A stretch of DNA of 36,671 nucleotides from positions 62,001-98,671 of IMG/VR virus record IMGVR_UViG_3300038504_000001; one strand, written 5' to 3'. Under the pieces are notes generated by a model. The model was given only the letters and a program-made list of their open reading frames with translations, made no database searches and was not told the DNA's origin. A program made the position numbers and the translations under genes. This stretch comes from an uncultured virus (IMG/VR IMGVR_UViG_3300038504_000001) (taxonomy: Duplodnaviria > Heunggongvirae > Uroviricota > Caudoviricetes). How positions within the stretch are numbered: position 1 is the first letter of the stretch; every line of letters begins with the position of its first letter. Positions 1-36,671 of this stretch are shown piece by piece.

Positions 1-1
1 A

Positions 2-829
2 ATTAGACATATCAACTTAACTGAAACTGTTAACTCAATAAAAAAAGAAGTAGAGAGAAAATCTATCATAACAAATTCAATTAATTCTTGTATTAGTAAT
101 TTAAACCAAGCAAACATATTGAACTCTTTCATTGAAGATACTTCTAATTGGTTTTCTGCTAAAGGTAGATTAAATGAACAGCAAGAAACATTACAGTCAA
201 TTAATGAACAGCTAGCTATTGCTGAACAAATAAAAGCAAACATAACTAAATCAAGCATCTTAAACTCTTACTTACAGTCTTGTGATAAGATTGATTCTGG
301 ATACAAAAGGTTATTTATTTATGACAGTGCAAAAGAAAAGGTAGTTGAAAAGCTTAATCTTGCAAAGTCTCTTTATGCTAAAATAAATGAACATAACATT
401 ATTAACTATTTTAATAAGATATCTAACTTTCATTACTCTTTATCTGAAGAACTTAAAACTAAGTTGGAAGAACTACAACTATTGACTAAAACTAAAAACA
501 GTTTAGTAAGATACTCTTCTTTATCTAATTATGTTAAAAGATTAAAGACAATTCATAAAGCTAAGAATCAAGTTAAGGCATTGGAGTCTAAGAACAAAGA
601 CATAATACAAGTTATAAAGTCTTTAGAGTCTTATAAAACATTAAAAGTGTATGCATCTATAAATTCAAAGATAGAGGACATTAAAGCAGGTATTGTATCT
701 AAAGGTTTAGAAGTTATGGCTATATCAAGAGAGATAGCTTCTGCAAAAGAAAAGCTAGATGGATTAGTAGCTTGCCCACATTGTAACAAACCTATTGGAA
801 ACTTTATTAAGGAACATTGTAATGAGTAA
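2..829 (+). CDS. Rad50/SbcC-like protein, N-terminal half (5'-partial): coiled coil ending in a zinc hook
   Basis: Frame is open from position 2 (IRHINLTETV...), so the gene starts upstream of the window. Long heptad-rich region ending in ACPHCNKPI (CxxC hook). Overlaps the Mre11-like gene. Confidence 0.75.
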   Translation: MRHINLTETVNSIKKEVERKSIITNSINSCISNLNQANILNSFIEDTSNWFSAKGRLNEQQETLQSINEQLAIAEQIKANITKSSILNSYLQSCDKIDSGYKRLFIYDSAKEKVVEKLNLAKSLYAKINEHNIINYFNKISNFHYSLSEELKTKLEELQLLTKTKNSLVRYSSLSNYVKRLKTIHKAKNQVKALESKNKDIIQVIKSLESYKTLKVYASINSKIEDIKAGIVSKGLEVMAISREIASAKEKLDGLVACPHCNKPIGNFIKEHCNE

Positions 830-1820
830 ATTAGCATTTGTAAAAGACCTTCACGCTATGCTGGGTCTTGTAAAACCTTTGTCTAGGACTGATTCTTTTC
901 ATAAAGATATGCGAGTTAAATATTTGTCTTTAAGAGATAAACTTACTGAAATGGAAGTAACTCATCTGGTATTTACTGGAGATTTATTTCAGGTAAAAGC
1001 ACCAAGTAAATATGATATCAATGCTTTAGCTTTATATGATGAACTCTTTTTAGAAATACTTGGAGACTTTAAGAAATATACTATCCGAGGTAATCACGAT
1101 ATCTATATGACTAAAGAGGGCTTACATAGGAATAGTATATTTGAGCTAGGACTTACTCATAAATGGTACGAAACTTTAGAGGGTAGCCCTTTAGTCTTAG
1201 ACGATATTGTGGTTTACGGTATTGACTTTAGACGCGACGTAGAAGAGCTTAAGTCTGAACTCGAATCTCTATCTGATATTGCTATTAAACAGAACTTCTT
1301 AGGTAAGAAAACTGCAGTAGTTGTTCACGAGCATTTAGTTCCTACAACTAAGGATATGTTTCTAAACAGCTATATATTGTATGATTATTTCTCGGAGCTT
1401 AGCTTTGATTTAGTGGTTGGGGGGCATCTTCATAAAGGTTACCCTACTAAAACTGTAGGAGAATGTACTATAATAAATACTTGGTCATTTTGCCGATTAG
1501 TTCGAGACCATTACTCTGTTGATGACAAGCATAAACCTTGCTTCAGCTATGTGAATATTGAAAACCAAAAGATTGAGACAAGAAACATTGCCGTTAAGCA
1601 CAGACCTTATGAAAGTGCATTTACTAGCACTATAATCTCTGAAACTAATTTGATGGGTAACATTTCTGCATTTAAAAGTAAGATAGCTCAAGCTGGAGAC
1701 TTGTCTGGTATTAGTCTTGACTTGATTAGAGAAAGTTCTGGGGCTTTAGAAGTAGATTCAGAACTGTTAAACAAGTCAATCGAATATATTGAAACTTTAC
1801 TTGATGATAATAGGGAGTAA
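822..1820 (+). CDS. sbcD: Mre11/SbcD-like metallophosphoesterase nuclease
   Basis: Motifs DLH, TGDLF, GNHD, HEH, GHLH. ATG at 822 follows AAGGA (809-813), preferred over the ORF-track start at 795. Confidence 0.9.
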   Translation: MSKLAFVKDLHAMLGLVKPLSRTDSFHKDMRVKYLSLRDKLTEMEVTHLVFTGDLFQVKAPSKYDINALALYDELFLEILGDFKKYTIRGNHDIYMTKEGLHRNSIFELGLTHKWYETLEGSPLVLDDIVVYGIDFRRDVEELKSELESLSDIAIKQNFLGKKTAVVVHEHLVPTTKDMFLNSYILYDYFSELSFDLVVGGHLHKGYPTKTVGECTIINTWSFCRLVRDHYSVDDKHKPCFSYVNIENQKIETRNIAVKHRPYESAFTSTIISETNLMGNISAFKSKIAQAGDLSGISLDLIRESSGALEVDSELLNKSIEYIETLLDDNRE

Positions 1821-1823
1821 CTT

Positions 1824-2708
1824 ATGGAAACACACTATGACAAATGCTTTTTAAACGGTAACCTCATCAACCTTAAAGACTTAGACGAAGATATAAGATA
1901 TGCTGATGATAGGCTTTCTTTCACTTCATTAAATACTCTAAATGAATGTGCATACCGATTCTTTAATGAGACTTGGGAAGATATTGGACTGTCAGATAAT
2001 GACAACTCAGCACACGGGACTTTTGGTCATTACTTTATGTCTGTATTTCTATCAAAGTTCTATCTTAAGGACTTTAACTTGGATTTATTTACTGAAGAAG
2101 CTTTATACTTGGCTGAAAAGGTTATCACTTATGATAAATCTAGAGCTAGAGAAAAGCTTAAACCTGAAATGACTTATTTTACATTATCAACTAATTTATT
2201 GTATGTAACTAAATCATTCAAGTATGAAAAATACTTAGAAAAGATAACAAACTATCTTAAAATCATAAATGAGTTCTTAGGTCATATACCTTTATCTAAG
2301 ATTGCTAATCTTTATGTGGAGACTGGGATATACGTTGTAACTAAGGCTGGTAGAGTAGTTTTTGGTAAAGCTGACTTAATTATAGAGTTCATCGATGGAA
2401 CATACTCTATTATTGACCATAAGAGTTCTTTCATTCCTATGTACTTTAATTCAATGCAGTTAAAAATGTATGCTAGTATTCTTAAAAAGCCAATAAAAGA
2501 TTTAGTTATCTATGAATTGTCTTCTGGTAGTTGGATTAAATACTCAGAGAGTGTCGAGGTGTGTCTGAATGAAGCCAAAGAGTTTATCAATGAGGGATTG
2601 AAGAGATTTAAGTCTGGAGAGGAACTAAGTGTCGGAGAGTGGTGCAATGGGTGTCCTGTAAGATGCTTAGACTCAATGACTGATAGTGAGGGCTATGTTA
2701 GTATGTAG
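1824..2708 (+). CDS. PD-(D/E)XK nuclease, Cas4/AddB/RecB-like, probable Fe-S cysteines
   Basis: LSFTSLNTLNECAYRF, GTFGH, E..GKADLI..IIDHKS, QLKMYA, C-terminal CNGCPVRC. Confidence 0.85.
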   Translation: METHYDKCFLNGNLINLKDLDEDIRYADDRLSFTSLNTLNECAYRFFNETWEDIGLSDNDNSAHGTFGHYFMSVFLSKFYLKDFNLDLFTEEALYLAEKVITYDKSRAREKLKPEMTYFTLSTNLLYVTKSFKYEKYLEKITNYLKIINEFLGHIPLSKIANLYVETGIYVVTKAGRVVFGKADLIIEFIDGTYSIIDHKSSFIPMYFNSMQLKMYASILKKPIKDLVIYELSSGSWIKYSESVEVCLNEAKEFINEGLKRFKSGEELSVGEWCNGCPVRCLDSMTDSEGYVSM

Positions 2709-2740
2709 CATTATATTATTTAAAATAAAAGGAGCGTTGT

Positions 2741-2989
2741 ATGGCTATGACTGGGGCTGAAGTTAATGAATTGATTGACAAACTTAATAAGAAGAAGAAC
2801 ACTTGTGAAACTGATATTGCTGTTCTAAAATCTGACTTAAGTAAACAGGAAGAGAAGTTAGAGGAAACTCTACCTAAAGTGGAAAAGATTGTTGGCTCTA
2901 CTGATGCAGAGTCTGTTAAAGAATTTTTACAAAATCTAGACAATGAGATAAAACTAGATATTGCTAAACTTAATGAAATGGGGGAATAA
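2741..2989 (+). CDS. Small coiled-coil protein, possible third piece of the split Rad50
   Basis: AAGGAG RBS; 82 aa, E/K-rich heptad pattern; lies between the two Rad50 halves. Confidence 0.6.
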   Translation: MAMTGAEVNELIDKLNKKKNTCETDIAVLKSDLSKQEEKLEETLPKVEKIVGSTDAESVKEFLQNLDNEIKLDIAKLNEMGE

Positions 2990-2994
2990 CCAAA

Positions 2995-4284
2995 ATGGCT
3001 GAAACTAAAGAAAAAGAAACACCAAAAAAAGAAGCAAAGAAGATGATAAAACTTCCTGACTTAAATCAGGATTTCTCTGGAAAGATTAGAGCAAAAGAAT
3101 CAGATTCAACTATTGTATTCAGATTACATATTGCTGCGTTAGATAGATTACTATCTTTATTTAGATTTGCAAAAGATGACAAATCTCAAGATTTACCTGT
3201 TTTCTATCATCAAGGTAGTTTAATTTTCCTTAAAAATCAACTTGATGCTTCAAAATCTGGGGTTGTTCCCATTGAGCTTGTTGAGGGATTACCTGAAGAC
3301 GTTGAGTATGTTCTTTTCAACTTAGACTATTCTTTATTGCAACAAGTGTACTCTACAATGAAGCAAATAGATAAAGACACTCTAATTATGGAATTTAAAG
3401 GTAGCAACTCTGTTGAGTTCTTAATTGGAACATTTAGACTTCCAAGTAAATTGAAAAGTACTGTTCTTGAGATTCCTTATTCTGCTCTTGATTCAAATGA
3501 ATTAACAGAATTAATTCCTGTTGCTGAGCTTAGAAAGATTCTTGATATTAGTTATAACACTACTGACAGTAAACATAGTGCATTAGATAATATTTATATT
3601 GACAACAACAATGTTATTGGGGGAACAAGAGGTTTATTACTTAAAACAAGTTCTATTTTACCAAAACTTGAAGAGGGTAAATTACTTGGATTCAATTACA
3701 AATTCTATTCAGATATCGCAGCTTTCAGTTCTTTAGTTTCTGGAGAGATTTCTGTTACTTTAGGTTCTTCAAACATTAGAGGTTCTGTAAGGGAAGTGCT
3801 TGAGTTCAGTTCTTATGACTGCAGATTGGTGGTGCCTTTATCTATTTTAAATGATGGAGATAAATCTACTTACACTCAATTAAGAACACAACTAGATATT
3901 GAAGACAACGATGAAAATACTGTTATTCAATGTACAGTTAAGTCTGTAAGAAGAACTTTAAACTGTATGCAACTCGCTTTATATGGGTTAAAATCAACTC
4001 ACAAAACAACATTTGCTATTAAAGGTCAAAAAGTAGTTGTTTCTGCAACTCCTCTTACAAATGAACCTGCTGTTGACACTTTAACTTGTAATGTTGCAAA
4101 CTCTTTTGAGTCTTCTGTTATTTTAGGTATTCAATACTTAATGAGTGCTTTAGATAGTTTTGAAGCAGATGACAATATTGAGATTAGCATTCCAAAAGTT
4201 CAAGATTCTCCTAGAATCAAAATCTACGGAAAAGTTAAACAAGGTTATTACAAAAGCTGGATTACAGCAACTTATTTACAATAG
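2995..4284 (+). CDS. Putative DNA sliding clamp (divergent DnaN/beta-like)
   Basis: 429 aa with a roughly three-fold repeating alpha/beta pattern; C-terminal LGIQYLMSALDSFEADDNIEISI resembles the beta-clamp N..YL.DAL..I.....I segment; a DnaX clamp loader is in the same window. Confidence 0.6.
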   Translation: MAETKEKETPKKEAKKMIKLPDLNQDFSGKIRAKESDSTIVFRLHIAALDRLLSLFRFAKDDKSQDLPVFYHQGSLIFLKNQLDASKSGVVPIELVEGLPEDVEYVLFNLDYSLLQQVYSTMKQIDKDTLIMEFKGSNSVEFLIGTFRLPSKLKSTVLEIPYSALDSNELTELIPVAELRKILDISYNTTDSKHSALDNIYIDNNNVIGGTRGLLLKTSSILPKLEEGKLLGFNYKFYSDIAAFSSLVSGEISVTLGSSNIRGSVREVLEFSSYDCRLVVPLSILNDGDKSTYTQLRTQLDIEDNDENTVIQCTVKSVRRTLNCMQLALYGLKSTHKTTFAIKGQKVVVSATPLTNEPAVDTLTCNVANSFESSVILGIQYLMSALDSFEADDNIEISIPKVQDSPRIKIYGKVKQGYYKSWITATYLQ

Positions 4285-4294
4285 TAGATATATT

Positions 4295-4314
4295 CAGGGC
4301 TCATTGGAGCCCTG
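4295..4314 (+). terminator. GC-rich hairpin after the clamp gene (terminator or processing stem)
   Basis: CAGGGCTC-ATTG-GAGCCCTG, perfect 8-bp stem; no clear U-tract. Confidence 0.5.
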
Positions 4315-4350
4315 TAGTATGTGTTACTTATAATAACTAAAAGGAAGAAA

Positions 4351-4950
4351 ATGACTTTAGAGCAAATATCAAATGAACTCCATCTGACAGAAACACTATT
4401 GAAGCGAGCAACTAGAGAGCTTGATGAAAAGAAAGATATACTAGCATCTAAGGAAGAGAAGTCTCAAGTAGTTAGCCTTGCTACTAAGATTCTTGAAAAC
4501 TATTTAGAATCTGTATCTAGTAGTGTTTCTGGAACATTAGAAGAGCTTATGCGTTCTGCATTGAAAGTCTTCAACATGAATATTGACGTTACTCTAGAAT
4601 ATCACGAGGGAGCTAGAGGTGGTTACAGAACTTCTATCCGACAAGGTAATGTGACTGGCGGCGTTAATAGTTTTGGTGGTGGGGTTCTTAGCTTAATATC
4701 TTTAATTATGCTAGTAAGCACAATCGTACTGAAAAAGAAAAGAAGATTCATAGTTCTTGATGAAAGTTTAAATGCAGTATCTATTGAATACCAAGAGGGT
4801 TTATCTAACTTCATAAGACAGCTTTGTGATGATTTTGACTTCAACATTGTGCTGGTTAGTCATCAAAAATCTTTAAACACTGAAGCAACAAGAGCTTATG
4901 AGGTGTCTTCAGTAGAGGGAAAAGGCACTGTAATTCGTAAGGAGCTATAA
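4351..4950 (+). CDS. Rad50/SbcC-like ABC ATPase, C-terminal half
   Basis: Short coiled coil, signature-like SFGGG, Walker B FIVLDE, D-loop region SLNAVS, H-loop LVSHQ; no Walker A. ATG 4351 follows AAGGA. Confidence 0.85.
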   Translation: MTLEQISNELHLTETLLKRATRELDEKKDILASKEEKSQVVSLATKILENYLESVSSSVSGTLEELMRSALKVFNMNIDVTLEYHEGARGGYRTSIRQGNVTGGVNSFGGGVLSLISLIMLVSTIVLKKKRRFIVLDESLNAVSIEYQEGLSNFIRQLCDDFDFNIVLVSHQKSLNTEATRAYEVSSVEGKGTVIRKEL

Positions 4951-5709
4951 ATGGGACTTAATGTTTTAAATAATTTTCCATTACCTCCTAAGAAGTTAAC
5001 TTCTTTAGAAGTAAGACTAGCTACTCCTCCAAAGAAACCCAGTGCTAAGTTTCTTTTAACTAGAAAAGAGATACAAGCTGTTCTTGTAGCAACAGTGCAT
5101 TTAAATGTCTGGCTATTAGATGCTAAAGGCAACTACCCTGAAGTGGAAGAAATGTACAACTCTCTCAAATCTGTGGCATGTCATTTCTATAGCTCTTGGG
5201 ATTCTGAAATAGCTTATGCACAAACTAATTTGAATAAGCTTGCAAATAAGCTTCCAACAGAGGACGTGAAATTTAAAATACCTTCAGGTGCATTTTATAT
5301 TGATATGATTGACGAAGACAACAATATTGAAAATATAACTGAACCTAGTTTAAAGCTAATTCATATTGCTAAGCCTAAAGATGGGGACAATGTTTGGAGT
5401 CTTCAAAGAAAGAACTTTATAAGCTCGGATACAATATTTACTGCTAAAGTTAAATGGATACTGCCTACTATAAATCCTTTAACTTTTGGATTAATGGTAA
5501 TAGCCGTATTAGCAGAATCTCCTAGAATAGATTTAAAGCTTAGACAAAAATGGTTAAGACAGCTTAACTTAATTTATAATACTGTAGAGGACGAGATTGG
5601 AATAAAACAGTACAGTTTTAAAAACAGTAATATATTAGCTTCACTTTATACTGACAATATGTATATGGATTATAATTACAAGGGCACTATAAAAACTTAT
5701 AATTCTTGA
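4951..5709 (+). CDS. Hypothetical protein
   Basis: 252-aa ORF with AAGGAG RBS, abutting the previous gene; no family recognised. Confidence 0.75.
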   Translation: MGLNVLNNFPLPPKKLTSLEVRLATPPKKPSAKFLLTRKEIQAVLVATVHLNVWLLDAKGNYPEVEEMYNSLKSVACHFYSSWDSEIAYAQTNLNKLANKLPTEDVKFKIPSGAFYIDMIDEDNNIENITEPSLKLIHIAKPKDGDNVWSLQRKNFISSDTIFTAKVKWILPTINPLTFGLMVIAVLAESPRIDLKLRQKWLRQLNLIYNTVEDEIGIKQYSFKNSNILASLYTDNMYMDYNYKGTIKTYNS

Positions 5710-5745
5710 TATAGTATTCTTATTTATATAAAAATAGGAGTTTCT

Positions 5746-6261
5746 ATGTCTGCAGAGTCTATTATGTACCTAAACTTATTGAGTTACTTGCTTTTAGGAA
5801 AAACAAAAGAAGTTGACGAATTTCTTTCTAACCCTGAAGCAAGGTTATCTTTAACTAAAGGTCGTAACCAATTAATTCAAAAACATAACTTACAATTAAA
5901 AACTAAAAAACTATATAGAGGTATTCTTCTTGAAGAAGAAAGTCTTTTATCTCAAGGTACTAAACTAAAGCCTTTAAATTATATTCAAACTATTTCTTTC
6001 ACTGAAGATAAGAATGTTGCTTTAACCTTTGCAGATACTAAATCTGAGATATCTAGCTTTGTTATGTTTGCTAGACCTAAATCTGTTGGATATCTAATTG
6101 AATATACTCCTTGGGAAAATGAAATATTGTTTGACTATTCTTGAGCAGAGTCTTTAAATCTTTATGAAATATTTTCTTTCTTAGACAGGGAAGTCATTCA
6201 AGAGCAAAAAGAAATTATTCTTATGCAGAGAGGTATTTGCTTTGATGTGAAAAGGGTCTAA
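5746..6261 (+). pseudogene. ADP-ribosyltransferase-like gene interrupted by one in-frame TGA (6142-6144)
   Basis: KLYRGI and ISFTEDKNVALTFA precede the TGA; the same frame continues AESLNLYEIFSFLDREVIQEQKEIILMQRGICFDVKRV to TAA at 6259-6261, supplying an E-x-x-E-I-I-L strand like the R-S-E ART catalytic strand. Confidence 0.6.
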
Positions 6262-6343
6262 GTATCTTTTATATAGAGATATATAGACTTAAATAAATAA
6301 AAGGAGCTAGAGGGGAGTCCTTCAAGCAAAATAGGGGTTACTT

Positions 6344-6877
6344 ATGAAAATAATATTAATGATGGTTATGCTTTTGTCTTATGCTTTTGCTATAAATGAA
6401 GAGCAGTTAGAAAATGCTAAACTTATTGAGAAAATGACAGAGTCATCTCATTTAGAAAAAGCTAGAGAGTATAAAAAGACTTTACTTCTTTTAGCTATGC
6501 AAGAAAGTGACTTGGGAATGGTAAACCAAGGGGACAAGAATATGGGTAAAAGTATTACTAAACATTCTTTAGGTATGTTCCATATGCGTATAATTACTGT
6601 TAGGGAGCTTGCAAAAGTATTTCCTGAATTAGCTTGGTTGAGTAAAAGGTCTGACTTATGGATAGCAAACACTTTACTGAAAAGTAAGCAGTTTCAAGTG
6701 ACATTAGCTTTACACAATATTGAAAGAGTTGCAAATAAATCTAGAGGAAGTTATATAAGGCTTGTTAGTCAATGGAACGGTGGATTTCACAATATTGAGT
6801 ATTATAATGCTGTAATGGACAATAAACCTCAACTAGTTGTTGTTCTTAAAATGCTAAGGGCTGAGAAAAATGCTTGA
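6344..6877 (+). CDS. Lytic transglycosylase (SLT/lysozyme-like) with signal peptide
   Basis: N-terminal MKIILMMVMLLSYAFA; catalytic AMQESDLG; SLGMFHM (GLMQ-equivalent); WNGG (YNAG-equivalent). Confidence 0.7.
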   Translation: MKIILMMVMLLSYAFAINEEQLENAKLIEKMTESSHLEKAREYKKTLLLLAMQESDLGMVNQGDKNMGKSITKHSLGMFHMRIITVRELAKVFPELAWLSKRSDLWIANTLLKSKQFQVTLALHNIERVANKSRGSYIRLVSQWNGGFHNIEYYNAVMDNKPQLVVVLKMLRAEKNA

Positions 6878-7175
6878 TAATTGTTCTTTCTGTGGAGTTC
6901 CTTTAACTGAAGAGAACAGAGCAAGAACTAATAGTTGTAAAGAGTGTCGTAAGATTGAGTCTAAGTTTGATGCTGACAAGCACAGAGAAGAACGAAACTT
7001 AAAAAGAAGATTAGCAAGAAGAAAGCCTACTAGAGTACAGACTTGTGAGATATGTAAAAAAGACTTTCATACTTCAATAGAGTTACAGAGAATATGCTCA
7101 TCTGAAGAGTGTCAAAAGAAGAGAAAAGCTATTTACAATAAAGCTTATAATAAAATATACAAAGGAGAGAACTGA
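6870..7175 (+). CDS. Basic zinc-finger protein
   Basis: CSFC, CKEC, CEIC, CSSEEC; K/R-rich. Confidence 0.7.
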   Translation: MLDNCSFCGVPLTEENRARTNSCKECRKIESKFDADKHREERNLKRRLARRKPTRVQTCEICKKDFHTSIELQRICSSEECQKKRKAIYNKAYNKIYKGEN

Positions 7176-7747
7176 TGGATAAAAAGGTTATAATGGTAAG
7201 CGGGAACATTGACCATGGAAAAGATTTCTTGGCTGACTTATTTATGGGGGAACTTAGTATTCTTGGAATTACTGCTGAGAAGATTTCAACTGCAAGAGAA
7301 CTTAAAGAACAGATTTGTAATTTGTTTCGTATAACGCCTGAGTTTTTAGATTATCATAAAAATCAAAGAACTCCTATTGTATTGCCTGATAAGAAAACTG
7401 TATTTAACTTTAGAACTTTCATTCAAGACTATGGAACTTTAATGAGAGAAAAGAGGGGTTTTAATGTATGGGCAGACCACCTGCTGAATGATATTTTTAA
7501 TTCAAAAGCAGAAGTAATTATTGTTCCTGACTTAAGATATCCTTTTGAGTATGATACTATTAAAGCTATATTTAATACTACAACTGTAAGAATTGTAGAT
7601 GATAATATTCCTGTAGACTACTCTCATAGCTCTGAAACTTCTATGGTTGGCTTTGATTTTGATTATGTGGTAAACAACACTGGAAGACCTAAATCTACTA
7701 TAGATGCTTCTACTCGTATTCTTAAATGGATTCTAAATGGCAGATAA
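7175..7747 (+). CDS. Deoxynucleoside monophosphate kinase (T4 gp1-like)
   Basis: P-loop GNIDHGKD, RTFIQDYGT, PDLRYPFE, HSSE, DYVVNN. Confidence 0.85.
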   Translation: MDKKVIMVSGNIDHGKDFLADLFMGELSILGITAEKISTARELKEQICNLFRITPEFLDYHKNQRTPIVLPDKKTVFNFRTFIQDYGTLMREKRGFNVWADHLLNDIFNSKAEVIIVPDLRYPFEYDTIKAIFNTTTVRIVDDNIPVDYSHSSETSMVGFDFDYVVNNTGRPKSTIDASTRILKWILNGR

Positions 7748-8387
7748 GTTAATATCTCAAGGTACTATAAGGAAGATATGGGCTAAATCAATTATTGATA
7801 ATACAAAGTCTTTAGAGTACCTTAAATCTGAAAGAGGATTTACTGAATCTATGATAGAGGGCTTAGAAGTTGGTTACATTGACTATTATAAGTTTGGGGA
7901 AAGCTTTTTCCTTAAGGACGTAATAGTCTTCCCTTTGTATGATGCTTCAGGAAAACTGAAAGGACTTAATACTAGAAAGCTTTATGACAAGTTCTTTATT
8001 AAGTTTGTTTGCAGTAACTATCCTTTGATTTACTCTGACTATGAATTTGTAAACAAAACTCTAGTATTGGTTGAGTCTCCTATTTGTGCTTTAACTTTGA
8101 GAACTTTTCTTCCCGATATGTCTGTAGCTTCTTCATTGTCTGCCGCAATATCTGTACAGCATCTTATTATGTATGGAACAGCTAAAAAGATAATAACTGT
8201 TATGGACGATGATGATGCTGGAGCTAGAAGTGCTGACAGTATTTCTGCATATAATCCTAATACTTATGTAGTACCTAGACATTACTATGCTGACTGTAAA
8301 GACCCTAATGCTATTTACAAAGAAGACTTTGACTCATTCGAAACTTTAGTAGCTTACATAAAGAATATTGACAGAAGAACTAAGTAA
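7737..8387 (+). CDS. DnaG-type primase catalytic core (TOPRIM), no zinc-binding domain
   Basis: YLKSERGF, IVFPLYDASGKLKGLNTR, LVES, MDDDDAG, KDPN. Confidence 0.8.
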   Translation: MADKLISQGTIRKIWAKSIIDNTKSLEYLKSERGFTESMIEGLEVGYIDYYKFGESFFLKDVIVFPLYDASGKLKGLNTRKLYDKFFIKFVCSNYPLIYSDYEFVNKTLVLVESPICALTLRTFLPDMSVASSLSAAISVQHLIMYGTAKKIITVMDDDDAGARSADSISAYNPNTYVVPRHYYADCKDPNAIYKEDFDSFETLVAYIKNIDRRTK

Positions 8388-8448
8388 TTGCTATCTTAAG
8401 TATCTGTCATAAAGAATATATTTCACAAAACAATTATAAGGAAAACTG

Positions 8449-9837
8449 ATGGTTAATTCGCTATTTGCCGACACAAAGACTAGGGTTATGTCTGATGAAA
8501 TTCTAGCTAGATTTAAAGAAGAGTTCAACAGAGACCCTGAGTATCATAAAGCTATGTATGACAAATACTTACCTGTATTTAGAAAAGAAGCTATCGATAT
8601 TGACAGGCTGTTTTCTATTCACGATGAAGCTTATATTCAAGAGGTTACTTACTTCTTAATGTACTCAGCTAAAAAGCTAGTTAGCAATTACATAAAACCT
8701 AAACCTGATTTCACTGATTTAAAGAATCTACTTGACTTAGACTTAGAAAGACTTCCTGAACTTAAGGATTTGTCTCTCACTCACGGATTATCTTTCTGTG
8801 ATGCTTTTACTAAAGAACATAGATTAGCTTGCCCAATTGTTGGTAAAGGTAATTCTCAAGCAATAAAACTATTGAAAGATGACTACGGTCTTTACAAAGC
8901 TACATTAAAGGCTTGTTATTTTCATAGAACTAAAGTGACTCCAAAAGCTGTACTTAGAACTGTGGAAATGTTAGTTCCCGTAGTTTCAAATTTCAAGCCT
9001 GTAGTAGCGGCTAAGATATGGTATGATTATGCTGTTAAGCAAGCTTTAGAAGCTGGACGAGATTATGTTGCTCTTCTTGTAAGTTCTGAGGGTTGGTTAG
9101 GAAGACTATTGTCTGGATATAAGATTGCTTATGACTTTCCACAACTGAAAGTGTATTATGTTTCTGTCGACCCTAACCCTTTGGTTAATAGAGAGTTTCA
9201 CAATATGGTTAAAACTTTAAGAGAGTATCACGATTTGCCTAATTGGTTTCCTGAGACTCATATGACAGGTTCTGAGAACTTCAGGGAGCTCCCTAAAGGA
9301 ACTAATTATCAATATGATATGCAGTTTACTTCTCCCCCATATTTCAATACTGAAGTGTATATGGAAGGCTATATCATTACTCTAGATGATAGTACTGAAA
9401 TTGTACTAGCTGACAACGAAGATATTGAAGTTCAAGGAGAAAACAAATACGAACCTTGTAAAGTGATTTCTGTAACTGAGTTGGAACTTGGAATGATTAC
9501 TTCTTATGGGGGGACTGTCGTTTCTATTAAAAACACTGGTCAAAGTCATAATACTTCTGGAACAGCAGAGGAGTGGAGAGTTAATTTCTTATTAGCTACT
9601 TACAAATGTCATAAAGATATAATAAAACCTGGTGGATACACAATAACTAATATTGCAAATGTCCGAAGTTGTATGAAGCTTGAGGAGTATACTGTTAGGT
9701 CTGGACTTGAGGCAGGGTTTGAGTATTTAGGGGAAAGTTGGTACAAGCTTTCTAGAAAACCAAGCAAAAATAAGAATTCAGAGATTACATCAAGAGCTGG
9801 GGAACCTATTTTTATATTTAGAAACCCTGTTGAATAA
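8449..9837 (+). CDS. Amino-(N4C/N6A) DNA methyltransferase-fold protein, atypical
   Basis: SNFKP, motif-I-like VSSEGWLGRLL, VDPN, motif IV FTSPPYFNTEVY, IKPGG, EPIFIF; about 60-aa insertion after motif IV. Confidence 0.8.
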   Translation: MVNSLFADTKTRVMSDEILARFKEEFNRDPEYHKAMYDKYLPVFRKEAIDIDRLFSIHDEAYIQEVTYFLMYSAKKLVSNYIKPKPDFTDLKNLLDLDLERLPELKDLSLTHGLSFCDAFTKEHRLACPIVGKGNSQAIKLLKDDYGLYKATLKACYFHRTKVTPKAVLRTVEMLVPVVSNFKPVVAAKIWYDYAVKQALEAGRDYVALLVSSEGWLGRLLSGYKIAYDFPQLKVYYVSVDPNPLVNREFHNMVKTLREYHDLPNWFPETHMTGSENFRELPKGTNYQYDMQFTSPPYFNTEVYMEGYIITLDDSTEIVLADNEDIEVQGENKYEPCKVISVTELELGMITSYGGTVVSIKNTGQSHNTSGTAEEWRVNFLLATYKCHKDIIKPGGYTITNIANVRSCMKLEEYTVRSGLEAGFEYLGESWYKLSRKPSKNKNSEITSRAGEPIFIFRNPVE

Positions 9838-9881
9838 TGCTAATCTAGTATCTTAAAAAGAATTAAAACAAGGAGTAAACT

Positions 9882-10445
9882 GTGCAAGGAAATATTGAAA
9901 TAATAGACACTGTAGCTGAATTTGATATAGACAAATTCATAAGCTTTGAGAGTCTGGTTAATAAAAGATTAAACTACAACGGAGACCAATTTGCTGAAAT
10001 ATTAGAAAGCATATCTGAAGAAGATGAAGAGCCTACTTCAGAAGCTTTCTTGGAGTGTTATAATTCTGAGTTCAACCCTATAAAAGCTGTTTTCTATGTT
10101 GAGAACGAAGACGAAGATTTACTTGGGGGTTGTGTCTTATGGAATGCATCTTTAGACAGAGTTAAAATAGTTGACTTAGCTATTTCTGAAGATTGTGAGG
10201 GTCAAGGACTTGGTTCAATACTTATGGACGAAGCAATAGCCTATTGCAGGAGAAAAAAGATATCTCAAATAAACCTTGAAGTTAGAGATAATACTCCTGC
10301 CAAGTTTTTATATCTTAACAAAGGCTTTGAAGCTGTAGTATTGCTAACTGACTTTTACAAAGACTATGATGCTGAGAATTTAGTTGCTGAGAGAGGTCTT
10401 GAGATTCCTAGTCAAGATGCTTGGTATATGGAGCTTTACTTATGA
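9882..10445 (+). CDS. RimI-like GNAT N-acetyltransferase with acidic N-terminal extension
   Basis: LAISEDCEGQGLGSILM (acetyl-CoA motif A), LEVRDNTPAKFLYLNKGF, FY...DAWYM; GTG start after AAGGAG. Confidence 0.9.
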   Translation: MQGNIEIIDTVAEFDIDKFISFESLVNKRLNYNGDQFAEILESISEEDEEPTSEAFLECYNSEFNPIKAVFYVENEDEDLLGGCVLWNASLDRVKIVDLAISEDCEGQGLGSILMDEAIAYCRRKKISQINLEVRDNTPAKFLYLNKGFEAVVLLTDFYKDYDAENLVAERGLEIPSQDAWYMELYL

Positions 10446-11440
10446 GAACAAATGAACTTAAAAACGAAATAGAAAACACAGCATATTGTTCTGGAACAGA
10501 TATTATTGCTTATCTAAAAGAGTATCATACTTTTTTATCAGATAAAGGATTTTCAGCTTGTTGTTTAGCTACTTTATTCTTTTGTGCATCTTCAACTTCA
10601 TTTAAAATCGTAAACGTTGGTAATACAAAATTTCTGTTTAAAGAAGAGGGCAATAAGAAATATCAATTACAAGGTCTTCCTGTTGCAGACACTTTAGATA
10701 GAATAAGAGAAGCTGTAAGCTGTTGCCTTGAGCTTGGAATTGGTCTTGATTTGTCTGACTTAGATTTACTTAAACTTAAAATGAGTCCAATACCAGAAGT
10801 TATTATTGATAGCTATTTATATGAGCATAGTTCTATGTTTGAATACTTAGAGGGTTGCAGTAGGTCTACAAGAAAAAACATTAACCGATTTGATAGAGAG
10901 TATTCTTTTGCTGTTTTTAAAGCTAATTGTGTTTCTGATAGGGTTATGAATGCTATAAAAGATATAAACGAGATTTGGCTTAAAGAGTTCAAAGACGGAA
11001 ACAAAGACTACGAATACAATATTGATAACACTGAACTGTGCCTAACTAGTCATTTGATTTCACTAATAAACGCAGCTGTTATCGTTTACTATGATAAAGA
11101 GGACAAAATAGTAGCTTACGATTACTTTGAAGCTTGGGGAGATACTGTGTACTCTCTTGGTGGAAAATCTATAATAAAAGATTTATCTTCATTCAAGTCT
11201 GTAAACCGAAATGTGATGAAAGTTGCTAACGATTTATTTGGAGCTACTAAAATGGACATTGGATATTCTACTATATACAAACCTTTAAGTATGAAACCAA
11301 TAACAGAAAACTCATTGAAGTTAACTGAAGCTAAAAGTTCATTTCCAAACACTAGAACTTTGTATAATATCTTTTATACTAAGCCTTCTAAGTATTCTAA
11401 AGTTGAAGCTGTGGATAACAGTTCTAACTCTCTGTTTTAA
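10442..11440 (+). CDS. DUF2156/aaPG-synthase catalytic-domain-like aa-tRNA transferase, paralog 1 (type A)
   Basis: DSYLY..LEG..RKNINRFDREY, IVAYDYFEAW, AKSSFP match the DUF2156 pattern (DY.Y..L.G.K..KRN.INRF; AK.SY.P). ATGA overlap with the GNAT stop. No TM segments. Confidence 0.6.
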   Translation: MRTNELKNEIENTAYCSGTDIIAYLKEYHTFLSDKGFSACCLATLFFCASSTSFKIVNVGNTKFLFKEEGNKKYQLQGLPVADTLDRIREAVSCCLELGIGLDLSDLDLLKLKMSPIPEVIIDSYLYEHSSMFEYLEGCSRSTRKNINRFDREYSFAVFKANCVSDRVMNAIKDINEIWLKEFKDGNKDYEYNIDNTELCLTSHLISLINAAVIVYYDKEDKIVAYDYFEAWGDTVYSLGGKSIIKDLSSFKSVNRNVMKVANDLFGATKMDIGYSTIYKPLSMKPITENSLKLTEAKSSFPNTRTLYNIFYTKPSKYSKVEAVDNSSNSLF

Positions 11441-11449
11441 GGAAACCAA

Positions 11450-12382
11450 ATGCTAAATATTGCTGACATACCTAAGATTAAAAAAGCTTGGTCTTCTCTA
11501 AAACCTGATGAAGTTCTTGGAAGACTTTCATATGAAAATAACTTATTGCATGCAACAAAAGGTCATAAGCTTTTAAATGGGTGGTACTATTATGGTTGGG
11601 CAAACTACTGTATGTGGTCTCCTATCTTTTTAGAAGATACTAGTCGAGACCCAATGGAATTCTTTAAAGAGAATCCTGAGATAACTCATTGCTCTCATTA
11701 TCAAGATATTCATAGCATATCTCATAAGCCTAGTGAAAAGAAGTCTAAATATGCTACATTTTTATATACTAATTCTGAAGAGAACTTAAGTCTTAATGGA
11801 AAAGAGTATGCTAAGTTTAGACAGGCACTTAACTATATGAAAGATAACAAAATAACTATTGAACAGTATTCAGAAAACAAACCTGTGGATTTAGCTATTG
11901 TTCTTGAAGTAAAGTGCTTAATTGATTCTTGGAAAACACACAAAAAAGAAAACATAAAAGAGAAAGTTAACTATGAGCCTTTTGAGGTTATATCTAACTT
12001 GTATGACTATGGAACTTCTTTAGAGTATTTAACTACTATCATAAGGTATGACGGTGTTATAATTCATTATGAAACTTCTGAAAGAATACACCCTAATTAC
12101 ATTATAATAAGTGACTTAAAACCTAATGTATCTTTACCTAAAGAGGTAGCTACTAAATTTGGGTATGTAAACAGGTTAAACCATTATACTCATCTAGTGC
12201 ATTGGCATAACAAATACATTGAACAAGGTTATGATAAATCTTTTCCTATATACTATAATATTGGGGACGACGATTGGGTAAGTTACAAGAGTAGCTTAAA
12301 GCCTTCACACATAGTATCTACAATTAATAAAAAAGTAGGTAAACCTCCTGTGAAAAAATCTTTATCTAACCAATTATTTTAA
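11450..12382 (+). CDS. DUF2156-like aa-tRNA transferase, paralog 2 (type B)
   Basis: FLY..LSLNGKEYAKFRQALN, SERIHPNYIIISDLK, YYNIGDD..YKSSLKP. Confidence 0.65.
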   Translation: MLNIADIPKIKKAWSSLKPDEVLGRLSYENNLLHATKGHKLLNGWYYYGWANYCMWSPIFLEDTSRDPMEFFKENPEITHCSHYQDIHSISHKPSEKKSKYATFLYTNSEENLSLNGKEYAKFRQALNYMKDNKITIEQYSENKPVDLAIVLEVKCLIDSWKTHKKENIKEKVNYEPFEVISNLYDYGTSLEYLTTIIRYDGVIIHYETSERIHPNYIIISDLKPNVSLPKEVATKFGYVNRLNHYTHLVHWHNKYIEQGYDKSFPIYYNIGDDDWVSYKSSLKPSHIVSTINKKVGKPPVKKSLSNQLF

Positions 12383-12392
12383 GGGTATCAAA

Positions 12393-13370
12393 ATGACATT
12401 AATAGAGATTAAAAAAGCTATAGTTCTTGGAGCATATAAAATAACTCCTGATGAATTTATTAAAGCATATAAGAAGATGATAGCTAACAATTTACAAGAG
12501 CTAACTTATGACTCAAATACTTTAGAGTTGTTTAAATATTCTGAAAGCTATACTTTCAAGATAGATGAAACTTTCTTTGCAATTCACAAAAACGGCAAAC
12601 ATTATGCTTCTTGGTTTACTCCATTCACAGAAGAGGGTAATAATATCGAAGCATTAAATCTATGTATCGACTTAGGTATTGATATTACTTTTCACGATAA
12701 AGTAAGGGAAAAGCTGGGAGTGTCTTTTGAAAGCACTTATCAGAAGTTTGATGCTTACACTTATTCTAATCAAGGAATTATTGACAATTACAATGCGGCT
12801 GGGAGAAACAATAGTAGACGAAAGATTAATAAACTTAGAAGTTCTACTTACTTTGAGGTTATCCCTGCGAATGAGTTAACTGTATATCAGAAAGAAGACA
12901 TTTCAGAATTAGAAAAACAGTGGTTCGAGGTTGTTAAAAAGTCTAATTCTTTTTATTCTTTCAACTTTAATCAGTTAGTTAAAAACCATTTCATATCTGA
13001 TATTTTCAATGACACATTCGTTATATTATTCAGAAACAGGGAAGATGGAAAACCTGTTGGATACAGTTGTACTGAAATTATAGGAAACAAAGGTATTGAA
13101 TACATTAGAAAAAGCATTATGCAAGGTTCTCATTATGAATATATGACTATTGTTCAGATGGAAACATTGAAACAAAAATACAATATTGAGCTTATGGACT
13201 TTGGTGCAGCTAGGTTCTGGTATGGTAAGTCTATGATTGATAGAGTGAATGAACAGCTTTATAAAACAAAGTCTTCACTACCTCACGAACTTCATTGGGT
13301 TCATACTAGTGGGTATGATATGAAAAAGTTCAATAGCGTAGATATTGAAGCTTCTAGAGAATTATTTTAA
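12393..13370 (+). CDS. DUF2156-like aa-tRNA transferase, paralog 3 (type A, divergent)
   Basis: DAYTY..RRKINKL, QWFE, PVGYSCTE..RKS, MDFG..TKSSLPH; tail FNSVD shared with paralog 5. Confidence 0.55.
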   Translation: MTLIEIKKAIVLGAYKITPDEFIKAYKKMIANNLQELTYDSNTLELFKYSESYTFKIDETFFAIHKNGKHYASWFTPFTEEGNNIEALNLCIDLGIDITFHDKVREKLGVSFESTYQKFDAYTYSNQGIIDNYNAAGRNNSRRKINKLRSSTYFEVIPANELTVYQKEDISELEKQWFEVVKKSNSFYSFNFNQLVKNHFISDIFNDTFVILFRNREDGKPVGYSCTEIIGNKGIEYIRKSIMQGSHYEYMTIVQMETLKQKYNIELMDFGAARFWYGKSMIDRVNEQLYKTKSSLPHELHWVHTSGYDMKKFNSVDIEASRELF

Positions 13371-13379
13371 GGAAAACAA

Positions 13380-14306
13380 ATGGTTAGTAAATCTGAACTA
13401 AAATCTATAGCTGAAGCTTACAGAAAAGTCCCTAAAGATGAAGTATTAAACCACTTCCAATTTGAAAGCTCACTGATGTTTAACCCTAAAAACATAAAAC
13501 TAACTGATAATGGTTGGGCTTATTATCAAGAGGGGGCTTCTATTTATAAAGGTGTTACTAATATAAATAATCCTGAACAAGACCCAAATAAGTTTATTGA
13601 AAGTCTTAGTAGTTATTACGAGATAGAGCGAGTTTATTCTGAAGAGAATCAATTAGGCGAATTGTTAAATGGTTTGCCTAAAAAGAAAATGGGTATGCTG
13701 ATGTTCCTTTATGATAACAATGGACTACTTTTATCTAAAGTAGGAAAAGATTATCATAGATTCAGAACTAGCAGTAAGTACTTGGAAGACCCTGACTTTA
13801 GAGTGGAAGAGTTTGATAACAATAATCCTTTAACTTACGAAGCTTTATCTGCAATTATGTCTTTGAATGATAGTTGGAAAGCTAAAAAGAAAGAAGATAA
13901 CGACCCTGCTAGTTATGATGTTAATCGATGTATTAAAAACCTATTTGAGATTGGAAGTTTAACTGAATATTATGTAACTTTAATCTGGTACAAAGAAGAA
14001 CTATTGCACTTCCATTCTTCAGAAAGATTACATAACAACTTTGCAATATTACTTGACAGTAAAGTTAACTTTGGAGTAGATAAAGAGCTAAACACTCAAT
14101 TTAGATACTGCAACTTTTTACAACATTGGTTGCATATCAAGAAATGGCATATTGAGGGAGAAAAAGTGTACTATCATTCTGGAATGACTTCAATGAGTAG
14201 TTACAAAGTTCAACTTAGGCCTGCTATAATTTCTAAGTACTATTTAACTTTAGTTGCTGATATGCCATTTATATCTAGACCTAGTAAATCAAATTCATTA
14301 TTTTAA
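13380..14306 (+). CDS. DUF2156-like aa-tRNA transferase, paralog 4 (type B)
   Basis: FLY..GKDYHRFR, DSWK, SERLHNNFAILLDSK, YKVQLRP; aligns by eye with paralog 2 (DEVL, NGW.YY, GSLTEY/GTSLEY, WH). Confidence 0.6.
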   Translation: MVSKSELKSIAEAYRKVPKDEVLNHFQFESSLMFNPKNIKLTDNGWAYYQEGASIYKGVTNINNPEQDPNKFIESLSSYYEIERVYSEENQLGELLNGLPKKKMGMLMFLYDNNGLLLSKVGKDYHRFRTSSKYLEDPDFRVEEFDNNNPLTYEALSAIMSLNDSWKAKKKEDNDPASYDVNRCIKNLFEIGSLTEYYVTLIWYKEELLHFHSSERLHNNFAILLDSKVNFGVDKELNTQFRYCNFLQHWLHIKKWHIEGEKVYYHSGMTSMSSYKVQLRPAIISKYYLTLVADMPFISRPSKSNSLF

Positions 14307-14317
14307 AAAGGTAACTT

Positions 14318-15301
14318 ATGAACATTAAAGATTTCAAAAAGAAATTACTCTCTGCCTCTATTGAGGTTCCTCCCTTAGAGTTCCTTGATAGATTTTATGC
14401 TATGATTAAACACTTAAAGCTGAAAGGTTTCTATTTCAACAATAACACTTGCTGGATTTGGGGAAAACCTGCTAAGATTTTTGAGTACGATGGTGTTCTA
14501 TTTTGTGTTCATATTGCATCTGGCACTTACAGATTATTAGGGATTCCTGTTACAATGAGTTATGCTAAATTGGTTGAAGCAACTTCAATGTGTATTGAGC
14601 TTGGTCTTAATCTTAGAATAGGTAAAGAGGACTTAGCTGAAGTTACTGCATTGTACCCAGCAAAAGAATTAAATGATAATTACAATTACTATCATAAAGA
14701 CTTAGAGAACTATTGGGAGACTTGTTCTAGACAGTCTAGAAAAATACATAACCGATTAGAAAGAGACTATTCTGTTCTTGTATTAAAACCTCAAGACGTT
14801 CCTGTAGAGCTTGTAGCTAGGGTTTCTGAAATTAATCATATATGGATTAATCAATTTAAAGATAATGCTGAGAAGTCAAAACAAACTTTATCTTATGTGG
14901 ATAATATCTTTAAGCAAAATGTCCCTTTAGATAATGCTAGATTTATATTCTACACTAGAAATGAAACTGGAGTTGTAGAAGCTTACGATTATTTTGAAGC
15001 TTGGCATGGAGTAGGTATTGCTCCTGCTGGTAAAGCTATAATAGAGGGTTGCTCAACTTTCAAACATGTAACTATCAATATTGTGAAGTATCTAAAAGAA
15101 GAGCTTGGCGCAGGTGTTTGTCTGTTGGGTGGTTCCAATTTTTATGATTTAGATATGACTGTGCATAAAGATGGAAATCCTGGACTAAAGGTTGCTAAAA
15201 TGTCTATACCACACGAAGTTACTTATACTTATGTATATAGATATAATCCAAAAGCTTTCAACAGTGTTGATGTGTCCGAAAAAGTAAATGAGCTTTTCTG
15301 A
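14318..15301 (+). CDS. DUF2156-like aa-tRNA transferase, paralog 5 (type A)
   Basis: CSRQSRKIHNRLERDYS, EAYDYFEAW, GNPGLKVAKMSIPH (cf. DUF2156 G..GLRKAKLSY.P); closest to paralog 1. Confidence 0.65.
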   Translation: MNIKDFKKKLLSASIEVPPLEFLDRFYAMIKHLKLKGFYFNNNTCWIWGKPAKIFEYDGVLFCVHIASGTYRLLGIPVTMSYAKLVEATSMCIELGLNLRIGKEDLAEVTALYPAKELNDNYNYYHKDLENYWETCSRQSRKIHNRLERDYSVLVLKPQDVPVELVARVSEINHIWINQFKDNAEKSKQTLSYVDNIFKQNVPLDNARFIFYTRNETGVVEAYDYFEAWHGVGIAPAGKAIIEGCSTFKHVTINIVKYLKEELGAGVCLLGGSNFYDLDMTVHKDGNPGLKVAKMSIPHEVTYTYVYRYNPKAFNSVDVSEKVNELF

Positions 15302-15459
15302 TGCAAAAAGTAGCAATAGAACTAAAGATATTGAAATTCTTAACTAATCAAAAACTTAGTTCTCTAAGTCTCTCATACAGAAGAGAAGACTACAAGCTTA
15401 AAGAAGAATATGGACAGATAGTATCTAAATTAGATATAGCTAAAAAGGATTTTAAATGA
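15301..15459 (+). CDS. Small hypothetical protein (52 aa, not in ORF track)
   Basis: MQKVAIELKILKFL...KKDFK; TGATG and ATGA overlaps with both neighbours. Confidence 0.55.
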   Translation: MQKVAIELKILKFLTNQKLSSLSLSYRREDYKLKEEYGQIVSKLDIAKKDFK

Positions 15460-15821
15460 CTACTGGATTTAATTATGAAACTATGGAATGGAAAAGCTAC
15501 GAAGACTTCTTTTATTCTTTTCTTGATGAAACTACATCTAACAACAGAGATAAAGCTTTTGCTCATCTTACAGGGAGTAGATTAAATACTGCACCTACTT
15601 TCCAAGAGATAACATTTATAACCACTATGGTTAAAACTCATTCTAAACCTCACGGAGAAGAAATTGATTCAGATTGCAATAGATTCGGTTGCTTTGGAAC
15701 TATAAGAACAAAAGCTGATTCAGATATGAGTTGCAGTTGTCATAACTTTGCACCTTGCTCTAAATGTACTGCAGGAACTTATTGCCCTGATTGTGATTGG
15801 GACTCAGATGAAGATAACTAA
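15456..15821 (+). CDS. Cys-rich (zinc-ribbon-like) hypothetical protein
   Basis: CNRFGC, CSCH, CSKC, CPDC; AAGGA RBS. Confidence 0.7.
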   Translation: MTTGFNYETMEWKSYEDFFYSFLDETTSNNRDKAFAHLTGSRLNTAPTFQEITFITTMVKTHSKPHGEEIDSDCNRFGCFGTIRTKADSDMSCSCHNFAPCSKCTAGTYCPDCDWDSDEDN

Positions 15822-15972
15822 AACAATATTGATAGTAACTTACCTTTTATCTGTAAGATTTGGATTTCAGGAAACTTTAAAAATGAATTTCCCTGACACT
15901 CCTAAATTAGCTAAAAAATACAGAAAAAGACAGCTTACTGAAGAGGGTAAGTATTTACATAATTGGAGATAA
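15808..15972 (+). CDS. Small hypothetical protein (54 aa)
   Basis: ATG 15808 after GGGA; fills the gap in a tightly packed operon. Confidence 0.45.
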   Translation: MKITKTILIVTYLLSVRFGFQETLKMNFPDTPKLAKKYRKRQLTEEGKYLHNWR

Positions 15973-15977
15973 ACAGA

Positions 15978-16076
15978 ATGAATAAATTAACAAAAGCAGA
16001 TAAACTAGGATTTGTTGTGTTCTTAGCTGTGATATTAATTGCTTACATAATTAAAATAAACACACAAGGGTACTGA
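15978..16076 (+). CDS. Single-TM micropeptide (32 aa)
   Basis: MNKLTKADKLGFVVFLAVILIAYIIKINTQGY; GGAG RBS. Confidence 0.55.
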   Translation: MNKLTKADKLGFVVFLAVILIAYIIKINTQGY

Positions 16077-16078
16077 TA

Positions 16079-16201
16079 ATGAACAAGCCTAATAAACCTG
16101 TTTACAATTTTGGACCTCACAAAGAATCTTTTAACTTCCCTAAAATACTGTTAGGGGTTCTTATACTTTCTGCATTAGTTATGTTGGCAAGTCAACTATG
16201 A
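16079..16201 (+). CDS. Single-TM micropeptide (40 aa)
   Basis: MNKPNKPVYNFGPHKESFNFPKILLGVLILSALVMLASQL; ATGA overlap with the helicase. Confidence 0.5.
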   Translation: MNKPNKPVYNFGPHKESFNFPKILLGVLILSALVMLASQL

Positions 16202-18111
16202 CTCTTAATGCAGAACAACTAGATATTGTTCAAACAGAACCTAAGTTAAAAACTTTATTACGTATATTAGCCGGAGCAGGTTCGGGAAAGAGTACAACAG
16301 CTGCTAATAGAGTTAAATACTTAATGGACTTCTATAAAATACAGCCAAAACATATATTGTTAATGACTTTCTCAAACAGAGCTGCCAGAGATTTAAGAAA
16401 CAAAATAAAAACTGTTACAGGTCTTAAAGGTAAGAAACTACCAACTGTGTCTACTATTCACGGGTTATGTTTGGATATTATAAAGAGATTCTCAGACGAA
16501 GAAAAGATTGTTCTATCTTCTTGGGAAGACTTAATGATATTCAGAGACTCTTTAGAAGCTTATCTCGGAGATTATGATACTCAAAAGAAAATATTAACTC
16601 CAGTAGCTTTAGCAATAACTCAATTATTGTCTGAGCTGTATTCCACTTATGAGTTTAATCGCTTTGAGGACAGTTTAGAAACTATAATGTACGATAACAG
16701 TTCTATGTTTGAAGACTTTAATGACCCTAACATAATTACTTTAACTTACAGAGACTTTTATGAAATAGTTTCTATATCTGACAGATATAAAGTAGGAAAC
16801 AACTTATTGTCATTCGATGATATTGTATATAAAGCTTTTGAACTTATAACAAGTGATGATGAAGTTCTTGCTTGGGTTAGAAAAACCTACATATACACTT
16901 TTATTGATGAAAGTCAAGACAATAATGCTTTAAATCATTTACTTGTGTATAACGTATTTAATACTGGACACACGACCTTAATCGGGGACTTATCTCAAGA
17001 AATATATCAATTCAGGTGGTCTGACTCTAGATACTTAGCTGAAGAAAGTCTTTCAACTGTATACAATGAAGTTACTACTAAATATTTAACATACAACTTT
17101 AGGTCTGCACACCCAATAGTTACTTTAGGAAATATGCTTAGAGGTTATTCTAAATCAGAGGTTATTCAAAAACCTGCTGACTTTACTAAGTCTTTACCTA
17201 AAAGAGTTTTTATTCAGAAAGTTAAAAACCAAGTTGCTGAGGGTAAGAATTCTGCTAAGCATATAAAACAACTATTGAGTGAGGGTGTAGAACCTAAAGA
17301 CATCGCTGTTATAACTAGAACAAACAAATATATAACAACTATATTAGAGCCTGCACTTATTGAGTTAAATATCCCTTATATTATTCAAGGGTCTAAGACT
17401 AGAAAGTTAACTGATAAATCTGAAGTATTATATCTTATACATTGTTTTCAGCTTATGGTTGCTCCACCTAAAGCTCAAGTATTTATTATGAAACAAGTTT
17501 TAGAAAACTTACAAGGTATTGGAAATGCTACAGCTAAAAAACTATATGAATATCTGAATGGAAACATTTGGGGTCTGATTAATCTTAATGACAAGAAGTA
17601 TAATTGTGTTTCTGGTTTAGTTAAATATGTTCAGGAGTGTTCCTTGAATGGTCTTGATGTTATCAAGGTTGGGCATTATATAGATAGCTTCTTAGAATTT
17701 AGTAAGTTTGACTTAAAACCATTATATGTGGCTGAGCTTAAGCAGTTGTTTTCTAACTGGGCAGAAATATATATTGAAGATACTGGAAAGACTTTAGAGC
17801 AGATTATTCCTGAGATACAAACTTCACTAGATTCTGTAGAAGAGGAGACGGCAAATGTTGTAAAACTCTCAACAGTGCATAGTACTAAAGGGTTAGAATA
17901 TGAGCATGTAATTTGCACTGGATTTACTTATAAGTCTAAGAAGTTAGCTAAACCTACGCTAGAAGAGCTTAATATTTTTTATGTACAAGTTAGTAGAGCT
18001 ATAAAAAGTCTATTGATTGTACATTCTGATATCATCACTTATATGGGTCAAGAGATTAAAGGGTACAAAATGAAATGGCTGGTAAAACTCTTACAGGACT
18101 TGGAAAATTAG
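16198..18111 (+). CDS. uvrD: UvrD/PcrA-like SF1A DNA helicase
   Basis: LNAEQ, AGAGSGKS, TFSNRAA, STIH, IDESQD, IGDLSQEIYQFR, NFRS, STVHSTKGLEY, FYVQVSRA. Confidence 0.95.
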   Translation: MTLNAEQLDIVQTEPKLKTLLRILAGAGSGKSTTAANRVKYLMDFYKIQPKHILLMTFSNRAARDLRNKIKTVTGLKGKKLPTVSTIHGLCLDIIKRFSDEEKIVLSSWEDLMIFRDSLEAYLGDYDTQKKILTPVALAITQLLSELYSTYEFNRFEDSLETIMYDNSSMFEDFNDPNIITLTYRDFYEIVSISDRYKVGNNLLSFDDIVYKAFELITSDDEVLAWVRKTYIYTFIDESQDNNALNHLLVYNVFNTGHTTLIGDLSQEIYQFRWSDSRYLAEESLSTVYNEVTTKYLTYNFRSAHPIVTLGNMLRGYSKSEVIQKPADFTKSLPKRVFIQKVKNQVAEGKNSAKHIKQLLSEGVEPKDIAVITRTNKYITTILEPALIELNIPYIIQGSKTRKLTDKSEVLYLIHCFQLMVAPPKAQVFIMKQVLENLQGIGNATAKKLYEYLNGNIWGLINLNDKKYNCVSGLVKYVQECSLNGLDVIKVGHYIDSFLEFSKFDLKPLYVAELKQLFSNWAEIYIEDTGKTLEQIIPEIQTSLDSVEEETANVVKLSTVHSTKGLEYEHVICTGFTYKSKKLAKPTLEELNIFYVQVSRAIKSLLIVHSDIITYMGQEIKGYKMKWLVKLLQDLEN

Positions 18112-18185
18112 TTTAAAAATTTAAGTAGAATTTAAGGTAAAACTTGATTCTATTTAAGAATACATTAAGTTTATTCTGATATAAT
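18112..18185 (+). promoter_or_regulatory. Host sigma70-type (Campylobacterota-style) early promoter
   Basis: TGATATAAT extended -10 (18177-18185) preceded by TTTAAG/ATTAAG at 18120, 18131, 18153 and 18164 (about 11-bp phasing); no TTGACA. Confidence 0.75.
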
Positions 18186-18218
18186 TATGATAAGAAAAGA
18201 GATTATAAGGAAAACAAG

Positions 18219-18527
18219 ATGGAAACAAATCAAAGAATCATAAGAGTAATTGGAGATACATTATCTGATAGTATGAGCCAAGTGGAGCAGTTTGTTAACT
18301 GGGATTTAGCTTTAATAGCTGAAGTAGGTGGGGACGATTACTTTAAAGCTTGTGAAGCTATTGTTGAACCTAGGTTTACTGACGATGAAGCTTCAAATGA
18401 GTTTAGCTTCTGTCTTGAAAGCAATATGGATTTGTGGGAACAATATGTAAGAAACAGTGCTGATGGTCTTGTTCATAAAGATAAATGGATTGAACTTATT
18501 AAAGTATTCAAAAACTACGGATATTAG
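18219..18527 (+). CDS. Acidic hypothetical protein (probable early gene)
   Basis: AAGGA RBS; first gene after the host-type promoter. Confidence 0.75.
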   Translation: METNQRIIRVIGDTLSDSMSQVEQFVNWDLALIAEVGGDDYFKACEAIVEPRFTDDEASNEFSFCLESNMDLWEQYVRNSADGLVHKDKWIELIKVFKNYGY

Positions 18528-18536
18528 GAGAAAACT

Positions 18537-18869
18537 ATGCAAAGATTACTTGGAACATTTAAGGGTATGTTGACTGAAGAAAGCTTACGCAGAGCTGGGT
18601 TTGAGATTGATACAAAATATTATGATAAAGGCTTTACTAACAAAGATTCTGAAATTGTGGAATTCGAAGATATAAACAGAAATATTGAACTTACAATATC
18701 TGACGACCCACACTTTGATTATATGGATTCTAAAGGATTGTATTATCAGGCACATTGGTTTGAAAAAATAGAAGAGCCTATATCTGGTTCTACTTACACT
18801 TTTGCTGTAATTGCTTTTATTTCGTTTATATTTTTTATAACATTATACTTTAACATTGAGGGAAAATAA
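18537..18869 (+). CDS. Hypothetical protein with C-terminal TM helix
   Basis: AGGAG RBS; FAVIAFISFIFFITLYF. Confidence 0.75.
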   Translation: MQRLLGTFKGMLTEESLRRAGFEIDTKYYDKGFTNKDSEIVEFEDINRNIELTISDDPHFDYMDSKGLYYQAHWFEKIEEPISGSTYTFAVIAFISFIFFITLYFNIEGK

Positions 18870-18870
18870 G

Positions 18871-19743
18871 ATGGTAACTTCACATAACTATGAATTAGAT
18901 AATTTATCTATAACTGACTGTAAAACATTAGACGCACTATTCTTATTGAAAGATAAGCTAAAAGAGCTAGAACCTTCAAAACCTATGTATATAGTTCCTG
19001 TTACTTATACTAAAGGTTGGACAATAGACTATGTAGAAACACCTATTGACTCTTATGAAAACATATGGGTTAGTGGTTCTTTGCTTAAAGCTGGAAACAC
19101 AGAAGAGCTAATGGTTTTCAATTATAAAGCTACAAAAGACTTTACAGAGTATGCTTTAGTTTGCAACGGAATTATGTACACATTTAGCGATGAAAACAAA
19201 TCTTACTTTGCTAATACATTTATGAAAGGTGCAAACACATCAATAATAACTTATAGTGTAAATGACGACGTTAAGACCAAAGAAGAAATGGAAACTTTTA
19301 GAGCTAGACAAGAAAAGGATATTCATAAAACAAAAGACAATATAAAAGCTATGAGTAAAGTTTTCAACAAAGCTAATATTGAGTTTGCTGAGAAAAAGAT
19401 ACCTTTACATATTAAATATGAGGTGGACGAAGAGGGTACTTATATGTCTCCTGTGATTAGATATAAGGATATAATATCTGATAGCTTGGTTTGTGTGATA
19501 GATAATGAGCTTAGTTGGGCTGAAGTGTATGCTAAAAGAAGAATATTCTATTCTTTAATGACTAGGGATAGACTTGGGATTGTTCGTCTAAGCATTGAAA
19601 CAAGAAGACCTAACAACAAAGATATTGACATTTACATAGGGGAGTGTAACTTGCTTTCTTCTAACTTAACTGAGTTAGCCACTGTTATCGAAATACTTAA
19701 AACATTATGTGAATCTTACTCTTTAGACTTTAGTCTTTTTTAG
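18871..19743 (+). CDS. Hypothetical protein
   Basis: ATG 18871 after GAGGG; ends in SLDFSLF. Confidence 0.75.
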   Translation: MVTSHNYELDNLSITDCKTLDALFLLKDKLKELEPSKPMYIVPVTYTKGWTIDYVETPIDSYENIWVSGSLLKAGNTEELMVFNYKATKDFTEYALVCNGIMYTFSDENKSYFANTFMKGANTSIITYSVNDDVKTKEEMETFRARQEKDIHKTKDNIKAMSKVFNKANIEFAEKKIPLHIKYEVDEEGTYMSPVIRYKDIISDSLVCVIDNELSWAEVYAKRRIFYSLMTRDRLGIVRLSIETRRPNNKDIDIYIGECNLLSSNLTELATVIEILKTLCESYSLDFSLF

Positions 19744-19764
19744 TCTTTAAGTTAGGTTCTTAGT

Positions 19765-19783
19765 TAATATATTACTTTATAAT
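19765..19783 (+). promoter_or_regulatory. Putative phage (late-type) promoter TAATAT-N7-TATAAT
   Basis: Heads the MQNIA array; similar TAATTT-N8-TATAAT at 32110-32129 precedes the other MQNIA gene. Confidence 0.45.
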
Positions 19784-19794
19784 AAGGAAAACAA

Positions 19795-20058
19795 ATGCCA
19801 CAAAATTTAGCAAAAAGTATTACCAACTCTGAGAAAAAGTTAGGTAAAGGAACTAAAGGGGACGTTGTAGTTATTCACACAACTAAAGCTTATGATGGGC
19901 AAGTTGCTTTGGTAGCTAAAAAAGATATCCAATCTTACTTTAGTGAAGATAATGGGTTTGAGGAACATGATGCTGGGACTGTATCTTCACTTACATCTGG
20001 TAAAACATATAGCATTGGTGCTATGAAAAACGATGAAATAATCGTTGTAATGCTTTAG
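19795..20058 (+). CDS. MPQNLA-tagged small protein 1
   Basis: Starts MPQNLAKSITNS; AAGGA RBS. Confidence 0.8.
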   Translation: MPQNLAKSITNSEKKLGKGTKGDVVVIHTTKAYDGQVALVAKKDIQSYFSEDNGFEEHDAGTVSSLTSGKTYSIGAMKNDEIIVVML

Positions 20059-20067
20059 GAGTAAACA

Positions 20068-20331
20068 ATGCCACAAAATTTAGCAAACACAACTAATTCA
20101 GTTCAACATATCTCTGTTGAAAAACATGAAGACCAGGAACCAAGACTAAAAATATCTATTGGTTCTTTAACTGTTGGTATAGGGTTCGAAAACGGGTCTC
20201 CTAGAGGACCTGCAAAAGGAAACATTGTTGTGAACTCTAACTTAGACGATGATTTAATAGAAGTTTCTAAATCTCAGTTAATTTCTAATCTTGAAAAGTT
20301 CATATCTGAAATTAAAAAAATGGAGCAATAG
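20068..20331 (+). CDS. MPQNLA-tagged small protein 2
   Basis: Starts MPQNLANTTNS; AGGAG RBS. Confidence 0.8.
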   Translation: MPQNLANTTNSVQHISVEKHEDQEPRLKISIGSLTVGIGFENGSPRGPAKGNIVVNSNLDDDLIEVSKSQLISNLEKFISEIKKMEQ

Positions 20332-20332
20332 T

Positions 20333-20812
20333 ATGCCACAAAATATAGCAGAACCTAAAAAAAGAACTCTAAGACAGAGTACTTACCAAGCTTGGAAAAA
20401 AGCTGTAAAAGAAATAGACCCTAAAGCTTCTTTCACTGGAGACAAAGATATTGATTCTGTATTCAAAAAAGAGGAATACGACGGAGAGTGGGACGGAGAA
20501 AAAGGTTACATTACTTTTAGTGAGGGATATAAATCTGAAAACTCAATAGAAGACTTGTGGGCTTTTATTCCTCCACAAGCTGGTATGTCTTGGGGTACAC
20601 TATTAAAGCTGGAATCTACTCGTTCTTGCCAGATATCAGTAAAAGAGAATGGAGTTGCAAATAACCCTTGTAGTAAATGCACATACAGTGTAAGGACTCC
20701 AAAAACTGAAGAGCTATTTAAAAAGCACTTTAACCCTAAATTAAAAATAACAGACGAAGATATTGATTATAGCTATTCACATAAAAAACCTATAGATAAA
20801 ATAAAAGGATAA
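20333..20812 (+). CDS. MPQNIA-tagged protein 3
   Basis: True start is ATG 20333 (MPQNIAEP) after GGAG, not 20291. Confidence 0.8.
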   Translation: MPQNIAEPKKRTLRQSTYQAWKKAVKEIDPKASFTGDKDIDSVFKKEEYDGEWDGEKGYITFSEGYKSENSIEDLWAFIPPQAGMSWGTLLKLESTRSCQISVKENGVANNPCSKCTYSVRTPKTEELFKKHFNPKLKITDEDIDYSYSHKKPIDKIKG

Positions 20813-20815
20813 TAA

Positions 20816-21319
20816 ATGCAAAACATAGCTTTAAACACAGCAGGAGCGGATATTGCTTCTGAGAACAAAGATAAGATTGTAGCTCTTTTAAACAAAGCTG
20901 TTGCATCAGGTTGGAAAGCTAGTTTTCAATATATACTAGCTTCTGCTTTAGTTAGGGGCAATGAGGGTTCTGAGATATCTGAAGCTTTAGCAAATCATTC
21001 ATTAGATGATTTTAAAGACGTTACTTCTATGGTTAATAGAATAATTGAACTAGAGGGTAAACTTATTCTTAACTTTGATGATATATCTAAAATTGCACCT
21101 GACTTTCAATCTCCAACTAATGAATCAAGTGTTGAGATTGTTAAGCAAACTTTAGCTACTCAAAAATCAGCTATTGAATTGTATAAACAAATAGTAGACT
21201 TAGCTAAAGAGTCTGGAGATAATGTTACTGAACTTTTTATGACAAACATTTTATCTGGAGAGGTTACTAATGAAAGAGAAATGCAAAACTTACTAGAAGA
21301 TTTGGAGACTTCAAAATGA
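20816..21319 (+). CDS. Ferritin-like (DPSL/bacterioferritin) protein with degenerate ferroxidase site; MQNIA-tagged
   Basis: LLNKA..W.A..QY, RIIELEG, AIELY, GDNVT..IL..E four-helix-bundle pattern. Confidence 0.8.
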   Translation: MQNIALNTAGADIASENKDKIVALLNKAVASGWKASFQYILASALVRGNEGSEISEALANHSLDDFKDVTSMVNRIIELEGKLILNFDDISKIAPDFQSPTNESSVEIVKQTLATQKSAIELYKQIVDLAKESGDNVTELFMTNILSGEVTNEREMQNLLEDLETSK

Positions 21320-21657
21320 TTAATATAGCTAACAATTATACACACAAAGTTATTAAAGCTTCAAATCATTTGATGCCTCTTATAAAAATATTAGCTAAGA
21401 AGGCTAATTTAACTTCTGATAACAAAGATTTTTTCACTTCAACTATTGTTTATAAATGGGCTCAACTTGGGGGTTCTCCTGTTAAAACAATATTAGAAAA
21501 TCACAAAAAATATGGTACAGATATGGAAGAGGAAGACATAGTTAGCTTTGAAAGATTAGCATCTAAATCTTTTGGAGAGTTACCTAAAGCTATGTTTAGT
21601 GGTCTGACTCCTAATGAAATAGATGACATAACAATCTACACTAATAGTAAACTGTAA
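21316..21657 (+). CDS. MINIA-tagged small protein 5
   Basis: Starts MINIANN; ATGA overlap; GGAG RBS. Confidence 0.75.
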   Translation: MINIANNYTHKVIKASNHLMPLIKILAKKANLTSDNKDFFTSTIVYKWAQLGGSPVKTILENHKKYGTDMEEEDIVSFERLASKSFGELPKAMFSGLTPNEIDDITIYTNSKL

Positions 21658-21666
21658 GGAAACAAT

Positions 21667-22104
21667 ATGCAAAATATTGCTAATACGAAAGAAATAGACA
21701 AGAAGCATCCGGGTTCTTGGTGCATCCCTCTGTATCAAGGAAAAGCTCTAGCTTTAAAAAGAGTCGACGGTATGTGGGACTTTCCTGGGGGAACAATCGA
21801 CCACGGAGAGTCTTCATTACAGGGTGCTGTAAGAGAGTTGAAAGAAGAAGCTAATATCACTGTTCCTATAGACTCTCTAAAGCCAATAGGGGTTCACATC
21901 ATTGATGGAAGATACTTAAACGTATTTGTAGCTTTAATTGATGAAGATGAATTTAACAATCTTAAACTTCAAGAAGAAGAGCATACTGAATATAAGTGGA
22001 TATCTTCAACTAGCGAGATACCTGGAAAACTAAACCCTCCAACAGAGGAATTTAAAAAGCAAGGTTGGTTAGCTAATCTTGACTTCATATTAAGCAGACT
22101 TTAG
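21667..22104 (+). CDS. Nudix hydrolase; MQNIA-tagged
   Basis: WDFPGGTIDHGESSLQGAVRELKEEAN Nudix box; EHTEYKW. Confidence 0.92.
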   Translation: MQNIANTKEIDKKHPGSWCIPLYQGKALALKRVDGMWDFPGGTIDHGESSLQGAVRELKEEANITVPIDSLKPIGVHIIDGRYLNVFVALIDEDEFNNLKLQEEEHTEYKWISSTSEIPGKLNPPTEEFKKQGWLANLDFILSRL

Positions 22105-22113
22105 GAGTAAACA

Positions 22114-22482
22114 ATGCCACAAAATATAGCTAAACCTTACGGGGACAAACAATTTATGGAAGACTTACAGGAAGTATTGAATGACATACCTACTGAAGTT
22201 ATTTCTGACGCAGATGATTTATTCTCTGCTGTAGTTACTGGAATGCAAGTTAATTATCCAGAAGCATTTAGACACTTCTCAAAAAGAAGTAAACAATTAA
22301 CTGCTGTAATGTTATCTGCGTTTGCAGATTATATTAAAAAGCATCACAGAAATTTCCACAACAATGGGGATTATATGGAATACTTTAAGGGTAAGCTTTC
22401 TGAATGGGGTGTATCTTCTCCTGCAGAATTACCTGACAGTCAAAAGTCTAAATTCTTCTCTGAAGTAAAAACAGGTAAGTAA
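22114..22482 (+). CDS. MPQNIA-tagged protein 7
   Basis: Starts MPQNIAKP; C-terminal YMEYFKGKLSEWGVSSPAELPDSQKSKFF mini-domain. Confidence 0.8.
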   Translation: MPQNIAKPYGDKQFMEDLQEVLNDIPTEVISDADDLFSAVVTGMQVNYPEAFRHFSKRSKQLTAVMLSAFADYIKKHHRNFHNNGDYMEYFKGKLSEWGVSSPAELPDSQKSKFFSEVKTGK

Positions 22483-22509
22483 ACATTCTATATAATATGT
22501 GAGCTTAAA

Positions 22510-22593
22510 ATGATTTGGACTATTCTAAAACCTAAAGCATACGGGTGTTGCCCTAAATGTGGAAATTCTTACAGCGAGTGTGAGTGTAATTAA
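22510..22593 (+). CDS. Cys-rich micropeptide (27 aa, not in ORF track)
   Basis: MIWTILKPKAYGCCPKCGNSYSECECN; TATAAT at 22491-22496; weak RBS. Confidence 0.5.
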   Translation: MIWTILKPKAYGCCPKCGNSYSECECN

Positions 22594-22614
22594 TTTTACA
22601 TTCATATCTCTATT

Positions 22615-22806
22615 ATGAAAACCTTTAACAATCTTCTTATATTTATAATATTAGCTTTAATTCTTATGCTAATAGTTTCTATAACATACAAAATATTATA
22701 CAACTTAACCGTTGACCCTTCCAATGATATTACCTTAGCTATACTTTTATTTTACTTTGCTGTATTCTTTTTCATACCTGAACATATTGATTCTAAGGAT
22801 TACTAG
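22615..22806 (+). CDS. Small two-TM membrane protein
   Basis: Two hydrophobic stretches in 63 aa; no clear RBS. Confidence 0.55.
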   Translation: MKTFNNLLIFIILALILMLIVSITYKILYNLTVDPSNDITLAILLFYFAVFFFIPEHIDSKDY

Positions 22807-22842
22807 CTTAGTATTCATACTTACATAATAAAAGGAGATAAA

Positions 22843-23370
22843 TTGAAACTATCTGAAATTCCTATTAAAGGATACTTGCTTAACAATTTGACTAACTGGA
22901 ACGCTTTGACTAGTCTTGGTTTCCATTCTAAAATAGAATTGCCTGAAACTGACAAGGGTTTTATGGCTGTAGAGGCTGGTAATCTGTGGCTTGTAGATTC
23001 TATTCCTGCAAACAGTCGTTTAAATGGAAAAGAACTAAACATTATTGATGTTATTCGTACTATAAATGAATACCCTAACTTATCTAAGGCTTATTGTAAA
23101 GCTACATTAGGTGTGGTTTGTTTCTTACTGTCTAAAGGATATAAGATGGAGTCTGGGTTTACTGAGGACACTAAGTATCTGTACTTTAATAATGAGGGTG
23201 GAGTTTTTGGTGCTGAAGCTTGTAGCCCTTCTATTAAGGACAAATCAAGAATCAAACTTATTGAGGGTCATTTCGTAAACTGTTGCAAACCTGTTATAGA
23301 TTTTGCTGAAGCTGTAAAGATGATTGGTACACACGATGTTACTGAGTCTTTACTGGGTATTCATTCTTAA
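22843..23370 (+). CDS. Hypothetical protein
   Basis: TTG start after AAGGAG; preceded by a TAGTAT promoter-like motif. Confidence 0.75.
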   Translation: MKLSEIPIKGYLLNNLTNWNALTSLGFHSKIELPETDKGFMAVEAGNLWLVDSIPANSRLNGKELNIIDVIRTINEYPNLSKAYCKATLGVVCFLLSKGYKMESGFTEDTKYLYFNNEGGVFGAEACSPSIKDKSRIKLIEGHFVNCCKPVIDFAEAVKMIGTHDVTESLLGIHS

Positions 23371-23379
23371 GGAGATTAA

Positions 23380-24219
23380 ATGAACACAACAATTATTGAA
23401 CAATCTGACATTCCTGCACATTTAATGGAATTAAACAATTCTGTTGAGAAGCTAGGTATTTCGGGAGTTTACTATGGTAAAGTATCTTTACTTGCTATAA
23501 ATATGTTTAGAGCTTTTTTCATTCACGACAGCATAACTATTGATAATAAAGACGTGATTGAGACTATCACTTTAGATGAAATGACTGTCTTGCTAGTTAT
23601 TCATAACAATTCTTTTTACATTGTTAGTCGTTCTGAGAGTGGTGGTCAGCTTCTTTTCGGTAAGATACACGAATCTGATATATCTGACTTACATTTGATT
23701 GTTGAGAATGGTACTTCAAAAATGCATCACAAGATTATTGAGTTAAACAATACTGTTTTTTCAAAACTAAAAACAAATATTGAGGGAATTAAATCTGACT
23801 TTCCATTTATTACTGATATTGTTTCTTCAGATAAAGGAATTACAGTTCATTCTTCTATTGCTCTTGATTATGATAAAAGCAGGTCTTTATCTTTACCTAT
23901 TTTTATTCAACAATCTAAAGACTTATCTTCAATGTGTACTATTATAATTGAGGTTCTGGTATCTAACTTTGAAGAAGAAAATGACATTGAATTAGCTTCT
24001 CTATATGGGGTTCTTCAAGATTTATATCTTGCAGCTGGAACTATTGAACAGTTATATGCTTATCTTGTAACTGAACAGTTGCTTGAGTATGATATTAAAA
24101 GCCCTGAAGAGTTGTCAAAGTTAAATGAAGTTTCTTATGATGGAATTGTTGTTGAGGCTGTTACTTCAAGTTCTGAAGAGCCTGAGATTAGTCTAATTGA
24201 AGACAAAGGAGAAAATTAA
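23380..24219 (+). CDS. Hypothetical acidic protein
   Basis: 279-aa ORF with AAGGAG RBS. Confidence 0.75.
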   Translation: MNTTIIEQSDIPAHLMELNNSVEKLGISGVYYGKVSLLAINMFRAFFIHDSITIDNKDVIETITLDEMTVLLVIHNNSFYIVSRSESGGQLLFGKIHESDISDLHLIVENGTSKMHHKIIELNNTVFSKLKTNIEGIKSDFPFITDIVSSDKGITVHSSIALDYDKSRSLSLPIFIQQSKDLSSMCTIIIEVLVSNFEEENDIELASLYGVLQDLYLAAGTIEQLYAYLVTEQLLEYDIKSPEELSKLNEVSYDGIVVEAVTSSSEEPEISLIEDKGEN

Positions 24220-24220
24220 T

Positions 24221-24844
24221 ATGAACACTGTTATTTCACAATACACTTTTGATGATTACATTAAAGACGCGGTAAGAACTGAATCTACTCTATTGCCTTT
24301 AACTAAAGAGGTTGAGCAAAGAGGGCTTTCTAACAGATTGTTTCACGCTATTCTTGGTCTTGAGACTGAGATTAAAGAAATGTATGACGTATTTGAGTCT
24401 GGTAACACAGACTTAGATATTGTGAATCTTATGGAAGAGTGCGGAGACGCTTACTGGTATTTAGCTATTGCTTTTGATGAACTTAAAATTGAAGAAACAA
24501 CTCTTTTGCTAGATAATCTTTCTCACTGTGCAAATGGGTTCAACCTTGCTAGAAATGAATTAAGTAGCCTTAGAATTACTTGCGGAGAAGTTCTTGACCA
24601 TTGCAAAAAAGTTATGTTCTATGGAAAACAGCTAGATACTGAGATGGTTTCAGGACATATTCACAGAGCTTATTGCCTTGTTGGCTATATGGTTGCTCAT
24701 TGTAACTACAGAGTACCTTATGTACTCAACACAAATATTGCTAAACTTAAAGCTAGATATCCTGAAAAGTTTACAGCTACTAATGCTGAAGTAAGGGACT
24801 TAGACGCTGAAAGAGCTATTCTTGAAAAGGGGCTTTCAAAATGA
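24221..24844 (+). CDS. MazG-like nucleotide pyrophosphohydrolase
   Basis: HAILGLETEIKEMYD, EECGDAYWYLA, NIAKLKARYPEKF; ATG 24221 after AAGGAG. Confidence 0.85.
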   Translation: MNTVISQYTFDDYIKDAVRTESTLLPLTKEVEQRGLSNRLFHAILGLETEIKEMYDVFESGNTDLDIVNLMEECGDAYWYLAIAFDELKIEETTLLLDNLSHCANGFNLARNELSSLRITCGEVLDHCKKVMFYGKQLDTEMVSGHIHRAYCLVGYMVAHCNYRVPYVLNTNIAKLKARYPEKFTATNAEVRDLDAERAILEKGLSK

Positions 24845-25032
24845 AAAAGTCTCCTTATGCTTTAGCTGGGTTAGTTCTGGCTGAAGAAAAAGCTAAACAA
24901 GAAGAAAACAAAGCTATTGAATTGGATAAGCATACTTTGAAAAGGTTAACTAAACTTAACAAAAGATGGAGAAATGCTAAATCTGGAAAAATAAAACAAA
25001 TTATGGAGAACATTACAAATGACAGCATCTGA
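24841..25032 (+). CDS. Small basic hypothetical protein
   Basis: ATGA overlap; K/R-rich. Confidence 0.6.
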   Translation: MKKSPYALAGLVLAEEKAKQEENKAIELDKHTLKRLTKLNKRWRNAKSGKIKQIMENITNDSI

Positions 25033-25090
25033 AAGAAAAAAGCTTAGAGAAAAAAGAAAGAAGAGACAGGAGAAACAAAATGCTGGGTAA
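25019..25090 (+). CDS. Basic micropeptide (23 aa)
   Basis: MTASERKKLREKRKKRQEKQNAG; GGAG RBS at 25005-25008. Confidence 0.4.
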   Translation: MTASERKKLREKRKKRQEKQNAG

Positions 25091-25280
25091 ATCTGGAACA
25101 GCAGGTCTTCTAGCCTATTATGCTTTAGCTTCTGCTTCTTCAATGAGTAATGATAGAGCTTACTCTAAATTGTCTGGGCAAGGGTTTGTTAATTCAAACA
25201 AGCCTAGAAATGAGAATGCTAAATCTAAGAGAGCTAAAGATAAAAAAGCTAAGGCTTCTAGGAAGAAAAATAGGAGCTAA
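25080..25280 (+). CDS. Small protein with basic tail
   Basis: AGGAG RBS; ends KSKRAKDKKAKASRKKNRS. Confidence 0.65.
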   Translation: MLGKSGTAGLLAYYALASASSMSNDRAYSKLSGQGFVNSNKPRNENAKSKRAKDKKAKASRKKNRS

Positions 25281-25315
25281 GTTGTCTTAGTATTTGTTTT
25301 ATATTAGGAGAACTT

Positions 25316-25525
25316 ATGCCAAAACAAATACTATTGACTTACAAAGAGTTTAGAGAAAGAGCCATTCCTGTAGCTGGATTTGATAAAGGTTCTGTGGTTC
25401 CTTATGACATTCAGCTTAGAGCAAATGATGAAGCTCTATTGCAAGGTTCATTGTATTCTGTTAAAACAAACGAAGACAATGTTACATTAACTTTAATAGA
25501 AGAAAAGGAAGAGACAGATGACTAA
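25316..25525 (+). CDS. Small hypothetical protein
   Basis: AGGAG RBS; TAGTAT motif upstream. Confidence 0.7.
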   Translation: MPKQILLTYKEFRERAIPVAGFDKGSVVPYDIQLRANDEALLQGSLYSVKTNEDNVTLTLIEEKEETDD

Positions 25526-26144
25526 ATTCGTAGCATTTGATACAGAAACATGTGGCACCGACCCTGATGTAAATGGTATTATTCAGATTGGTGGAGTTAT
25601 TTTCCAATGTGGAAGATTAAGACAATCTGAAATAACAGTATTGAAAGAGTTCAATATCACTGCTAATGCTTATGAAGCTGGCTGTGTGGAAGCTTCTTGG
25701 GTTGATTATAAGACTAAAGAGACTAAAACACCTTTTGATGTTCACGGTATCTCAAATGAGGTTATAGCTACCTATCAACCTTACCGAAGTGCTTATAATG
25801 AGTTGAAAAGTAACTTAGACAAGCACATTGATAAGTTCAATAAAGAAGACAAGCTAATTGCTATAGGATACAATATCGAGTTTGATATGGATATGCTATT
25901 TGGTATGGCTAAAAGAAATGGAGACAAGTATCTTGGCTCATATATTTCAAGGTCAGCTATTGATGTTATGCCTTTAGCTAGATGGGCTGATGCAGTTGGT
26001 GTTTTACCTTTTGTACCTGAGAATCATAAACTTGCAACTATGTGTGAGGGATTTGGAATTGAGATAAATGCTCACGATGCTTTATCTGATATAAAAGCTA
26101 CAGTAGAATTATTGTGGAAACTAAATGAATGCTTAGGAATTTAA
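25518..26144 (+). CDS. DEDDh 3'-5' exonuclease (DnaQ/epsilon-like)
   Basis: VAFDTETCG, IGYNIEFD, HKLATMC, AHDALSDIKAT. Confidence 0.92.
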   Translation: MTKFVAFDTETCGTDPDVNGIIQIGGVIFQCGRLRQSEITVLKEFNITANAYEAGCVEASWVDYKTKETKTPFDVHGISNEVIATYQPYRSAYNELKSNLDKHIDKFNKEDKLIAIGYNIEFDMDMLFGMAKRNGDKYLGSYISRSAIDVMPLARWADAVGVLPFVPENHKLATMCEGFGIEINAHDALSDIKATVELLWKLNECLGI

Positions 26145-26145
26145 A

Positions 26146-26385
26146 ATGCAAGCTAGATTATTAAAACCAAGAAGAGTTAGTCTTTACAGACTGGATATGA
26201 TTGTAAAATCTCTTAACCCTAAACTTGTAGAAAGAGTTACTTTATCTACAACTGAAGTTAAAGCAGAAACTAAAGCTATTATTGGTGTATCTGTGTACTT
26301 AGTTTCTGACCACTTCAGTTCTGTAGAATCTTATATTGCTGTTGGGTGTGATACTCCTATTTATTCTCCAGAGTCTGTTGAATAA
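26146..26385 (+). CDS. Small hypothetical protein
   Basis: AGGA RBS; TAATG coupling to the next gene. Confidence 0.65.
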   Translation: MQARLLKPRRVSLYRLDMIVKSLNPKLVERVTLSTTEVKAETKAIIGVSVYLVSDHFSSVESYIAVGCDTPIYSPESVE

Positions 26386-27125
26386 TGTCAATTAAGCCTT
26401 GCACATCTTACAATATTGTATTTGATGATAATTCAGATAATGGCTCAGGAAACTTAGCTTATCTGTTATCCCAAACAATATTTAAACTAAATCTTGATAA
26501 AGGTCTTGAGAGGGGTTTACCTTTCTTAGCTGACCAAGGAATAGTTATTTCAAATGACGAACTTCCTGCAAGAAATTTAGTTGTGCTAAGTCTTAATAAA
26601 CATAATGCAGAGTCTACTGATTTAATATTACAACAAGATATTGCTGATATAATACATTTTATGTTAGCTTACAACAATGGTGTAACTTGTGACATAAGAA
26701 AGATAAAAGCTATATGCAAGACTTATAAAAAGACTCAGTCTTACCGAAAGTATTTGCATTGCTTAATGGTGTTAGCTATTAACCTAGATACTGAAGTAGC
26801 TGATAAATACATAAAAGACTTATTGTCTTATGGTCTTCCTTTCTATGTTAAAGTAAAAGAAACTATAAGACTGTTAGTTAACTTGAATCAAAGTCATCTG
26901 AGAAAGCTATTGTTCTATCGTAATGTTTGGGGGGAAGATACTTTAAACTCAATCTTCTTATATTTAACTGGAGATAACCCTTTACCTGAGTATATAACTA
27001 ATGAATTTAAAGAAGATATGGCTGGTAACTTATATAAGATAAACCTTATTAACTTAGGTATAGCTTTAGGTAAAGGACAGTTGAACAAGATGATACTTAA
27101 GTTAATATTGGATACTGAAGAATGA
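26385..27125 (+). CDS. Hypothetical protein (possibly a degenerate clamp-loader accessory subunit)
   Basis: 246 aa, helical C-terminal half; the functional guess is from context only. Confidence 0.6.
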   Translation: MSIKPCTSYNIVFDDNSDNGSGNLAYLLSQTIFKLNLDKGLERGLPFLADQGIVISNDELPARNLVVLSLNKHNAESTDLILQQDIADIIHFMLAYNNGVTCDIRKIKAICKTYKKTQSYRKYLHCLMVLAINLDTEVADKYIKDLLSYGLPFYVKVKETIRLLVNLNQSHLRKLLFYRNVWGEDTLNSIFLYLTGDNPLPEYITNEFKEDMAGNLYKINLINLGIALGKGQLNKMILKLILDTEE

Positions 27126-27295
27126 AAGTAGCTATGATTGCTAAGATACTTTTACAAGATAACCTTGATTTTAGAAACAAGAAAAACTTAGCTAAGTATC
27201 TAGATAAAGAATTTAAAGGAGATATTAGTTCTTTAAAGAAAGTTTCTAAGTTAGCTAGAGATTTAACAGAAGTTAAAGATAACTTTAAAACTTGA
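27122..27295 (+). CDS. Small basic protein (57 aa, not in ORF track)
   Basis: MKVAMIAKILLQDNLDF...DNFKT; ATGA overlap with the previous gene. Confidence 0.55.
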   Translation: MKVAMIAKILLQDNLDFRNKKNLAKYLDKEFKGDISSLKKVSKLARDLTEVKDNFKT

Positions 27296-27611
27296 ATGTT
27301 CTTGGGTGTGGATTTCCTTTCTGCAACTTTGGCCTGTCCACACCTCAGAGCATTTATTACCTTAACGGTAGCTCTAGTATTGACAGCTCATACTTTGTGT
27401 AGCTGTAGAGGACTCGTATTAATTTTACTTAGAAAGTCTTCGCCAGTAAAGGGTCGGTCCTTTACTGAAGAATATATTATCTCCTAGGTTTTATATTAAA
27501 AGTCTGTGTGCGTGTGATTCCTTGTGCCAAAGGGCTCTTATTCATATGATTTGGTTTTACGATACTCTTTTTTAAATAGAATTTTCCACCTAGGTCTCCT
27601 TGCTTAGGTGG
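27295..27611 (+). ncRNA. Putative structured RNA(s) upstream of the tRNA-like genes
   Basis: Stems at 27295-27354, 27372-27410, 27444-27467 and 27586-27611 in a gene-free gap that is more GC-rich than other spacers. Confidence 0.4.
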
Positions 27612-27614
27612 TTT

Positions 27615-27690
27615 GGGGTGCTAGCTGTAATTGGTTAGAGCAACTGCTGAGAGCAGGGTTGTGTAGGTTCGAACCCTACGCACTCCACCA
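27615..27690 (+). tRNA. Aberrant tRNA with Ala identity (G3:U70, A73); anticodon arm non-canonical (5-nt loop UGAGA, or GAG anticodon on a 3-bp stem)
   Basis: GGGGTGC/GCACTCC acceptor, A, encoded CCA; T arm GTAGG-TTCGAAC-CCTAC; D arm GCT..TGG..AGC; CTGC-TGAGA-GCAG. Confidence 0.8.
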
Positions 27691-27748
27691 TAATATTGAA
27701 ATAAATACAGTAGCTATACTGTGGGTGCCAACCTTATTTATTTCTTAT

Positions 27749-27825
27749 GTCTCAATAGCTCAGAGGTAGAGCAATCCCCTTTTAAGGGATAGGTCGCACA
27801 TAATCAAAAAGTGCTTGGGACACCA
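27749..27825 (+). tRNA. tRNA-Lys(UUU) with aberrant T arm
   Basis: GTCTCAA/TTGGGAC acceptor, A, CCA; GCTC/GAGC D stem; ATCCC-CTTTTAA-GGGAT; T arm GCAC-ATAATCAAAAA-GTGC lacks GTTCRA. Confidence 0.85.
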
Positions 27826-27909
27826 TTTAATTTCTTGTAGTATGAACTTATTGACAGTCTATACTAGGGGAAACCCTACCTACGCTCATTAGGTTAAACT
27901 CTTAGTTAT

Positions 27910-27951
27910 CAAGTACTGTTGTTGCTAACATTCATACAGTACTTGGTTTTT
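27910..27951 (+). terminator. Stem-loop plus T-tract closing the RNA cluster
   Basis: CAAGTACTGT/ACAGTACTTG perfect 10-bp stem followed by GTTTTT. Confidence 0.55.
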
Positions 27952-27970
27952 ACAAACAAAACTTCAAACT

Positions 27971-27989
27971 TAGTATATATCTTTATAAT
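27971..27989 (+). promoter_or_regulatory. Phage-specific promoter-like motif TAGTAT-N7-TATAAT
   Basis: Best copy of a motif also present at 2699, 4315, 5712, 22809 and 25288. Confidence 0.55.
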
Positions 27990-28006
27990 CAAATAAAAGG
28001 AATATT

Positions 28007-29134
28007 ATGCGTAATTTAGCTAACAAATATCGTCCTTCAACATTTAGTGAAGTAGTTGGGCAAGAGCATATGACTGTTCTTTTAGATAGTATGGTAAACG
28101 GCTCTGGAGTATTGCCTTCAGGTCTTGTATTTGTAGGTAAGGCTGGTTCAGGAAAGTCAACGTCAGCTAGAATATTGGCTAAAGCTATCAACTGTTTATC
28201 TGAACATAAACCTTGTAATACTTGTGCTAACTGTGTTATGTTTAATACTATAAAATCTGATGGTATGCCTTCTTATCCTGACTATTTAGAAGTTGACGCC
28301 GCATCTTATGGTGGTAAGGAAGACATTGGATTACTTCTTGACTTAGCTGATAGAGGTACTTCTGTGCCTGGGGGACGAAGAGTAATATTGCTTGACGAAG
28401 CTCATAGATTATCTAGAGAAGCTTTTGATATTCTTCTTAAACCTTTAGAAGAGGGAATGTCTAAAACTGTTTGGATATTCGCAACTACTGATGGGGACAA
28501 AGTCCCCGCAGCTATATTGTCTCGTTGCCCTACTTTTACTACCAGACCTTTAACTCAAAAGAAACTTTATGGATATCTCAAAATGATTCTTGAATCTGAG
28601 AGTCTTGAATATGATGAAAAAAGCTTAACATTATTGTCTTATATCTATGCTGGTAAAACTCGTGATGCTGTAACTGAATTGAATATGCACGTAAACTCGA
28701 AAGGTTCTTTCCTTTCCTATAGTGACAAGTCTATTTATGAGTACATTATGGACTCTATGCTTAGAGCTTATAATAAGGACTTAGAGGGAGCTTATGAGTT
28801 GGTTAAAGAAACTATATCTTTTAAATCATCAAATATTGGTTATGACATAAGCGAAACAATACTTGCATTATATACTAAAAACTATAACCTAGTAAACAAG
28901 GGTGTGTTAGATGATTTTATAGAACTTGTTGGAGTTAATCTTTCAAAGATTATGAATATTTATCTTAATAACAATATTACTAATTCAGATAAGTTTATTC
29001 TGTCTTTGTGTTTGATAAGTGATTTAAACAAATCAACTGTTAAATCAATACAAACTAAAAGACGTGTGAAAACTGAAACTAGTATAAGCAAGGGATTAGT
29101 TGAAGATTTAGCTGGAACAGGAAAGTTTACATAG
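28007..29134 (+). CDS. dnaX: Clamp loader, DNA polymerase III gamma/tau-like
   Basis: LANKYRPSTFSEVVGQ, GKAGSGKST, C..PCNTCANC, EVDAAS, LDEAHRLS, LLKPLEE, ILSRC. Confidence 0.95.
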   Translation: MRNLANKYRPSTFSEVVGQEHMTVLLDSMVNGSGVLPSGLVFVGKAGSGKSTSARILAKAINCLSEHKPCNTCANCVMFNTIKSDGMPSYPDYLEVDAASYGGKEDIGLLLDLADRGTSVPGGRRVILLDEAHRLSREAFDILLKPLEEGMSKTVWIFATTDGDKVPAAILSRCPTFTTRPLTQKKLYGYLKMILESESLEYDEKSLTLLSYIYAGKTRDAVTELNMHVNSKGSFLSYSDKSIYEYIMDSMLRAYNKDLEGAYELVKETISFKSSNIGYDISETILALYTKNYNLVNKGVLDDFIELVGVNLSKIMNIYLNNNITNSDKFILSLCLISDLNKSTVKSIQTKRRVKTETSISKGLVEDLAGTGKFT

Positions 29135-29220
29135 ACTTCAAGTTCAGATAAATATTGTTGTACCTGAATACAGGTAGATTCATATAGCTATAAGCTAAAT
29201 AAAATTTAAGGAAAAAGATT

Positions 29221-29853
29221 ATGCCTCCAATTAAAAGAACTCCAAGTAGAGAAGCAATCAGACCAACTAAAGAAGTAGTTGCTCAAAAAGAAGATGAAGA
29301 AGAGGAAGATGACATCGAAGACGAGATTGAAGACAACGATGATGATATCTTAGAAGAGGAAGCTGCGGCACAAGAAGCAGAAGACGAAGAGGACGAAGAA
29401 GCAGAAGACGAAGAGGGGGATTCTGAGTTTGCAGGATTACCTGATGTTACTGAACCTTTAGGGGAACCTGGCGTTGGTTTTGATTACTTTGGTACAGTTC
29501 ACGCTGATTTAAAAGCTGCGGGATATGTAAACAATCAAACTGAAACAAAAGATCTATTGAAATACTTAGCTCAAATGGCATTCTTCAATGCATTTGAAAA
29601 CAGCAAACATGACATTCCTGGATTAGGTTCTGTTGTTTCTGATGTTCAAGCTTCAAAAGTTAAAATAGCAAACTTCGCTATGAAAAATGGTACACAAAAA
29701 GGGGAAGAGTATACTGTTCCTGCAAAACATGTATTAGGTTTCAAAGTTAGCGGTGCAGCTCAAACAAAACTTGCTGAAATTTCTGAAATTGAGGGGTGGG
29801 AGCCTGAAGCTTTCCTTAACAATGAGGAAGAAGAGGCTGAAGACGAAGAATAG
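29221..29853 (+). CDS. HU/IHF-like domain protein with D/E-rich extensions
   Basis: IPGLGSV...GEEYTVPAKHVLGFKVS parallels HU GFG.F...GE.I.IPA..V..FK; about 50-aa D/E tract at the N-terminus and an acidic C-terminus. Confidence 0.65.
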   Translation: MPPIKRTPSREAIRPTKEVVAQKEDEEEEDDIEDEIEDNDDDILEEEAAAQEAEDEEDEEAEDEEGDSEFAGLPDVTEPLGEPGVGFDYFGTVHADLKAAGYVNNQTETKDLLKYLAQMAFFNAFENSKHDIPGLGSVVSDVQASKVKIANFAMKNGTQKGEEYTVPAKHVLGFKVSGAAQTKLAEISEIEGWEPEAFLNNEEEEAEDEE

Positions 29854-29860
29854 CATCGTC

Positions 29861-29884
29861 GAGGGTTAGTATTGTCTAACCCTT
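29861..29884 (+). terminator. Hairpin after the HU-like gene
   Basis: AGGGTTAG-TATTGT-CTAACCCT. Confidence 0.5.
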
Positions 29885-29906
29885 CTCAATGTTATTAAGG
29901 ACTAAA

Positions 29907-30845
29907 ATGAGCAAACAATATACAAGCCTTTTCATATATAAACTTAAAAAAGAGTTCATTATTGGAATAGCAGAAAACTTTCCAAATATTAGAATACTTA
30001 CTGATGATTTGCTATGTGACGCAACTTATTTATTCATACCTGAAGATATTGATAGCAAAACTTTATCTAAGTTAAAGGGTAGTTTAGGCGGGGCTTACAA
30101 TGAGTCTTTTTCTTCATTAATTTCTGAGAATGAGATTGAGAAAATGTTTAATAAAAGAACTAAGGAGAAAATTAGTATTAAGGCAGGGGATTTAGGGTTT
30201 CTAGAGGGGTTCGGGAGTGTTCAAATGTGTGTAATTGAGTCTGAAAATGATTATATAGTAGTTAAACCTACTTCTGTTAATTTATTCAAACCTATAATCT
30301 CTTCATTAGATTCTTTTAAATTATGTAAAGAAGAAACAAAACACAGTATTGAATATACATATAACTTAACTGTTGCAATAGATTGTGATATATTTCCTAA
30401 CACAGACAAAGCAGATACTAATCTTTATTATTTTATACTTAAAGAAACTTTAGCTAGGATTATGTACAATGTGTACAATCTTGTAGACAATATTAACTTA
30501 GTGTTATCTAACCCTTGCCCTTTGCTTCAAATGGTTGGTGCAAGCTTGGGTATTGACTCTGTTTTTGGAGACATTAAATCTCCTTTCTTATCTGATGTAA
30601 GCAAAGCTCATATTAGGGTCAATCCTGCTAAATGGTATTCTGTAGTTAATGTATCTGACCTTGGAAGAGGGGAGACTATATCTTCAACTATATCTGTACA
30701 TTCTTTAATAGATTTTCACAGAAGTTTAGAAGTACATAGTAACCTTAACTCATATGAGATTTACCAACTATTGAATAGACGATACTTTATCTATCATAGC
30801 TTGTTGGATATAAATCTTAAGAACAGTCCTTTAGGAGACGAATAA
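29907..30845 (+). CDS. NusG-like (NGN + KOW) protein fused to an unknown C-terminal domain
   Basis: YLFIP, ISENEIEKM, IKAGDLGFLEGFGSVQMCVIE; ATG 29907 after AAGGA. Confidence 0.5.
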   Translation: MSKQYTSLFIYKLKKEFIIGIAENFPNIRILTDDLLCDATYLFIPEDIDSKTLSKLKGSLGGAYNESFSSLISENEIEKMFNKRTKEKISIKAGDLGFLEGFGSVQMCVIESENDYIVVKPTSVNLFKPIISSLDSFKLCKEETKHSIEYTYNLTVAIDCDIFPNTDKADTNLYYFILKETLARIMYNVYNLVDNINLVLSNPCPLLQMVGASLGIDSVFGDIKSPFLSDVSKAHIRVNPAKWYSVVNVSDLGRGETISSTISVHSLIDFHRSLEVHSNLNSYEIYQLLNRRYFIYHSLLDINLKNSPLGDE

Positions 30846-31507
30846 TGTTATACTTATCTGATTTGGAAAATGCAGGAGAGGGTGGTTCTTTAGATACAAT
30901 CAACATGACTTCCATCTTTGACTTTGATAAATATGATTTCAAGTCTGAAATGATGGAAATGTCTGATGTATTATCTCCTTACTTATCTCTATTGTCTCCT
31001 TTAGACAAGACTTTATATGATATGTACTTTATTCATAATGCTAAAGTGGAAGTATTAGCATTGTACTTTGAAGTTAGCACTACTGCAATATATAAAAGGA
31101 TACGAACTATAAACAATAAGCTAAAGTCAATAGTGTATCTTAATATGGATAAAGAAACTTTATACAATTTCTTAAAGACATACTTTATTCAAGATACTAA
31201 CACAGCTAAGTATATTGTTCAGTTTATATTCCAAAGAACTTCTAAAGTAGGGGAAGACGAAGACTTAAACTTCAAAACAATTCAATATATTATGGACAGG
31301 TTAAGTCAAGCTCATAATGCTGGAGTTAATAGCTTATCTGAGTTTGTGATTAAACCTATTAAACGAAACAACAAAAGACATTATGCATATCTTAAGATTA
31401 AAAGATTGCTTGAAGTCATCAACTTTATTATTGATAAGAAAGCTTATCGATATTCTATTTTTAGAGGGTCTCTTGTAGGGACTTTCGATTACAGGGACTA
31501 TATATGA
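30845..31507 (+). CDS. Sigma70 region-4-like HTH protein
   Basis: LSPLDKTLYDMYFIHNAKVEVLALYFEVSTTAIYKRIRTINNKLK. Confidence 0.65.
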   Translation: MLYLSDLENAGEGGSLDTINMTSIFDFDKYDFKSEMMEMSDVLSPYLSLLSPLDKTLYDMYFIHNAKVEVLALYFEVSTTAIYKRIRTINNKLKSIVYLNMDKETLYNFLKTYFIQDTNTAKYIVQFIFQRTSKVGEDEDLNFKTIQYIMDRLSQAHNAGVNSLSEFVIKPIKRNNKRHYAYLKIKRLLEVINFIIDKKAYRYSIFRGSLVGTFDYRDYI

Positions 31508-32112
31508 TTGAACATTTAAACTTATGGGAACTTGAAGAGATTGCAACTCATACTGAGGGGTCTGCATTAATTGTAGACTTAACATCAAAAGAGATTTTAA
31601 GAGCTTCCCCTGTACCTCACATTAATAAGATTTGCTCTTGCCGTAATTTAGAGTATGACTTTTCCTATCATTGTATTAAGTGTGGTACTTCTTATGCTAA
31701 ACTTAACGTGGGATTGAATTCTTATGAATTTTATTCTATATTATACAAGTTTATGGAAATATACAGTAAGCAATTCGATGCTATTGCTTTCGTTACTTCA
31801 TCAGTATTGCCTTTAGACTTTGTAGGGTCTTTAAACAAGATTAACTGGACATTTTTACCTAATCTTCCTTATAGAAGAAATATAATCCATATAACTAATG
31901 ATATGGTTCATACAGATGATTTCTTTACTTTAAATGGGTTAGCTGAAGAAGTTAGGGACAGGGTATCTTACTTATCTATATTCTCAGATAACAAGGAAGT
32001 ATTGAACTTACATAAATCTAAAATAATACATTCTTCGAGAATGAGTCCTACATCTTACTTACAGATGATTCTTGGTTCTAGTGGGTTTCCATATAAATAT
32101 CTGTTAAGTTAA
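31504..32112 (+). CDS. Zinc-ribbon hypothetical protein
   Basis: ICSC-x10-CIKCG; ATGA overlap. Confidence 0.65.
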   Translation: MIEHLNLWELEEIATHTEGSALIVDLTSKEILRASPVPHINKICSCRNLEYDFSYHCIKCGTSYAKLNVGLNSYEFYSILYKFMEIYSKQFDAIAFVTSSVLPLDFVGSLNKINWTFLPNLPYRRNIIHITNDMVHTDDFFTLNGLAEEVRDRVSYLSIFSDNKEVLNLHKSKIIHSSRMSPTSYLQMILGSSGFPYKYLLS

Positions 32113-32147
32113 TTTCTTATTACTATAATATTAATAAGGAACTTAAA

Positions 32148-32471
32148 ATGCAAAATATAGCTAAACCGAGTTTAAAAATAGGTAACTCTTCTAAGAGAGT
32201 ATTTAATTCTTGTCCTTTAGATTTCAAAGGCGTGTCTATTTGCTCTATGAAGCAAGTAAATTACACTAACTACACAATAGAAAGTAAAAACTCTATTGAC
32301 GAGCTTTTAAAGCAATTTAAGAATAGTAACCCTAACTTGAAATTTGTAAATGGAATTATAGGGGACTCTTTCTATGACAATGAAGAGTCTGAATTAATTA
32401 ACAAACCTGAGAATGATATTTGGCAATTAAAAGACTTAGGTAACGGAATGTACTCAGTTCACTTAGCTTAA
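32148..32471 (+). CDS. MQNIA-tagged small protein (orphan copy)
   Basis: Starts MQNIAKPSLKIGNS; AAGGA RBS; TAATTT-N8-TATAAT upstream. Confidence 0.8.
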   Translation: MQNIAKPSLKIGNSSKRVFNSCPLDFKGVSICSMKQVNYTNYTIESKNSIDELLKQFKNSNPNLKFVNGIIGDSFYDNEESELINKPENDIWQLKDLGNGMYSVHLA

Positions 32472-32482
32472 AAGGAAAACAA

Positions 32483-33136
32483 ATGGCAGATGGAAAAGGA
32501 ATAGTAATACTTCCTTCTAAAGATAAAGAACAAGAATCTTTATTCGGGAATACCATAAAGATGAAAGACTTATTGTCTACTCAACCTAGCACTGACTCAT
32601 TAGGGGACGTTGGTCATCTTTATGATTTTGTTTCTGACCCTCAGGTTCATATAAAAGACAAGGTAAATGCTTTACTTAAATTACATATGTTCTTTAGTAA
32701 AGAGATATTAACTAGCGAAACTATTGAGTGGGAAGCTGTACAGATATACAGGGTTCGTAAAGAAGCTGTAGCAGATTTAAAGAAACTAGTTGAACTATTA
32801 AATGAATATTCTTCTGTTGATAACTTTGACACTGAACATCCTTTATATAGTAAGTCTCTCAACTTTATTATGGAAGCTATCCTTACTGAAGTTAAAGAGA
32901 ATACTGAGAACAGCCAGTTCGACAATATTGTTAGAGGTGTGGCAATTGCATTACCTACTATAGAGTCTAGAATTAAAAACATTATTGCAGACTCAACAAC
33001 TGAAGATATATTAGCTATGAGAGAGAATCCTTTAATGGACGCACTTAATAGTGAGAAAGATATGTTCAAAGAATATTTATTAAACCGAGATATGTTTCTT
33101 GAGTATATGAGGGGTGTTTCAGATGAAAACGCATAA
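32483..33136 (+). CDS. Helical protein, candidate terminase small subunit
   Basis: 217 aa, two genes upstream of the large terminase; positional inference only. Confidence 0.45.
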   Translation: MADGKGIVILPSKDKEQESLFGNTIKMKDLLSTQPSTDSLGDVGHLYDFVSDPQVHIKDKVNALLKLHMFFSKEILTSETIEWEAVQIYRVRKEAVADLKKLVELLNEYSSVDNFDTEHPLYSKSLNFIMEAILTEVKENTENSQFDNIVRGVAIALPTIESRIKNIIADSTTEDILAMRENPLMDALNSEKDMFKEYLLNRDMFLEYMRGVSDENA

Positions 33137-33269
33137 TATAGATAGTTTTAGGGGTAGGAGAGCTTCTGATAAGATAAAAAGGAAAGCATCATTTGCACTA
33201 GATATTGCTGTACTTACTGCTTGTGTATCTGCCTTTACTTATTTGTATTTCTTTTATTCTGGAAATTAA
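33123..33269 (+). CDS. Single-TM small protein (48 aa, not in ORF track)
   Basis: MKTHNIDSFRGRRASDKIKRKASFALDIAVLTACVSAFTYLYFFYSGN; abuts the terminase ATG. Confidence 0.55.
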   Translation: MKTHNIDSFRGRRASDKIKRKASFALDIAVLTACVSAFTYLYFFYSGN

Positions 33270-35180
33270 ATGGCTGGTAAATCGTCAAAGACAGTTTATG
33301 CTAAGTCTCCTAGTTTAAGCTCTGCATTTCTAGCATCAGCTGATAAGGTAGTTGGAAACACTATAATCAGTTCTGTTGTAGACTTTAGTCAGAGTTATAG
33401 AGGTCTTGACTTAAGATTATACCCTGCACAGAAAGTTATTCTTAAAATGCTTTGGCAGGAAGAACTGTCTGATGATTTATCTGAAAACTTAATTGAAGTT
33501 CCTGACGATTTTAATGAACATGTTCTTCACGTATTTACTGAAGTTGAATGGGTTAACTTCCTATTTGAAACTAAACGATGTAACTTTAGTGCTTCTATGT
33601 ATGAAGAACATAGGGGGGCTGGAAGACGATTTGGGGAAATAGTTCTCCCTATAGGTCGTAGGGGGTCTAAAACTGTATTGATAGTTTCTTCAGCTGGGTA
33701 TCTTGTATATAACTTGTATGAGAAACTTGAAAAAGATTTCTTCCATTACTTTAGTTTAATTAAAACTAACCCTTTGTATATCACTTTTGTATCTAACAAT
33801 AAGAACAATTCAAGCAAGCCTTATACAATGCTTAGAACTTTTCTTAATAGTTCTGACTTCCTTAGCAAATATGTTTACTATGACGGTGCTGACAAAATGA
33901 TATTGTTGTCTCCTGTAGGTTACAATATGTTGCAAGACGGGACTTATGTAGAGGGGGAATATCAGCTTGTAATTACACATAGTGTGCCTTCTGGACAAAT
34001 AAGGGGAGATACAAATATATTCGTTTCATTAGATGAATTTTGTTTCTTACGAGATAGTGGTTCTCAAGGTAAAGTTAAATATCTTGACGAAGAGTTGTAT
34101 GACGCAACTGTGCCTTCAACAACCACACTTATTGACCCTAAAACAGGTAACTCTTGGGGGGTTGCTGCCATATTGTCTTCTGTAAATGGTAAGAACAATC
34201 ATATGTATAAACTTTATACTAGTTCTTTTGGGGACAATAATACTTTGATGTTTCACTTACCTTCATTTTACATTAACAGAAACTTACATCACGAGACTTT
34301 AAAATCTAAATATAGAAAGTCTAAAACTATTTACTTAGTGGAGTATTTGTCTCACTTTGATGTTACTTTATCTAGTTGGCTGTCTGAAAACTGGGACGAC
34401 TATGAAGCTTGTGTTCACGTAGGGAGAAAATCAACTCCATCGGGTGTGAATGGTTATTCTTACTTTATGGGTATTGACTTTGGTTTCATATTCGATAGCA
34501 CAACTATCGCTATTGGTCACGTTCAGAAAGGCCATTCACGAGGGTTTTTACCTAGAAATAGTTTGGCATATTCTTCTTCAAATGATTCAGATACTGAACT
34601 GGAAGTTGTGGTGCTTGACGCTTTAGTTGTTATCTCCCCTACTAAAGATACCCCTTTAGACCCTTTCTCTGTTGTAGATACTATATCACAGCTGACTAAG
34701 TTCTTTCATATTAAGAAAGCTATTTATGACCAGTATAGTAGGGTTACTATAGAGTCTATTCTTGATAGAAGAGGCTTAATCAAGTCTGGAAGATTTGAAG
34801 TATTTAACGCAACTCAAGTGACTAATGATATGTTAGCAACACTATTGAAAGAAACAATACTTTCACACAGAATAGAGTTAATTGATAGCGAGGAACTTGA
34901 TTTAGAATTTTCTGGACTTATTGAAACTTCAAAAGGTGGATTTATTAAAGTTGAAAACTCAAATCCTTCAATTCATGATGATAGATACGATGCTATTACT
35001 AGAATGGTATATCTTTGCTTGACAGAGGGGGTTAAATCTCCAATGACTGTACATAGCGGTGCTCTACCTATAAAACAAGCTGTAGGTACTTCAAACGACA
35101 ACTCAGTAAAAAGTATTGCTCAATCTGGCAAGTACAGGTATGGTACTAGATATAATGGGAGAACTAGTAGCCGAAGATAA
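33270..35180 (+). CDS. terL: Terminase large subunit
   Basis: LYPAQ, Walker A GRRGSKT, Walker B SLDEF, coupling LSS, nuclease MGIDFG, YDQY, HDDRYDA. Confidence 0.92.
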   Translation: MAGKSSKTVYAKSPSLSSAFLASADKVVGNTIISSVVDFSQSYRGLDLRLYPAQKVILKMLWQEELSDDLSENLIEVPDDFNEHVLHVFTEVEWVNFLFETKRCNFSASMYEEHRGAGRRFGEIVLPIGRRGSKTVLIVSSAGYLVYNLYEKLEKDFFHYFSLIKTNPLYITFVSNNKNNSSKPYTMLRTFLNSSDFLSKYVYYDGADKMILLSPVGYNMLQDGTYVEGEYQLVITHSVPSGQIRGDTNIFVSLDEFCFLRDSGSQGKVKYLDEELYDATVPSTTTLIDPKTGNSWGVAAILSSVNGKNNHMYKLYTSSFGDNNTLMFHLPSFYINRNLHHETLKSKYRKSKTIYLVEYLSHFDVTLSSWLSENWDDYEACVHVGRKSTPSGVNGYSYFMGIDFGFIFDSTTIAIGHVQKGHSRGFLPRNSLAYSSSNDSDTELEVVVLDALVVISPTKDTPLDPFSVVDTISQLTKFFHIKKAIYDQYSRVTIESILDRRGLIKSGRFEVFNATQVTNDMLATLLKETILSHRIELIDSEELDLEFSGLIETSKGGFIKVENSNPSIHDDRYDAITRMVYLCLTEGVKSPMTVHSGALPIKQAVGTSNDNSVKSIAQSGKYRYGTRYNGRTSSRR

Positions 35181-35224
35181 GGCTTAATTTCTCCTGATAT
35201 TTATATAATTTATAGGAGTCATTA

Positions 35225-36671
35225 ATGCCTACAGAAAAAGATACCGCAGCTCAAGCATTGGCTAAGGAAAAAAGCAAACACAGAAAGACAATATCTAATA
35301 AAGCTGGTCAGGAAGTTTATAGGAGAGTGTCTATAACTTTACCTAAAAGTGAAGAGATTGATAATAACACTACAACCCAAGATATTGCATTAATTGCTGA
35401 AGCTCGTTCAAACATCAGTAGAATTATGGACGGAGATACTAAAGTTGAAGAATTAACTTATAAGCAAAAGCAAGGAATATTGTTCTTTTTAAACCGATAT
35501 CTTAATTACTTATCTTCTGCAGCTTTACTTAAAACTAAATTTATGAGTACTTCACTATCTTTCAGTCTACCTGATGATTTAAGAATAGATGCATTTCAAA
35601 AACAAACAATAATTGATTTTCATAAAGATTTACTTAACAAAGCCGAAGCATTGCTATTTAATGTCTTCCTACACTATTGTTTATATGGGACTTCTTTTAT
35701 TCTTTGTGCAGATAATTGGAACAGCATTATGAATGAGCGACTTAAAAACTATAAGTCAAAAGAGGGCGATGATAGTGTGATTGGTAAAATCCATTCTAGA
35801 CTTTCTGAAGTTGAGGGTCTTGAAGTTTGTGATTTATTCCGTTTCCTTGAAAAGAACCCTTCAATGGCTTTACCTATATTTAAAAAACAAATACATATTG
35901 AAGATGACAAAGACTATCAGAAACTTGCTGAAATTTATGCAGTAGAGCCTAAGAAGCTTACATTAACTCAAATTGATGAATTACGTTCTAAGGCCTTTCC
36001 TTTAATAGATGATTTAGTTTTCTTTGAAATGGGACGAGCTCTTAATCCTGCAAGATTTGGGGAGTTCTTAGAAGAAAACGTTGATACAGATACTTTTGAG
36101 ATTGAAGTAGAGAAAAGTGCATTACTTATGGAAGAGGAAGAGTTCATTTCTGCATCTTCTGTAATAAAAGAACTTTATACTAAATACCCTTCATTATCTG
36201 ACGAAGAAGATTCTGATTTAGAAGAAGATTCTGAGGACGAAGAAAAAACTAAAGATATTGCTAAAGCAGATAAAGCTGTGGAGCTTTGTATTAAAAAACT
36301 CGTGTTTAAAGGGTACAGTCGTTCTTGGGTAGAAGCTCACTTATTCCCTGAACCTGATTTAAGAAACCAAGACAGAATAAAACTTAGAAATGACAGTTAC
36401 AAATCTATTTCTATATTTAGAGTTAAAAACCAATCTCTACAGGAAGATATGTCTAATGCTGATTCTTTAATAGAGTCTGGGATTGATTTACTTAACTGTG
36501 AGATAAGACAAAGAAGTCATATCAATGATACTAAAGAAAAACTAATAGTATTGACTATTAATGCAAATGCAAACACTGACTTATCTGGGGAAGTTATTGA
36601 CGGAATAGTTGAAGATATTGCTTATGCTATAAGTACTGGAGAATCTAATATCTTAGCTGTTCCTGAGGGAA
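35225..36671 (+). CDS. Probable portal protein (3'-partial, not in ORF track)
   Basis: Frame open from ATG 35225 (AGGAG RBS) to the window end; directly follows terL; HYCLYGTSFI resembles the portal L.YGNA(Y/F) motif. Confidence 0.6.
   Translation, partial: MPTEKDTAAQALAKEKSKHRKTISNKAGQEVYRRVSITLPKSEEIDNNTTTQDIALIAEARSNISRIMDGDTKVEELTYKQKQGILFFLNRYLNYLSSAALLKTKFMSTSLSFSLPDDLRIDAFQKQTIIDFHKDLLNKAEALLFNVFLHYCLYGTSFILCADNWNSIMNERLKNYKSKEGDDSVIGKIHSRLSEVEGLEVCDLFRFLEKNPSMALPIFKKQIHIEDDKDYQKLAEIYAVEPKKLTLTQIDELRSKAFPLIDDLVFFEMGRALNPARFGEFLEENVDTDTFEIEVEKSALLMEEEEFISASSVIKELYTKYPSLSDEEDSDLEEDSEDEEKTKDIAKADKAVELCIKKLVFKGYSRSWVEAHLFPEPDLRNQDRIKLRNDSYKSISIFRVKNQSLQEDMSNADSLIESGIDLLNCEIRQRSHINDTKEKLIVLTINANANTDLSGEVIDGIVEDIAYAISTGESNILAVPEG

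Follow-up and report, generated by a model that had tools for sequence, protein, structure and literature searches.

According to PMC7826273, non-proteogenic tRNA-Gly isoacceptors of staphylococci feed FmhB, FemA and FemB and bind EF-Tu poorly; as that paper has it, S. aureus and S. epidermidis are so far the sole species with non-proteogenic tRNAs, and the glycine tRNAs of staphylococci, in which the anticodon is retained, are the one documented case of tRNAs dedicated to a role outside translation. An alanine acceptor without an anticodon is described for the tRNA-like domain of tmRNA, which carries G3:U70 and is charged by AlaRS (PMC3985003). The tRNA-Other of Bacillus cereus is presented in PMC3399842 as a tRNA-derived and non-translational RNA that was recruited to another role. 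In phages, the tRNA-Lys of T5, which is set against PARIS, is given in PMC11464382 as a tRNA variant altered in the anticodon stem-loop.

The window analyzed here is the whole stretch of 36,671 nucleotides from an uncultured virus of the class Caudoviricetes. It contains a tRNA-shaped RNA gene, tRL1, which we read as a conserved and non-decoding carrier RNA, probably chargeable with alanine, and five tandem ORFs, d1 to d5, whose products are related to DUF2156 enzymes to different degrees. The coordinates of the features are given in Table 1.

Table 1. Features of the tRNA-like locus and of the DUF2156-like cassette, in positions of the window.
Feature	Positions	Strand	Description
GNAT acetyltransferase	9882..10445	+	Upstream of and overlapping the cassette; Pfam Acetyltransf_1, E 9e-13
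d1	10421..11440	+	DUF2156/LPG_synthase_C-like tandem-GNAT protein, candidate aminoacyl-tRNA transferase; ends SNSLF
d2	11450..12382	+	Weakly DUF2156-like paralogue of d4 (phmmer E 1.7e-40); ends SNQLF
d3	12393..13370	+	Paralogue of d5 (phmmer E 1e-21) and of d1 (phmmer E 4e-13); ends RELF
d4	13380..14306	+	Paralogue of d2 (phmmer); ends SNSLF
d5	14318..15301	+	Paralogue of d1; phmmer to d1 E 5e-39; ends NELF
Hairpin	27586..27611	+	10 bp; ends 3 nt before the first base of tRL1
tRL1	27615..27690	+	tRNA-shaped RNA gene with Ala acceptor set, CCA, T arm and 5-nt anticodon loop
tRL1 anticodon arm	27643..27657	+	A-CTGC-TGAGA-GCAG-G: A.G 27-43 mismatch, 4-bp stem, 5-nt loop at 27648-27652
tRL1 T arm	27663..27679	+	5-bp stem GTAGG/CCTAC, 7-nt loop TTCGAAC
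Spacer tRL1-tRL2	27691..27748	+	58 nt; not conserved, 15 other letters in X5/X15
tRL2	27749..27825	+	Second aberrant tRNA-like gene, 58 nt downstream of tRL1

Structure of the two tRNA-like genes

The acceptor stem of tRL1, as read from the sequence, is formed between 27615-27621 and 27680-27686 by the pairs G1-C72, G2-C71, G3:U70, G4-C69, U5-A68, G6-C67 and C7-G66, where G3:U70 consists of the G at 27617 and the T at 27684; the discriminator A73 is at 27687, and CCA is encoded at 27688-27690. The D loop contains GG, a G13.G22 mismatch interrupts the D stem, and the variable loop is 5 nt long. Taken together, tRL1 has the cloverleaf of a canonical elongator tRNA in its acceptor stem, its D arm and its T arm with the T-Psi-C motif. 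With the Rfam model RF00005 (tRNA), whose gathering score is 29, it reaches 35.7 bits at an E of 4.9e-4 in the window, and the alignment covers model positions 1-71 with mismatch marks at 13-22 and 27-43. The acceptor pairs, A73, CCA and canonical T arm that the preliminary description had claimed are thus borne out by both the sequence and the Rfam score. A strict structural pattern for the tRL1 frame gave one match in the window and none in 100 shuffles. The minimum free-energy fold shows the cloverleaf arms, but its energy does not stand out from shuffled sequence (z of −1.20, with 24 of 200 shuffles as good). ARAGORN reported 0 genes in the window, so neither tRL1 nor tRL2 was called; it also called no tmRNA there, and no Rfam tmRNA family reached threshold in the window. 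The two genes are the sole tRNA matches of the genome, and elements missed by ARAGORN, as these are, would normally be ignored or labelled pseudogenes in annotation.

As shown in Table 1, the anticodon arm is the aberrant part of tRL1. It can alternatively be drawn with a 3-bp stem and a 7-nt loop, C-U-GAG-A-G, which shows GAG and in this genome places a U at 33 and a purine at 37; the shortening of the loop by 2 nt and the GAG alternative had both been proposed before, and both can be read in the sequence. A review of non-canonical tRNAs states that the 5-bp anticodon stem and the 7-nt loop are consistently conserved (PMC7609411). The canonical anticodon arm, with a 5-bp stem, a 7-nt loop, U33 and a purine at 37, is absent from tRL1. 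Because its anticodon loop is cut to 5 nt, tRL1 is very probably unable to read a codon, i.e., it is a non-decoding RNA. A search for the Ala frame with a short loop gave 0 matches in IMG/VR and 3 in genome_contigs, where each species of bacteria or archaea is represented by a single genome; the three matches have 6-nt loops and are all in MAGs. With loops one base short, these three bacterial matches have the appearance of errors.

The second gene, tRL2, has a normal acceptor stem, D arm and anticodon arm, where the loop CTTTTAA shows the anticodon UUU (Lys), and it also has A73 and CCA. Its T arm, by comparison, consists of a 4-bp stem and an 11-nt loop without the T-Psi-C motif. It is scored by Rfam at 48.6 bits, its fold has a z of −2.79, and three other contigs cover it with no gap; an exact 23-mer of its T arm had no match in metagenome_contigs. 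The preliminary description had missed this gene (27749-27825).

Two other readings of the elements were rejected. For a Y RNA, there was no Rfam match, and no Ro60/TROVE match among the scanned ORFs. For an attP or integration site, each element forms a complete cloverleaf, and Pfam found neither an integrase nor a recombinase family in the 127 ORFs. The repeat scan gave nothing relevant. Further downstream, a protein-atlas search with the ORF at 29889-30845 returned only sub-noise leads, with a best value of 0.78, including a cluster named RtcB; a single-protein search of viral_contigs with the clamp loader found no relative.

Conservation of tRL1 in related contigs

All sampled words of the stretch occur in 4 of the 20 listed runs; the four come from a single study and are possibly the source itself. 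Related phages are present in the runs X5, X7 and X15. In the runs X5-X15, contigs cover parts of the 1-kb stretch, and gaps in this cover do not indicate absence. The relative in X5/X15, which comes from another study, is about 12% diverged, and the 5' two-thirds of tRL1 are unchanged in it. Counting located differences, its flank at 27546-27614, which is 69 nt long, has 6 substitutions and 2 indels, whereas 38 nt of tRL1 (27615-27647 and 27653-27657) have 0 changes; by our own arithmetic, the chance of finding 0 changes in those 38 nt at the flank rate is ~0.01. All three located events in tRL1 fall within the 5-nt loop, although 3 of the 10 mismatches of this piece are unlocated and could fall in the last 30 nt of tRL1. 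The events are the loss of one letter at 27648, the insertion of one T and a G>T change at 27651, so that the loop length stays at 5 nt; with three located events in 5 nt, the loop outpaces the flank. In the alternative 7-nt reading, the loop of X5/X15 is without U33 and has AUU in place of GAG.

The 5' strand of the acceptor stem shows no listed difference in X5/X15, and the loose end of the X7 contig keeps its 3' strand as it is, U70 included. In the same loose end, the T-stem pairs 49-65 and 50-64 are changed from G-C to U-A and from U-A to C-G, respectively, where the pairing is kept. The preliminary description had named a normal loop in relatives, or an assembly error, as the outcome that would speak against it; the 5-nt loop in X5/X15 and the compensatory changes in X7 favor the finding instead. 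An exact 28-mer of tRL1 had no match in viral_contigs. We are highly confident that tRL1 is a real, conserved RNA gene, which we take to be maintained by selection. The encoded CCA is not conserved, as two related lineages have 3 extra letters between A73 and CCA, a point that had also been missed before.

Alanine identity and the candidate transferases

The determinants recognized by AlaRS are G3:U70, A73, and G2:C71 with the neighboring G-C pairs, and the anticodon is ignored by this enzyme. In its sequence, tRL1 has A73, G2:C71 and the neighboring G-C pairs in addition to G3:U70. Based on this identity set and on the biochemistry of AlaRS, tRL1 is predicted to be charged with alanine, which we consider reasonably likely. 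Overall sequence similarity does not group tRL1 with tRNA-Ala genes: blastn against annotated phage tRNAs gave only insignificant matches, to Pro, Met, Thr, Val and Ser genes, and the similarity search against E. coli genomes for the isotype gave no match. The EF-Tu value, which we calculated by applying Table 2 of PMC3239215 to the T stems, is −9.4 kcal/mol for both T-stem variants of tRL1; it lies 0.6-0.9 kcal/mol from the tRNA-Ala class means of −10.0 to −10.3 kcal/mol and is within the outlier criterion of 1.3 kcal/mol of the same paper.

The preliminary description had cast tRL1 as an alanine donor for DUF2156-like enzymes. Such a cassette exists, as five tandem ORFs at 10421-15301, and d1 has a transferase fold in its model; the ORFs are, however, not adjacent to tRL1, as they lie 12 kb upstream with about 25 unrelated genes between. 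Only d1 passes the Pfam PF09924 cut-off of 27.5 bits, with 33.8 bits; d5 (20.7 bits, E 2.4e-4) and d2 (16.5 bits, E 0.0045) are below it, and d3 and d4 gave no match to this family. The AF2 model of d1 has a pLDDT of 91.3, and its top Foldseek matches are L-PGS 4v36, 2hqy, A-PGS 4v35, 7z6a and 9wqw with a probability of 1.00; its best PDB fold matches, which include FemX, Sbb17/Sba18 and MprF, are all aminoacyl-tRNA-dependent transferases. As modelled, d1 has the tandem-GNAT fold of aminoacyl-tRNA transferases. The model of d2 (pLDDT 44.6) is too poor for a judgement of its fold, and the hhalign comparison of d2/d4 with the d1 family was not significant (E 0.051, probability 1%). All of d1-d5 end in xLF; searches with PHROGs and NCBIfam, in which matches up to E 0.1 were considered, identified no sliding clamp.

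The d1 family is rare, with 18 matches among 1.84 billion representatives and 0 in 50,697 GenBank phage records. Searches with the d1-group alignment found no relatives in viral_contigs or metagenome_contigs, and those with P0014 and P0017 found none in viral_contigs. The best PDB sequence matches of the GNAT acetyltransferase beside the cassette are N-alpha-acetyltransferases and nourseothricin acetyltransferase, and P0017 combines a homologue of it with a DUF2156-like domain in a fusion.

In the proposed mechanism, tRL1 and tRL2 would be transcribed together and matured by the tRNA-processing enzymes of the host, after which host AlaRS would charge tRL1 with alanine, as its established biochemistry predicts. 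The alanine would then be kept out of protein synthesis because tRL1, in which the anticodon is observed to be missing, cannot decode and because its T stem is calculated to be on the weak side for EF-Tu. Finally, the alanine would be passed to the tandem-GNAT enzymes d1-d5, whose product may be capped by the adjacent GNAT. That tRL1 is the donor for this cassette is a tentative proposal, and the complete chain, from a conserved, non-decoding and alanine-charged carrier RNA to d1-d5, is put forward here as possible and short of probable. In its favor, tRL2 also keeps the part recognized by a synthetase (UUU, A73) and has lost the T loop relevant to translation. The distance of 12 kb between tRL1 and the cassette speaks against it, as do the unconserved CCA, the unlocated mismatches of X5/X15, the EF-Tu value within the outlier criterion, the lack of overall similarity to tRNA-Ala genes and the modest z of the fold. 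Known DUF2156 and Fem enzymes take ordinary tRNAs; since these suffice, a private donor is not required. Furthermore, a loop that is passively irrelevant does not predict the fast change of the loop, which hints at a role in specificity or in an arms race. As AAA is the commonest codon of the phage (56.5 per 1000), the argument for a donor pair of Ala plus Lys is weakened, and tRL2 may simply be a decoder.

An extended form of this proposal, which we regard as improbable, is a private and translation-independent aminoacyl supply, where alanine on tRL1 and perhaps lysine on tRL2, attached by host synthetases, would feed the five xLF-tailed transferases and the GNAT for the decoration of new phage DNA or of a replisome-linked target with amino acids or short peptides. 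The xLF ends, which resemble sliding-clamp-binding tails, would act there as docking tails. If this were true, the phage would have a hypermodification pathway that depends on tRNA and is served by dedicated adaptor RNAs. If the carrier proposal as such holds, viruses would be able to set part of the aminoacyl-tRNA pool apart for chemistry outside the ribosome, and tRL1 would be a specific RNA substrate, i.e., an experimental handle on very rare phage tandem-GNAT transferases.

Alternative explanations and comparison with known systems

The elements may instead have a role in counter-defence, where tRL1, with or without tRL2, would be a decoy or inhibitor of a host factor acting on tRNA, such as a defence effector that cleaves or modifies tRNA or a sensor of tRNA bodies, and no amino acid would be transferred. 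The loop as the fastest-changing part, where 5 nt have 3 located events and 38 nt of the body have none, is what an arms race would give. Defences that target tRNA are neutralized by phage tRNAs according to PMC11464382 and PMC10264068; tRNA-Lys, to which the UUU anticodon of tRL2 corresponds, is targeted by the PARIS effector AriB in the former and by the anticodon nuclease PrrC in PMC2610378. The published cases, however, are resistant decoders which replace a cleaved tRNA, whereas tRL1 cannot decode, and the retention of the whole AlaRS identity set would be left unexplained. Searches with Pfam, PHROGs and NCBIfam recognized no defence or anti-defence gene beside the elements. A decoy for an anticodon nuclease, as the preliminary description had suggested among other options, should show the targeted loop; since the loop is the destroyed and unconserved part of tRL1, that option is not expected to apply to it. 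Overall, a counter-defence role is judged unlikely.

A structural or processing element, which we consider quite unlikely, would provide RNase P or RNase Z sites, stabilize transcript ends or form a module of a larger regulatory RNA. The hairpin of Table 1 (−14.8 kcal/mol, z −4.51, equalled by 0 of 200 shuffles) abuts the 5' end of tRL1 and has no listed difference in X5/X15, where changes abound in the flank immediately before it. Both cloverleaves lie within the 519-nt gap between the end of an ORF at 27487 and the start of the clamp-loader gene at 28007, and a 294-nt contig from an RNA library, which is the one sign of expression and in which carry-over of DNA is possible, spans just tRL1 and tRL2 as one piece. 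For processing signals, however, the shape of the acceptor and T arms would be enough, and G3:U70, A73 and the intact UUU arm would not be needed. The promoter and terminator scan gave no such site on the + strand around the elements. Relatives retain the cloverleaves but have other sequence in the spacer and flanks, so that no larger conserved RNA is visible.

Decay of a tRNA-Ala gene, or an assembly or sequencing error in the loop, would fit with the rejection of tRL1 by ARAGORN, with an Rfam score that is low for a tRNA, with the two stem mismatches (13-22 and 27-43) and with the error-like matches in bacterial MAGs. It is largely refuted and very unlikely, as all sampled words recur in four runs, a 5-nt loop with other letters recurs in a diverged relative from a different study, the body of tRL1 is conserved against a flank diverged by about 12%, and the T stem has compensatory changes in a third lineage (X7); this conservation and covariation also disfavor the decaying pseudogene listed in the preliminary description. 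The missense tRNA proposed there, an odd decoder with a 3-bp stem and the GAG loop that would insert alanine at CUY (Leu) codons or cause frameshifts, is extremely unlikely despite the U33 and purine 37 of this genome, since the missing U33 and the AUU of X5/X15 leave no decoding identity conserved, CUU is commonly used (22.9 per 1000), which would make misincorporation of alanine costly, and a 3-bp stem under an A.G mismatch is no known decoder architecture.

Compared with the known systems, tRL1 differs from tmRNA, which lacks an anticodon arm and includes a message and pseudoknots, in being a full cloverleaf of 76 nt. The tRNA-Other of B. cereus was proposed to lie within a larger regulatory RNA, whereas none larger was seen around tRL1. 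Phage counter-defence tRNAs are working decoders that substitute for a cleaved host tRNA; tRL1 lacks the anticodon arm of a decoder, and it is tRL2, with its UUU anticodon, that might belong with them. The staphylococcal non-proteogenic tRNA-Gly genes, which are extra gene copies with normal charging by the synthetase kept, are a precedent for tRL1. They retain the UCC anticodon and have changes scattered in the D and T arms, whereas tRL1 has no usable anticodon; they are cellular, whereas tRL1 is viral, and its charging and its use by a transferase are inferred. As in the Staphylococcus type, genes resembling aminoacyl-tRNA transferases are present in the same genome, here 12 kb away. With the C-terminal domain of MprF, stand-alone DUF2156 proteins, FemX and Sbb17, the modelled d1 shares the tandem-GNAT fold (Foldseek E ~1e-10, TM 0.51-0.59) at a sequence identity of 10-14%, and it has no membrane domain. 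The cassette is set apart from those transferases by its five tandem copies, which belong to two alternating subfamilies and have a common C-terminal xLF tail.

Structure, rarity and conservation of tRL1

Direct reading of the sequence bears out the preliminary description. tRL1, a tRNA-shaped gene with an Ala-type acceptor, has the acceptor pairs G1-C72, G2-C71, G3:U70, G4-C69, U5-A68, G6-C67 and C7-G66, followed by A73 and CCA, together with a D loop containing GG, a variable loop of 5 nt and a canonical T arm (GTAGG / TTCGAAC / CCTAC). The anticodon arm reads A-CTGC-TGAGA-GCAG-G, in which a 4-bp stem below an A.G mismatch carries a 5-nt loop; on this reading, the Ala identity set is intact and the anticodon is unusable. 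The Rfam tRNA model aligned with tRL1 over its full length, scoring 35.7 bits against a gathering score of 29, and flagged pairs 13-22 and 27-43 as non-standard. ARAGORN reported no tRNAs in the window, so neither tRL1 nor tRL2, a second tRNA-like gene downstream, was called. A strict pattern of the tRL1 frame matched once in the window and in none of 100 shuffles; the folding energy is unimpressive alone (z −1.2, with 24 of 200 shuffles folding equally well).

Features and their coordinates (window coordinates unless the genome or another locus is named)
Feature	Coordinates	Strand	Description
GNAT gene	9882-10445		just upstream of d1-d5
d1-d5	10421-15301	+	five tandem DUF2156-like ORFs, 308-339 aa each
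ORF with xLF tail	18856-19743		ends DFSLF
ORF with xLF tail	52644-54446 (genome)		loose form of the tail
Hairpin	27586-27611		10 bp, −14.8 kcal/mol, z −4.5; ends 3 nt 5' of tRL1
tRL1	27615-27690	+	tRNA-like gene, Ala-type acceptor
tRL2	27749-27825	+	Rfam 48.6 bits; starts 58 nt downstream of tRL1
tRNA-Ala, Microbacteriaceae	L007:3001-3072		6-nt loop
tRNA-Ala, Endozoicomonas	L008:3001-3072		6-nt loop
tRNA-Ala, an actinomycete	L009:3001-3072		6-nt loop

A search for a G-rich Ala acceptor combined with a CTGC/GCAG stem, a loop of 3-6 nt and a canonical T arm gave no IMG/VR contig, where the window's own record was possibly left out of the search, and three matches in genome_contigs, a collection with a single genome for each bacterial or archaeal species. 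Every one of the three comes from a MAG, and their loops, one base below ordinary Ala loops, probably reflect single-base assembly indels. Because the pattern is narrow, the rarity holds for this design and not for short-loop tRNAs overall.

Of 20 runs listed for the 1-kb stretch around the two elements, four contain all of its sampled words; they belong to one study and may be the source. An isolated error of assembly is thus unlikely. The stretch was also compared, at ≥80% likeness, with contigs from four runs of three further studies. The runs X5 (DNA) and X15 (an RNA library of the same study) contain contigs of one relative, which covers 27516-27687, continues with 15 different letters replacing the 64-nt spacer, and resumes over 27752-27858. 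In the located part of its flank, 27546-27614, there are 6 substitutions and 2 indels in 69 nt. The located events within tRL1 lie only at 27648-27651 (one letter dropped, one T added, and G>T), by which the loop TGAGA becomes GATTA, differing at four of five positions while its length stays at 5. The remaining 38 nt of 27615-27657 are unchanged, for which the chance at the flank rate is about 0.01 by our own arithmetic. Three of the 10 mismatches of this piece are unplaced, near one of its ends (27516-27545 or 27658-27687), and the last 30 nt of tRL1 could thus hold up to three substitutions.

The 164-nt contig of X7, a run of another study, is identical to the window over 27687-27811, and its letters before 27687 form the 3' part of tRL1. 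Here, T-stem positions 49, 50, 64 and 65 are all changed, G49-C65 to U-A and U50-A64 to C-G, so that in two pairs both partners have changed and still pair. One T-loop position differs as well, and the 3' strand of the acceptor, U70 and A73 included, is as in the window. In both the X5/X15 relative and X7, three extra letters separate A73 from a CCA, so conservation does not extend to the CCA that the window encodes directly. The X15 contig, 294 nt from a transcriptomic wastewater library, falls entirely inside 27516-27858 and comprises both elements and short flanks. It hints weakly at a discrete two-gene transcript, although DNA can occur in such libraries. At the level of sequence, tRL1 is confirmed as a real, conserved tRNA-like gene that would not decode.

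The hairpin preceding tRL1, within which no change is listed in the diverged relative, may end transcription of the genes upstream of it, or may serve in processing or stability.

The second element and the phage genome

tRL2 is regular in the acceptor stem, D arm and anticodon arm, with the loop CTTTTAA, the anticodon UUU (Lys), A73 and CCA. The departure lies in the T arm, where a stem of only 4 bp closes an 11-nt loop that lacks T-Psi-C. AlaRS reads the acceptor and LysRS the anticodon; each of the two elements thus retains the part read by its synthetase and lacks a part needed by the ribosome. In the X5/X15 relative tRL2 is free of gaps, and 27782-27825, including the odd T arm, carries no located change. 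It is also covered by the X7 contig and by a more distant X5 contig of 2,067 nt with four mismatches, one of them placed at 27791, within the variable loop. Other short matches at 27754-27797 run on into ordinary T arms and are unrelated tRNAs of other organisms. In the X5/X15 lineage, the 5' strand of the tRL2 acceptor seems to have gained one T, which would produce a bulge or a shifted 5' end.

Conceivable roles for tRL2 are those of a Lys carrier, an unusual decoder of AAA and a counter-defence tRNA. Since AAA is the commonest codon of the phage (56.5 per 1000), tRL2 could be nuclease-related or an ordinary tRNA-Lys; phage tRNA-Lys variants are described as countering PARIS (PMC11464382).

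The virus record (98,671 bp, direct terminal repeats, rated complete), of which the window spans bases 62001-98671, has a GC content of about 32%, and all sizeable ORFs are on the + strand. Pfam and PHROGs identify a family-A polymerase, primase, helicases, ligase, clamp loader, RecA-like protein, dNMP kinase, MazG and NUDIX along with baseplate, tail spikes and a CHAP lysin, a set that corresponds to a tailed phage with its own replication. The same scan of 127 ORFs gave no aminoacyl-tRNA synthetase, integrase or recognised tRNA-repair gene. Among 50,697 GenBank phage records there is no cultured relative, the closest clamp-loader match being 35% identical. Genome-wide, tRL1 and tRL2 are the sole tRNA-model matches (14 candidates scored), and the phage therefore has exactly two tRNA-like genes.

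The transferase-like cassette

The ORFs d1-d5 form two alternating subfamilies, d1/d3/d5 and d2/d4, and this A-B-A-B-A order may reflect work in pairs or ordered steps. d1 scores above the Pfam LPG_synthase_C cut-off (33.8 vs 27.5 bits), and its model, built from a 17-sequence alignment, has a pLDDT of 91.3. Each of its best fold matches in the PDB is a tandem-GNAT enzyme that depends on aminoacyl-tRNA, namely L-PGS 4v36, the stand-alone DUF2156 2hqy, A-PGS 4v35, FemX, Sbb17/Sba18 and full-length MprF (E ~1e-10, TM 0.51-0.59, identity 10-14%). The tie of d2/d4 to the d1 family is weak (Pfam E 0.0045; hhalign E 0.051 at probability 1%; model unusable).

Both subfamilies share a C-terminal xLF tail (SNSLF, SNQLF, RELF, SNSLF and NELF in d1-d5), the loose form of which occurs in 7 of 131 ORFs. 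These tails resemble C-terminal sliding-clamp-binding tails; PHROGs and NCBIfam at E up to 0.1 identified no sliding-clamp gene in the phage.

The family is tiny, with 18 matches among 1.84 billion representatives and none in GenBank phages, and relatives hold separate d1, d3 and d5 orthologues. P0017, a 517-aa protein on an 8,653-nt JGI/IMG contig, is a natural fusion of a DUF2156-like domain with a homologue of the upstream GNAT, which links the GNAT gene to the cassette. The nearest PDB sequences of the GNAT are N-alpha-acetyltransferases and nourseothricin acetyltransferase.

Possible role of tRL1 and comparison with known systems

The conserved cloverleaf of tRL1, its intact Ala identity set and its lack of a usable anticodon are found in the same genome as transferase-fold genes. 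AlaRS recognises G3:U70 and needs no anticodon to charge acceptor helices or tmRNA, and we infer from this that the host AlaRS would charge tRL1 with Ala. The charged molecule would be shut out of translation, and d1-d5 may take it as donor. In a side calculation for EF-Tu using published T-stem rules (PMC3239215, Tables 1, 2 and 4), both T-stem variants of tRL1 gave −9.4 kcal/mol, where the tRNA-Ala class means in the same tables are −10.0 to −10.3 kcal/mol and the staphylococcal cell-wall tRNA-Gly comes out at −9.5 kcal/mol, its class mean being −10.8 kcal/mol. The shift is in the direction expected of a donor kept from translation, yet inside the normal spread of that paper. The role of tRL1 as a donor for d1-d5 is plausible and somewhat strengthened, although unproven.

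This role fails to account for a loop that changes faster than its surroundings. Such a loop is better suited to a specificity or arms-race role, so that counter-defence stays a live rival explanation. The other readings in the preliminary description fare less well. To act as a decoy for anticodon nucleases, tRL1 should display the loop that they target, and it has lost this loop. A missense tRNA with GAG (Leu), placing Ala at CUY codons, requires the alternative with a 3-bp stem and would act at a common codon (CUU, 22.9 per 1000); the X5/X15 relative shows AUU and has no U at 33, and therefore no decoding identity is conserved. A decaying pseudogene or an assembly error is contradicted by the words present in four runs and by conservation in relatives.

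For the donor role, the closest known system is the staphylococcal set of non-proteogenic tRNA-Gly, which follows the same logic according to PMC7826273; those tRNAs retain their anticodon and are encoded by cellular genes, whereas tRL1 is a phage gene with an unusable anticodon. The B. cereus tRNA-Other is described as a recruited pseudo-tRNA (PMC3399842). A review of non-canonical tRNAs presents the 7-nt anticodon loop as consistently conserved, and a term search of its text for 'phage' gave no occurrence (PMC7609411). In sources that mostly leave subscription journals uncovered, no listed title or abstract on tRNA-like RNAs of phages, on pseudo-tRNAs or on loss of the anticodon describes such an element, and 'DUF2156' occurs together with 'phage' in one paper, on aaRS duplications.

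tmRNA has an anticodon-less Ala acceptor in common with tRL1 but differs in architecture, neither ARAGORN nor Rfam giving a tmRNA.

Follow-up and report, generated by a model that had tools for sequence, protein, structure and literature searches.

In Staphylococcus aureus, the non-proteogenic tRNA-Gly species NP1–NP3 serve FmhB, FemA and FemB, and TGC or TGT replaces TTC in their T loop (available part of PMC7826273), confirming what a first-pass annotation of the locus described here had stated about staphylococcal tRNA-Gly with a changed T loop. FmhB reads determinants in the D arm and the T arm of these tRNAs and, in the same portion of that article, the affinity of EF-Tu for the tRNA body is set by the T-stem pairs 49–65, 50–64 and 51–63. 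MprF-type enzymes are described as using ordinary aminoacyl-tRNAs, and the identity elements of LysRS are given as the anticodon plus A73 (available part of PMC9976931). Among phages, Mom of phage Mu is a GNAT that moves glycine from Gly-tRNA to adenine in DNA, by which the use of a charged tRNA by a phage enzyme was first shown, in 2026 (available part of PMC13219725). Phage T5 encodes a tRNA-Lys(UUU) variant that neutralises PARIS (AriA/AriB) and rescues infection (available part of bioRxiv 10.1101/2025.02.04.636281). In the full-text literature searched, we found dedicated non-ribosomal tRNAs documented only in staphylococci, and no phage described as having both aminoacyl-tRNA transferases and non-canonical tRNAs of its own.

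The window analysed here, a stretch of 36,671 nt, corresponds to bases 62001–98671 of a 98,671-bp virus record; coordinates below are those of the window unless given as genome coordinates. The ends overlap by 99 bases, the genome is assigned to the direct-terminal-repeat class, and its completeness is rated at 100%. Its G+C content is 32.5%, its + strand holds nearly all genes, and its gene set is that of a tailed phage (major head protein, tail tube, baseplate, tail spikes, endolysin, DNA polymerase, ligase, helicases and clamp loader). Matches to family A DNA polymerase are split over two ORFs about 49 kb apart (genome 1763–3271 and 52644–54446), one corresponding to the palm/fingers part and the other to the N-terminal part, and may represent a split polymerase. 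A 237-aa PAS-fold protein (Pfam PAS_4 1.5e-07; genome 31666–32379) is encoded amid the tail-spike and lysis genes, which is unusual for a phage structural region, and a ferritin-like (Dps-type) protein is encoded at window 20816–21319 (Pfam Ferritin 7e-21).

The whole genome contains exactly two matches to Rfam RF00005, at 27615–27687 (35.7 bits) and 27749–27822 (48.6 bits), the gathering score being 29; ARAGORN with default settings reported zero tRNAs in the window and zero in the whole genome. The two matches mark an Ala-type tRNA-like gene (27615–27690, + strand) and, downstream of it at a spacing of 61 nt, a Lys-type tRNA-like gene (27749–27825, + strand). Both lie in a non-coding gap with a 63-codon ORF (27296–27487) on one side and the clamp-loader gene (28007–29134) on the other, and the Lys-type gene is probably co-transcribed with the Ala-type gene. 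Direct reading revealed a stem-loop just 5′ of the Ala-type gene (27586–27611, + strand), possibly the end of an upstream transcript or a processing site. Its weak, partial match to ftsZ-DE (E 0.48) was treated as chance, and that identity was rejected. On the 3′ side of the pair, direct reading also revealed a terminator-like hairpin (27910–27951, + strand) with a 10-bp perfect stem and a 16-nt loop followed by a T run, which a consensus terminator scan missed because the scan permits only loops of 3–8 nt. Between the Lys-type gene and this hairpin lies a small hairpin (27863–27880) with a 5-bp stem and a GAAA tetraloop, which has no match in Rfam. In the rest of the genome, neither Pfam nor PHROGs revealed a gene for a synthetase, a CCA-adding enzyme or tRNA repair.

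The Lys-type gene matches RF00005 on the + strand over model positions 1–71 (E 1.4e-07 for the window), and an encoded CCA follows the match and ends at 27825. By direct reading, the acceptor stem has seven pairs including U4.G69, and A73 is present; the D arm has a 4-bp stem and a 7-nt loop with G18 and G19; U8, A9, A14 and C48 are in place; the anticodon arm has 5 bp and a 7-nt loop with U33, UUU and A37; and the variable loop is 5 nt long, its last base being C48. The gene thus contains the Lys identity set of class II LysRS (U34, U35 and U36 with A73). Its minimum free energy (MFE) fold is exactly the cloverleaf, at −22.0 kcal/mol (z −2.79), and 3 of 200 shuffled sequences were equally stable.

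The acceptor stem, D arm, anticodon arm and variable loop are intact, and the T arm alone is abnormal. Direct reading, the MFE fold and the Rfam alignment all place at 27796–27814 (+ strand) a 4-bp stem, GCAC/GUGC (27796–27799 with 27811–27814), around the 11-nt A-rich loop AUAAUCAAAAA (27800–27810). This arm departs from the canonical form in that it is without GTTC, has A.A at the 53–61 place and is not a 5-bp stem with a 7-nt loop; the Rfam alignment sets its 11 loop letters against 9 unshown model positions. The pairs G49-C65, C50-G64 and A51-U63 are all present. Two alternative readings of the loop exist: A.A and U-A pairs may close a smaller, 7-nt loop (AAUCAAA), or the sequence may be a T loop that carries two extra nucleotides after its first U (U-[AA]-UCAAAA). 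Some of the T-loop motif may thus persist, shifted in frame. We file the gene as tRNA-like, since it fails one defining feature of canonical elongator tRNAs. The first-pass annotation had described well-paired acceptor, D and anticodon arms with UUU, A73 and CCA, together with a T arm of a 4-bp stem and an 11-nt A-rich loop lacking GTTC; direct reading bears out both parts of this description, and the Rfam score and the MFE cloverleaf agree with it.

This T arm stands apart from those of the tRNAs sampled for comparison. A pattern scan for the anticodon arm plus variable loop, in one genome per prokaryote species, yielded seven bacterial tRNA-Lys(UUU) genes with the same anticodon arm, all of which (7/7) have a 5-bp T stem and a 7-nt GTTC-type loop. 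The phage background came from five jumbo-phage records, in which the best 150 of 192 Rfam tRNA matches, all scoring at least 48.6 bits, included 87 readable class-I tRNAs. Among these listed matches the T loop is 7 nt in 87/87, with 81 matching the consensus and 6 off by one base or by register; the 42 lower-scoring matches lie outside this background and might include oddities. Similarity to the Lys-type gene in cultured phages covers only its 5′ two-thirds, and E. coli genomes gave no match to it. Contigs of run X5 were considered as copies of the phage's tRNA and rejected: they match only 27755–27796 and then continue into a canonical T arm, identifying them as the tRNAs of other organisms. 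Run X10 gave no coverage of the two tRNA-like genes.

The Ala-type gene, delineated by Rfam, its MFE fold and the contig of a relative, departs from the canonical form in a different arm. Its acceptor carries G1-C72, G2-C71, G3:U70 and G4-C69, followed by A73 and CCA, and its T arm is canonical (5 bp, loop UUCGAAC). AlaRS recognises G3:U70 with A73. The anticodon arm is a hairpin with a 5-nt loop, drawn in the MFE fold as 5 bp and a 3-nt loop. Judged from its sequence, this RNA is predicted to be incapable of normal decoding; with a hairpin in place of the anticodon loop, at least one RNA of the pair is not a decoder. The gene further departs from the canonical form at U14, G13.G22 and A27.G43, which besides the short loop makes some decay of the gene possible. 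Reading it as a tmRNA was rejected, as the ARAGORN tmRNA search finds none in the whole genome. Both tRNA-like genes were earlier said to retain their synthetase determinants, and they do so, as UUU with A73 in the Lys-type gene and G3:U70 with A73 in the Ala-type gene. The accompanying proposal, that each had lost one translation determinant in a manner unlike decay, holds in so far as both are abnormal in a part used for decoding; it does not hold for the number of defects, of which the Ala-type gene has several.

The odd T arm recurs in other samples. Contigs of run X4, from another sample of the same study, are identical to the window over 27200–28400, so the arm is not an assembly error. 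Run X6, from a different study, of wastewater, contains a 2067-nt contig that aligns over 27746–27825 with 4 mismatches and 0 gaps (76/80 identical). One mismatch is located, 27791 A>G, at the first base of the variable loop, and up to three may lie in the T arm. In the same contig, the clamp-loader gene is identical at 233 of 286 positions (53 mismatches, ~81%), and 318 unrelated letters replace window 27283–27745, leaving the upstream spacer unalignable. The Lys-type gene, its odd T arm at full length, is thus better conserved (95%) in this relative than the adjoining protein gene, and the contrast of 76/80 with 233/286, together with the unalignable spacer, forms a pattern of purifying selection and not of decay. 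The first-pass annotation had asked whether the odd arm is conserved in relatives or is unique to this assembly: it is identical in run X4 and is retained without a gap in the X6 relative.

The Ala-type gene is not alignable in the 2067-nt contig, which indicates that the pair is not always kept as such. Over 172 bases, a second X6 contig that spans the Ala-type gene shows 10 mismatches and 5 gaps. In the short loop one T is lost and one T is gained two bases on, so the loop of the relative would stay at 5 nt with an altered sequence, provided that no further mismatch lies in it. Protein searches returned closer clamp-loader relatives (P0007–P0011) at 61–84% identity. Among viral contigs, no close relative was found with the clamp-loader protein, with the transferase alignments A2 and A5, or with a tRNA pattern, the last of which demanded an A at 27791 that is absent from the X6 relative. 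Among the matches listed for metagenome contigs, the clamp-loader alignment retrieved only distant DnaX-like genes at 32–41% identity. The three IMG/VR phages nearest by clamp loader (38–39% identity, two of them complete) carry neither tRNAs (0/3) nor transferases (0/3).

The tRNA pair lies in the replication module, 12 kb downstream of a seven-gene operon (8449–15301) that looks like a multi-step modification pathway. The first gene (8449–9837, + strand) encodes a methyltransferase-fold protein whose neighbours in the protein atlas are N6_N4_Mtase proteins and in whose alignment the motif SPPYFN is invariant. Foldseek matched its AlphaFold (AF2) model (pLDDT 85.1) to class-I SAM methyltransferases, PrmC among them, with TM values kept low by the alignment of a single domain; by sequence, neither Pfam nor the PDB gave a match to this protein. 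The second gene (9882–10445, + strand) encodes a GNAT acetyltransferase (Pfam Acetyltransf_1 9e-13), and its stop codon overlaps the start of the next. The remaining five genes (10442–15301, + strand) are tightly spaced tandem paralogs, at 10442–11440, 11450–12382, 12393–13370, 13380–14306 and 14318–15301, all on the + strand and 17–28% identical to paralog 1. Pfam PF09924 (LPG_synthase_C) matches two of the five at E ≤ 0.001 and the other three not at that E; against its cut-off of 27.5 bits, paralog 1 scores above (33.8) and paralog 5 below (20.7). Seven of nine members of the transferase family match Pfam at E ≤ 1.

The AF2 model of paralog 1 (pLDDT 88.9, pTM 0.85) has the tandem-GNAT aminoacyl-tRNA-transferase fold. 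Its best Foldseek matches (4v36, 2hqy, 9j8s, 9wqw, 1xf8 and 4v35, all at probability 1.00) comprise L-PGS (4v36, E 4e-10), the stand-alone protein 2hqy, MprF, Sbb17, FemX and A-PGS, with TM values of 0.52–0.59. These results bear out the earlier description of the paralogs as transferases, and the five are assigned this fold. The likeness of paralog 1 to the C-terminal domain of MprF and the aaPG synthases (PF09924), to FemX and to Sbb17 is one of fold (Foldseek E 4e-10 to 1e-8); the paralogs differ from MprF-type proteins in lacking a membrane or flippase domain and any strong hydrophobic segment, and sequence identity is 8–14%. None of the operon proteins has a clear membrane segment. The gene context suggests an acceptor other than phosphatidylglycerol for the transferases.

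The paralog family is tiny, with 24 representatives in 1.84 billion proteins. Each paralog in the window has its own ortholog in relatives (35–59% identity), indicating that the five-gene set is old and that each copy has been kept. In one protein of a relative (P0140), a GNAT domain is fused to a transferase half. No homolog of paralog 1 was found in cultured phages. Among 80 viral loci (1.14 Mb) surrounding distant relatives of the methyltransferase-fold gene, none (0/80) held a transferase homolog, so these loci do not show that this methyltransferase family and the transferases are generally linked.

The replication module also holds genes for a dNMP kinase (7175–7747), a Nudix hydrolase (21667–22104) and a MazG-like pyrophosphatase (24197–24844). 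In other phages, a set of dNMP kinase, Nudix and MazG-like genes accompanies non-canonical DNA bases. These three genes, the methyltransferase-fold context, the replication module and the precedent of Mu Mom make DNA a candidate acceptor. The locus resembles the Mom system in that both involve GNAT-superfamily enzymes encoded by a phage, and Mom draws on a charged tRNA outside translation; with Mom's DNA modification may be compared an operon that starts with a methyltransferase-fold protein bearing an SPPY-type (amino-methyltransferase-type) motif. It differs in that Mom, as described in the available part of PMC13219725, is a single small GNAT using host tRNA-Gly, whereas here there are five tandem-GNAT paralogs, a separate GNAT and phage-borne tRNA-like genes.

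The tRNA-like genes, together with the five transferases, suggest that the tRNAs are kept for a job other than protein synthesis. The reading that we tentatively favour, at less than even confidence, is that a Lys-accepting tRNA-like RNA, its non-canonical T arm kept by selection, supplies Lys (and, with its partner, Ala) to the phage transferases and not to the ribosome. In the proposed pathway, host LysRS would charge the Lys-type RNA through its anticodon and A73, and host AlaRS would charge the Ala-type RNA. The rebuilt T loop would change the tRNA elbow, reducing use of the RNA in translation, and could double as a signal recognised by the transferases; the amino acid would then be moved onto an acceptor by the five soluble MprF/FemX-fold paralogs. 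As the damage falls on the loop and the 53–61 pair, we place the effect at the elbow rather than at the contacts with EF-Tu. The first-pass annotation had instead argued from EF-Tu affinity, an argument not supported here: the affinity-setting pairs 49–65, 50–64 and 51–63 are present as G-C, C-G and A-U, and the sequence gives no sign that EF-Tu binding is lost.

A donor role is favoured because the Ala-type partner is a non-decoder yet keeps its acceptor/T-arm helix and CCA, because the Lys-type gene is under selection with a T arm absent from the ordinary tRNAs sampled, because each RNA keeps what its own synthetase needs, because the genome carries rare enzymes with a fold used to transfer amino acids off charged tRNA, and because the three nearest IMG/VR phages have neither the tRNAs nor the transferases. 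It is also in favour of this role that the genome's only two tRNA-like genes are 61 nt apart and both non-canonical. Against it, the co-occurrence of tRNAs and transferases comes from one phage lineage, and the use of ordinary tRNAs by MprF-type enzymes means that dedicated donors are not required. The earlier proposal of a tRNA diverted to feed the phage transferases is thus coherent and partly supported, and is weakened by that single lineage and by the 12 kb between the genes. A more specific version, which we regard as unlikely, is that a translation-unfit donor pair for Lys and Ala feeds the seven-gene operon, which would decorate a phage or host macromolecule, possibly phage DNA, with an amino acid or a short peptide.

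By analogy, the Lys-type gene would work most like the staphylococcal non-proteogenic tRNAs. Like S. aureus NP1–NP3, it has an altered T loop with no TTC in the usual place and shares a genome with aminoacyl-tRNA transferases of the same superfamily, and charging by the normal synthetase, as in S. aureus, is presumed for the phage RNA. The differences are equally specific. According to the available part of PMC7826273, the S. aureus RNAs have a 5-bp stem and a 7-nt T loop, as opposed to the 4-bp stem and 11-nt loop of the phage; their first three T-stem pairs are weak (A-U, U-A, A-U), whereas those of the phage are G-C, C-G and A-U, of which only 51–63 matches. Their amino acid is Gly and they are bacterial; the phage RNA is Lys-type, phage-borne and known from sequence alone.

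Few parts of elongator tRNAs vary as little as the T loop and the G53-C61 pair. Their alteration here bears on the possibility, which we consider somewhat unlikely, that the Lys-type gene encodes a working translational tRNA-Lys(UUU), boosting AAA decoding or replacing host tRNA-Lys destroyed by a nuclease, with an odd T arm that is either tolerated or nuclease-evading. AAA outnumbers every other codon of the phage (1671 of 29573 in 113 ORFs; AAG 663), which gives an AT-rich phage an ordinary reason to carry such a tRNA and counts against a donor role. All parts except the T arm are canonical, the T-stem pairs that contact EF-Tu are present, and the gene is conserved. As to nuclease evasion, AriB cuts E. 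coli tRNA-Lys(UUU) at U36AAUC/A41 (the slash marking the cut) and the T5 variant resists it (available part of bioRxiv 10.1101/2025.02.04.636281). The phage tRNA has G-G-G at 39–41 and no U16-U17, so the AriB site is absent; this site is that of E. coli and may not be that of the host. The gene is thus similar to T5 tRNA-Lys(UUU) in being phage-encoded and in differing from the host-type sequence (here that of E. coli) at sites read by the nuclease. In the available part of the same preprint, the T5 tRNA departs by substitutions in its anticodon stem and D loop; the present gene has a rebuilt T arm and lies beside an Ala-type partner that does not decode. Comparison with the E. coli site is indicative only, since the host of this phage and its defences may differ. 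Against ordinary translation, none of the 87 phage tRNAs among the matches listed (0/87) and none of the seven cellular tRNA-Lys (0/7) departs from a 7-nt T loop, and the gene next to it appears incapable of normal decoding.

Another possibility is that the two genes are decaying, functionless remnants of a former phage tRNA cluster: the Ala-type gene scores only 35.7 bits, has four departures (U14, G13.G22, A27.G43 and the short loop) and is unalignable in one contig of a relative, and ARAGORN rejects both genes. We judge such decay quite improbable, as the Lys-type gene is 95% identical in the relative, compared with ~81% for the neighbouring gene and an unalignable flanking spacer, its damage is limited to one arm with all other stems fully paired, both genes encode CCA, and a terminator-like hairpin follows the pair. 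The unfitness of both tRNA-shaped RNAs for normal decoding would also suit tRNA mimics, acting as decoys for host tRNA nucleases, synthetases or tRNA-sensing regulators, or as transcript-processing signals, and tRNA-Lys is often targeted by defence nucleases (available part of bioRxiv 10.1101/2025.02.04.636281). Our literature search turned up no known decoy of this kind, and the fact that A73, CCA and the complete identity sets for the synthetases are kept argues for charging over simple binding; this explanation is very unlikely too.

Even if the Lys-type RNA is translational, a conserved bacterial-type tRNA with a 4-bp stem and an 11-nt loop in its T arm would be a useful test case for the role of the T loop. 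If the favoured reading is correct and the pair donates amino acids to the transferases, it would be the first case of virus-encoded non-proteogenic tRNAs and a natural example of a T-arm change that partitions a tRNA between the ribosome and other enzymes. It would also mean that viruses can maintain a stock of activated amino acids of their own, separate from translation.
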